DNA of 64,000 bases, from positions 424,080,001 to 424,144,000 of the forward strand of contig OZ024740.1 of NCBI GenBank assembly GCA_964016885.1, in the 5' to 3' direction. Below, piece after piece: positions 1-64,000 of the stretch. The translations under genes were made by a program, and so were the position numbers. Numbering within the stretch: the stretch's first letter is position 1; the number at the start of each line of letters is the position of its first letter. The notes under the pieces are model-generated. The model did not search any database. It saw only the letters and a list, made by a program, of their open reading frames with translations, and was not told the DNA's origin. This DNA is from Eledone cirrhosa. Lineage: Eukaryota.

Positions 1-129
<129 letters not shown>

Positions 130-552
130 ATGTTATGAAAAATCAGGTTATATCCAAAATTGGTAGGGCACTTAAGTCAAAGTATGGTCTGTTAAATGGA
201 TATATATATATATCCCTCAATCTCTCCCTCTCATATGTGTGTATATGTATACATGACATGCTTTCTGAGAGTTCACACTGACTACCAAATGCTTTCACAC
301 ACCTTTGAATAGCCCAAGGCTATATTAATAGTAAGATGGAACCAGAAATCAATTCTTAATCCCACATATATAGTCCACTTAAGAGTCCCAGCACTGTACC
401 ACACCACAGACACAACCCGGGTGTTTACAATAAGAAGCAGCTTTTTCCATGCAGGTGGAGCTTAAGAACTTTGTAGAACTGTGTAGGTGTTTTTTTATTG
501 GCCAACACGTTTCATCAAACTCTAAGATTCCTAGATATTTGTACCGATCCCC

Positions 553-1294
553 ACTTGGGTCACTCGGTCATTCAGGAAGGGACCCATCGTGACTTGGGTC
601 AGTCAGTCATTCAGGAAGGGACTCATCATGACTTGGGTCAGTCAGTCATTCAGGAAGGGACACATTGTGACTTGGGTCAGTCAGTCATTCAGGAAAGGAC
701 CTGTCATGACTTGAGTCAGTCAGTCATTCAGGAAGGGACTCATCATGACTTGGGTCAGTCAGTCATTCAGGAAGGGACTCATCATGACTTGGGTCAGTCA
801 GTCATTCAGGAAGGGACTCATCATGACTTGGGTCAGTCAGTCATTCAGGAAGGGACACATTGTGACTTGGGTCAGTCAGTCATTCAGGAAGGAACTCATC
901 GTGACTTGGGTCAGTCAGTCATTCAGGAAGGGACTCATCATGACTTGGGTCAGTCAGTCATTCAGGAAGGGACTCATCATGACTTGGGTCAGTCAGTCAT
1001 TCAGGAAGGGACTCATCATGACTTGGGTCAGTCAGTCATTCAGGAAGGGACTCATCATGACTTGGGTCAGTCAGTCATTCAGGAAGGGACACATTGTGAC
1101 TTGGGTCAGTCAGTCATTGAGGAAAGGACCTGTCATGACTTGGGTCAGTCAGTCATTCAGGAAGGGACTCATCATGACTTGGGTCAGTCCGTCATTAAGG
1201 AAGGGACCCATCGTGACTTGGGTCAGTCAGTCATTCAGGAAGGGACCCATCGTGACTTGGGTCAGTCAGTCATTCAGGAAAGGACCTATCATGA
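553..1294. repeat. 39-bp minisatellite, about 19 copies (consensus gacttgggtcagtcagtcattcaggaagggactcatcat)
   Basis: Tandem unit read directly. It explains the 13-aa periodicity (DLGQSVIQEGTHH) of ORFs 498..1355 and 745..1335. Confidence 0.97.
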
Positions 1295-1962
1295 TAATGT
1301 GGAGAGAGGAGAGGAGAAGCAGAAAGAAGTTGTGAGGCAGAGAGATGTGAGATGAATGTTGTGTAAAAGAGGGAGAGTTGAGTGTTATGTGTGTGAGAGA
1401 GGGGGTAGATGAGCAGTGTGTGTGTGTGAGAGAGAGAGGGGGGAAGCTGAGTGTTGTATGTATGAGAGAAGGAGAGAGATGAGTGTTTTATGAGAGAGGG
1501 AGAGCCAAGTGTTGTGTGAGAGAAAGAGAGAGTTGTGTTGTGTGAGCGAGAGTTGAGTGTTGTGTGAGGGAGGAGAGAGAGAGATGAGTGTTGTATGAGA
1601 GAGGGAGAGGGTGTGTGTGACTTGCTTGCTAAGCAGTTGTGTGTGATTCTTGCCAATTCTAAAAGGATTAGCATTCTCATTAATAAAAGCAAAAGACGTT
1701 GCAGAAATGTGACTAATAATTAGACAAGGACAACAATAACAACTGAAAACAGCAAGCATTATCACTAAAGGTTAAAAATACAAAACAGATAACAGCACTT
1801 TCTCAAGTAAAGCCCACAGTGCCAAAATTATTGACTTTCAGCTTCTCTCTAGAAACTTTGTCTTTGCAATGGGAAGAGCTGGGACCAAATTGATTTTTTT
1901 CCTTTAACTCAGCTCCAGATTTAGAAGAAAGTATATATAGGAAGAAACAATAATTAATAACA

Positions 1963-2132
1963 ATGATGATGGTGATGATAGTGGTGATGATGGTGATGAT
2001 AATAATGATCATACTGGTGAGAATGGGGATGATGATGATTGTGGAGATAATGGTGATGATTAGAACAATGATGATGATTGTTGTGGTGGTGATGATGATG
2101 ATTGCAGTGATGATTATGATGATGGTGGTGGT
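1963..2132. repeat. Degenerate (GAT/GGT)n trinucleotide low-complexity tract
   Basis: gatgatggtgatgat runs. Confidence 0.85.
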
Positions 2133-2380
2133 AATTTCATTATTGGCCACAGTGACCAAAGATGTTGGAGAGGGTACAAGAGTGAAATGTATAAAACAAA
2201 GAAAAGGGGTCAGTGCAGTGGCAATGAAGTAAAAAAATCCTTTTTAATATTGGCAAGAATCCCACCCCATTGCTGAGTAAGCAAGTCTATATTTTATAGG
2301 CATACAAGATTTCTCCCCAACCTTTTTCTCTTGCCTTCACATGTAACTTCACACACCCACACTCCACCACACACATACAC

Positions 2381-5300
2381 CCCATTAATTGGTGACAGGG
2401 ACATAGCAGTGATCATACTCTCCATTAATTGGTAGCAGGGACATAGCAGTGATCATATTCTCTATTAATTGGTGGCAGGGACATAGCAGTGATCATACTC
2501 TCCATTAATTGGTAGCAGGGACATAGCAGTGATCATATTCTCCATTAATTGGTAGCAGGGACATAGCAGTGATCATATTCTCCATTAATTGGTGACAGGG
2601 ACATAGCAGTGATCATACTCTCCATTAATTGGTAGCAGAGACATAGCAGTGATCATACTCTCCATTAATTGGTAGCAGAGACATAGCAGTGATCATATTC
2701 TCTATTAATTGGTGGCAGGGACATAGCAGTGATCATACTCTCCATTAATTGGTAGCAGGGACATAGCAGTGATCATATTCTCCATTAATTGGTGGCAGGG
2801 ACATAGCAGTGATCATATTCTCCATTAATTGGTGGCAGGGACATAGCAGTGATCATACTCTCCATTAATTGGTAGCAGGGACATAGCAGTGATCATATTC
2901 TCCATTAATTGGTGACAGAGACATAGCAGTGATCATATTCTCCATTAATTGGTGGCAGGGACATAGCAGTGATCATACTCTCCATTAATTGGTAGCAGAG
3001 ACATAGCAGTGATCATACTCTCCATTAATTGGTAGCAGAGACATAGCAGTGATCATACTCTCCATTAATTAGTAGCAGAGACATAGCAGTGATCATATTC
3101 TCCATTAATTGGTAGCAGGGACATAGCAGTGATCATACTCTCCATTAATTGGTAGCAGGGACATAGCAGTGATCATACTCTCCATTAATTGGTAGCAGGG
3201 ACATAGCAGTGATCATACTCTCTATTAATTGGTGGCAGGTACATAGCAGTGATCATACTCTCCATTAATTGGTGACAGGGACATAGCAGTGATCATATTC
3301 TCTATTAATTGGTGGCAGGTACATAGCAGTGATCATACTCTCCATTAATTGGTGACAGGGACATAGCAGTGATCATATTCTCCATTAATTGGTAGCAGGG
3401 ACATAGCAGTGATCATATTCTCCATTAATTGGTAGCAGGGACATAGCAGTGATCATATTCTCCATTAATTGGTAGCAGAGACATAGCAGTGATCATATTC
3501 TCCATTAATTGGTAGCAGAGACATAGCAGTCATCATACTCTCCATTAATTGGTCGCAGAGACATAGCAGTGATCATATTCTCCATTAATTGGTAGCAGAG
3601 ACATAGCAGTGATCATATTCTCCATTAATTGGTAGCAGAGACATAGCAGTCATCATACTCTCCATTAATTGGTCGCAGAGACATAGCAGTGATCATATTC
3701 TCCATTAATTGGTAGCAGAGACATAGCAGTGATCATATTCTCCATTAATTGGTAGCAGGGACATAGCAGTCATCATACTCTCCATTAATTGGTAGCAGGG
3801 ACATAGCAGTGATCATATTCTCCATTAATTGGTAGCAGGGACATAGCAGTGATCATATTCTCCATTAATTGGTAGCAGGGACATAGCAGTGATCATATTC
3901 TCCATTAATTGGTAGCAGGGACATAGCAGTGATCATATTCTCCATTAATTGGTAGCAGAGACATAGCAGTCATCATACTCTCCATTAATTGGTAGCAGGG
4001 ACATAGCAGTCATCATACTCTCCATTAATTGGTAGCAGGGACATAGCAGTGATCATACTCTCCATTAATTGGTAGCAGGGACATAGCAGTGATCATATTC
4101 TCCATTAATTGGTAGCAGGGACATAGCAGTGATCATATTCTCTATTAATTGGTGGCAGGGACATAGCAGTGATCATATTCTCTATTAATTGGTGGCAGGG
4201 ACATAGCAGTGATCATATTCTCCATTAATTGGTGACAGGGACATAGCAGTGATCATATTCTCCATTAATTGGTAGCAGGGACATAGCAGTGATCATATTC
4301 TCTATTAATTGGTGGCAGGGACATAGCAGTGATCATATTCTCCATTAATTGGTGACAGGGACATAGCAGTGATCATATTCTCCATTAATTGGTAGCAGGG
4401 ACATAGCAGTGAGCATACTCTCCATTAATTGGTAGCAGGGACATAGCAGTGATCATACTCTCCATTAATTGGTAGCAGAGACATAGCAGTGATCATATTC
4501 TCCATTAATTGGTAGCAGAGACATAGCGGTGATCATATTCTCCATTAATTGGTAGCAGAGACATAGCAGTGATCATACTCTCCATTAATTAGTAGCAGAG
4601 ACATAGCAGTGATCATATTCTCCATTAATTGGTAGCAGAGACATAGCAGTGATCATATTCTCCATTAATTGGTAGCAGAGACATAGCAGTGAGCATACTC
4701 TCCATTAATTGGTAGCAGGGACATAGCAGTCATCATACTCTCCATTAATTGGTGACAGGGACATAGCAGTCATCATACTCTCCATTAATTGGTAGCAGGG
4801 ACATAGCAGTGATCATATTCTCCATTAATTGGTAGCAGGGACATAGCAGTGCTCATATTCTCCATTAATTGGTAGCAGGGACATAGCAGTGATCATATTC
4901 TCTATTAATTGGTGGCAGGGACATAGCAGTGATCATATTCTCCATTAATTGGTGACAGGGACATAGCAGTGATCATATTCTCCATTAATTGGTAGCAGGG
5001 ACATAGCAGTCATCATACTCTCCATTAATTGGTAGCAGGGACATAGCAGTGATCATATTCTCCATTAATTGGTAGCAGGGACATAGCAGTGATCATACTC
5101 TCCATTAATTGGTAGCAGAGACATAGCAGTGATCATATTCTCCATTAATTGGTAGCAGAGACATAGCAGTGATCATATTCTCCATTAATTGGTAGCAGAG
5201 ACATAGCAGTGATCATATTCTCCATTAATTGGTAGCAGGGACATAGCAGTGATCATACTCTCCATTAATTGGTAGCAGGGACATAGCAGTGATCATACTC

Positions 5301-7451
5301 TCCATTAATTGGTAGCAGAGACATAGCAGTGATCATATTCTCCATTAATTGGTAGCAGGGACATAGCAGTGATCATACTCTCCATTAATTGGTAGCAGAG
5401 ACATAGCAGTGATCATATCCTCCATTAATTGGTAGCAGGGACATAGCAGTGATCATACTCTCCATTAATTGGTAGCAGGGACATAGCAGTGCTCATATTC
5501 TCTATTAATTGGTGGCAGGGACATAGCAGTGATCATATTCTCTATTAATTGGTGGCAGGGACATAGCAGTGATCATACTCTCCATTAATTGGTGACAGGG
5601 ACATAGCAGTGATCATACTCTCCATTAATCGGTAGCAGAGACATAGCAGTGATCATACTCTCCATTAATTGGTAGCAGAGACATAGCAGTGATCATATTC
5701 TCCATTAATTGGTGACAGGGACATAGCAGTGATCATACTCTCCATTAATCGGTAGCAGAGACATAGCAGTGATCATATTCTCCATTAATTGGTGGCAGGG
5801 ACATAGCAGTGATCATATTCTCTATTAATTGGTGACAGGGACATAGCAGTGATCATATTCTCTATTAATTGGTAGCAGGGACATAGCAGTGATCATATTC
5901 TCTATTAATTGGTGGCAGGGACATAGCAGTGATCATATTCTCCATTAATTGGTGGAAGGGACATAGCAGTGATCATATTCTTCATTAATTGGTGGCAGGG
6001 ACATAGCAGTGATCATACTCTCTATTAATTGGTGGCAGGGACATAGCAGTGATCATACTCTCCATTAATTGGTAGCAGGGACATAGCAGTGATCATATTC
6101 TCCATTAATTGGTGGCAGGGACATAGCAGTGATCATATTCTCCATTAATTGGTGGCAGGGACATAGCAGTGATCATACTCTCCATTAATTGGTGACAGGG
6201 ACATAGCAGTGATCATATTCTTCATTAATTGGTGGCAGGGACATAGCAGTGATCATATTCTCCATTAATTGGTAGCAGGGACATAGCAGTCATCATACTC
6301 TCCATTAATTGGTAGCAGGGACATAGCAGTCATCATACTCTCCATTAATTGGTGGCAGGGACATAGCAGTGATCATATTCTCCATTAATTGGTGGCAGGG
6401 ACATAGCAGTGATCATATTCTCTATTAATTGGTGGCAGGTACATAGCAGTGATCATACTCTCCATTAATTGGTGACAGGGACATAGCAGTGATCATACAC
6501 TCCATTAATTGGTAGCAGGGACATAGCAGTGATCATATTCTCTATTAATTGGTGACAGGGACATAGCAGTGATCATATTCTCTATTAATTGGTGGCAGGG
6601 ACATAGCAGTGATCATTTTCTCCATTAATTGGTGGCAGGGACATAGCAGTGATCATACTCTCCATTAAATGGTAGCAGGGATACAGCAGTGATCATACTC
6701 TCCATTAATTGGTAGCAGAGACATAGCAGTGATCATATTCTCCATTAATTGGTGGCAGGGACATAGCAGTGATCATATCCTCCATTAATTGGTGACAGGG
6801 ACATAGCAGTGATCATACTCTCCATTAATTGGTAGCAGAGACATAGCAGTGATCATACTCTCCATTAATTGGTCGCAGAGACATAGCAGTGATCATATTC
6901 TCTATTAATTGGTAGCAGAGACATAGCAGTGATCATATTCTCCATTAATTGGTAGCAGAGACATAGCAGTGATCATATTCTCCATTAATTGGTAGCAGGG
7001 ACATAGCAGTGATCATATTCTCCATTAATTGGTAGCAGGGACATAGCAGTGATCATATTCTCTATTAATTGGTGACAGGGACATAGCAGTGATCATATTC
7101 TCTATTAATTGGTAGCAGGGACATAGCAGTGATCATATTCTCCATTAATTGGTAGCAGGGACATAGCAGTGATCATATTCTCCATTAATTGGTGGCAGGG
7201 ACATAGCAGTGATCATATCCTCCATTAATTGGTGACAGGGACATAGCAGTGATCATATTCTCTATTAATTGGTAGCAGGGACATAGCAGTGATCATACTC
7301 TCCATTAATTGGTCGCAGAGACATAGCAGTGATCATATTCTCCATTAATTGGTAGCAGGGACATAGCAGTGATCATATTCTCCATTAATTGGTGGCAGGG
7401 ACATAGCAGTGATCATACTCTCCATTAATTGGTAGCAGGAACATTGCAGTG
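2381..7451. repeat. 40-bp minisatellite, about 127 copies (consensus tccattaattggtagcagggacatagcagtgatcatattc)
   Basis: Strict 40-bp phase over 5.07 kb with substitution variants only. Confidence 0.99.
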
Positions 7452-8717
7452 TCGTATAGAATTCATCTCTGTTTTGTGGGTCAAAGTAGGTAAGATGGTA
7501 TTGTAATGTATCTTGAGTGGCTCCACCTAGGGCTGTTTTTATATAGCTACATGCAGAGGACCTTACTTGGAGGTTTTCACAAGTTGTGACAAAGCTAATA
7601 TATTTTGTAAATATACCGTTCCAAAACACCAAAGTTCAGTTTGAACCCTCTCCCAAAGAAACCACTTTAAATGTGTGTGTGTGTTCTAGTTTATGCAGTA
7701 TAAAAATGTGTGTACACACACACACACACATAGAGACTTTGATGTAAAGATGCTATAAAGAGTTAATGAGTGGTGTCAAGTGTTTCACCATCTATTTTCT
7801 ATTTAAACAATATAGTTTTGTTACTATGTAGTCAATAAACTTTACAATTAAATTTTACTTTAAAAAAAAAAACTAGTTGCTTTCATCCCTCCGCCCTTTT
7901 TTTCTCCAAATAATACACACACACAGATATAGATATATAAATATTCATATATATATATATATTATAAAATTATCAAAATAATAAAAATAATGTAGCCATG
8001 TACAATCTTTATTATTATCATTATTGACTGTTTGTTTTTTCTTGAAATTCTTACAACAGTTGTAAAAAATAAAATAAAAATTAAGAGTAAATAAGCAAAT
8101 GAATCCATAAATTGGTATGTCTGCTGCTGCTGTTGTGGTTGTTGTTGCTGTTGTTGTTACTGCTGCTGCTTCATTGAAATTACTTATGGCAGCTTTTATG
8201 GAAAGTAATTTTCGACATGGATACTTCTTCTTTAGAATTGTATTTCTTTGGCGGCAGCCTTAGCCAATATCTCCCTCCCCTCCCCTCTCTCAAGCAAATT
8301 AATCGTTTCTGTCAAGTTGAAACTATAATGACTTTAGAAAGGACACTGGCAATGTCAGTGCGTATGTATGTGTGTGTATATATAGACACACATATAGACA
8401 TTGACATGTGTATGTATGTGTGTATATATATATATATAAACACACAAATCATATATACATGTACACATACACACATACACACTCACTAATATAACTGGTG
8501 TTTCTTGTGAAATAAACAGCTTAGTATTCTTTTTTTCTTTAATTAGTTTCAGTCATTAGACTCCAGCCATACTAGGACACTGCCTTGATTTAGTCAATCC
8601 TATCTACTCCAGAACTTATTTCTTAAAAATATCCCAATACTTATACATCAATCTCTTTTGGTTAGCCCATAGATTACAGACATAAACATAAACACACACA
8701 CACACACACATATGATA

Positions 8718-9003
8718 GAGGCACATGGCCTTGTAGTAAAGGTGTTGGACTTATGATCATAAAGTTGTGTATTGGATACCTGGACTGGGTTGTGTGTTGT
8801 GTTTTTGAGTAAAACACTTTATTTCACATTGCTCTTGTGATGGAATGATGTCTTGCCCAGGGAAGAGTCTTGTACTCTGCTGCTTCACCCCACGGAAACC
8901 AGGATGAGCCTCTGGGTTCTGAGTCAGACTTTTTTTTTTATACAACTCATCTAACCCTTGCTAGTGTAGAAAAATGGATGTTAAACAGTGATGATGATGA
9001 TGA
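8718..9003 (+). mobile_element. tRNA-headed SINE family A, degenerate copy with (GAT)n tail
   Basis: Head gaggcacatggc, central motif gagtaaaacactttatttcacattgctc, tail taacccttgctag...gtgatgatgatg shared with other copies. Confidence 0.75.
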
Positions 9004-9200
9004 ATATAAGTAAAATATATATCAATATATATTATCTCGAATATATGGTGGTGTGGTGCAATAAATTTCTACATTTTTTAACTTTGTAGAATTCTACTCT
9101 CAAAACATCTGTGTGTGTGTATCCATGGCTATGTTGTTGGTTTTTGTCCTGTAATGTAGTGGATTTGCAAATAAAGATGAAATAAGTATCAGTTATATTA

Positions 9201-9257
9201 GTCCTAGTCATATTGGGATACTACCTCTTGAAGGTAGTATCCCAATATGACTAGGAC
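9201..9257. repeat. Perfect 26-bp hairpin with 5-nt loop
   Basis: gtcctagtcatattgggatactacct-cttga-aggtagtatcccaatatgactaggac. Confidence 0.95.
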
Positions 9258-9549
9258 CAGTAAAAAATGTTATCCATATTTACTGTTAATTTGCTTTGTT
9301 GATTTGCATGTATGAATTTTATAAAGATAAATGTGAAATGTTTATAATTTAATGTTTGCTTCTGTATGGGTGTATATATGTATATAAACATACACATTTA
9401 CACATATATTCACACGTATGTATATGCATTCACATGTGATATAAGGAGAGAGAGAGAGATATCTACACCCACTCTGCATCTCTCCATGCATTGAGTACTT
9501 CGATGATTAGTGGTCTCCTCAGTCTCAGCACCACAGACTATCTCTCTAC

Positions 9550-9586
<37 letters not shown>

Positions 9587-9589
<3 letters not shown>

Positions 9590-9735
9590 TCATCATCATC
9601 ATCATCATCATTGTTTAATCTTCTACGCTAGCATGGGTTTAGATGGGAATTATCCCACTTGAGGCAAGATTGGTCGTCTCACTCGTATAAGACTGTCTGG
9701 CAGGTTTTCTATGGCTGGATGCCCTTCCTAACACC

Positions 9736-9740
<5 letters not shown>
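9587..9740 (-). mobile_element. RTE LINE 3' UTR fragment with (GAT)n tail
   Basis: Matches the 3' UTR of RTE copies at 24698-25593 and 27502-28293 (cccacttgaggcaaga...ggatgcccttcctaacaccaac). Confidence 0.8.
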
Positions 9741-9779
<39 letters not shown>

Positions 9780-9801
9780 ACCACACCACACCACACCACA
9801 C

Positions 9802-9834
<33 letters not shown>

Positions 9835-10096
9835 AATAATAAATTTGAAGACTAAAATCCAAAGAGGGCTCGATAAGGATAAATATATATCAAATATATA
9901 AGAACCGTAGACCAAATATTTATTAAAATAACAGATTAAAGTTTAAGCAAAGAATCGCTGCTTTCACCTTTAATAAATATATATATATATATATTAAAGT
10001 TTAAACAAGGTTCAATGAATAAATCAAAGAATAAAGTTTTACTGCCATGACTGAATTTTAACCATCTACTTAGTCAGGGTATGTCATGCATCATCT

Positions 10097-10163
10097 TATT
10101 TTATCTGATGAGAACGTACTGTTGAAGATAGCTCAGTACGTCTGAAATATGTATAATAAAATA
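10097..10163 (+). ncRNA. Type I hammerhead ribozyme motif, minimal form with short palindromic stem III
   Basis: Stem I TATTTTAT/ATAAAATA; core CTGATGA (10105-11); stem II ACGTACTG/CAGTACGT; GAAA (10144-47); stem III TA-TG-TA; NUH = AUA with predicted cut after 10155. Confidence 0.7.
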
Positions 10164-11230
10164 TACTTGATCACACGAATGTCTATTTTTGTTAATATTT
10201 TGAATTAATATATATATATATATATATTCAGCATATGCAGACAATACAATGATGGATATGATAGATATTGGTTTGTTTATATATATTTCTTTGCACACAC
10301 TCACACAACCATGCTCATTCTCCATTTAAGACTGGAAATGGTTTTAACTGTATTGATTTATGTAAGAAATGAAAGCTCCTTTGTTTTGTTTGTTCCACTT
10401 CAAGAAACGTGTTGGAAGGGTTTTTCAAGCTCAAAGGTTCATGTTTGAGAGTACATTTGTCAAAACATGTTTTGATTACATGGACTGTTTTAGTTAAATC
10501 CAAAGAATACATAAACAGAAATACAGATGTTCAAATTTAGTATTATATACATATATATATATATATATGTTCATATACACATATAGAATATATATATATG
10601 AATGATATTTGTTTTTGAAATGCGCATAATAAAATACATGGAACTCTTTTAACCATCTTTTGTTCTTATATATTTTATATATATATATATGTGTGTGAAC
10701 CTTTGTTTGGCAAGCTTTCTATGGTTAGATGCCATTCCTGTCACCAACCACTTTACAGCATGTAGTGTATATACATGTATATGTTCTGTATGACCTCGAC
10801 TGCCTCAAATAGGACAACCCATCTAACCCATGCTAGCATGGAAAATGGACATTAACCGGTGATGATAATGATGTCCCACTCATATACCCAACACACTGTT
10901 ACATCATTAATACACACACTTTTCCATAGAAGCACCATACACATAAACACACAAATGTAAAAAATAATATCTCGCGACTCAAATCTCCCCCAAACACCTT
11001 CATACACAAACCTTTCCAAAAACAGGCCATACTTGAACATGTACTACACAACTCCACACAACATACTGTGAGCTGCTGACATATGAACACACACACATTT
11101 TTTACCTCCCCTTTCTAATATCTTTTAGGCAAAAGGCAATCTAAACTCATTCTTTTCCAGTCCAGTAAGACTGCCATTTGGCACATGTTTTTTTCTCATC
11201 CCTTTTTTTCTCTTTTTCTCAAACATTATG

Positions 11231-11275
11231 GTTTCCTTTCTGATGAAGGATCAGTCTCTGAAATGTTGAAGACTG
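11231..11275 (+). ncRNA. Degenerate minimal hammerhead-like motif
   Basis: CTGATGA-AGGATCAGTCTCT-GAAA-TGTT. Related to the motif at 53211-53255. Confidence 0.4.
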
Positions 11276-13288
11276 CTTTTATTTCCTTTTATATGTTATA
11301 TTAATATACTCTTATTGTACTGTGTTCTTCTCTGTTGTTGTTCCTCGAGTTTTATTGACTTTTATTTTGCATATACACAATCATCATCATTATCCTAAGC
11401 ATACAAAAATATTGTCTATATATGATTGTGTGTGTATGTGTGTGTGAGAGAGTGTGTGTATATATGTAAGTATAGACAAACATCATACTGACAATATTTT
11501 GTAGATCTAAGGAAGATCTGTTGTAGATACCATCATAATTAGTTTTCAGATGTAAACTACATTCAATAAAAGAGGAGGAAATCTCAGTAAGAAACACAGT
11601 AAACCTTTCTTCAGTTCCTTCTCCTGTCTTGGCTTCTTTCCAGTATTGGTTTTCTCTTAAGAAAAGACTCATTGATTTACCCTGCAATGCTATATGAAGA
11701 TTTCTTCTAACAACAGTATCCCCCACATCCCTCTCTATCTCTCCCTCTCTCTTTCTTCCTCTATCCCTATCTATCTAGCTATCTCTCCCTCTCTGATTCT
11801 CTCTCTCCACACTATTTCCTTTCACTGTGTGCCCTAATAATTTTTCTCAAGGAATCTCCTCTCTCTCTTTCTCTCTCTACATTGTTTCCTTTCACTCTGT
11901 GCCCTAATAATCTTTCTCCTAGACCCTCCCACCACCACCATTACTTATGTCTTCAACCACACCCATACAGCTTTTAATATATTTATTTATGTTATTCTGC
12001 TACTTCTTACTCCTTTCCACTTCCATCTTCATAACTCCCTTAGTTTTTACTGTATTTTTATGATCACTGTTTCTATCTTGTTAATCTTGCTGTTATTTCA
12101 TATATTTTATAGCCTCTGGAATCTCTACAATAAAAAACTATTATAATTATTACCATTATTACAACTATAATGATAAAAATGATGATGATTTTTATTCTCT
12201 CCTGAAATTGTATTTTGGCCTTATTCTTTTAAAATTCTATTTGGTGCTGGGGTTATTTGACTTTTAGTTTTTTGGGGGAGTTTTTGTTGTTGTTTTTCCA
12301 AATGAATAATTTTCACTTATTTGTTAAGAAGTAATAACGGAACATTTTCCTAATGTTTGTTGTGATTGCAGCAATGGCTTTTTTCTTGAAATATTGTTGT
12401 TATTATTATTTGTCTTTTAACTCTTTTTTTTTTTCTGTCATCTGTGACTGTTTATTTTGGTATTCTTTTATTGTCTTCTTCACTTCAGTCAGGTTTTTTT
12501 CTTCTTCTTAGGGGAGGATTATTTTCTTCTTTTCTTCCTTCTGCTAGTATCCCCTCCTCTGTTTTTTTTTATTTTTTATTATTCTCTTGTTCTCCCATTC
12601 TCTAGGTTCCCCATCATCCTCCATACTCCCATCCTCTCATTCTCATATTCTTCTCTACTCCCACCATCTCATTCTATTGTATTCTCCCCATCTCTAGTTG
12701 GTTTGTCTTCTTCTCTGCATTCTGTTTTATATTTACCATCTCCCATACTCCTGTCTCCTTCTTCTGTCTTCTCATTTTCTCCTGTCCTTTGTCATTCTCT
12801 AACACATTCATATCTTCCTTTCCCCTTTCCTTTCTCTTCTGTTTTCCTGGGTTTTCTTTTGACATTTTCTTGTTCAATTTCTTTCCTAGTTGTGATTAAT
12901 GACTAAAATCTCACAGCTTGCTTGCAAGAATTGTGCTAGAATTAACATTTAAATATAAATACTGACCAGAGCCACCACTGAGCTGAATAAAAGACAAAAG
13001 AAGACACACAGACACAGACACATGCACATGGATATATTCAATATTTTTACTATAACAAAAAGTTGATTGTGGAAGCTAAAAGTTTAAAACAGAATATTAA
13101 CTGCAATCAACACATACCAAATACAAACTATTATTCAGTGTTTGATCTACACCAGATTTCAGTCTGTTATCTGTGTGTATGTCTGTGTCTGTGGAGTGTG
13201 CATGTGTAACTATCTGTCTTTGCAACATAGAAGTGCCAGGTATATTTAGATTTGATGCCATTTCACAGTATGTTGTAACATATATATA

Positions 13289-13669
<381 letters not shown>

Positions 13670-15322
13670 GGTGGTTGGCAAAATTTGTATGATAAATTCT
13701 TGTCAATGTTTCTCTAGAAATGACTGTACTATTGCAATATTCTTCCATTGTTGAGGGTTCATCAGTGATTGTTGTTCCAGATATTTAATAAGTAATTGTT
13801 TTTGTAGATGATATATAAACACAAGAGAAATCTTCAACACACACATACACACTGACATCTCTTATAGAACACTGAAATAATTATAGTTGTGTTCAACGCC
13901 AGTCCTGATTAGCTATTCCTATAAACAAAAGCATTCCCACTGTGACCATCAAGTCATTATTTTAGGCAAGAGTAGAATGGACTGATGGACCTGTAACTCC
14001 TGAGGGAGCCATAGGGGTGCTGTGTTGACATATGGCATTTCTTGGACATTTTAAAACCTGGCAGAGCCCATTTTCTCTCTAGCAGATTTCTTCCAGAGAA
14101 GAATGGAAGTGAGAAAGAGAGATATAGAAGAAGAATCAACTCCTGTACTTGACTTGTACTTTTTTATATTAAGACTTGTACTTTTTTATATTAACCTCAA
14201 ATTGATGAAAGGCAAAATTGAACTTAGATAGCAGAGAACTGAAATGAATACTGCAAAGCATTCTATCCGATGTTCTAATGATTCTGTCAACTCCCTGCCT
14301 TAGGACTATATAGTCTTAGTACCTAGGGCTATATTATCTAATGTAACCTATTCCATTTAGCCTGTGGATCTTATTTAACTATGGTTATCTTACATCTAAT
14401 TTTCAGAAAGAAGGGAGGAGTACAATTATATTTACTCATTGTTAAATAAATGAGCTAGCTGATATTTTTTAACCAATGGATATTTCAAGGCTAGTTTCCC
14501 ACTAACTGAAAATCAACAAATAAAATGTAAGATGAAAAGGTTTTTAATAGAAGGTGGCTGTACAATGAAAGATAAAGGATTTCCTTGTCCATTCCATCTG
14601 AGATAATGGAGAAGTTTGGTTTTAGATTGATTGGAAAAGACAAAAGTGAAAACCTGAAATTTACAAGAGAGATATTTTTTTTTTATTTTCAAATATCCCA
14701 ATTTTCTTCCAAAATATTCATTTTACATTTTCACATCTAATTGATTAAAAACAAAAATAAAAACCAAAAAAAATAGAACAGTTTGTAGTTAACATCTGGG
14801 AAATATCTAATTATTTTAAGTTTTAGATTAACAGTTGATTTGTTCTACCTTGATTGAGTCAAATTATGGAGATACTTCTTCAGAACTTAGCTGGGTTCTA
14901 TTAGTTGTACTTTACATTGACAATATCAATTCCTTCTAAAGATTATTTCTTTTGCTCTCTCTCTCTCTCTCTCTCTGTCTCACTCTTTCTCCCTCCTCCT
15001 ATATATCTCTCTCTCACTCTTGCTCTCTCTTTCTCTCTTCCCTCCCCCTCTCCACTTCTTTCCCTCTCCTTCCAGCCATCACTCTTGCTCTCTTATAATT
15101 ACTAAGGGCTGACTCCCTGCTGTAAAGGAAGGACATGTTTAATGGGTGTATCTGGCTGGATGTGCAATGTGTTTAGATTGAATCTGGCTTGTTGGCTGTT
15201 TCAATGACATTGGTTAATGTATGGTTTTACCAACAAGGACATTGATTTGTAACTGCAAATGGATTACGTGTGTAATTTCAGATATGTTATTGACAAAATT
15301 GTAGGATAGGCATTTGTACAGG

Positions 15323-15632
15323 TAGACCAGATGGTGTGTAGGTGTATACCTGAGTAGATGAGACAGCACAAATGTAGTTATATCCCTATTGCTAAACCAG
15401 GTGAGCTGTGTGTAGGATTAGGCATAGATCTGAGTAGATGAGGCAACACAAATGTAGTGATATAACTATTGCTAAACCAGGTGGACTGTGTGTGGGTATC
15501 TGAATAGATGAGGCAACACAAATGTAGTGATATAACTATTGCTAAACCAGGTGGACTGTGTGTGGGTATCTGAATAGATGAGGCAACACAAATGTAGTGA
15601 TATAACTATTGCTAAACCAGGTGGACTGTGTG
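15323..15632. repeat. 70-bp tandem repeat, about 4 copies
   Basis: aggcaacacaaatgtagtgatataactattgctaaaccaggtggactgtg recurs at 15441, 15511 and 15581, with more divergent upstream units. Confidence 0.93.
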
Positions 15633-15880
15633 AATATGGGAGAAAGCCTAAAACAAAATAATTGTGTTGATATCTCACTAACTCTCTATATCTTTCTTTA
15701 TCTTTCTTTCATTCTTTTGTAGCTCTCTTCCTCTATGTATCTATCTAGCTACCCCCCCCCCCCTCCCACTTTCACTCTTCTCTTTCTTTCACTCCATTTC
15801 TTCCTCTATCAATCTATCTAGCTATCTCCATCTCTCTCTCTCTCCCTCCCTCTCTCTAATATCAACTAATTGCATTTAAT

Positions 15881-16052
15881 AATTATTTCTACTTTTGGCA
15901 CAAGGCCAGTAATAATACCAGTGTATTACTGGTACTTTATTTTATCGACCCCGTAAGGATGAAAGGCAAAGTTAACCTCGGCGAGATTTGAACTCAGATC
16001 ATAAAGGGCCGTAACTCTTTACTGCAAAGCATGGTGTCTGACCCTCTACCGC
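15881..16052 (-). mobile_element. tRNA-headed SINE family B
   Basis: Reverse complement of gagttcaaatctcgccgaggttaactttgcctttcatccttacggggtcgataaaataaagtaccagtaa (B-box-like GTTCAAAT). Confidence 0.8.
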
Positions 16053-16451
16053 ATTATAGACTCATCATATTTCAATAAATTATACAGTCATGTTTTTTTA
16101 CAGTAAAGTTCTAAATTTGCTTGAGAACATAACAAATAGGAGTTACTTCTTGCCAGAGAGCAGCTATCACATTGTAAGAAGCAGCTATCACATTGTAAGA
16201 AGGCAGTGCAGTACCCACAACTGTTTTCAAGATCTCCCAGACTGAGTTGGAGGGTGTCTTTAAACTAAAGATCTACCAGACTGGTTGGAGGCTGGAGGGT
16301 GTCTTTAAACTAAAGACCTGGAATGTATACTTGCAATAGACTCTGCTAAAGACAGCCAAGTGCCAGGCAAGGTAGAGGTTTTAAATAAACTGAGTGATGA
16401 CATAAGTCTCTACCTACCACCAAAAATATCTTGACAATAAGGTGTTTTGTT

Positions 16452-16670
16452 TGGTGGATTAGCAGTATCAGTAGAGCGTCAGACAAAATGCTTTTTAACA
16501 TAGAGTTACGGCCCTTTACATTCTTAGTTCAAATCCCACCGAGGTTCATTTTGCTTTTCATCCTTACAGGGTTGATAAAATAAAGTACCAGTAATGCACT
16601 GGGGTCAATTTAATTTATTTTCCCCTCTGCTAAAATTGTTGGTCTTGTGCTTAAATCATAAACCATTGTA
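16452..16670 (+). mobile_element. tRNA-headed SINE family B
   Basis: ggtggattagcagtatcagtagagcg head, gttcaaatccc, ttttcatccttacagggttgataaaataaagtaccag. Confidence 0.8.
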
Positions 16671-17531
16671 ATTTTAATTTTCTGCTATTCATGTCAGATA
16701 CAGATGATTATGTTCATTTGAAACAGGGGGAAAATTAACTAAGTACAATACACACAGTAGATTATAGAGTTTGCAAAAATTACATATATTACAAATAGGT
16801 TTGAAGAGATATGTGTTTTATAAAGTGATTTTATGTGTGTAATCAATCATCTGATATTAATGTAATTTGCTTTTAGTTTATTTTTTAGTTTTTACTATTA
16901 TCACTTTTATTATCAATTATTAGCTTGCACCTGCTTAATGGCACTTCAAATACTATCAAATATTTCAAAAGCTCGGCTGCTATTTTCTAATTTCGCTAAA
17001 TATTAAAGAATTGCAGTCTTTTAGACTTTTGAAATTATTCTTCAAATAAACAATAACAAAGCTAACTGCTGTTTGACAATTTGATTTATCTTTTGAAAAA
17101 CAAAACACAAACATACATAAAAAACAAGAGAATAAAAGTAAATTAATGGTACCACACGGTATTGTCTTCATTCAGGCATCGTTTATAATCCAGTTTACAC
17201 ATGACTGGATTAAAAACTCTCTTTTTGATTACCAATTCTATTTTGCTAACAGTCTTAAGAGCATTTGTTCTAAACTTAAGTTGCATTAGCAAATTTTCTA
17301 TTGGATTAAAAAAAAAAAAAAACTACTTCTATCTGGTAATCATTTAAGTGCTCACTTCATGTCTACGACAATCAAGAGGATAACATGGCTAAAATAATTG
17401 CATGAGAGGAGGAAGTGTTTGGGTGGCAGGCGGCAGTGCAGTGGGGTGAGGAGAAAATGAACAATTTGTGAAACTGTTTTATATTCTATCTTTTAGAAAG
17501 GCCTTTTAGTGACACATTCTGTTGATGGAAG

Positions 17532-17589
<58 letters not shown>

Positions 17590-17644
17590 TACTCATATAC
17601 ACAAGCAAGTGTATATGTATTTCTATGTGTGTGTGTATATATAT

Positions 17645-17721
17645 AGTGGTAAGAAACTCTCGGAACTGGACAGCAGGTCTTCAGAGAAGAACCCCCCTCC
17701 TCAAGCGGGTGTTTCAGCCTT
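17645..17721 (-). mobile_element. 3' end of RTE-like LINE family 2
   Basis: agtggtaagaaactctc...ctcaagcgggtgtttcagcc is also found at 39095 (attached to ORF2 remnant) and 55115. Confidence 0.7.
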
Positions 17722-17864
17722 TATGTGTATATATATATATGACTGTGGTTAACCCTTTTGATACTAATCCAGCCAAAACCAGTTCTTGTTCTATGAAACA
17801 AAGCCTCACGTTTTAACGAGCTCCTGTTTCAATTAAAATGTCCCAATATATGTTACATTACTAA

Positions 17865-18050
17865 CCTGTCCACGTGTCCTGTCCACTTCCATTTTACTTT
17901 GCTCAGGATTTTTAGGATGTCACAAACTTTTGTCTTTTTCGAGGGTCCATTCGGCAGTCTTTCGATCTCGTCATGTGATGTTGAACATGATCCTTTCGTG
18001 GACTCTTTGTTAAGTAGCAATGTCATTTTTGTTAGAAGACAGTTGCTGAC
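17865..18050 (-). pseudogene. RTE-like ORF2 C-terminal fragment
   Basis: Minus-strand translation ERIMFNIT*RDRKTAEW..KTKVCDILKILSKVKWKWTGHVDR fits the RTE W.GHV.R region. Confidence 0.7.
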
Positions 18051-18654
18051 CAGCTCTTGGCTCTAAACACTCATCCTCTAACCTTTCCATGCTACATCTA
18101 TCATCATCATTTTACATGTTTTCAATGCTGGCATAAATTAGCATACTATCTGTGACAGGGTGCCCTGCACCAACCACTCCATGCATTTTATCATAGCACC
18201 AGAACTGGAGAGGTTGTCATGTCCTCAACAAAACTAAAGTGTCCAGTTTACTCTACATTACTCTACATTGCCTCCGATCATTAACCACCTTAGAATATAC
18301 AGAGTGTGATCAGTGTCATCATAGGAGAGGTTTTTGTCTGCTGCAAGGTTAAAGAGGCATCTCCATTCCATGCAATTTCTGTTCTTCCTCTTTGGCCAAG
18401 ATAACAATGTCTCTCTAGCTAGATTTGTTTCATGTCAACACATGGAGTTCTGTTGTGTGTGTGTGTGTGGAGTATTTTTATGTCTTAGACAGGGGAAGAA
18501 GAGAAAGAGAGTGCCAACATTCAAGGAATAGTTTTTTGTATGCTATGAGCTTTATTCTAATATCTTATGGTTTACGTATAAGAAAAACAACTGATATGCT
18601 AAAAGTTACATGAAAGAAAAAAAGAAGTCAGGAAAAGATATAAAGTTAACCAAC

Positions 18655-19000
18655 TGTAGTGAAAACAATTCTATATTTTGGATGCCTGTGGATAACAGAA
18701 CTAAATCAATGAATGAAATGAAACCCAGAGTTATGAATGGCATTTGGTAAAAGATATAGGGTTTCAAGAAGTCACAGAGAATGATGTTGTTGAGTTGCTA
18801 AGGAGCAAGTTGCTTGGCAAGTAGAAAGGATATAGAAGCCCTATTCTCTCCACTTAAGTTGACTACAAAGAATATTGTTAAAGTCCTTGACAATTATAGA
18901 GGAAGGTCTCCAGATTTTTGCTGTTAACAATCCTAATCATGAACGAAACATAAAAAGTAAAAATAGAAGCTCATAATTAAGTTCTAATACAAAGTTCTTA
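18655..19000 (+). pseudogene. Degenerate Tigger/pogo-like transposase C-terminal remnant
   Basis: Broken frames give KQFYILDA, NEMKPRVMNGIW*K, GFQEVTENDVVELL and IFAVNNPNHERNIK, resembling Tigger motifs. Confidence 0.5.
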
Positions 19001-20912
19001 TATGAAAAATGGTGAGCTATAAATATTGAAACATTCTTAGATAAGTTCTTCACCCTTTAAGCGGGTGTTGATGATGATAATGAAATATAGGATAAAATAC
19101 ATTGTTTCTCCTCCTAACCCTCTCAGTAAATCCCACCACAACACCTCCCCACTCACCCAGCAGTCAACATCTTTTGTGTTATGAATGTATGTACCCTCTT
19201 ACAATTTTCATAAATTCCTTGAATGTAGTTCCCTTCATTTTTTTTTTCGTGTGTACATACACCACTGTGAGTGTGTGGGTGCGGCTGTGCTCTTAAACAT
19301 TATTTTCATACATAAAAGTGATTGTATTGGTTTTTCTTTCGTTCTTGTTTTCTGAGAGTGGGATCAAAAGAATTTTGTTGGAAGTGATCTCACTTTATAA
19401 CATGAAAATCAATGGGGAAAATGTTTCATGTTACGGAATTCCTGTGTTATGGCAAGATTTTTCAGGAACACAAACCCTTATGTAACTTCGTAGATATTTG
19501 TGGTGTATTTATATATATATATATGTATGTGTAGAGATGATATCAAATTTGGAGCAATATGTTATTACAATTTCTCTCTCCTGAAGTGGATTTGTCACGG
19601 ATGGTTATGATATGCTCCAGCTTGGTGTTTTATATCTTGTGGAATGATTACCTCTGAGCTGAGTTTAAAAACCTATCAATTGTTGTTCTACTTAATTTGA
19701 AATCACATATACTTTTAATTTATAGTATTCTGATGGTTGTTAATTGGCCTTGATTAATTATTTTCAAAGGGTTTTTTTAACCATGATCATACTGTCTTTT
19801 TTTGTTGTTGTCTACAATTACCCAATGTTTTTTTTTTTGTTTTTTTTCCTGTCAGCTGGAACACATAAAGGAGTAAAAGAGTAATAGTTTGTGGAAGATT
19901 TGACTGGTATTTCTTGTAGGTTTGTTCGGGGGTCCCTCAGTTCCAAAGACAATGACATCCCTTCATGTTGATATCCTTTCTAGTAGGTTTAGTAACAATC
20001 TAAAATCTCCAACATTGGTTCTGTAGAATAAATAGTTACCTTCAATGTTGGGTTGATGTTACTGAAAATCTGTTACTTATCCAAATTTATAAAATATCCT
20101 TATTACTAAACCTATAATAAAATTTGATAACATAGAAGATGATCAAATTGGATAATGTATTCATCTATGGTATGAGCATGTATCAAATTGTTTGCAAGTG
20201 TTTTTGTTATAACTCCAGCAAGATACTTTAATATTATATGCCTCAGTTCACAGCTTGTTGAGATTATCATTGAGTATCTTGCTGTTATTGTTGTTATTGT
20301 TGCTATTGTTGCTGTTTTGTGCTTTTCTAAAAAAAAAAAAAAACTTCCCCTGTATAATCCTCATACAGCTTCAAATAACTTGTTTTTCTTTCTTAGTAGT
20401 TGATTGTATTTTTGGTGGAGTTTTGTCTTTGTTTCTGTACCATTGAGACCTGTTGTGTCTTGCATAAGCCATTGCTAAGCAGCAAATGGATTTAATTATC
20501 AAATTAACCTGTCAAATAGAGACTCCATGCTTTTCTGGCAGCACTGTGTAAAGAAATTCTTTGTATAACATACGAAACAAGTTAACTGTGCAATGTGATA
20601 TACATACACTAATGCTTAACACATAGACACACATACACAGATACACACATATATATAGAGAGTGGCAAGAGAGAGAGGTATGTGTGTATATAGTCTATCT
20701 ATACAGCTTGAATTTGCCCTAGACCTTGTGAGTGAAATTGGGTAGGTGGAAAATGTATGGAAATTTGTTGAATGTCCTCAACTTGTATTTATTTGGTAAA
20801 CTTAATCTGTTGCTATGTTAAACACCAGCACCACCTGACCCATCAGTCTATTCTGCCACAAATATTCCCACCATGTCCTATATTTTCCCTTCCTTTTCCT
20901 AACTTGTCTTAA

Positions 20913-21131
20913 CCCTTTAGCATTTACATTACTCTATATATACTATTGTATTTTCACAGTAAAGGCTTTACCTCATATAATTATCTCACATAATATCGAA
21001 TTTATGAGATCTTGATATGATTTATTTTGAGAACAATACCTTAACATCAGTATGAGTGGCTGGTTACTGCTGGTTTGAACTGAAAGAGGAGAGAATATTG
21101 GCTGGATACGCCCAATTCAAATGCTAATGGG
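20913..21131. mobile_element. TTAA-flanked MITE (piggyBac/Kolobok-like target site)
   Basis: TTAA-ccctttagcattt ... aaatgctaatggg-TTAA. Relatives at 35923-36015 (truncated) and 49211-49429. Confidence 0.8.
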
Positions 21132-21419
21132 TTAAGTTTAGAGTTAGGGTTAGGACTGCCCTTTCTGCTTTGTCTTAGCCATAAACATTCTTTTTTCTTC
21201 ACCCTTTAACCAGACAATTAAATTCTTAACTGTACTTGTTTTCAGTAGAAATGGTTAAAATATGAGCTGAAGATTATAAGTTGAAAGGGAATTTCGATAT
21301 CAGTCAGTTTCTAAGCTGTATTATTTGTGATGTATTTGCTATTCTCAGATCCATATCTTTCTTAATTCTCTATGCAATAAGAGCAATTCAGAAAGGTATA
21401 TTTAAATATAGATTATCAG

Positions 21420-21857
21420 CATAACATCATATCACATTGCATCACATCACACACCACATCAACATCAATATCACACCACACCACATCAACATCAACATCA
21501 CACCACACCACATCACATCACATCACATCACATCACATCACATCACGTCACATCACGTCACGTCACGTCACGTCACGTCACGTCACGTCACGTCACGTCA
21601 CGTCACGTCACGTCACGTCACGTCACGTCACGTCACGTCACGTCACGTCACATCACATCACATCACATCACATCACATCACATCACATCACATCACATCA
21701 ACATCAACATCAACATCAACATCAACATCAACATCAACATCAACATCAACATCAACATCAACATCAACATCAACATCAACATCAACATCAACATCAACAT
21801 CAACATCAACATCAACATCCACATCAACATCAACATCAACATATCACATCACATCAC
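21420..21857. repeat. Compound (CACAT)n-(CACGT)n-(CACAT)n-(CAACAT)n microsatellite
   Basis: Direct. Explains ORF 21437..21916. Confidence 0.95.
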
Positions 21858-23146
21858 AAAACTTTCAAGCTCAGTATACAGAATTGTTGTTGAGGTGGCA
21901 GTGGACAAAACTCTGAATTTTAATTGAATATCTTATACTACACTCTCCACTCGCACACACATGTTTGTCAATTTGAGTCATGTTTTCTTTACTTTTAATT
22001 CATTTCATCATTTCATTACTTTTATTATTGTAGTAGTAGTAGTAGTAGTAGTAGTAAAGATATTAATTTTATGAAAGGGGGAAAAATACACAGATAGACA
22101 CACACACCCCAATAGTTTTGAAACTTTTATGATATGGCTTTACTGTCTTATATCTGGATATCAAGGGGTTTTCTATTGATTTCTCTTCTTTTTTATATAT
22201 TTTAATTTTGGTGGGATTTTTTGGGGAATTTCAGATTCACTTTTTTTCTATTATCTCTTTATTAATATCTTTTTTGGTTTGTATTTCTAAGTCAACTAGT
22301 AAAGAGGCAATGTCTTGAAAAACAGGAAACTTTGATCTTTATATAGATATATATTTTAAAGACTCCTCCCCCTCCTTCCTGTTCTATATCAAGAACTGAA
22401 GAGAACTAGTTTCTCTCTTTTTTTCTTCTATTGGATTTGTCTTTTTTTTATTCTTTATATATTAAAAAAATTATCTCCCTTTGCTTCTTGATCTTTTTTT
22501 TATTTTGGATGAACATAACTTCCTGATTTAGTTGAGATAATGTGTGTATCTATGTATGTGTGTGTGTGTGTGTTTATCTATGTATCTTTATCTGTGGGTG
22601 TTGTTTCTGTATCTGCATGTGTGTGTCAAAGTGTTTCTATAACTTTGTATCTGCATGTGTGTGTGTGAATGTATTTGTATAACTGTGTATGTGTGTGTGT
22701 GTGTGTGTATGTATCTATGTGTGTGTGAGTTTATATAACTCTGTGTGTGTGAGTTTATATAACTCTGTGTGTGTGAGTTTATATAACTCTGTGTGTGTGT
22801 TGACTCTAACATTCCATCACACAAGTGATCTGAGATTCAAATAATATATTTATCTTCCAACCTTCGAAAAGGTTACAAGTAAACTTTATTGTAATATACC
22901 TTCAGTTTATATGATGCAAAGTTGTTCCCGGCACCACCAGCTGCACTTACACACCCACCTTTCTTGACGTGTGTGCATGTAGTATTTGTTGTGGGTAAGG
23001 TTTCCTGTTCCTTTTTTACTGTTCTTTGTTGTGAAATATGCTATTCTAACTTCTGTAAGTTGTTTAAACACAGGTCAGCTCACCTCATGCTGGCCTTTAT
23101 AAGCACACACCCACTACACAGGTATACATACTTGTATTTGTATATA

Positions 23147-23337
23147 CCATATAGACTCGAATATAGGCTGCTCCCAATTTTATGTCTGAGAAATGGGCAA
23201 AAATCCCAACCCCGTAAGTTGGTGCAGGACAGCTTATTAACACATTGTTTAGATGGCATATATAAGCCAACCAACCCTCGTATTTTACCATTGATTTTTA
23301 GTCACATATTCCTCAGCTTATATTCATGTATATATGG
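23147..23337. mobile_element. Tc2/pogo-like MITE
   Basis: TA-ccatatagactcgaatataggc ... gcttatattcatgtatatatgg-TA inverted termini. Partial copy near 26461-26525 shares ttttatgtctgagaaat.ggcaaaaatc. Confidence 0.7.
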
Positions 23338-23867
23338 TAACTTCCCTGTAAATAGGTTGTATATGAATGTACATGTATTTACAAATGGGTTTTTATATAT
23401 TTACACACACACGTCATAAATATGCATGTGTACATTACATCTAACAGCAAAAACTCAGCCATCGGGCCCTGTCTCTACTTATACTCTACTCTCTTTGATA
23501 TCGAGTACTCTGCTGAAATATGGTTTTACCAATTGAAACCAGTGTATATAGTACTGTAGTGATGGTGAATAGTATAATGTATGTATTTAGATATATAGAA
23601 AGATGATGTGTATAATAATGTAGTGTGTTGGTAAATAATATATAATGTGTGTGTGTTTGTTTGTGTAGGTATATAAAGAGATGATGTATATAGTACTGTA
23701 GTGTTGATGAATAATATAATGTGTGTGTGGAGATATATATATCATATATAAAATGCCATTCTGTATTTCCGTATATACATTTCACACACACACCAACTCA
23801 TGCCAGCGTGGAAAATGACATAAAATGATGAAAATGACACTACATGCATCTTTGTACCAATATATAT

Positions 23868-24692
23868 ATAACGGGATGGAAGAAGTTCAGGGAGCTACTG
23901 CCACTGCTAGCTGCAAAAGGCTTTTCCCTCAAAATGAAAGGCAGACTGTATGGTGCGTGTATACGAACAGCAATGTTACATGGAAGTGAGACCTGGACAC
24001 TGTCTGTGGAAGACTTGCGTAGATTAGAAAGAAACGAAGCCTGCATGCTCCGATGGATGTGTAATTGTAATATACGCGAACGGCAAAGTATAAACGAACT
24101 GAGAGAGAGACTGAGCATAAGAGGAATCAAATGCTGTGTGCAGGAGAGGCGGTTGCGTTGGTATGGACATGTAATGCGTATGAAGGATGACAACTGCATA
24201 AAAAGGTGCAGAGCACTAGAAGTCAATGGAAACTGCGGAGTGGAGAGACCCAAGAAGACATGGGATGAGGTGATAAAAGCCGACCTTACTCAATTGCACC
24301 TCTCAAAAGGCGATGACACACGACCGTGACCTCTGGCGTCATGCAGTAATACAGAAGACCCGACCCCCCATGGGTACAAGCCGAAGCTGAAGCATATAGA
24401 CAATATGCCCCCACACGCTCCTACTGCAAAGTGGTTGTGGAGGTGCCACGGCAAAAAAGCACCCAGCCCACACTATAAAGTGGACGTGTAGGCGCCACGG
24501 AAAAAAAGCACCCAGCACTCACTGTAAATGAGGTTGGTGTTAGGAAGAGCATCCAGCTGTAGAAATCAACCCAGAATCAGTTCCCGTATGAGCAAGATAA
24601 GGTCAGCCGACCGGACACTGCCTACAACAGGACAACCCGTCTAACCCATGCTAGCGTGGAAAAACAGGCATAAAACAGTGATGATGATGATG
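23868..24692 (+). mobile_element. 5'-truncated RTE LINE (ORF2 C-terminus, 3' UTR, (GAT)n tail)
   Basis: GWKKFRELLPLL...LHGSETW...RRLRWYGHVMR...RPKKTWDE; tail gtgatgatgatg. Confidence 0.93.
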
Positions 24693-24697
24693 TTATA

Positions 24698-25593
24698 TCA
24701 TCATCATCATCAACGTTTAATGTCCGTGTTCCACGCTTGCATGGGTTTGGACGGGGGTAGTCCCACTTGAGGCAAGAGTGATTGTCTTGCTCGCATAGGA
24801 CTGTCTGGCAGGTTTTCTACAGTTGGATGCCCTTCCTAACACCAACCACATTTACAGTGTGGGTCTGGGAGGTTTTTACCGTGTTGCCTACACGGCCACA
24901 TTACAGCGTGGACTGTGTGTTTTTTTGTCGTGACACCTACACGATCTCATTTGTTTCGGCCTGGATGGCGCGGCACCAACATAACTTTACATAGAACGGG
25001 GTGATGTGGATGGGGTGGGGGTGGTGGTGGTGGGACGGGGTGTATTTTGTTAGAGATGCCTACTGGCTGGAGTAGGTTTTACTATATATTTAGGTAAGGC
25101 GGGTCTTCTCTGTTACTGAGTACCGCCAAAGGTCTCGGTCCAGTGACATTGTCTTGGAGAGGTGTAAGTGTGTGAGGTCGGAGTTTATCAGCTCGTCCCA
25201 GGTTTTTCTAGGTCTGCCTATTCCGTGGCTACCGTCTATCTTTATTGCCCTGCACTTTGTTATACAGCTATCGACTTTCATGAGCATCACGTGTCCATAC
25301 CAACGTAGCCTTCTCTCGAGTAAACAACATCTGATCCCTCTTATCTCTAATTTTTTCCTTAGTTCGTTTATGCTTTGCCGTTCACGTATATTACTGTTAC
25401 ACATCCAGCGGAGCATGCAAGCTTCGTTCTTCTCTAGTCTGCGTATATCCTCTGCACACAATGCCCAGATCTCACTGCCATGCAACATTGCTGTTCGTAT
25501 GCAGGCATCGTACAACCTGCCTTTCATTTTTAGGGAGAACCCTTTAGCAGCTAATAGTGGTATAAGCTCTCTGAACTTTTTCCAACCAGTTAT
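24698..25593 (-). mobile_element. 5'-truncated RTE LINE, related subfamily, tail-to-tail with the previous copy
   Basis: ORF 25090..25641 contains GWKKFREL...WYGHVM...GRPRKTWDE...DRDLWR; (CAT)n tail on the plus strand at 24698. Confidence 0.93.
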
Positions 25594-25703
25594 ATATATA
25601 AATATATATTTCAGCGAGATTGTATTTCGGTGGGGGCCCAAAACAAAACCATATATATATATATATATATGTGTGCGTGTGTATGTGTATATATATATAT
25701 ATA

Positions 25704-25726
25704 TTAGTCTTCACATTTATTATTAT

Positions 25727-25772
<46 letters not shown>

Positions 25773-25795
25773 ATAATAATAAATGTGAAGACTAA
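25704..25795. repeat. Perfect inverted duplication centred on (TA)n
   Basis: ttagtcttcacatttattattattact-(TA)n-agtaataataataaatgtgaagactaa. Confidence 0.93.
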
Positions 25796-26150
25796 AATCC
25801 GAAGAGGGCTCGATAGGAGTAACATATATAAAAATATATAAACACCATAGAGCAAATATTTATTAAAATAACATCAAAGAATCGTTGCTTTCACCCTTAA
25901 CAGGATCTTCTGAAACTAAAAAAATCAATCTGTGGACGCAGAACTAAATATTTCGAAAAACGATATATATATATATACACACACATATATGTATATGTAT
26001 GTATGTATGTGTGTGTGTTCGTGTATATATGTGTGTGTGTATATCATCATCATCATCATCATGGTTTAACGTCTATCTTCCACGCTAACATGTATATATG
26101 TATATGTGTATATATATCATCATTGTTTAATGTCTATCTTCCACGCTAGC

Positions 26151-26186
<36 letters not shown>

Positions 26187-26954
26187 TATGTATATAACCA
26201 TACACACTCATACGTGCACATCTAGTGATATGATTTCCATCGATGCTGGTATTTTTAAGATCTCCTTATTTTCTACTAATCTTGCAAAAAAAAAAAATAG
26301 AGAACATTTCAAAGAAGAATTATGGAATGAGGAGGGGTCTGGATTATTGTCGGGTTCCCTATACACCAACTACACATGTTTACCCTCAAAAAATTTAAAT
26401 TACTTCCTATTTATTATTATTATTATCACTGTAGTTATCACTGCCTGTTCTAACAATGTACCTTATATACTTAATATAAGTCAACCCTGCTATTTTATGT
26501 CTGAGAAATAGGCAAAAATCTAAACCTTATTTTCGTGGAATTTGAAGTGGTGAAATCATCAAAATATTGACCTCAAATATAAGCAAGGCCCCACCACAAC
26601 CATTGATTCTTTTTTTTTTTTTTTTTTGGTCACATTTTCCTTGCCTTACATTTGAATATACATAGTATGTCAAAGGTAAAAAAAAAAGAGAGAGACAAAC
26701 AAACATACAGGGAAAGAGAAGGGGGGGGGGTCTCACACAGACACACACAATGGTCTTTGTTGCTAGTTTCATCCCGTTGGCAGTTGCCATGTTGGACCAC
26801 CACCACTATCTACATTTTTTTTTAACTTTCCAATTAAATTTTCTATTATATACTTTTCTTTATTCTTGACTCACATTCTTTGTTGATGATTTCCTTTAAG
26901 AAAATCTCATTTAAAATGTTAATTGTAAGAATATATTGTTATTGGTTTTTCAAG

Positions 26955-27027
26955 TTTTGCTTTTCTTCTTTATCTTTTCAGGTAAGATACTTTGCTTTGG
27001 ACAATACTATCATACATATTGGTAAGA
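26955..27027 (+). other. Candidate recursive splice site or 40-nt micro-exon (26982-27021)
   Basis: Polypyrimidine tract ttttgcttttcttctttatcttttcAG followed at once by GTAAGA, and a second G|GTAAGA 40 nt downstream. Confidence 0.4.
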
Positions 27028-27169
27028 TTGACCTATACACATCTTTACACCATTTTTTGTTTTACATATTTTATCTATCTATATATCTATCTATCTCCCA
27101 CCATTGTTCTTGTCCCACTTTTGATGGCCTGGTGGCAAATAAAAGAAACATATCTATCTATCTATCTAT

Positions 27170-27191
27170 CTATGTATTTATTTATACATAT

Positions 27192-27227
<36 letters not shown>

Positions 27228-27397
27228 CAACTACATATATATATGTATTTATTTATACATATATCTATATATATATGTTATATATATATATATATATATA
27301 TGTATAACAACTACATATATATATGTATTTATTTATACATATACATACATATATATATATATATATAACAACTACATATATATATGTATTTATTTTT

Positions 27398-27435
<38 letters not shown>

Positions 27436-28304
27436 CAACTACATATATATATGTATTTATTTATACATATATATATATATATATATAACAACTACATATA
27501 TATCATCATCATCATCATCATCATCATCAGGTTTAGCGTCCGTGTTCCACGCTTGCATGGGTTTGGACGGGGGTTTTCCCACTTGAGGCAAGAGTGGTTG
27601 TCTTGCTCGCATAGGACTGTCTGGCGGGTTTTCTACAGTTGGATGCCCTTCCTAACACCAACCACATTTACAGTGTGGGGCTGGGAGGTTTTTACCGTGT
27701 TGCCTACACGGCCACATTACAGCGTGGACTGTCTGGCGGGTTTTCTACAGCTGGATGCCCTTCCTAACACCAACCACATTTACAGTGTGGGGCTGGGAGG
27801 TTTTTACCGTGTTGCCTACACGGCCACATTTACAGCGTGGACTGTGTGTTTTTTGTCGTGACACCTACGATCTCATTTGTTTCGGCCTGGTTGTTGTGGG
27901 ACCAACATAACTTTACATTGAAAGGGGCGGTGTGGATGGGGGTGTGTTTTGATAGAGATGCCTACTGACTGTAGTAGGTTTTTACTTTGTATTTAGGTAA
28001 GGCGGGTCTTCTCTATTACTGAGTACCGCCAAAGGTCTCGGTCCAGTGACATTGTCTTGGAGAGGTGTAAGCGTGTGAGGTCGGAATTTATCAGCTCGTC
28101 CCATGTTTTTCTGGGTCTGCTTACTCCGTGGCTACCGTCTATCTTTATTGCCCTGCACTTTGTTATACAGCTGTCGTCTTTCATGCGCATCACGTGACCG
28201 TACCAACGTAGCCTTCTCTCGAGTAAACAACATCTGATCCCTCTTATTTCTAATTTTTTCCTTAGTTCGTTTATGCTTTGCCGTTCACGTATATGTATTT
28301 ATTT

Positions 28305-28338
<34 letters not shown>

Positions 28339-28460
28339 CAACTACATATATATATATATATATAATAACTACATATATATATGTATTTATTTATACATAT
28401 ATATATATATAATAACTACATATATGTATTTATTTATACATACATATATATATATATATG
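27170..28460. repeat. TA-rich compound minisatellite (acaactacatata..tgtatttatttatacat) interrupted by an RTE insertion
   Basis: The same unit occurs on both sides of 27502-28293. Confidence 0.85.
27502..28293 (-). mobile_element. 5'-truncated RTE LINE, close to 24698-25593, with an internal 3' UTR duplication
   Basis: ORF 27993..28193 has RPRKTWDELINSDL...DRDLWR; the segment gactgtctggcggg...tacagcgtg is duplicated. Confidence 0.93.
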
Positions 28461-28533
28461 TACACAATGAAATTCCATTATAACTAACAAAAATTCCTTA
28501 TAACGAGATCGACCTAAAACATCGAGTGTGTGG

Positions 28534-28569
<36 letters not shown>

Positions 28570-28938
28570 GTTAATTAGTAGAATTCTACATATAATTTTA
28601 TGATTAGGCATTGTGCCTACAATATGAAACCATAGTGAGGAAATAAATACCTTGGATATACCAGAAAGGATACACCTGCAAGCTGTCGAAACTCTGCTAT
28701 TAACCAACATACATGCTACATTCTTTTCAGTAACATGTTTCTACAGGAATATCTCAGAGAGGCATCTTTTAAATGGTGCCTTGGTGAACTGTTTGGATTT
28801 AGTTATAAACAATACACCTGTTTCTTTCTTTTCTTCCACTCTTCCAGCTTGTATCTGTATATATATGTGTATGTTTGTATGAGGAAATGTTTAATAGCCG
28901 GATATGCTTCCTGGTGCTAGCCCTTTATATATATACGT

Positions 28939-29160
28939 GAAGGCGTGTGGCTGAGTGGTTAGAGAATTGGATTCGCAATCGTAAGGTTGTGAGTTAGATT
29001 CCTGGACCAGGCGATGCGTTATGTCCTTGAGCAAGACACTTTATTTCACGTTGCTCCTTCTACCTGGAGTTGCGACCGATAGATAGTATTAGCAATTGGA
29101 AAGACCAACGGAAACATTGTTCCCTCGGTCCGATTTGACGAAAGTTGATCGTTCCTTTAT
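28939..29160 (+). mobile_element. SINE family A, subtype with non-RTE tail
   Basis: A-box-like tggctgagtggttag head, core tgtccttgagcaagacactttatttcac, tail ggaaagaccaacggaaacattg. Confidence 0.82.
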
Positions 29161-29170
29161 ATATATATAT

Positions 29171-30529
29171 GGTAAATTTCTATAAGTCGTTTGGAAGCCT
29201 CGACGATGCAGATGGGTAAATCCCCGGGTAACAAGATCCGGTGGTGGAGAGAGAGATGTAAGTGGGTGTATGTTGAGATGTGTGGCGTGTAGAAGACTGT
29301 AGCATGTAGAAGAATGTAGGAAAGAGCGCAAAAGATAAAATTAAAAATAACACGAGATTGAGTTACCTTGGGAGAGATTTAATTGTCCCTATATATTTCG
29401 GATTCACATCCATCAACTGGGCTTTTTTTCCGGGGAGGGGGCGCGGGTCTGTTGGAAAGGTGCAAAACGTGTTCTCCGCTGTTCGTTGTTTTGAATATCT
29501 GAGGTATTCATCAGAGCGCGCGTGAAATGGGGTCGGTCAAGTAGAGGTCGGCGGCCGAAATAGTTTTTCAATTGTGGGAGTGGGGTGGCGCTAGCTGTCA
29601 GTCCATAGTATTCTCTGCTTGTTTGGTAAATGTTACTGTGTGTGTGTGCGTGTGTTGTCTCGCTTGAGTGTGTGTGTGTGCATGTGTTGTTGCCTTGTTC
29701 CTCTGTATTGGCAGTGTAGTATGTTCGTATGGTGGAATGCTACTGTGTGTGTGTGCGTGTGTTGCTGTATCGTTTGTTTACTTAAAACCAACCACCTCAT
29801 TTGGCTTCTCTCGGATCGGTTGTTTAATTGTGGCCCTAGGCGTTTGATCCAAAGTGCTTGCTTGGTACGTAATGTGCCAACATTTCTTTCCATCGCTAGA
29901 ACTGTGACAATGGGCCTTCCGTCTTTGTTTCCACATTTGGCTATGTGTTTCCGGAAAGACGAGGCCCTGGTGTTAGTGTGCCCCTTGATCCGGATGTGCA
30001 GCGGCCGGATTGTGCTACCTATATAGTATTGGTTGCACTTGTTACATTCTATCTTATACACGACGTATCTTCGCAGGGAGGGGCCCGAGTGGGCCAGGTG
30101 GATGTCGAGGCCCTCCCTCCATATAGCCTTGCAGATAGCATTGGTGGTATTCTCGCCCAGGTGTGGCATTTTAAGGAAGCACTTGCCTTGGGTGCCTCTC
30201 TGTCTCTTCTGTCTGTGAGCGAGGTAGGGTACCCGTCCGTCTCCAGCACCTCGAGGAATCGCTTGGTATGAGTGACACCACTCATGGGATCGCTGCATCT
30301 GTTTTTGATTCGCGCGATCTCGTTCGTGATGTATCCTCTTTTGGCACTGTTATCTCGTGTTATTATTTTTATTTTTATCCTTTACGCTCTTTCCTACATT
30401 CTTCTACACGCTACAATCTTCTACACGCCACGCATTTCAACGTACACCCACTTAAATCTCTCTCTCCACCACCGGATCTTGTTACCCGGAGATTTACCCA
30501 TCTGCATTGTCAAGGCTTCCAAACCACTT
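29171..30529 (-). mobile_element. Penelope-like retroelement fragment (RT C-terminus and GIY-YIG endonuclease) with inverted pseudo-LTR-like ends
   Basis: VVYKIECNKCNQYYIGSTIRPLHIRIKGH...ALWIKRLGPQLN; upstream frame LETDGYP; about 175-bp inverted repeats at 29184-29358 and 30352-30529. Confidence 0.88.
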
Positions 30530-30537
30530 TAAAACGG

Positions 30538-30571
<34 letters not shown>

Positions 30572-30724
30572 ATATATATATATCTCTCTCTCTATATATA
30601 TATATAATCACCTAACAGGTTATATGGCAGTTGTCTGAAAAATGTTTTTTAGACTTGACATCCTTATTATTGTTAGTAATATTACCTGTAATGAAAACTC
30701 TAAGGAATACATCCGAGCATTTAT

Positions 30725-31031
30725 TAAATAATTAAAAAAACCATTGACATATTCTTAAATATATCAAACATTAACAGGAGAAAATTTGTAAAATGATGTA
30801 AGAACATATATATAATTCCAAAAGGCGGCATATTTAAATTGTAAATACCACTACATCTAATCATTGTCTGAAGCAATATTAAAATATGTATGTGAGGATA
30901 TGAATAAATACTGAAATTTAGATATTTTCAATTTAAATATGCTGCCTTTTGGAATTAGATATGTTTTTACATCCTTTTACAAATTTTCTCCTGTTAATGT
31001 CTGATATATTTAAGTATATGTCAATCATTTT

Positions 31032-31042
<11 letters not shown>
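30725..31042. repeat. Imperfect inverted repeat with about 120-bp arms, MITE-like
   Basis: acattaacaggagaaaatttgtaaaa...ccaaaaggcggcatatttaaattg versus caatttaaatatgctgccttttgg...ttttacaaattttctcctgttaatgt. Confidence 0.88.
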
Positions 31043-31080
<38 letters not shown>

Positions 31081-31410
31081 GTGATTACCTCTTGTTGTTA
31101 CTCTGACTTTAACAGATTGCTGCTGATTATAGCTATACATATATATACATATTCTATGTCAATTCATTAAGATGGAGTGTATTTCATTAGAAATGTGGTC
31201 ATGAAAGGGTCAAAGGAGAATGAGTTTATAAGTGTGGTGAGGAGTGGAGATCTTGGATAGTGTGAGTTATAGTGTGATGGGCTGGCTGATGTCTCATGAG
31301 TGGGTCAGGCCATATTTATATCCTGGTTGTAATGGCATGGGTTAGAAGGGTTGTCACAATCTGAGACCAGATATGATGCCAGGAATCAAACTCAGAACAT
31401 TACAGTTTTG

Positions 31411-31696
31411 AGCCGTTGCCAGAACCACTGAGCCATTGCTAGAACCACTGCGCTGTTGCCAGAACCACTGAGCCGTTGCCAGAACCACTGCACCGTTGCC
31501 AGAACCACTGCACCGTTGCCAGAACCACTGAGCCGTTGCCAGAACCACTGAGCCGTTGCCAGAACCACTGAGCCATTGCCAGAACCACTGAGCCGTTGCC
31601 AGAACCACTGAGGCGTTGCCAGAACCACTGAGACATTGCCAGAACCACTGAGACGTTGCCAGAACCACTGAGACATTGCCAGAACCACTGAGCCAT
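31411..31696. repeat. 20-bp minisatellite (agccgttgccagaaccactg), about 14 copies
   Basis: Direct. Confidence 0.97.
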
Positions 31697-31900
31697 TATT
31701 AGAACAGATTAAAAATTTAAGCAAAATTCATTTGCTTAAACATTTAATGTTTTAATAATAAATATTTGCTTTGCAGTTTTATATATATTATTAAATGTCT
31801 GTGTGTATGTGTGTATGTGAGTGTGTATACACAGTCCTCTCTTGATTTTGGTGTCTATTTATTATTGGTAATATTATATATATAATGTATGGTGGGGTGT

Positions 31901-31932
<32 letters not shown>

Positions 31933-32397
31933 GTGTGTGTGTGTATATATATATATATTTGTGAGTGTGTGTGCCTTTGTTTATGTCTTGTAATTTTGTG
32001 GTTAGCCATGTGGAGATAAATGATAAAAGCTCCAGACATGAAAAAATAAACACTAAGATTAATATGGTCAACTAAAACCTGTTGAAGGTAGTGCTCCAGC
32101 TTGGTTATCACAGTCTAATAGGTAAAGCTAGGGAAAGATTAAACATTATCTCAAGTATATAATACTCAATGTATTGGTTCATTAGTTGGGTCAGTTTCAG
32201 ATATCACACTTTATATTATATGTAGAAAGAGAGAATAAAAGAGAGATCATAGTGAGTGAATTAACCTGCAGATTGAAGTAAGAGTACACTTACTGATCAA
32301 TGTGGCCAGTAAAATAGTGAGAGAGGAATAGAGTTGAATGAACTCTGGAGGCACATGCAGACAAATATGTACGCACACATATGTACACATATATAAG

Positions 32398-32557
32398 CAC
32401 TCACAAACTCATGTACACACATAAACACTCACAAACTCATGTACACACATAAACACTCACAAACTCATGTACACACATAAACACTCACAAACTCATGTAC
32501 ACACATAAACACTCACAAACACATACACACACATAAACACTCACAAACACATACACA
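32398..32557. repeat. 28-bp minisatellite (cactcacaaactcatgtacacacataaa)
   Basis: About 5-6 copies. Confidence 0.9.
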
Positions 32558-33322
32558 AAAGTTTGTTTATAGCATTTGTAAAAAGTTATTTTTCTTTTCA
32601 CACTATCTTCCATCTTTTTCATGGATGCAATAGACATATATGAAAATATATATTTCTATTTACAATTTTTTGTTTTTCTTTCTCAAGTTACTGCCTTCTT
32701 TTCATACTATATTTGTAGTATAGATTATATTAATCATTTCTTCAATTTGTGGTAAATACATAAATCTAACATGTTTACTCAATGCTTATTGTGTGTTTAC
32801 ACACAATATGTTTACACACATATTGTGTGTTTACTCAATAGCAGTGCTCCAGCATGGCCTTAGTCTCTTGGCTGGAACATGTAATAGAGTAATAGAATAT
32901 ACTAAACTACCTGTGACCCAACGTGTCACAGGTAGTTTAATAATATATATATAGAGAGAAGGTTATAATATAGAGAAAGAGAGAGGGTTATCATATATAG
33001 AGAGAAAATTATTGGTTATCACAGAGCTATTGGCTATCTACGAAGGTACCCAGAAAAACTCAGCATCTCTGGAGACTGTGGTCCGTTTTATATGAAACTT
33101 GCTTTATTCCATTTGTATTCCAATTTCAGGAGCAACTTCCTTTCAAAGTATTTTCTTATGTGCCATTTTGGCTGTATTACATTACAGATAAGCACACAAT
33201 CACAGAGTTTTAGTAGTGTATAGATATTCATCCACAGTATATTTGTAATGTTACAATCATTTATTTTTATTAATAGACTTATACATTCTATTTTATTTAC
33301 CTACTGCTATTCACAGTGGTCA

Positions 33323-33363
33323 ATGTACACTTTGAAATTTTCACTTCATATGACGGGTAACAC

Positions 33364-33438
<75 letters not shown>

Positions 33439-33476
33439 TTACCCGTCATATGAAGTGAAAATTTCGAAGTGTACAT
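33323..33476. repeat. 42-bp inverted duplication flanking (TA)n(GA)n
   Basis: atgtacactttgaaattttcacttcatatgacgggtaacact ... agtgttacccgtcatatgaagtgaaaatttcgaagtgtacat, one mismatch. Confidence 0.95.
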
Positions 33477-33489
33477 ATTACATTGTATC

Positions 33490-33735
33490 GTTGTGTAACG
33501 TAGTAGTGAATTGGATTTGCACTCCTAAGGTTGCGGGTTTGATTCCCAGGCTGAGCAATACATTATGTGCTTGATCAAAAGACTTTATTTCATGTTTGCT
33601 CCTTCTGCCAGGAATTGTGACCGGTAGATAATATCAGCAATAAAAAGACCAATGGAAACATTGTTTCCTTGGTCAAATTTGGTGAGTTCCACATCACTTC
33701 ATCAATAAATGAGGTCTAGGATCTTGTCAATCAAT
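33490..33735 (+). mobile_element. SINE family A, non-RTE-tail subtype, degenerate
   Basis: Core and tail match 28939 (aaaagaccaatggaaacattg). Confidence 0.7.
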
Positions 33736-34387
33736 TCCTTATTATATCATCTTGATTAGATAAGAGGTAACTAAAAACGGTTTGGCACCAGGAAGGATCT
33801 TATGATGAGTATAAAGCACATTATAGGGTCCACAAGTCTAACTCCTAGTTTAGCTGGGGGAAATAGCTGGAAACCACATGCTGCTGCTGTTTTTAGTTAA
33901 TTGAGATGAAAATGTAACATATCTTTTCATAGCCCCATTCTGTTATTTTGGATGATATTTCATTATTTTTATCTATCTCTTTGTATTTTTATTATCTTAC
34001 TTGGGAGAAACAATCTATGTGAATTTAATTTTTGTAAAAGATCCACAAAATCAATAATAGAAGAAAAAAAAATTAATTCAAAAAAAAAGAAACAATGGAA
34101 ACAAAAAAAAGAAAAGAAAAGTCTAACGAAGAAAATAAAAAAAAATGAGTGCAGAATTTTATTATAATAGCTTGAAAAAAGATTATTGTTTTATGATAAA
34201 CATCAAATGGATTAGATAAGCGTTAGAACATTTTAGGAGAGATTAAACATCATTGATTACAGATGGCTACTAATTGCTGTAGCAATCAAAAAGGCCAAGC
34301 TTTAGTGCCAGTAATGCTTTTGCTGTTTCTTTATATTTATTTATTACCAACATTGTAATAATAATAATAACAATAATGGTAATGATA

Positions 34388-34420
<33 letters not shown>

Positions 34421-35187
34421 GTGATAATAATAATGATAATGTTTATTTATTTTATTTATTGCTATATTGCTAAATAAATGTATTCTATCTGAAAGCATAT
34501 TGAAGACATTTCAAAATTTAAAAAGAAAAATTAATAGGATTTTCATAATCTTGTGTGCTTAATGCAATAATTGTTTATAAGTTGTGACTTGGGAATCACT
34601 CACTGGAAATGGTTGTTTCCTTCAGTTTCTCAAGGAATTCTCTCCACTTTATGTCTTCTTATTTGTTATTACAACTGCTACTGCCACTGCTGCCGTTCTT
34701 ATTCCTGTTGATGTTGGTTTGTCTGTATGTTTTTTTGTTCGTCAATAAATGGTGTGGTGTTGTGGAGGTGGTGGGCAAAAATGTATTTGAAATTTTTACA
34801 TTAAATTTCAAATCTCCTGTTCTTGCCATCACCCACTCCCTAAATATTAAAATTCAATTAGAATTTTTAAATAAAACTTACTTCCTCTATATATTCTATA
34901 TCCTTTACACAAGCTTAATTTAATTATTTTTCAAATACTTAGAAGAAATGTATGTATACTTTGCCATCTGAAAATATAATGATTTACTTGAGCTTATGTG
35001 TGTGTGTGTGTGTGTGTGCGCACATACACACACAATTCTTACTAGCAGGGAATGCAGACATTATATGATGATGATGATGATGATGATGTATACATAAATG
35101 TATGTAGTTGTGTGTGTGTATAAATGCATTTATATATACTTTTGTGAATATGTACATGTGTGTATGTATGTATGTACAGTTTGCTTG

Positions 35188-35224
<37 letters not shown>

Positions 35225-36044
35225 ATAATATTATTTATTTATAAGTATTATATATGTGTGTATATATGTATGTTTGTGTGTATATGTATGTGTTTATATA
35301 TATAAGTAAAATATGTATGTGTATTTTATATATATATATAAGTACAATATGTATATATATATGTAAAATATATATATATATAAGTACAGTATCAATTTTG
35401 TAAGATAAAAGAGAAAACTGGTGAATGAGGTTAATTAATATAAGAGTTAAATTAAAATTGAAAAAGAAAACAAGTAGACCAATTAAAAAAACATACAAAA
35501 CAAAACAAACAAATAAGTAAATTGTTATTTTTGCTGCATAATTAAATAGAAAGGATTAGTTTCAAAAGTTTAGCATACTATATAATCTCTCATATTAGTA
35601 ATTATTTACATTGCATCTTCTGTACTTAACATGTAGCTTCTTCCAGTTGACTTTAATATTTGATGTTAATATGTTATAATGAAATGACATGAAGAGTTTT
35701 CTCATGGAAATATAGGAAACTGAAGAAATTAATAATCATTTTTTCAAAAATGTAAATAGGTAGGTGTAGGCATGTAGTTTGGTCTGTCTGTGTGGTTAAG
35801 AAGTTCACTTCACAACTTAAGTATGACTGTGTGGTTAAGGAGTTCACTTCACAACCTAGGTATGGCTGTTTGGTTAAAGAATATCACTTCACAACCTAGG
35901 TTTTGACATGGTAGCTTGGTTAACCCTTTAGAATTACATTACTCTATATTTATTATATTTTCACAGTAAAGGCTTTACCTCACATAATAAATATTAAATC
36001 TATGAGATTTTGATATCAGAGACAACAGATGTACTGTCAGAGTG

Positions 36045-36230
36045 AGAGTGGACACCAAGGTAGTGGTGAACCAGAGGGTGGCTAAAGGCAAGATGGCACA
36101 ATGATCTGACCCCATATCTCAGCCCCACATGGCCCAATATGGCCAGAGGTAGGAAACAGGTGAGGTCAACCATGTGGGGGGGGGGGGGGTGTCCTCTAAT
36201 ACGAGTGAGAAGGCCCTGGAATTTGGATAT
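36045..36230 (+). mobile_element. RTE-like 3' end remnant
   Basis: RWHNDLTPYLSPTWPNMARGR-like frame; 3' end gagaaggccctgga is similar to 42600-42712. Confidence 0.5.
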
Positions 36231-37187
36231 ATATTATAATTATATGTTTATAAGCTTATACAGAAACGTCTATGAGGTTGCTAAATCTCCAATAATTTAA
36301 GCTCTAACATTATCATCATCGTTATATCCACATATGTTGGCCAGGCACTATTCAGCACAGCATCTCCCCACTCACTGCCTTACTTCATTATAACATTTTT
36401 AGAAAAAAGGGGACACATTGAATAATGCAGTCCTAGATGGAATGATCAAGGTTGGAAAGACTTTAATCCTAGGTCTGTTCAATCATGGATGAACAAATAG
36501 AAATATTTAATATGTCAGCCAGTTGAGATCACAATTTTAGTCTTCCTTCAGTTAATTCATTCCATAATTAACTGCTTATTAGAGCAGCAACTTGTATGCA
36601 ACATACTGTACAATGAAGGGAGCCTCTCTTTCTCTGGTCTCTGAACATTCAACCTGTTAAGATACACAGCTACAAAATATTCATTAAATCACCCCCTACC
36701 ATCTTGAAAAGAAGAATAATACCCTGGATGGTTAATATCTGAGAAAAAGAAGAAAATAACTGTCTGAAGATTTAAATAAATGGTTGGTTTATAAATTTTA
36801 AATTTACATTCAGAAGCAATGCTTTTCGAAATTTACCAAATGTTTCTCTTACAAATTCTACCATATATAAACCAAATACAATTCCACTGGGAAATTTAGT
36901 TTTAGTTTGAAAGATTGTTTGTCATTATTGACACTATTTTTGCTCGATTTATTTTCCTTGAGGAACATTTTGCAAGGTTGTTATTACTGAATTAATACAT
37001 GGCCATTAATGTTATGCTTTAAGCTAAATGTGGAGTGAGGTACAGAAAGAAATATTAAGAAACATAGCATAAGTAAATCTAATGAAAATATAATAATTTA
37101 TGCTTAATATAGGCACAGAGACACAAACTTGAGGGAAATGGAATAATGATAATCAATTAGATTGATCCTAGTATTTATTTTAACTAC

Positions 37188-37350
37188 ATTTTTTCACGCT
37201 CAGAGTTGCTGAAGCATGGAACAAACTACCTGCATCAGTTGTTAGCTGTCAGGACACAGCATCCTTCAAAACTTCATGCTTCCAAAAATTCGCCAACACT
37301 ACACTTGATATTCTCTCTCCATACGATCTGAGGTATATATATATGTGTGT

Positions 37351-37408
<58 letters not shown>

Positions 37409-37478
37409 ATATATATATGTGTGTATATATATATGTGTGTATATATATATATGTGTATATATATATATATGTGTATAC

Positions 37479-37510
<32 letters not shown>

Positions 37511-38022
37511 GTGTGTATACATATATATATATATGTGTGTATACATATATATATGTGTGTATACATATATATATACATACATGTATATGTATGTATATGT
37601 ATATATAGGTACATATATATACCGTCTAACTCATGCTAGCATGGAAGAACGGACGTAAAACGGTGATGATGATGATGATGATGATGATATATATACATAC
37701 CGTCTAACCCATACTAGCATGGAAGAATGGACGTAAGACGGTGATGATGATGATACATATATATATATATAACTCAGGTCGCTGAAACTCACCGAGATGA
37801 CGAAGGACCGTGACAAGTAGAAAGAAGCTGTGCCGAATAAGACCCGTCCAACCCTTGCAAGCAGGGAAAAGCAGACGTAAAATGATGATGATGGTGATGA
37901 TACACATGCACACATGTGTTCCTGCACTGTTCACTTTCCTGACTTTTGTACATGCACCTCTGATGAGCTGTAGTGCACCTGAGCACTGTACACAATAATT
38001 TTCATTATTATTATTATTACAT
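37188..38022 (+). mobile_element. CR1/L2/Jockey-group LINE 3' end, split by a microsatellite and RTE tails
   Basis: [27 protein letters not shown] at 37188-37270; 3' terminus gtagtgcacctgagcactgtacacaataattttc(att)n, repeated at 38364-38410. Confidence 0.7.
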
Positions 38023-38569
38023 TATAAGCATGAGATAGAATCATCCACTGCTGCATTTAAATTCAGAACATGACGGGATTTAACTAAATATTGCTAAGTA
38101 TTCTGCTCTTTGCCCTGCTAATTTTAACAGTTTTGATATGTTCTAACTAATTACAGAAAATAAGAACAAACTTTTTTTTTTTTTAAATTTGATAAGATTG
38201 ATATACCGATAAAAACTGGTGATATTTGTCAAAATTTAAATCTATTAATTCTACTTAATATAACAATTTTAAAAATATTCATTCTGCCAGATTAAAGAGA
38301 AAAATAATCTATAAATATACTTCTATGCTATTTCACTTTTACTTTTTACCTATAACCTTTAATGTTGTAGTGCACCTGAGCACTGTACACAATATTTTCA
38401 TTATTATAATATGTATAGAACTTTACCCCACTTTCAACAGTGTGTGTGTGTCATGCTTGATAAAATGAAAAGATGGACCAAACCAAAAGATGAACATTCC
38501 ATCATTGTGTTCATAGTCAAGACACACTTAACTCTAAACAGTAGAATCTGCCAAATTCTACTTAACTAA

Positions 38570-38915
38570 TATAGAGTAGTGTGTGTATATATAGGGTAGT
38601 GTGTGTATATACAGGGTAGTGTGTATATACAGGGTAGTGTGTGTATATAGAGTAGTGTGTGTATATAGAGAGTAGTGTGTGTATATAGAGTAGTGTGTGT
38701 ATATAGAGTAGTGTGTGTATATAGAGTAGTGTGTGTATATAGAGGGTAGTGTGTGTATATACAGGGTAGTGTGTGTATATACAGGGTAGTGTGTGTATAT
38801 ACAGGGTAGTGTGTATATATATAGGGTAGTGTGTGTATATATAGGGTAGTGTGTGTATATACAGGGTAGTGTGTGTATATATATAGGGTAGTGTGTGTAT
38901 ATACAGAGTAGTGTG
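38570..38915. repeat. About 18-22-bp minisatellite (agggtagtgtgtgtatatac)
   Basis: Direct. Confidence 0.92.
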
Positions 38916-39094
38916 TGTGTCACCATATAGTGGAGCCTTTCATAAGAAATATACTTTATCAATCCCATTCATTACTATAATAGTTACAACATCAATTAAA
39001 ATATATTTAGGGACCAATACTGAATGAAAGTTTACACTAAAACGATTCTTTTAAAAATTAATAAAACAAATTATAAATATAAATAAATGCAGAT

Positions 39095-39735
39095 AGTGGT
39101 AAGAAACTCTCAGTAGAGCTGGACAGCAGAATGTCTTCGGAGAAGGACCCACCTCAAGCAAGTGTTTTAGCCCTTAACTTCTTGCACTCTAAGGGAGCTG
39201 GGCTGCATCCAGATCATGACTTCTGAGTCGCCCACTGCTGACATTTAGCCATATGGATATTGGAGACTTGTGTATCTCTTCTTCTTCTTCACCTACTTAT
39301 TCCTGAGAGAGTCATGGGAGCAGAGTCCTCAAACACTCCTTTCAGCTGGTCATGTCAAAAACAACCGTCTCCAACTGATCTGGCTGGATCCCCAAGTGTG
39401 ATCAGACAAGCTCATGGATGTTATCTAACCATCTTGCTCAGTCTACCTCTGGGTCTCCTACCAGTTGGTTTTGCCCATAAAATCTGTCCAGTGATTCTTT
39501 CCTGAGAAATTCTAACCACATGCCCATAGTATCGACACTGTGATCTCTCAATTTGAAGAAGTAGCAGCTCTACCTGGAGTGGTTCTCTGATTTCAAAGCT
39601 ACACATTCTATCAAGTAACATTACTCCAAAGACCTTTTGTTCGGCCGCTTATATTCGCGATCGTATTCTTTTGGTCATTACCCCAATATTCATGACTATA
39701 GGTAAGGGTTGGCACAAATACCGAATTGAAGATAG
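39095..39735 (-). mobile_element. RTE-like LINE family 2, ORF2 C-terminus and 3' UTR
   Basis: ORF 39421..39621 contains IERSQCRYYGHVVR...KPTGRRPRGR. Confidence 0.85.
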
Positions 39736-40390
39736 CGATTGGTGTAGTTAAACCTTATAATATAAACAAGGTAATACTTGTACAATAGATACTAGAATAA
39801 ATGAAGAGAAAGAAAATGTTTTTTATTTATCATTTTATTTACATCCATTTTATCTCTCATGATAAATATCAAGAGAAGAATGAGAACTTATTCAAGTCAA
39901 CAAATTATCAAGGGGCATGAAAGAAATGGTTACAGGAGAAATACCATCTGTAAAGTGATGTTGAATGAATACAAAAGTTGGTCATAATAATACAGTAATA
40001 CACCTGCACAGATTTCACATGAACAAGCCCAAGGGATCTTTTATAACCTTAGTTTAGAATTCATTATATTTCCATGGAAATTGTTTCTGACATGATTTCA
40101 TTCATTATCAAATTAATGGTAAAGTATTTGTTACGATAATATTTGTCACTACAGATATTTGTTAACAGTCTACTGTGTAGTTACGCCATCTTGGGAAATA
40201 TTGACATATGATGATGATAGTAATGAGGATGGTGAGGATGATGATTATGAGGAGGATAACAACAGCAATGAGAAGGATGATGATCGTGATGATGATGATG
40301 ATGATGATGATTATAATAATAGCAATGATGATCATCATCATAATCATCATCATTTTTATGGCTGCTTTTTTATGCATATGCATGTATGTA

Positions 40391-40443
<53 letters not shown>

Positions 40444-40604
40444 ATATTTGGGGATGGTCATGTATGTTACTAATATTGCCAATATAAAAAACACACCATA
40501 TAATTTTCACTTTTTCTCTATGATATATATATATACACACACACACTCATATGTATACATATGTATGTATGCACATATAAACATGCATATATATATCATC
40601 ATTC

Positions 40605-40941
40605 ATCATCATCATTTCATTTTACGTCCACTTTTTCCCTGCTTGCAAGGGTGGGACGGGAACTGATTCTGGCTTGATTTCTACAGCTGGATGCCCTTCC
40701 TAACACCAACCTCGTTTACAGTGAGTGCTGGGTACTTTTTTGCCGTGGCACCTCCACCACCACTTTCCAGTGGAATTATAGGGACCTCAGTGCCTATCAT
40801 CTCATTTCTACAGCTGAGTTAACTGGAGCAATGTGAAATAAAGTGTCTTGCTCAAGGAAACAACACATCACCCAGTCTGAGAATTGAACTCACAACCTTT
40901 CGATTGCAAGGCCAATGCTCTAACCACTAAGCCATGTGCCT

Positions 40942-40943
<2 letters not shown>
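40605..40943 (-). mobile_element. SINE family A with RTE-derived tail, full length
   Basis: Minus strand ggaggcacatggcttagtggttagagc...gagttcaattc (A/B-box-like), core ccttgagcaagacactttatttcac, RTE 3' UTR and (GAT)n tail. Confidence 0.88.
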
Positions 40944-41016
<73 letters not shown>

Positions 41017-43788
41017 TATATACTCACAAGTGTATATAATGTTAACAAAAGCAAGAGGTTATATATATATCCATCTTTCCACGCTTGCATGTTGTCTGAC
41101 GCTCTACTGATACTGCCAATCCCCCACCTTACTCCAGCTTAGTAATTTATTTTACAAAATCCCTTCAAATTTTTTGATTATTTTCAAAAGTATTTTTTTT
41201 AAATCCTAGGCAGCATTTATCATTGGAAATATGGTAATGAAAGGGTCAACCCCCAACATCTTTAGTTCACTTTAGATATAGTGTAACTTAACTGTACATG
41301 CTGTGTGGAAGACGATTTAATCCTTCCCACCTTCTAATTATTTTAATTTCTTTTTAGTATTTTACTTGGTGTGCCTTTACAATTTGATGCAAGCTTACTA
41401 ATTTAACTGATTCATATATATTTTCTTCTTTATTACATATGGAAATAGAGTTATGTGTTTATGAAAATCTCACTTAATTATACTGAAATATTATACTTCA
41501 TTTTTGTGGTTTTCTTTACTTATTGGTTTCCTTTCCTTTTTTAAAAATATTTTTGTAGCTTTAATTTATTTGTTTTCTATATAACTTCATCAATTATAAT
41601 GTTGTTAAGGTTGTATGTGTTCCTTCAATCCCACTTGAAGCTACACAGTACGGCGAGTTAGTTGTTAGTCTTTAATTGCTTATATGTGTAAAGAATCGTT
41701 TCAATATTGAAGTCAGCAAAATAAATTTAATTCCAGCTAATTAGAGCAGATCTAATGAACTTACGGGACGTGTGTGTGTATGTGTTTGTGAGTGTGTGTC
41801 TGTGTATGTGTATGTGTTTCTTTGGTTTCGTAAAGTGCATGTAGATGTCTGCAAAATGTGGAAATGTTATCCATACTCACCATAATTGCAGCCTATTGTC
41901 TGGAGAGAGGTTTCTTGAATTCAGTCAAGTGTGTGTGTGTGAAAGAGAAGGAGTGGGAGGGGTGAAATAATTTTACAAACATTTAGGAATGGTTAAAGAC
42001 CTAAATAAATTAACTTTTTATGGCTTCTATTTAATTTCTCTCAACAGTCAGATACAAACTTTAAACAAAGACGAGATGACAACTTCAACACTTTTCATTA
42101 GAGTTTTACACATATTAAAGGGTTCAATTAATAGGAGATTTCACTGCTATCTTTAACAGGTCAACCTTGCTAGACATTGTTATATTAACTAAACTAATTT
42201 TCATAACTTTTTTTGTAAAACAATTTCACTTTTTTTTTAATTTGTTGACTAAATAAATTATTTAAAGTCACTTTAATAGTGCTATATAAAAATAATATAG
42301 AGCAGCTGACAAGCTATCAAACTCCACCAAGTATTTCTTTAATAATATTTACAATGTACCTGATATCAAAGTTTGTCTCTTTCTTCAATAGTTTAGTGTA
42401 AGATATGTAAGTAAGGTATTTGATGATGATAAACTAAACCTAATTTATTTGTTTTTACTAGATGTGTATCATTTCCTTTAATATCATCTTTTTCTTTGTT
42501 CTGAGTCAACGAGATTAAATAACCTCACCAACCCACAACTGGCCATGGGTGGTGAGTATGGTTACACCCCTAAAGACATGACCAAAACCAAACAGAAAGT
42601 GGTGAAGGTCAACCAGGGAGGGGTTCCTCCATCAAAAGTTGGAAGGCCCTAGATTGAATATTTATGTATAATATGTGCCAACAGAAGTGAGAAGGCTCTG
42701 GATTGGATTGGACTGCACTCTTTGTTCTATGATACAAAACTGCTTATTTTAACTTTTTAATATTGTAATTAGAATCCTTCTTCATGATTTTACATATCAC
42801 CTTTTATTGAGTTATGTTTCAAACAGCAGCTTCATATTAGTCATTCAATCTATGAAATCAACCATTTCTGTTCCACTTCAGGATAAAGGCTATTCCTCTT
42901 ATTTCTCCACAATTCTTGGCCTTTGGTGCCTCATTTCCAATTTTTGTAATAGTTTAAATTCTTCTTGGGTAATTTCAGATCTTGGTGCATGTGTGTGGTT
43001 GGTGATCATAAGGGCTGCAGTTAGATCTTGTTTTAATTCTACAGATCCAATGTCTGTTGAATTTATTTGTTTTTCAATGTTATTTGAGGATTTTTCAGCA
43101 CCACACTACCATATTACCTGATTGTACATTATTTAATAATCATTTCACACCACCTGTTTCTATGTACCCACCAAGTGCATATTGTACATTTAATCCTTTC
43201 AATATCATCCTTCTGAAAACCACCTGGTTCTATCAAATATAGTCATGCATTTTAAAGAGCTCCCATTTAAATTAAAATATTTAAAAATAATTTCATATGA
43301 AAAATAATTTCAAGTTATGTTAAAAATATGATCTTATGATATTTTAACTTCAAACTCTTCATTAATTAATTCAAATATGGTGTATCTCATAAGAAATATG
43401 CTAATGAAAGAGCTAATGGACTTCACTCTAACATCCTTCACATATCAAAAGGCCACCTTCCTGTTCTTTCAATCTCACCAAATATTTTACCACTTTCCAT
43501 CACTTTCATACATTTTACCTCCATACATCCAATTCATCTCCCTCAATCCATCTATACTCTCTGCTATTAACACTGGGTCATCCAGATACAGCAATTTCCA
43601 TGGGTTAAAATAAGTTCACTGTGTGTTGTGTGTGTAGTATGAGGTAAGAAGAAGAGTTGGCACCATTTATTCATCAAGTCCACTATCATAACATATCTAA
43701 GGCTATATGATCTTGGAGAAATATATGTATATATATGTTTATACATATGTCAATGCATCCTCTTGTTTGTTCGTTTCTTGTTTTCTTG

Positions 43789-43821
<33 letters not shown>

Positions 43822-44180
43822 CCCTTTTTTAAGATGGTAGAGTGCAATTTGTGTGGAGATTTGGCTGCAGTTTCATCAGCTTGTAAAAACTATATTAGAT
43901 TATATTACTGTGTCAGTTCACTAAACAAACTAATGGAATATTTGATAAATATGTGTTGTAAAACCTTAGAACTACAGGTAAACATTTGTAAATGCTGAAC
44001 ACAGGAGATAAATATCATTATTTTTCTGTGGGGAAATGATTTACATATTTAACCAATCAGCAAGAATGTCAATAATTGTATTTCTCTTTCCTTCCTTCTC
44101 AATCAAAGAATTATTGTCATTATTTTCACCTCTTAAATTACTTTTAACAATTATTATAACCATTTAATAGTGTTTTTAGT

Positions 44181-44425
44181 GAAGGTAGGTGGCTTAGTGG
44201 TTAGAGAATTGGATTTGTAGTTGTGAGGTTGTGAGTTCAATTCCCAGACCGGGTGATGTGTTATGTCCTTAAGCAAGACACTTTATTTCAAGTTTCTCTT
44301 TCTGTGATTGGTTGATAGTATCAGCAATGGAAAGACCAATGGAAATATTGTTTCCTTGGTCTGATTTGATGAAGTACTACCTCACTTGGTAAAGGAATGA
44401 GATCTATGATCTTGTTGATTGATTC
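44181..44425 (+). mobile_element. SINE family A, non-RTE-tail subtype
   Basis: ggcttagtggttagag head, core, ggaaagaccaatggaaat tail. A further fragment lies at 44726-44842. Confidence 0.8.
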
Positions 44426-47400
44426 TCTTCTTCAAATAGTATTTTTATAGAATAGAAGTAATTTATGTGATATGTGTGTTCCAACCATGTACAGGTCTGG
44501 TGAGTTTTGATTCAGAATATGCATAGTAAAGTTCACTCGACAGAAATGTAACCACACACACACATATGCATGTACACATGCACACATATATACATACCCC
44601 ATGCACATCTACACACACACGCATTACAAGAGTGTAAGTAGAGTGCATTGCTATAAATTTCGTCTTTTTGCTCTTTGCTTTGTTTAAAATATAAAGAATA
44701 TAATAGTTAATTTTAGCTTAGATGCATCGTGTCCTTGAGCAAGACACTTTATTTCACATTGCCCTTTCTGCTTGGTGTTATTTCCTTGGTCCAATCTGAT
44801 GAGTTATCCTACATGGTAAGCAAATGAGGTCTAGGAACTTGTCTTACTCTACAGTAAACATTCAGTACTCTGAATAGGAACTGATACGGGATTATAAGGA
44901 CTGCTTAATCCTTCTGCACAAGTCAACATCTCCAGTGCCAGTGGGATAATAAAATGTACCCAGTCCACACAGTGTTTAGCTGAGTTCTCTCTCTCCTTCT
45001 CCCCTCCTCACTCTTTCTTCCCCCATCAGTCTCTCTCTCTCTCTCTCTGCACATGTACATGTGTGTGTATATGTGCAAGCATGTACCAAATGATTTGATG
45101 AGTGATGAGTGACAAGACCCATCCAACCCACACCAGTATGAAATAAACAACGTAAAACATAAAACAATAATATATATATCAGACATTTTATTATCAGCAA
45201 TTCTCTAGTCATTACCATGGTCATTGTATTAAATCTGTCACAGACATAATCTAGAGAAAATTAAGAAAATATAACATGAAACAATGAAGAAAATATCCTT
45301 TTAGAGTTCTTTGAACATTAATTAAGACTTTCTTAATGAAATAAAACTTCTAGGAGACTGTATTGCTATTTTATCTTAGTAAAAGCAGAAATTCTAATCA
45401 ACTGAACGGCCAATGACTTTTGGATATGTGTTAGACTGAATTAAAAGAAAAAAAAAAGAAGAGCCAGCCATGTTGGAAATGTTTAATGGGTGTGTATGTC
45501 TAAAATGGAGATTTTAAAGCTCTGTCAGATATCTTTCTGGTCGTTATTGTTATAGTTGTCACTTTGATTTCGGCTCTTAATCAAAGAAACATTTTTAAAG
45601 AAAATTTTTAAAAATAACTTCTTCATATATTCACTTAAAAATAAAAAATTAAAATATTAAAAAAAAATATTAAAAAATTAAAAAATAAATAACAAAAAAG
45701 AAAAATATATCAAAAGAAATTATAATGATTTTTTTTTTCTTTTTGAAACTGTTTACATGCAAACTCCACTCACCAACACACATACACACATGTACACACT
45801 CTATACTTTCATCCTGTGCCGTTATAATGTTTTATTGATGTTAACCCTTGTGGTGAATAAAGAAGTTATTATTATTATTATCGTCATTATTTTTTGCTAA
45901 TTAGGAAGGCACATCAAATTCAAAAACTATAAAGAAAATACAGAAATTAGTCTATAAAAATTTTTTTTTAATACAATAACAATAAAAACAATAACAACAA
46001 AAACAATAACAACAAGGGTAGAGTTTGTAACGTGGGTACATGTACTTAGCAAGGAATTGATGGAATTTTTTGAAAGGGCAATTAAATTAAATTGGAAACA
46101 TCATTTACATTTTCACTCCTTCCCCACCTCACAGCCCTCCCCTTCATTTATTTATTTATTTTGTATTTCATTATTTTATTTGGAGGAATTTTCCAACACC
46201 CTTTCACGCCCATCCTCACAAACGGTGGGGGGGAGGGGGGTAGTTGCCATTGAAATAAGGAACACATGATAGTTGGACAAGTACAATATTTTTTTTTTGG
46301 GGGGGGGGTTACCAGGGACTTTAAGGTACTTGCACCACCACACCTTTTCCCTTCTATCATACCCCCTTCCCCCTCCTCTCTCCACCACATTTCTTTCTGT
46401 TCTAATTTGTCTGTATTTTTGATTCTTCTGGTTTCAAGTGCGTGTATATGTATGCATCTATGAATGCGTGTATGTGCATAATGTTATATATGCATATATA
46501 TGTGTGTATAATATATGTTATGAATGCATATATGTATGTGTGTGTTATGGTTCTGTAGTGTTATATCCCCCTCAGCAATAGCCTTTACCCCTAACTGCCC
46601 ATCAATAAACTATCAAGACTGTACAGCAATGCGGTCATTTGCTATACATCCTTAAAGATGGCCACTCATTTCCGCAGTCAAGGTAGAGTATATTCATATG
46701 TACATATATACATTATATATATATATTATAAAGAAAACGAAAAATCAGTGATGCATCTGGACTTAGTTTATTTCGTGTTACAAATGTTTTGCCGGCATGT
46801 GGCTCGAGTCATGGTCCTTGTATGGATCTGACTGATTCTACTTCTATATATATATATATATATATACTTTATAAATAACAATCAAAGAGTGCTTAATAAA
46901 ATGTTATTAAACACTCTTTGATTGTTATTTATAAAGTATTCCGGCTCTGTATTATATTTGTTATTTTTAAATCGACCTACTCTCATGCTGGTAATCGGAT
47001 AATATTAATATTACCCATATTATTTATATATATATATTATGAGAGAGAGAGAGAGAGAATTATAATATTATTCAGTTTCCATTGGTGTAATTACGTATTT
47101 TGGTTATGTAACAAAAAACTGAAGCCACTAATTTTCTACTTTGAAAATTTGTTGTCTGCACATGATTTTTTAAGTAGTTGGATTCAATTTAATTTGATTG
47201 AAGGAGTCAAATATTAGCAATCCTAGACTGATATGTAACACATACAAAGAAACATGTGTCAGTGTTATGCAATAAATGATATTCCCACTCTTCTAGAATG
47301 TGGTATTTTAAAGTAATAACTTTGTAAATATATATATATACACACATGTGCACACGCACAAATATACATACAAATATACCTGTAGATAATAATTATTTCA

Positions 47401-47940
47401 TTATTGACTACTAGAACATAACAGGGACAATACAAAAAGACAGGGACAGTGGGGGGTTTACAATAAAATACAGTAAAAGCAAAGATAACTATAAAAAGTT
47501 CAACAATAAAAGATTCCTCATATATATTTTTGTCTTCTCGTTTATGTTGTGTAACTTTTTACACTTATATTACAATTTCGATGTTGTTTTGTGGTGGTTT
47601 TATATTTCATTTTTATTTTTTAACCTAAAACCATTTTTTTTTTTTACACATGAAACCATTTTTTCTTTTTTCAACCTAAAACACTTCAGATTTTATATTC
47701 AGAAATTAAAGTGAAAAAGGTGTCGTGTTTTGTGTTGGATCTATTTTCTATGTCTAGTGAAGTCTTTGTGTGTCTATGTCTGTGTGGGGTCGTTGTGTTT
47801 TGTCTACCTTACTGTTTAAACTAACAAAATGAATGTCTTCTCTTACTTATTCACTACTACACACATCACACTCTCACACACACATTCACATACATAGCAG
47901 ATATCAACTTTGAGCACACATACACATATAGACATATATA

Positions 47941-48251
47941 TCATTCATTCATTCGTCGACTACTGTCGAGATGATGGATTTCACTCTCATGCCCCAAAAT
48001 TCCCTGCCCCCCATCGCTGCCCCCAGGTCCTGTCTACTGATTCCCGTATCCCTAGAGATAACGTCAGGGAATGACAGCTTCCTACTCCTAATGAGAGTGC
48101 AAAACCTATCCTGGAAACGACATCCCACCTTGTCTAAAATCTATGGCAAACTCCTTCGAGTCTCTGCCCTTCTAAAATCACGGAGAGCTCAATTTGCTGG
48201 CCACTGTCACCGTGCCAGCAATGAAATCATATCCTCTCTCTTGCTCTGGAA
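47941..48251 (-). mobile_element. RTE-like LINE insertion with an inverted 5' segment
   Basis: Minus strand 48095-47941 reads IRSRKLSFPDVISRDTG...FW...VVDE* then (GAAT)n. Plus strand 48088-48251 reads LMRVQNLSWKRHPT...RRAQFAGHCHR...LLLW. Candidate TSD acatatatat at 47932 and 48251. Confidence 0.8.
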
Positions 48252-48451
48252 CATATATATACTCTCACACACTCACATATATACACACTCACACACATAC
48301 GTACACACTCTCACACTCTCCTTATAACATATATAAAAGATATCAACTTTGAACACTCATTCTATATCTACAGTATGTTTGAAATATATTTTAGGTAATG
48401 AAGGAGGAGGGGGAGGTAAATTTTTTATGCTTTTATTCTCTCATTATTTTT

Positions 48452-48636
48452 CTGGATTGGCAGTATCAGTAGAGGTTTGGACGCCATGCTTTCCAGCATA
48501 GTTACGTCCCTTTACGATCTGAGTTCAAATCCCGCCGAGGTTGACTTTGCCTTTCATCCTTACGGGGTCGATAAATTAAAGTACCAGTAATGCACTGGGT
48601 AATTGCTGGCCTTGTGCCTAAAGTAGAGACAATTAT
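48452..48636 (+). mobile_element. SINE family B
   Basis: ggattggcagtatcagtagag...gagttcaaatcccgccgagg...gcctttcatccttacggggtcgataaa. Confidence 0.83.
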
Positions 48637-49210
48637 TTTTATTTTTCTTTCTTTAAAATATAATTATTGTTAAATATTTTAGAATAGGTTCTCTATATAT
48701 CTCTCTCTTACCCACTCTATATATCTCTCTCTTACCCACTCTATATATATATCGCCCTCTCTCTCTTTTTACCCACTCTTTCTCCCCCACTTCCTCTCTC
48801 TTACCCTCCCTCACTCTACCCCCAATCTCTCTTCCATCCACTCGCTTTCTCACACCCACTCTCACCCTCTCATAACCCACTTTCTCACACACACACTCTC
48901 TCCCTCTTATATCCCACTCTCTTTCACACACTCTCTCCCTCTCATACACACTCTCCCTCACTCATATATTGTTCTATCTTGTTTATGTTTACTTAAGTGA
49001 TGAGACATCTCAAGTAAACAAACTTATTTAGGATAATTCTGTTGTTAAAATTATTCTACTATAATCATATCTACTGAAGCCACAAGTGTGTAGACACACG
49101 CGTATATACAGTGTGTCCCCAAAGATGTATACACACTTCAACAGCATTCTAATAAATATGTGTATACATTTTGTTTTAGACACCATGTCATCATTATCAT
49201 CTCCGTTTAA

Positions 49211-49429
49211 CCCTTTAGCATTTAAACTGGCCATATCTGGTCAGAATTTTCTCACTTCTTTCTGTTTAAACTGGCCTTAAATGGCCACTCATACTGATTT
49301 TAGGTATTGCTCTCAAGATAAATAATTTCAAAATCTCATAGATTCGATATTGTGTGTGATATTATATGAAATAAAGCTTTTACAACGAAAATGCAATAGT
49401 ATATATAGAGTAATATAAATGGTAAAGAC
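49211..49429. mobile_element. TTAA-flanked MITE inserted into a SINE/RTE tail
   Basis: TTAA-ccctttagcattt...aaatggtaaagac-TTAA. Removing it restores ccgtttaacgtccatttt. Confidence 0.75.
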
Positions 49430-49697
49430 TTAACGTCCATTTTTTCAAGCTGGCATCACACACACTCACTCTCACACACACACACAAATATGCGAAAACT
49501 AAATGTGAAAACGCAACAGACATTGTAGTACAATAAAGATATATATTAGTTTCACGCTTAATATAGTAGGAAAAGTTTGTTAGATTGGGGCTGACCTGAG
49601 AGTTAAACAACATGTTGGAAAATTGTTTCTGTCATCTACAAAACAACTAAAATATTTCTGAATTCTAGTGTGCAGTAGATGGAAAGACTCTCTTCTG

Positions 49698-49890
49698 ATC
49701 ATCATCAACATCATTATCATCATTTTTATGTCCTTTTTTCCACACTTGCATGGGTTGGACGGGTCCTATTCAGCACAGTATCTCTCCAATTGACTTGTCG
49801 CATTCCGTTGCCATCTCTTCTGTGAGTCTAACCACCTCTGCCGAGGTTTTCCTTGGTCTGCCTCTACTGCAGCTTGCTTCCTTCCACTGG
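49698..49890 (-). mobile_element. RTE 3' end fragment
   Basis: CSRGRPRKT.AEVV frame, then a gacccgtccaacccatgcaag...(GAT)n tail. A related piece lies at 37770-37900 on the plus strand. Confidence 0.7.
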
Positions 49891-50424
49891 GATTTCCGGG
49901 CACTTCTTCCACCCACCACCATCATCATTATTATTTACTGTTTGAATAGTAAAGACTTTGAAATAGTAAAGAAACAAACACTGCTTGTAATTGCTATTAA
50001 ATCACAAAATATTACTTCATGTGGCTAAATAACAGTTCTAGTTGGTTAAAAAACATAGTCCTACTATTTTGTCTTTTATGTATTGAAAATGAAGAACTCA
50101 TGAAATTTTGCCACTAAAGAGGTGTTGTTGACACTGGTGTGATAGATGATTTGAAAGCAGAGCTAAAGAAGTGTTGTTGGGACTGGTATGATAGATGGTT
50201 CCAAAGCAGGGCTAAATCAATGATCACTTCATTTACTCTATCAGTTTCTACCAAGCTGGAAATACTGAAGTTCATTGATATTGTAATGTCTGTGAATGGA
50301 ATGTAAACACTATTCACAATCCAACAATGTCTTGATTATAATGAAAAGACATTAAAGACTGCACAAGTGTATTATTTTGTAAAACTCATACAAATTCTGT
50401 AAACATACATTTTGGAAATAATTA

Positions 50425-50622
50425 TGAGGCTAGGCTGAAAAGTTCCTAGACTGACTATGAAGGAGTGATGCTAGAGCTATGAAATCTTGCATGCAATAAT
50501 TTCAACTGTTGTTATTGATAACTGCATTGTCTCTTTCTAGAGACTATGTTGAAAAATAAACCTTATTTGGTCATTCCATGAGAGTATCTTGGTTAACTTA
50601 TGAACTTTTCTGTCAATCCTCG
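50425..50622. mobile_element. Mariner-like MITE
   Basis: TA-tgaggctaggctgaaaagttc ... gaacttttctgtcaatcctcg-TA. Confidence 0.75.
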
Positions 50623-51467
50623 TATACTTTTATGGGTTTTGTTTACAGTCAGATCCACTGTCCTAACAATCAGTTACCCTGGCAAAATACATTTTGCCAT
50701 CTTATTCAGATAATAGACATCTAAATGTAATGCACAAAATTTTCACTAAGAATGTTGGGTTAACATAACAAAAACATTGTGTTTGTAAATGTTAACCTTA
50801 GCTTTGTACTGACTGACCAAGATTGCACTAGTGACACGGTGGTGCAACTTAGAACTAGGGTAAACCTCAAATCAGTAAGAATAAACTTAGAGTCAGTGAA
50901 ACTGGTGTAAAATCAGGACCACCACTATAAATATCTTTATATTTATTATGCACACACTTATAAATATGTATATCTGGGTGTTTGTTCATATGCCTATGTC
51001 TGTGCGTGTCTGCAATCTATTTTTAGGAAATGGTTTAAATTTACTTAAATATTATTTTACACCATATGACCTTTTTAGTTTTAATCCAATAGACTTATAA
51101 ATTCCAGTAGTTAGGTTACAAACTATGTGATTGTTGTTAGTAACCACACAAAGATCTTTCTTTATAGCCTCTTCTGAAGTTCTTGGAGGCATATCTGAAT
51201 CTAACCATTACAGTTTATTTGTATTCCACCCTTGCAAGCAGGAAAAAGCGGACGTAAAATGATGATGATGATGATGATATCCTCTATTTTATAAATATCA
51301 GCATATATTTCAGCTGCAGCTATTAGAAATCCCAAAGACTATTAGAGAGACATTTACTATTTCTCCTTCAATTCCTATTACTAATATATAGACTTAGAAA
51401 TAAATAATAAATTGTTCTCATGGAAAGTTGTCCCGCTTATATATATATATATATATACACACATATA

Positions 51468-52126
51468 TCATCATCATCATCATCACCGTTTTACGTCCGT
51501 TCTTCCACGCTAGCATGGGTTAGACGGGTTGTCCTGTTGTGGGCAGTGTCTGGTCGGCTGACCATGCCTTGCTCATACAGGAACTGATTTGGCTTGATTT
51601 CTACAGCTGGATGCCCGTCCTAACACCAACCTCATTTACAGTGAGTGCTGGGTGCTTTTTCGTGGTGCCTACATGTCCACTTTACAGTGTGGGCTGGGTG
51701 CTTTTGGGATGATGATGATGTATATATATATATACATCATCATCATCATCATCATACGTTCATTCTTCCACGCTATCATGGGTTAGACGAGTTTTCCTGT
51801 TGTGGGCAGTCTCCGGTTGGCTGACCATGTCTTGCTCATACGGGAACTGATTCTGGCTTGATTTCTACAACTGGATGCCCTTCCTAACACCAACTTCATT
51901 TACAGTGAGTGGTGGGTTCTTTTTTGCCGTGGCACCTCCACGACCACTTTGTAGTGTAATGATCGGGACCCCAGTCCTATCATCTCATTTCTACAGCTGA
52001 GTAAACTGGAGCAATGTGAAATAAAGTGTCTTGCTTAAGGAAACAACACATCACCCGGTCTGAGAATTGAACTCACAACCTTTCGATTGCAAGGCAAATG
52101 CTCTAACCACTAAGCCATGTGCCTCC
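51468..52126 (-). mobile_element. RTE 3' UTR fragment (51468-51708) followed by a full SINE A with RTE tail (51735-52126)
   Basis: Matches the RTE 3' UTR at 24420-24692 and the SINE A head. Confidence 0.85.
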
Positions 52127-52285
52127 ATTATATATATATATACACACACATACAAGGATCGGAATTAGAGTATTCCGCAGTTCACAGTAATAATAATATT
52201 AGCTCAAAGAAGAACAGAGAATTTTCAACTGGGCTCAAATACAAATATATTACACAGAGAGAAGTGTGTTAGAGTGTAATATATT

Positions 52286-52330
<45 letters not shown>

Positions 52331-53372
52331 AAAAAGGATGAAATCGAAAATGCAACTGGATTCGCAGTCCTTGTGCTTTTCAAAAGTAGAATTGAGATGG
52401 ACGGTTTGTGGTTTTTCTCACATCTCCGATGTATATATATGTATATATAATATATATATTTTTTTATATATAATATATATTTATTTTTTATATATGTATA
52501 TATATTTTTTTATATATAATATATATATATATATATAATATATATATATATATTTTTTATATATATATATATATATATATAACCCATGCTAGTGTGTAAA
52601 AATGGACATTAAACAATAATGATGATGATGAGATATATATATATATATCTGTGTGTGTGTATATATATGTGTCTGTGTGTGTGTTTGTATTCTTCATTGT
52701 TTTCATTCTCTCATCTTCGTCTCCATCACTCGTTCTACTCTCTGAAAAAGACCTTTTAGCTAGAAAGTATTTGTTGTTGTCCAATAAGTAATAATGTTTC
52801 TATGAGAACAACAGGCAACTTTACTTGACTGTTACACATTACATTAATGTCTTCTCATGCATACAAACAATCAATATTTATTCTTCACAAAACTTGGCAA
52901 TGAACACAGCTCTTACATGGCTTTTTATAATCATTAAATCCCATCAGTGAGCAAGGGAATTGGTGGGGAGGGAGGGGTTAGTAAGTGAGTGGGGGCCAAG
53001 CTACTTTTATCAGAATACTCTCAGTTGGTTGGTCTCCTGGGAGTAGAAATTGTCTTAAGAGATTCCACACAAATTCCATGATGTCATGGTGTTGTTTGTT
53101 GTCATTGACCTTGTGTAGTGATGTTATACAGTAAATGTGTTGTTGTTTTTAACCATAGAAAACTAATCTGGTTTCACCCACAGTACATCAAATTAATTTA
53201 CTCTCTCCAATTCTATTCTCTGATAAAGGACTAATGTCTGAAACATTAACACTCTTTTCTTATTATATCAAGCATTAAAACTAATGTATATCATTATTGT
53301 ACTGTATTGTTTTTCCATATTGACTTATATATATATAGTAAGAATATTTTCGAAACGGCGAGCGGGTTTGAA

Positions 53373-53610
53373 ATTATTAGAAATGTAAGCTATCGCCGTA
53401 TTTTAACTAAAGAAATTAAAGAAATTATTTAGCCTGATAGTGGGGTTAAGAACCCTCGGAGAAATGGAAAAAGATGAGTATTCACGTACACGTGTACGTC
53501 AATACTCATCTTTTTCCATTTCTCCGAGGGTTCTTAACCCCACTATCAGGCTAAATAATTTCTTTAATTTCTTTAGTTAAAATACGGCGATAGCTTACAT
53601 TTCTAATAAT
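53373..53610. repeat. 238-bp spacerless palindrome with one mismatch
   Basis: 119-bp arms centred on acgtacac|gtgtacgt (53491/53492); the only mismatch seen is C53483/C53500. Confidence 0.96.
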
Positions 53611-54044
53611 ATATATATATATATGTGTGTGTGTGTATTTATAATATATATCTATGTAACACACGCACACAAAGATAGATAGACAGACAGATAGATAATG
53701 CTGCTTGTTTTCATTTTTGCTCCTTTTTTCTCTTTTTCAAAGATGGGTTTTACCAGCATAAAATAGCCATTAAAGATGATTTCTATTGGTCATCTAACTG
53801 GCAGCCAACTGTAACAATGAACCTGTCCAGTTTAGAAAATTGACCCTAATGCTAATGTGAAGCAGTGAAATTCCACTGTAATTCAGAGCTATGTTTCTTC
53901 TAGCGCTAAATGAATGTCTCTGACTGGACATTTCTATCTTTCTGTTAGTGAATATGGTTGATGGGTGAATTTGAATAAGATATATCTCAATGAACATACA
54001 ACCCCCCATTCAACCTCTTCACCACTCTTCTCTTGCCACCACCC

Positions 54045-54083
<39 letters not shown>

Positions 54084-55945
54084 TTATTTATGTGTATGTA
54101 TATTATGCACTCACATAAATACTTTGACATGGAAATAACATAATTGTCATCTTCATTTCAATATATATTTCCCCCAATACTGTGGTGTCCTGGGGAGTTC
54201 TCTTTTACCATCTTGGTATGAAGCATGAGATGCTTGTTTTAGAAAGACATTATTGTTCTCCAGTGTGAGGTCATTGGAAATTAAGGTACCAATTATTTAA
54301 TTTGGGAAGATGAAGTCAGATGTTGGTGTTCTAGTGAGCAGGTAAAGGAACTATATTTCTAATAAAATACATTAGCTTTAGAATTAAAATAGAACTAGAA
54401 GCTTCACCATAAATTTTTGACTATAATATAGTCTAATAATGGGGCGTATAAACCCACTGATTGGAAAAAGATGAGTATCAGCACATTATTATCTTTGTAT
54501 TTCTATTAATTTTCAAAATGACCAAGAATTTGTTAGTTACGTTCAAAACAAATTAATATAGAAATTGAGAAATAAATTATTTTTACTAAATACAACCATT
54601 TATTAAAAATAATTTATTTCCCTTTTTATTTTTATATTAACTTTGTTTTTGGAACATAACCAACAAAAGGTTCTTGCATAAAATCATGATGGAAAGTTTT
54701 AATTTAAATATGAACACTTAAAAACTGGTTGTCTTCTATAAAAGAACCATTCTTCTGTACTGATATCAAAGGGGTTTTAAAAAGATCACGGTTACTGCAA
54801 TGAAAAAAAGAAAGAATTATATTTCTTGTTTTTGAACTCTACAAATTAGATACAATTTTGAGTATATTTGCATGAAAATAGCTTCTTTCACAACATGAAA
54901 TTATATTTCAGCAACTTCATTAAAAAAGCACGTAATTAATTAAATAATTTCTTAATTGCTTGAAGAATAATTTAGTGAATATAATTATTATGATTAAAAT
55001 TACATTATAATTTCTCAGACATTGGGAGTATTAGATTAAAATTAACGATTCTTTCAAGGGTGTTGGCATCAATAATTAAAAAGTGATATTTTGGACTAAA
55101 TTCACTCCGATGATAGTGGTAAGAAACTCTCAGGAGAGCTGAAGGACTTCAGTGAAGAAACCCCTCTCAAGCAAGTGTTTTGGCCCTTAACTTAGAGGCA
55201 GTTTACAAATTTGTAGGATATCTTTTTTTTATCATTTATTTCACCAGCCGTGTTTAAATTTGAAATATAGAAAAGGTTCATAAAGGGAAAATGTATGATA
55301 CACTATTTACAAAGAAGGAATGGAATGAAGTGGTTCATTATTGAGAATGTGTTAGTCAGGCTAGTGATGCCATTGAGAAGGATTGTAGTAAAACAACTAT
55401 TATACTTTTCATGATGGCCTGTAAAAGGCGCAATTTATGTAAAGTCATTTTTTATTTTATTTGCAAATTTTGAAATATTAGCAGGGTTACTGTGGGAACT
55501 TATTTCAGTGGAAGCATTTTATTTTTTTTTTTTTATCGGTGAAGGATAGAAGAGTAGCAACCATGGCCCATAATATTTTTCAGGGTCTCTAAAACTGATA
55601 GGAGGGTGGGATGAAGTTATCCTCAAATTAGAGATTATGTAATAAAGTGAACTCCACTAAAGGAACCCAAGGACCAGGTGATGGTGAGGTTCAACCAGGC
55701 AACAGATTAAATCAATCCCCCAAGAATTTAGAATATAAAGAACCAAAAGAAATACTACGAAGTATCCTGTCTGATGTCCTAACAATTCCAACAGTCTTGC
55801 TATGGTCATGTACCTTATTGAACCCAAAAGGATGTCAAATCAAGGCATTGTGTCCTACACTCTAACAATTCACTCCCATGAAGATAAGTTACATTCTCTT
55901 GCTTCATTAATACTTTAGCTATTGCTCTGTACTTTTATTACCAGG

Positions 55946-56110
55946 TTGGTGGATTGTCATTATCGATAGAGCGCCGGACAACGTTTTTCAGCATAGTTAC
56001 ATCCCTTTACTTTTTTAGTTCAAATCCCGGCGACGTTAGCTTTGCCTTTCATCCTTACAGGGTCGATAAAATAAAGTACCAGTAATGCACAGGGATCAAT
56101 TTAATCGACC
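55946..56110 (+). mobile_element. SINE family B
   Basis: Head and central motif as in other copies. An inverted head fragment follows at 56121-56150. Confidence 0.8.
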
Positions 56111-56566
56111 ACAAAGTGATGCTCTACCGATACTGCCAATCAACCAACCTGATTAACACAGTTAATGGTGGCAGTAATAGAAAATGTTTTTCAGTTGGTA
56201 AATACCAAAGATGCATTTTGGAAACGTTTCCCTATCATGTATTTACTAATTGTTAATATACCTATGTGAAGTTTTGTAACTTTCTGACCCACTCTTTCCC
56301 TGGAGTTTCCTTTCTGTCACATAACAGGTGTCATTTTTGAGAATGGTTCCATTAACAATAAATAAATATTAAGATTGATTTACCTGAGTGGCCTTCACGG
56401 TCCCTAGAATTCAACTGAAATTATTCCCTTTCATAGAGATTGAATCAGCTATTTTGCTTCCTATATACATTACATTACTATCACTCTATAGCAATCCAAT
56501 AACTGCCACAAAGACAGCACTATATCACTATAAACTAAATATGAGATGTAGTTACATCAGTAATAT

Positions 56567-56686
56567 AATTGTTTCTACTTTTGGCACAAGGCCAGCAATT
56601 ATCCCAGTGTATTACTGCTACTTTATTTTATCGACCCCGTAAGGATGAAAGGCAAAGTTAACCTCGGCGGGATTTGAACTCAGACC
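56567..56686 (-). mobile_element. SINE family B, 5'-truncated
   Basis: tttattttatcgaccccgtaaggatgaaaggcaaagttaacctcggcgggatttgaactc. Confidence 0.8.
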
Positions 56687-56906
56687 ATGGTGGTGTGGCT
56701 ACATTAACCGGTGGGAAAGGAATAGGAAGTGATTTTGGCAATCAATTATTATTTGTAAGTTTGTAAACTTATGGTATTGACACCATCACCATTACCTCCT
56801 CCGCCTCTTATATATTTACATGCCATCTGGTATCAATGAAGTAAAAAGTTCAGCGTAGCTAATACAAAATTCTCTGGGTCAAAGTTATTACACACACACT
56901 CTCCCT

Positions 56907-56987
<81 letters not shown>

Positions 56988-56988
<1 letters not shown>

Positions 56989-57170
56989 GTTTCCACTTTT
57001 GGCACAATGCCATCAATTAACCAGTACATTACTGGTACTTTATTTTATCGACCCCGTAAGGATGAAAGGCACAGTTAACCTCGGCGGAATTTGAACTCAG
57101 ACCGTAAAGGGACGTAACTATGCTGGAAAGCATGGCATCCGGCCCTCTACCGATACTGCCAATCCACCGC
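56988..57170 (-). mobile_element. SINE family B, near full length
   Basis: Same motif, ending in ctctaccgatactgccaatccacc. Confidence 0.83.
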
Positions 57171-57537
57171 CTCTCATTACCATATGTCTAGTGTAAAATA
57201 CTATGTTTTTCAAATAATTTTGAAGATAATGAAGAATTTAGAACGATTTAGTAATATAATTATTACTTATTCGTTATGAAGCTGTTTGAATTATGAAAGA
57301 TATTTCTATCATTAGCACTTATTATTTTCTATATTCAACACTATATTATCCAATGTGCCATTCTTGTTTCTAAAACACTATATAGAGTGGAATTTGAGGG
57401 AGCTTTCATTTCTAGTAAGCATGTAGAATTATACCTCATTGGGTCAAACCTTCACATGCTCTACACAGACAAACATATATACTGGTCAGATTATATATAT
57501 ACAGACACACACACATGTTATATGTATGTATATATCA

Positions 57538-57855
57538 AATCATCATCATCATTTTACGTCCGCTTTTCCCTGCTTGCAAGGGTGGGACGGGAACTGATTC
57601 TGGCTTGATTTCTACAGCTGGATGCCCTTCCTAACACCAACCTCATTTACAGTGAGTGCTGGGTGCTTTTTTGCCGTGGCACCTCCACGATATGGAGCCC
57701 AGTCCCTATCATCTCATTTCTACAGCTGAGTAAACTGGAGTAATGTGAAATAAAGCGTCTTGCTCAAGTAAACGACACATCACCCGGTCTGAGAATTGAA
57801 CTCACCAGCTTTCGATTGCAAGGCCAATGCTCTAACCATTAAGCCATGTGCCTCC
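57538..57855 (-). mobile_element. SINE family A with RTE tail
   Basis: Closely similar to 40605-40943. Confidence 0.88.
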
Positions 57856-57925
<70 letters not shown>

Positions 57926-58040
57926 CACACACACACTTATATTGCTCAGTTTTTATATATACAGACACACACACACATATGTATGTATATATATATACAT
58001 ACGTGTGTATGTCTGTATATATAAAAACTGACCAATATAA

Positions 58041-58081
<41 letters not shown>

Positions 58082-58257
58082 CATACATATGTGTGTGTGT
58101 CTGTATATATATGTGTGTCTGTGTAGAGTATGTGAAGGTTTGACCCAATGAGGTATAATTCTACATGGTTAAACAGCTTGCTAGAAATGAAAGCTAATTC
58201 TCCCTCAAATTCCACTCTATATACTGTCTTAGAAACAAGAATATATATATATATATA

Positions 58258-58636
58258 TCATCATCATCGTTTTACGTCCGTTCTTCCATGCTAGCATGGG
58301 TTAGACGGGTTGTCCTGTTGTGGGCAGTGTCTGGTCGGCTGACCATGCCTTGCTCATACAGGAACTGATTTTGGCTTTATTTATGCCCTTCCTAACACCA
58401 ACCTCATTTACAGTGAGTGCTGGGTGCTTTTTCCGTGGCACCTACACGTCCACTTTACAGTGTGGGCTGGGTGCTTTTTTGCCGTGGCACCTCCATGACC
58501 ACCTTGCAGTGGGAGGGTGTGGGGACTTATTGTCTATATGCTTCAGCTTGTACCCATGGGAGGTCGGGTACTCTGTATTATTGCGTGACGCCAGAGGTCA
58601 CGGTCGTGTGTAATTGGGCAAGGTCGGCTTTTATCA
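58258..58636 (-). mobile_element. RTE 3' fragment (subfamily of 23868-24692)
   Basis: KKTWDDVIKADLAQL..DRDLWR-like end plus matching 3' UTR. Confidence 0.85.
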
Positions 58637-59544
58637 CATCATCCCAGGTCTTCTTCTATATATATATACACACACTTATGTTGGTCAGATTATATATACA
58701 CAGACAAACATATATATACAATTATGTTGGTCAGATTTAGCTCAGCTCTTTGTTTTTTTTCTAATCACTGAAAGAAAAATATGAATGATCCATTGAAAAT
58801 GGGTTTTTTTGAGAGAAAGTAACTCAAATAATTGGGAAGTAGGGTGGGGGTAAAAAGAAATAGAATCATGGTTCACTGAATCTTAGTAGAAATGGTCTTG
58901 TGGAGCAAACAATATCTCTCTCTCTCTCTAAATCAAGTCTGGAATGATTCTAGCATCTACCCACTTATCTTCAGAAGAGGATGTGTTTATATGTGTGAGT
59001 TGCACACTTCCCAAAATATATGATAAATACATTTCTGTTCATATATACATGTGCAGCACAGATTTTACTTAGAATATATAAACATGTAAACTCATCAGAT
59101 TTATGTATTCCCTGTGTGCATTGAAGAAGTGATAACATCCTTAATCAATTCTTAACCCTTATTCGGGTCTATAAATGTATTATGCATTTCCTTGTTGTTG
59201 ATATACTCTGATGAGAGCCCTATAAGGATGTTCATCATTTTCTCAATCTACAGGGAAATATTTAACATGTTTACATGTCTATATACCCAATGTGTATAAA
59301 TAAATATATTTCATTATGATATTTCAGTGTTAAAACCCACTTTTCAAGTGTGAAACAGAAACAGTTCAAAACAAAAATGAACGACCGATGTGTTCTTCCC
59401 TAACTGGTCTATATATATTTAGTGGTGGTACCATGCAAAAACAAACCTGGTACAGGCCAAAAGGTAACATGAGAGCAATACTCAATGGTCTAGCCACATA
59501 TAAAACAATAATGATGATGGTGATGATATGTATGTATTTGTATG

Positions 59545-59595
<51 letters not shown>

Positions 59596-60347
59596 TTGTG
59601 TGTGTGTGTGTATGTTTGTATATGAAAGCATCAGGGCTGACCTGGGGCTAAACACCACCGACAATAACAGTAACAGCAGTAACATCCTTCTATGCTAGTT
59701 CTAGCAATGTATAATTAATTCTGTTTTGTTTTAATTCTAAAATACATGTTTTGCTTGCTATTATATTAAACCCTCACTTTTGACACAATATTATAATATC
59801 CCATCTTTAATTATGCAGTAGTTGTAATCATTTTCCTATATATTTCCTTCATGTATTATTTTTCATTGTTAATAGGATTAACTTTGTGTTTTATAAGCCT
59901 ACTCAATTTCTGGCTATCAACTATAATTGTTAACTTCATTGTTGAGGCAATATTTCTAGATAATTAAATAACATGCTTGCTCTTTCACTCTTTCATTCGT
60001 TCTCTATAACTTGATAATACTAGTTAATTAATACATCATGCTGTGATTAATCCTCTCATAGTAATCAAGCAAATAGAGTGAGAGAGAGGGGGGAGTGATT
60101 TATTTATTTTTTTTGTCTATAGTCTAATTTTTTTACAAATCATATCAATTGTTGTTTAGCTTCAGGTCAACCCCATGGTTAAACATCACATCTTTTATAT
60201 ATCACTGACTACAGTACTAACTGTAGTAGGGTGTGGGATATGGTAATTTACTCCATTGCTCCTGTATTTAAGATGATTGTAGAGTGTGTGATTTGAAAGG
60301 ACATATATTTGGCTGCTATTTCTAGTAGGTGAAGCTATCATGTAGAG

Positions 60348-63300
60348 CAGTGGTCGCCAACCTTTCTAAAACCGAGGAACCCTCTAAATATTTTGAATTC
60401 TTCACGGAACCTATACAATACAAAACTTTTCAAAAAAAAAAAAAAAGTATTTATTTATTTTAGTGTTTCATGCGTGTGTATGTAATCGAACACAATTAAC
60501 TAGTGGCTTTTCTGCTGCTGCGCCTCATCAGTGAGTTTAAAAATCGAGGTTCAACACTAGTTAATGCCAGTCTCATACACTCGTCAATTGCTGACAGTTT
60601 ATTCATCTTCTTTGTGCAGATTTCTACCAACTGCGAAAACCCTTTTTCGCACAAGTAGCTAGATGGGAATAAAGTCAAATATTTCAATGCAAGTTGGCTG
60701 ATTTTATTAAACTCCCCAATCAAGAATAAGTCGATCCATAGTTCTTTCTTTCTGCTTTCGAATATCACTTTCAAGTCTTCGTTTGAATTCAAATCCATCA
60801 ACTGATGTAAGCATTGTGCAGGTAGTAAATTTTTACAATTTCCAGCGTCATTTTCTGACACTAACTGCTCGATCTCGGTGAATGGGTTTTTATCCATAAA
60901 TTTCCGCTAACAATATCTTTTTCCATCAAGTTAAAATAATCTGAAAAACTTGTGGAAAGCACATTTAAATGAGAAAGAATAATCTTCTTTAGATTGCTGG
61001 AGTCAAAATCTTCTCTCTTTTTAAGCTCTATTTCAAGGTTTGAAAGTAATGAGTAATTGTCCGATTCAATTCTTTTTATAAAGATGTTTAATTTTGATTG
61101 AAAATATGTAATAAAATTGATTGAAGTAAAAATATCTGCATTGTTACCCTGAAGACACTTATTTAGTTTGTTCAGTTCACCAAAAATGTCTACTAAATAA
61201 GCGAGTTACACATTCCATTCATTGGTTTCTAATACACTTGCTCTTTCATCATTGTTTTTTTAGAAAAAATATTTCTTCTCTCAGTTCAAAAATTCTCTTC
61301 ATAGCAACCCCAAAAGACAGCCAACTCACATGATTGTTCAATAACAATCTATTATAATTACTTCCAGAAGATTCACAAATAGATTCAAACATTCTAGAAT
61401 TTTTTGCTCTTGCATGGATCAAATTGATAATTTTGACAATGTCTTTCAGCTGGTCATTTAATATTTGAGCATCTCTTTCTTTGAATTTTTTTTAACACAA
61501 AACCTCTCGATGAATCATACAATGATTTGAAATACAATTTGGGGTCTATTCTTTAATTTTTGCAATCAAACCAGAATTTTTACCAGTCATTGCAGCTGCT
61601 CCATCTGTTGTTATTGAAGTCAACTTGCTCCAAGATACACCATTTAAAAAAAAATACTCTTCAATTTTATTGAATATATCTTGACCTTTAGTTGTGATGT
61701 CTAATACCAGACAAAACAAATACTCTTCTACTAATTCTTTTTTATCAAGGTCTACAAACCGTACATAGCAAATTAATTGAGCCTTGTTATTAATATCCGT
61801 AGTTTCGTCCACTTGCAGACCAAAACATGTGCTTTTCTTTAGTGCAGTTAGTATCTGATTTTCTATATCAGAAGAAATATCAATTATCCTTCTTTTTACG
61901 GTATTTGCTGACAATGGTAACTGGCTTAATTTTTCTTTGTCCTTAATACTGCATCTTTCAAAAAGATTCTCTGTAGCAATTTTTATACTTGGCAGAATTA
62001 ACTGTTCTCCTAATGTAAATGGTTTCTTGTTTTTACCAATCAAATGTGAAATCTAAAAAGATGTTCTTGTTAAAGCTTTATTTCTATCTGACTTTTTACA
62101 AAACAAGTCATACATATTAGCTTGTGATTTTTTTAATGTTTTTCAGCAAAGTAAAGTGACTTGTTTTTATCATTGGTGTGGTTAGTATCAAGGTGTCTTT
62201 TAAGTTTTGCAGGATTTAAACAGCTATTTGATAGAACTTTTGAACATAGCAAACACATGGGTTGATCTGGTGTATCTTTTTTAGTGTCAGCTTTTTGAAA
62301 TCCATATCTAACATAATCATCACACCACTGTCTAACCTTACTGCTGGTATCTAACTTCAGCTTCTTTGCAGTAGACATCATATCAATGTTATTTATCTAC
62401 AGTTAAACTTTGTAATATGACATTAATAAACAAGAGAAATTAACAGTTTTTTTAATTACAAAAAGTACTTAAATTAACTTTAATTTTAGATATTTGGAAA
62501 AACTTAACTAGTTAAAAAAAAATTTTAATTTTTAAAAATTGAAATTTCTCCATTTTAGGATGGCAAACATATTATTTAAAGTCTTATATTAAAATATTAG
62601 GGGTTACTGAAAAAGGTGCAAATTTATAAACAACTAGAAGAAATTTTTTTCAGAGTCCAGCACTTCCTGCATATACTACTTTAGAGTCGTATTAAATATT
62701 ATTGGTAATGTAAATATATTTAAATATCCGCCATACTAAAAGGTGCAAAAAATGCAGATCAGCTGATAGTGTAGAAGATGTAACGATGGTATTGGAAATT
62801 AATTCAGATATCTTCTATCTATTTTGACTCAAAGTTAGATATAATATAAGAAGGCTTTAGGCTGCGTTAAACATATATTAGATTGGAACAAATAAAGTTT
62901 AGTCAAATGCTTGTGGACATATATATTTATTGTATGAAGTAATTTCTCAATTGTGAATGCAGATGTCATCAAATGAATACATAATTGTGTGGCAAAGTTG
63001 ATAGTGTATGCATGGAATGCAAAATTACCTTTGTTAGTAGTCAAAACTTTACAGGCGTTATATTTTCTGTACAAAGTACAACAGAATGTAACGTGTTCTT
63101 ATTTAGAATTGTCTGTGGAACTGGATGCATGTTGTAAGCGGGTTCACTCTGTGAGGAAACTTTAAAGCTTTTGTGAGGACAGCAGATTAAAACGTGTTCT
63201 CTATTGAAAACATTCTACTGAACTTACGTTGTGAGAACAGCGAACTGACCCTGTCTCTCGGCTGAGAGACCTCGCTGAAATGAAGTTTTCAGTTTAAAGT

Positions 63301-63715
63301 TATGCTGTCATCGACCAACATTTACTTGTTCGTGATTGGTCAATTTCTAAGTTCAATTAGTGTATTATCAGTAGTAGTCAAATCCTTGGAATTCAGAAAA
63401 CTATGTCTTTCCAAGAATTGATGTGAGATTCGTGGAAATTGAATACTTTCAATTTCCACGAATCTCAGAACAGTGTTTTTCTACTAATTCAAGTGAGAAA
63501 CTGAAAGTAGTGTTTTCCACGAATTGGAGTGGAGAACCTGTGTACACTACAATAGTACTCGTTCATTTATACATTGCACCTTTTGGCATTTTCTTTGCAC
63601 CTTTTTCAGAAAACCCAAAATATTAATGGTAATGTAAATATTTATTTTTTTAAGGAACCCGGAGTTTGTTTTACGGAACCCCAAGGTTCCGCGGAACCCA
63701 TGTTGGCGACCACTG
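60348..63715 (-). mobile_element. Full-length hAT DNA transposon (Buster/Charlie-type), 3368 bp
   Basis: Perfect 14-bp TIRs CAGTGGTCGCCAAC at 60348-60361 and 63702-63715; 8-bp TSD ATGTAGAG (nnnTAnnn) at 60340-60347 and 63716-63723. Confidence 0.97.
60496..62381 (-). pseudogene. Disrupted hAT/Buster transposase (ZBED5/ZBED8/SCAND3-like family)
   Basis: BED finger CLLC...LKRHLDTNH; catalytic motifs LQVDETTD, ITTDGAAAM, HCMIHRE, YLCEKGFS. Split into ORFs 62133-62381, 61546-62043 and 60496-60897 by stops and frameshifts. Confidence 0.93.
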
Positions 63716-64000
63716 ATGTAGAGAACCTCTTGTTTAGCCAAGATATATTGTAATTAAATATATGATGCAATCAGTTGTCAGAAAATATGTAAGATTGATT
63801 GCACTGGGAATTGTATTACCTTTCAGCCTCCAATCTTTGAAGAAGTAAATCCTAATAATTCCTGCAACAAATTATGTATGTGTGTGTGTGTGTGTGTGTG
63901 GGGGGGGGGGGGGTATTTGAGTTTTTCTAATACTATGATATTTTTAACATATTCTTGTGTGTGTCCATGTTTCTGTGTGTATTAATGTCCAGTAAATTAG

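What the first reader, a model, noticed from the sequence alone, without database searches (positions are those of the whole stretch)
10097..10163. Well-formed minimal type I hammerhead ribozyme in a short non-coding module between (TA)n tracts
Seen: all core nucleotides in order (CUGAUGA, GAAA, AUA cleavage triplet), an 8-bp stem I, an 8-bp perfect stem II core with GU/AC at its base, and a tiny stem III (ATATGTAT, one CpG decay from the palindrome ATACGTAT). Known: minimal type I hammerheads with palindromic stem III occur in Penelope-like elements and animal non-LTR retrozymes and often cleave as dimers. Inference: the 9995-10210 module is a non-autonomous ribozyme-bearing retroelement that inserts into TA repeats.
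Basis: partly seen in the sequence, partly recalled or inferred. Interest (0 to 1): 0.75.

Follow-up and report, generated by a model that had tools for sequence, protein, structure and literature searches.

The report
Penelope retroelement stub with hammerhead
The hammerhead ribozyme motif is really there, but it is the ordinary ribozyme-bearing end of an abundant Penelope-like jumping gene, likely of the known Hydra clade, sitting in a TA repeat as two short head-to-head pieces; copies of the family pile up at one start point that likely marks where its RNA begins.

Summary
The hammerhead at 10097-10163 is real. It belongs to a repeat with 588 exact core copies, and its helices covary across sister families. 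It is not a separate retrozyme. It is the end repeat (pLTR) of a protein-coding Penelope-like element with Hydra-clade motifs; a pLTR-ORF-pLTR copy has a 4,693-bp unit. The window module is two head-to-head arms in (TA)n, the layout of 43 of 63 short insertions sampled. The 'perfect 8-bp stem II' is a private change that closes a conserved pyrimidine mismatch. The stem III octamer is the family norm (144 of 152), not CpG decay. Added here: 45 of 72 truncated arms start 55-70 nt upstream of the core, peaking at an initiator-like A 31 nt after a TATA box; window 10041 is that base. A sister family does the same (15 of 24). No pile-up marks the cut site, so templates were likely uncleaved. Cleavage and transcription are untested. 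This scan reached the same Hydra-PLE reading on other DNA before.

The parts
9978..9994 (.). Left (TA)n target tract
   Evidence: sequence; 87 of 99 sampled arm 3' ends run into TA
9994..10042 (-). Inverted short arm: last ~48 nt of the element's 3' tail (distal fixed end)
   Evidence: matches the tail of pLTR-ORF-pLTR copy L056 on the opposite strand, 93%; 34 of 99 arms end at this tail end
10041..10211 (+). Main arm: from the inferred RNA start (10041, position -64 from the core C) to the internal fixed end (+106)
   Evidence: 2 differences in 171 nt from L026; 59 of 99 arms end at +104..+107, 10 start at -64
10041..10042 (+). Head-to-head junction with 2-nt microhomology; 10041 is the initiator-like A
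10043..10081 (+). Predicted leader hairpin upstream of the ribozyme
   Evidence: predicted fold only
10097..10163 (+). Minimal type I hammerhead; predicted cut after 10155; private changes at 10113 and 10140
10208..10227 (.). Right (TA)n target tract
   Evidence: sequence

Best explanation
The module is a short two-armed insertion whose sequence is the ribozyme-bearing end repeat of an abundant protein-coding Penelope-like retrotransposon, likely of the Hydra clade, and it was likely made in one insertion event rather than copied as an element of its own. Inferred steps: the element's GIY-YIG endonuclease nicks a (TA)n tract on both strands. The RT primes two cDNAs on element RNA, one at an internal site (+106 from the core C) and one at the tail end about 95 nt further on. 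The two cDNAs are joined head to head. The main arm ran to position -64, which is likely the 5' end of the RNA (TATA box 31 nt upstream, initiator-like motif at the site), so this arm would be a complete copy of the RNA leader and would lack the TATA box. The hammerhead was likely uncut on the template. The family motif is under structural constraint (shown by covariation) and would cleave weakly, as a dimer or with protein help; the window copy is a slightly decayed one, predicted to fold less well. Confidence about 0.9 for the PLE-stub part, about 0.6 for the RNA-start part.
For: [quoted passage not shown] L053 and L058 have the window's layout with a body of about 3.8 and 3.5 kb. Ends: 93 of 99 arms end at one of two sites; 45 of 72 truncated arms start in -70..-55; 43 of 63 short insertions pair one tail arm with one internal arm. 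Start site: 42 of 54 longer copies keep the TATA motif and 42 of 54 the initiator-like motif; that geometry occurs at 2 of 1,954 positions of the 3' UTR; sister family C has 15 of 24 truncated arms at -78..-68, around an initiator-like A at -72, with a CCAAT motif 56 nt upstream. Uncut templates: 1 of 11 and 0 of 20 arms that start between +1 and +106 start at +49..+53; 1 of 99 ends at +50. Structure: 15 of 22 pairs change on both sides, 0 of 500 shuffles reach this, slid controls pair 30-52% against 91%.
Against: Pfam and PDB searches did not name the RT or the endonuclease; clade assignment rests on motifs, with no tree. The 4.7-kb unit is longer than the <3 kb given for Hydra elements and the RWK motif reads RWH/RWR. 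The -64 pile-up also lies at the 5' foot of a predicted hairpin, which could cause it without a start site. In family C the pile-up has ATAT microhomology to the TA target and no TATA box. In family B, read by eye from 16 motifs, some arms reach about -80, closer to its TATA-like motif than 31 nt, and the follow-up search returned nothing. A cap-derived G is unclear: G precedes the start A in 9 of 28 junctions, and several of these are explained by the partner arm. 19 of 63 short insertions had no partner arm within the 460-nt reference used. Motifs in the pair count were picked by a pairing descriptor, which raises the paired share.
Confidence: 0.87

Rival explanations
1. The module is a self-propagating non-autonomous element (retrozyme- or SINE-like) that borrows the PLE enzyme.
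For: Short modules of similar size are common: the 22 best hits cover nearly the whole module at 89-95% identity. A preprint argues that animal retrozymes derive from PLE pLTRs (10.64898/2026.07.22.740005; abstract, introduction and part of methods read).
Against: Those hits were selected for likeness to the window copy. Junction regions are distinct in 108 of 108 arms (point changes add to this count, but the junctions listed differ too). Arms starting at -64 lack the TATA box. No head-to-tail array of the module was seen among the 100 places listed, except one local two-copy case (L128).
Confidence: 0.07
2. The parent is as described, but the -64 pile-up comes from RT release or cDNA-cDNA annealing at the leader hairpin, not from the RNA 5' end.
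For: A hairpin is predicted from -62 to about -24; starts spread over -64 to -55 with a second peak at -58 (8 arms); some junctions hold fold-back pieces (L073, L079).
Against: The main peak sits on the initiator-like A at the textbook distance from a TATA box, and family C peaks on its own initiator-like A. Only 10 of 72 truncated arms start between -71 and -240.
Confidence: 0.3
3. The hammerhead-shaped RNA works mainly as a protein-binding or folding element and rarely cuts.
For: No cut-site footprint in genomic arms; the active monomer fold is 5-10 kcal/mol above the best predicted fold and stem III is not formed; pair 10.1-11.1 is G-U rather than G-C in 147 of 152. In the anole element, ribozyme mutants still insert in vitro (PMC11167929, main text read).
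Against: The catalytic core and triplet are invariant or nearly so in 15 aligned motifs from divergent families, and the stem III octamer stays self-complementary through double changes, though the descriptor fixed the core. Cut RNAs may simply not be templates.
Confidence: 0.2

Closest known systems
Hydra clade of C-terminal-endonuclease Penelope-like elements (Craig et al. 2021, PMC8557442; passages and supplementary file part 2 read), including Hydra-1_Obim
   Same: Single RT-EN ORF; DKT; CxCx5C linker; no CCHH; CxxC and CxH around the conserved E and N; hammerhead in the pLTR; (TA)n targeting; inverted truncated copy and tail as in that paper's figure 2 legend.
   Different: Unit 4.7 kb with a 2-kb 3' UTR; RWH/RWR for RWK; tail about 95 nt, not 30-40; hammerhead unlike the listed Hydra-1_Obim motif (10-position stem II with a conserved mismatch at position 4, two-pair stem III).
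Minimal and palindromic-helix-III hammerheads of metazoan PLEs (Cervera and de la Pena 2014, PMC4209133; parts 1-2 of 4 read)
   Same: Type I, long helix II, small self-complementary helix III, mostly solitary copies from truncated PLEs, some in opposite-strand pairs.
   Different: G-U (or A-U in family B) at 10.1-11.1 instead of the conserved G-C; no extra base between 9 and 10.1; 8-bp helix I.
Anolis Poseidon PAc mechanism (Frangieh et al. 2024, PMC11167929; parts 1-2 of 4 read)
   Same: Two adjacent RT start sites that define the tail; AT-rich target cut on both strands; uncut RNA as the main template.
   Different: Here both start sites lie in the untranslated leader and carry 4-6 nt of TA-like microhomology; the ribozyme does not overlap the start codon.
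Adineta vaga Pen2a pLTR (Arkhipova et al. 2013, PMC3846280; passages read)
   Same: Putative TATA box plus a TCACT initiator-like motif inside the pLTR; head-to-head inverted pLTRs.
   Different: There the promoter was proposed from motifs; here a pile-up of copy ends falls on the initiator. Drosophila Penelope has a TATA-less internal promoter (PMC2377424, passages).
Metazoan non-LTR retrozymes (Cervera and de la Pena 2020, PMC7229834; passages read)
   Same: Short, non-coding, low-GC, type I hammerhead, size near 170-400 nt.
   Different: Retrozymes are head-to-tail tandem repeats with canonical hammerheads and circular RNAs; this module is an inverted two-arm stub with one ribozyme.

Membership tests
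Hydra-clade PLE (parent element) | Single ORF with RT and C-terminal GIY-YIG endonuclease | tested here: met
   750-aa frame in L052 with RT motifs and YIG near the C-terminus; Atlas look-alikes; Pfam itself gave no hit
Hydra-clade PLE (parent element) | DKG changed to DKT | tested here: met
   DKT at residue 87 of the L052 frame
Hydra-clade PLE (parent element) | N-terminal RWK motif | tested here: inconclusive
   RWH in L052, RWR in L056
Hydra-clade PLE (parent element) | CxCx5C linker, no CCHH, CxxC and CxH beside conserved E and N | tested here: met
   L058 translation; the first linker Cys is lost in L026 and Cys residues are lost in L052
Hydra-clade PLE (parent element) | Hammerhead in pLTR; insertion into (TA)n | tested here: met
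   L056 direct repeats; 87 of 99 ends in TA
Hydra-clade PLE (parent element) | Generally shorter than 3 kb (typical, not defining) | tested here: not met
   unit 4,693 bp
Hydra-clade PLE (parent element) | Groups with Hydra RTs in a tree | not tested
Type I hammerhead ribozyme | Core nucleotides, NUH triplet and three helices in type I order | tested here: met
Type I hammerhead ribozyme | G10.1-C11.1 pair | tested here: not met
   G-U in 147 of 152 family motifs; a variant, not a loss of pairing
Type I hammerhead ribozyme | Self-cleavage | not testable with these tools
   no cut-site footprint in DNA copies; needs an in vitro assay
Non-LTR retrozyme | Head-to-tail tandem units, each with a hammerhead | tested here: not met
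   close pairs among the 100 listed places are nearly all inverted
Non-LTR retrozyme | Propagates as a fixed non-coding unit | tested here: not met
   108 of 108 junction regions distinct
Non-LTR retrozyme | Expressed as circular RNA | not testable with these tools
   needs RNA data

The most novel reading that the evidence does not exclude
The short stubs are complete run-off copies of the RNA leader, so a genome's stubs map a Penelope-like element's transcription start to the base. This family uses an upstream TATA promoter that sits in the 3' end of the preceding copy, which explains why only partial tandems can be active. Most templates pass an uncut hammerhead, and these families share a pyrimidine mismatch at stem II position 4 that may be a docking or protein contact of a distinct hammerhead subtype.
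Probability: 0.5. Interest if true: 0.5.

Novelty: new member of a known kind. Interest (0 to 1): 0.3.

Why it matters
As a ribozyme in a Penelope-like element it is ordinary, and the layout is published. The value is mechanistic. How PLEs build pLTRs and inverted ends, and what their hammerheads do, is still open. This family gives base-level marks for two RT start sites, a likely RNA start and uncut templates, plus one conserved mismatch that is easy to test. It also warns that a single copy can mislead: the 'better' stem in this window is a private change.

Tried and rejected
Rfam at gathering and E-value thresholds: no hammerhead hit. Loose core pattern: at chance level. Folding 10090-10170 alone: z -2.05 and not the hammerhead fold; a 186-nt family copy was no better than shuffles. 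Pfam on four ORF pieces and on the 750-aa frame, and PDB by sequence: no relevant hit. The 799-aa frame in L038 is mostly a translated TA run. Two genome searches with AT-rich queries returned nothing, which shows nothing. Sequencing runs: no RNA holder listed; laying four contig sets showed presence only, with little cover in the two other organisms. CpG decay of stem III: rejected (1 of 152). Cleavage footprint at +51: looked for in two samples, not found; L067 (+52), L052 (about +48), L097 and L123 (3' end near +50) are isolated and blurred by TA microhomology. Cap-derived G: inconclusive. Naiad clade: rejected, the endonuclease is C-terminal. Earlier notes by sequence: none. Literature: searches listed no paper on this family, on copy-end pile-ups at a PLE start site, or on a conserved C.C mismatch in stem II; only listings were seen for most hits, subscription papers and Repbase are not covered, and the preprint's supplements were not seen. 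One of the 100 listed places was not recovered as a core arm; duplicates dropped before counts were L080, L083, L087, L193 and 14-15 overlapping loci.

Full report
Observation. Alone, this is weak evidence: the loose pattern is at chance level in the window (2 matches, 3.21 expected), Rfam reports no hammerhead, and the best predicted fold is not the ribozyme. Positions below are counted from the core C (10105 = 0).

Copy number. The module hits 1,751 candidates in the 3.0-Gb own genome, of which 40 were scored. The 45-nt majority core occurs 588 times exactly, control 0. Among 42 core-spanning arms not chosen by the core, 11 are exact, which gives a rough 2,200 arms.

The window copy against its family. 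It differs from natural copy L026 at 2 of 171 bases, 10113 and 10140. Among 152 family motifs, pair II.2 is G-C in 143 and position II.4 is C.C in 147; only the window copy has C-G there. The stem III octamer of the window is the majority form (144 of 152); the CpG form occurs once. The octamer is self-complementary with two G-U pairs, so no decay is needed to explain it.

Covariation. The flanks of fetched loci held 29 motifs of other families. All have C.C or C.U at II.4, which the descriptor did not require. On 15 aligned motifs, 91% of cells pair, 15 of 22 pairs change on both sides, no shuffle of 500 reaches this, and slid controls pair 30-52%. The two inner stem III pairs, counted as a palindrome, pair in 97% of cells with double changes. 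The motifs were chosen by a pairing descriptor, so the paired share is inflated; the variety of pair types is not imposed. Predicted energies put the active monomer 5.1 (L026) and 6.8 (window) kcal/mol above the best fold for the minimal motif and 7.0 and 9.8 in the leader, with stem III unformed. This fits the published view that such motifs need a dimer (PMC4209133) or protein help (PMC11167929).

Parent element. Flanks of L024, L026 and L003 encode a Cys-rich linker and a GIY-YIG-like domain. A protein search gave 158 matches from 142 scored of 76,180 candidates. L052 has a 750-aa open frame with RT motifs; L053 and L058 carry the inverted tail, a truncated ORF, the 3' UTR and the ribozyme in the window's order. 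L056 is pLTR-ORF-pLTR with a 4,693-bp unit and an ATG at +263. DKT, the CxCx5C linker, lack of CCHH, and CxxC and CxH beside the conserved E and N match the Hydra clade as described in PMC8557442; that paper lists an octopus Hydra family with a different ribozyme. RWK reads RWH or RWR, the unit is longer than typical, and no tree was built. Pfam and PDB did not name the protein; Atlas look-alikes carry HTH_animal, GIY-YIG and RVT_1.

Arm ends. From the first 100 of the 588 places, 99 arms in 88 loci were mapped. 3' ends: 59 at +104..+107, 34 at the tail end, 6 elsewhere; 87 run into TA. Of 63 short insertions, 43 join one tail arm to one internal arm head to head, 1 joins two internal arms, and 19 show no partner within the 460-nt reference. 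The window module is of the first kind: tail arm 9994-10042 inverted, main arm 10041-10211. This is the published PLE layout (PMC8557442) and fits two adjacent RT start sites (PMC11167929). The junction region is distinct in 108 of 108 arms that lack the upstream promoter, which argues against a self-copying module.

A likely RNA start. 45 of 72 truncated arms start at -70..-55, with 10 at -64 and 8 at -58; 10 start between -71 and -240. A second sample chosen by the tail alone has 13 of 51 arms in the same zone. Base -64 is the A of an initiator-like motif, 31 nt after TATAAA; each motif is kept in 42 of 54 longer copies (consensus patterns recalled). The pair of motifs occurs at 2 of 1,954 positions of the 3' UTR. 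The window's main arm starts at this base. In sister family C, 15 of 24 truncated arms start at -78..-68, around an initiator-like A at -72 with a CCAAT motif 56 nt upstream. Against: a predicted hairpin begins at -62; family C's site has TA microhomology and no TATA box; family B, read by eye, does not fit the 31-nt spacing; a cap-derived G is unclear (9 of 28). A TATA plus TCACT motif in a pLTR has a precedent in a rotifer element (PMC3846280).

Cleavage. If cut RNA were a common template, arms would start at +51 or end at +50. Only 1 of 11 and 0 of 20 arms starting in +1..+106 do so, and 1 of 99 ends at +50. Templates were therefore likely uncut, as in the anole element in vitro. This says nothing on whether other RNA molecules are cut.

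Earlier notes. I stated the PLE-stub reading before looking. A word search then showed 26 notes, 8 listed, most with the same Hydra-PLE reading on other DNA of this and other genomes. They are unchecked and are not counted as support. One pointed to a hairpin past the internal end, which is also visible.

Verdict. This is a new family of a known kind. Shown: the motif, its copy number, covariation, the coding parent, two fixed 3' ends, the 5' pile-up, unique junctions. Inferred: clade, priming mechanism, RNA start, uncut template, dimer or protein-assisted cleavage. Interest 0.3.

Noticed in passing
window 10601-10679: A 5'-truncated arm of a sister family (E): the 3' half of another hammerhead with a perfectly palindromic stem III octamer, 92% like L016 over 79 nt, ending in TA.
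   Followed up: partly
L002-L176 flanks: At least six sister hammerhead families turn up by chance in the flanks; all 29 non-family-A motifs have C.C (24) or C.U (5) at stem II position 4.
   Followed up: yes
tails of families A, B, C, E (e.g. L024, L110, L022, L016): A shared ACTC...GAGT inverted motif a few bases past the internal end, seen by eye; matches the hairpin noted in e1-9955801. It is not inside the window module.
   Followed up: partly
window 40873-40936 and 52060-52117: Two tRNA-like Rfam matches just above threshold, near-identical to each other, probably heads of a tRNA-derived SINE.
   Followed up: no
window 553-1294 and 2382-7451: Long minisatellites: 39-bp unit x19 and 40-bp unit x127.
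   Followed up: no
L008, L095, L114, L115: Another hammerhead type with a longer stem III and GUA triplet occurs in the flanks.
   Followed up: no
L056 4600-6600: The parent's 3' UTR is about 2 kb, 77% AT, and seems to hold an internal duplication (repeated hits about 540 nt apart).
   Followed up: no
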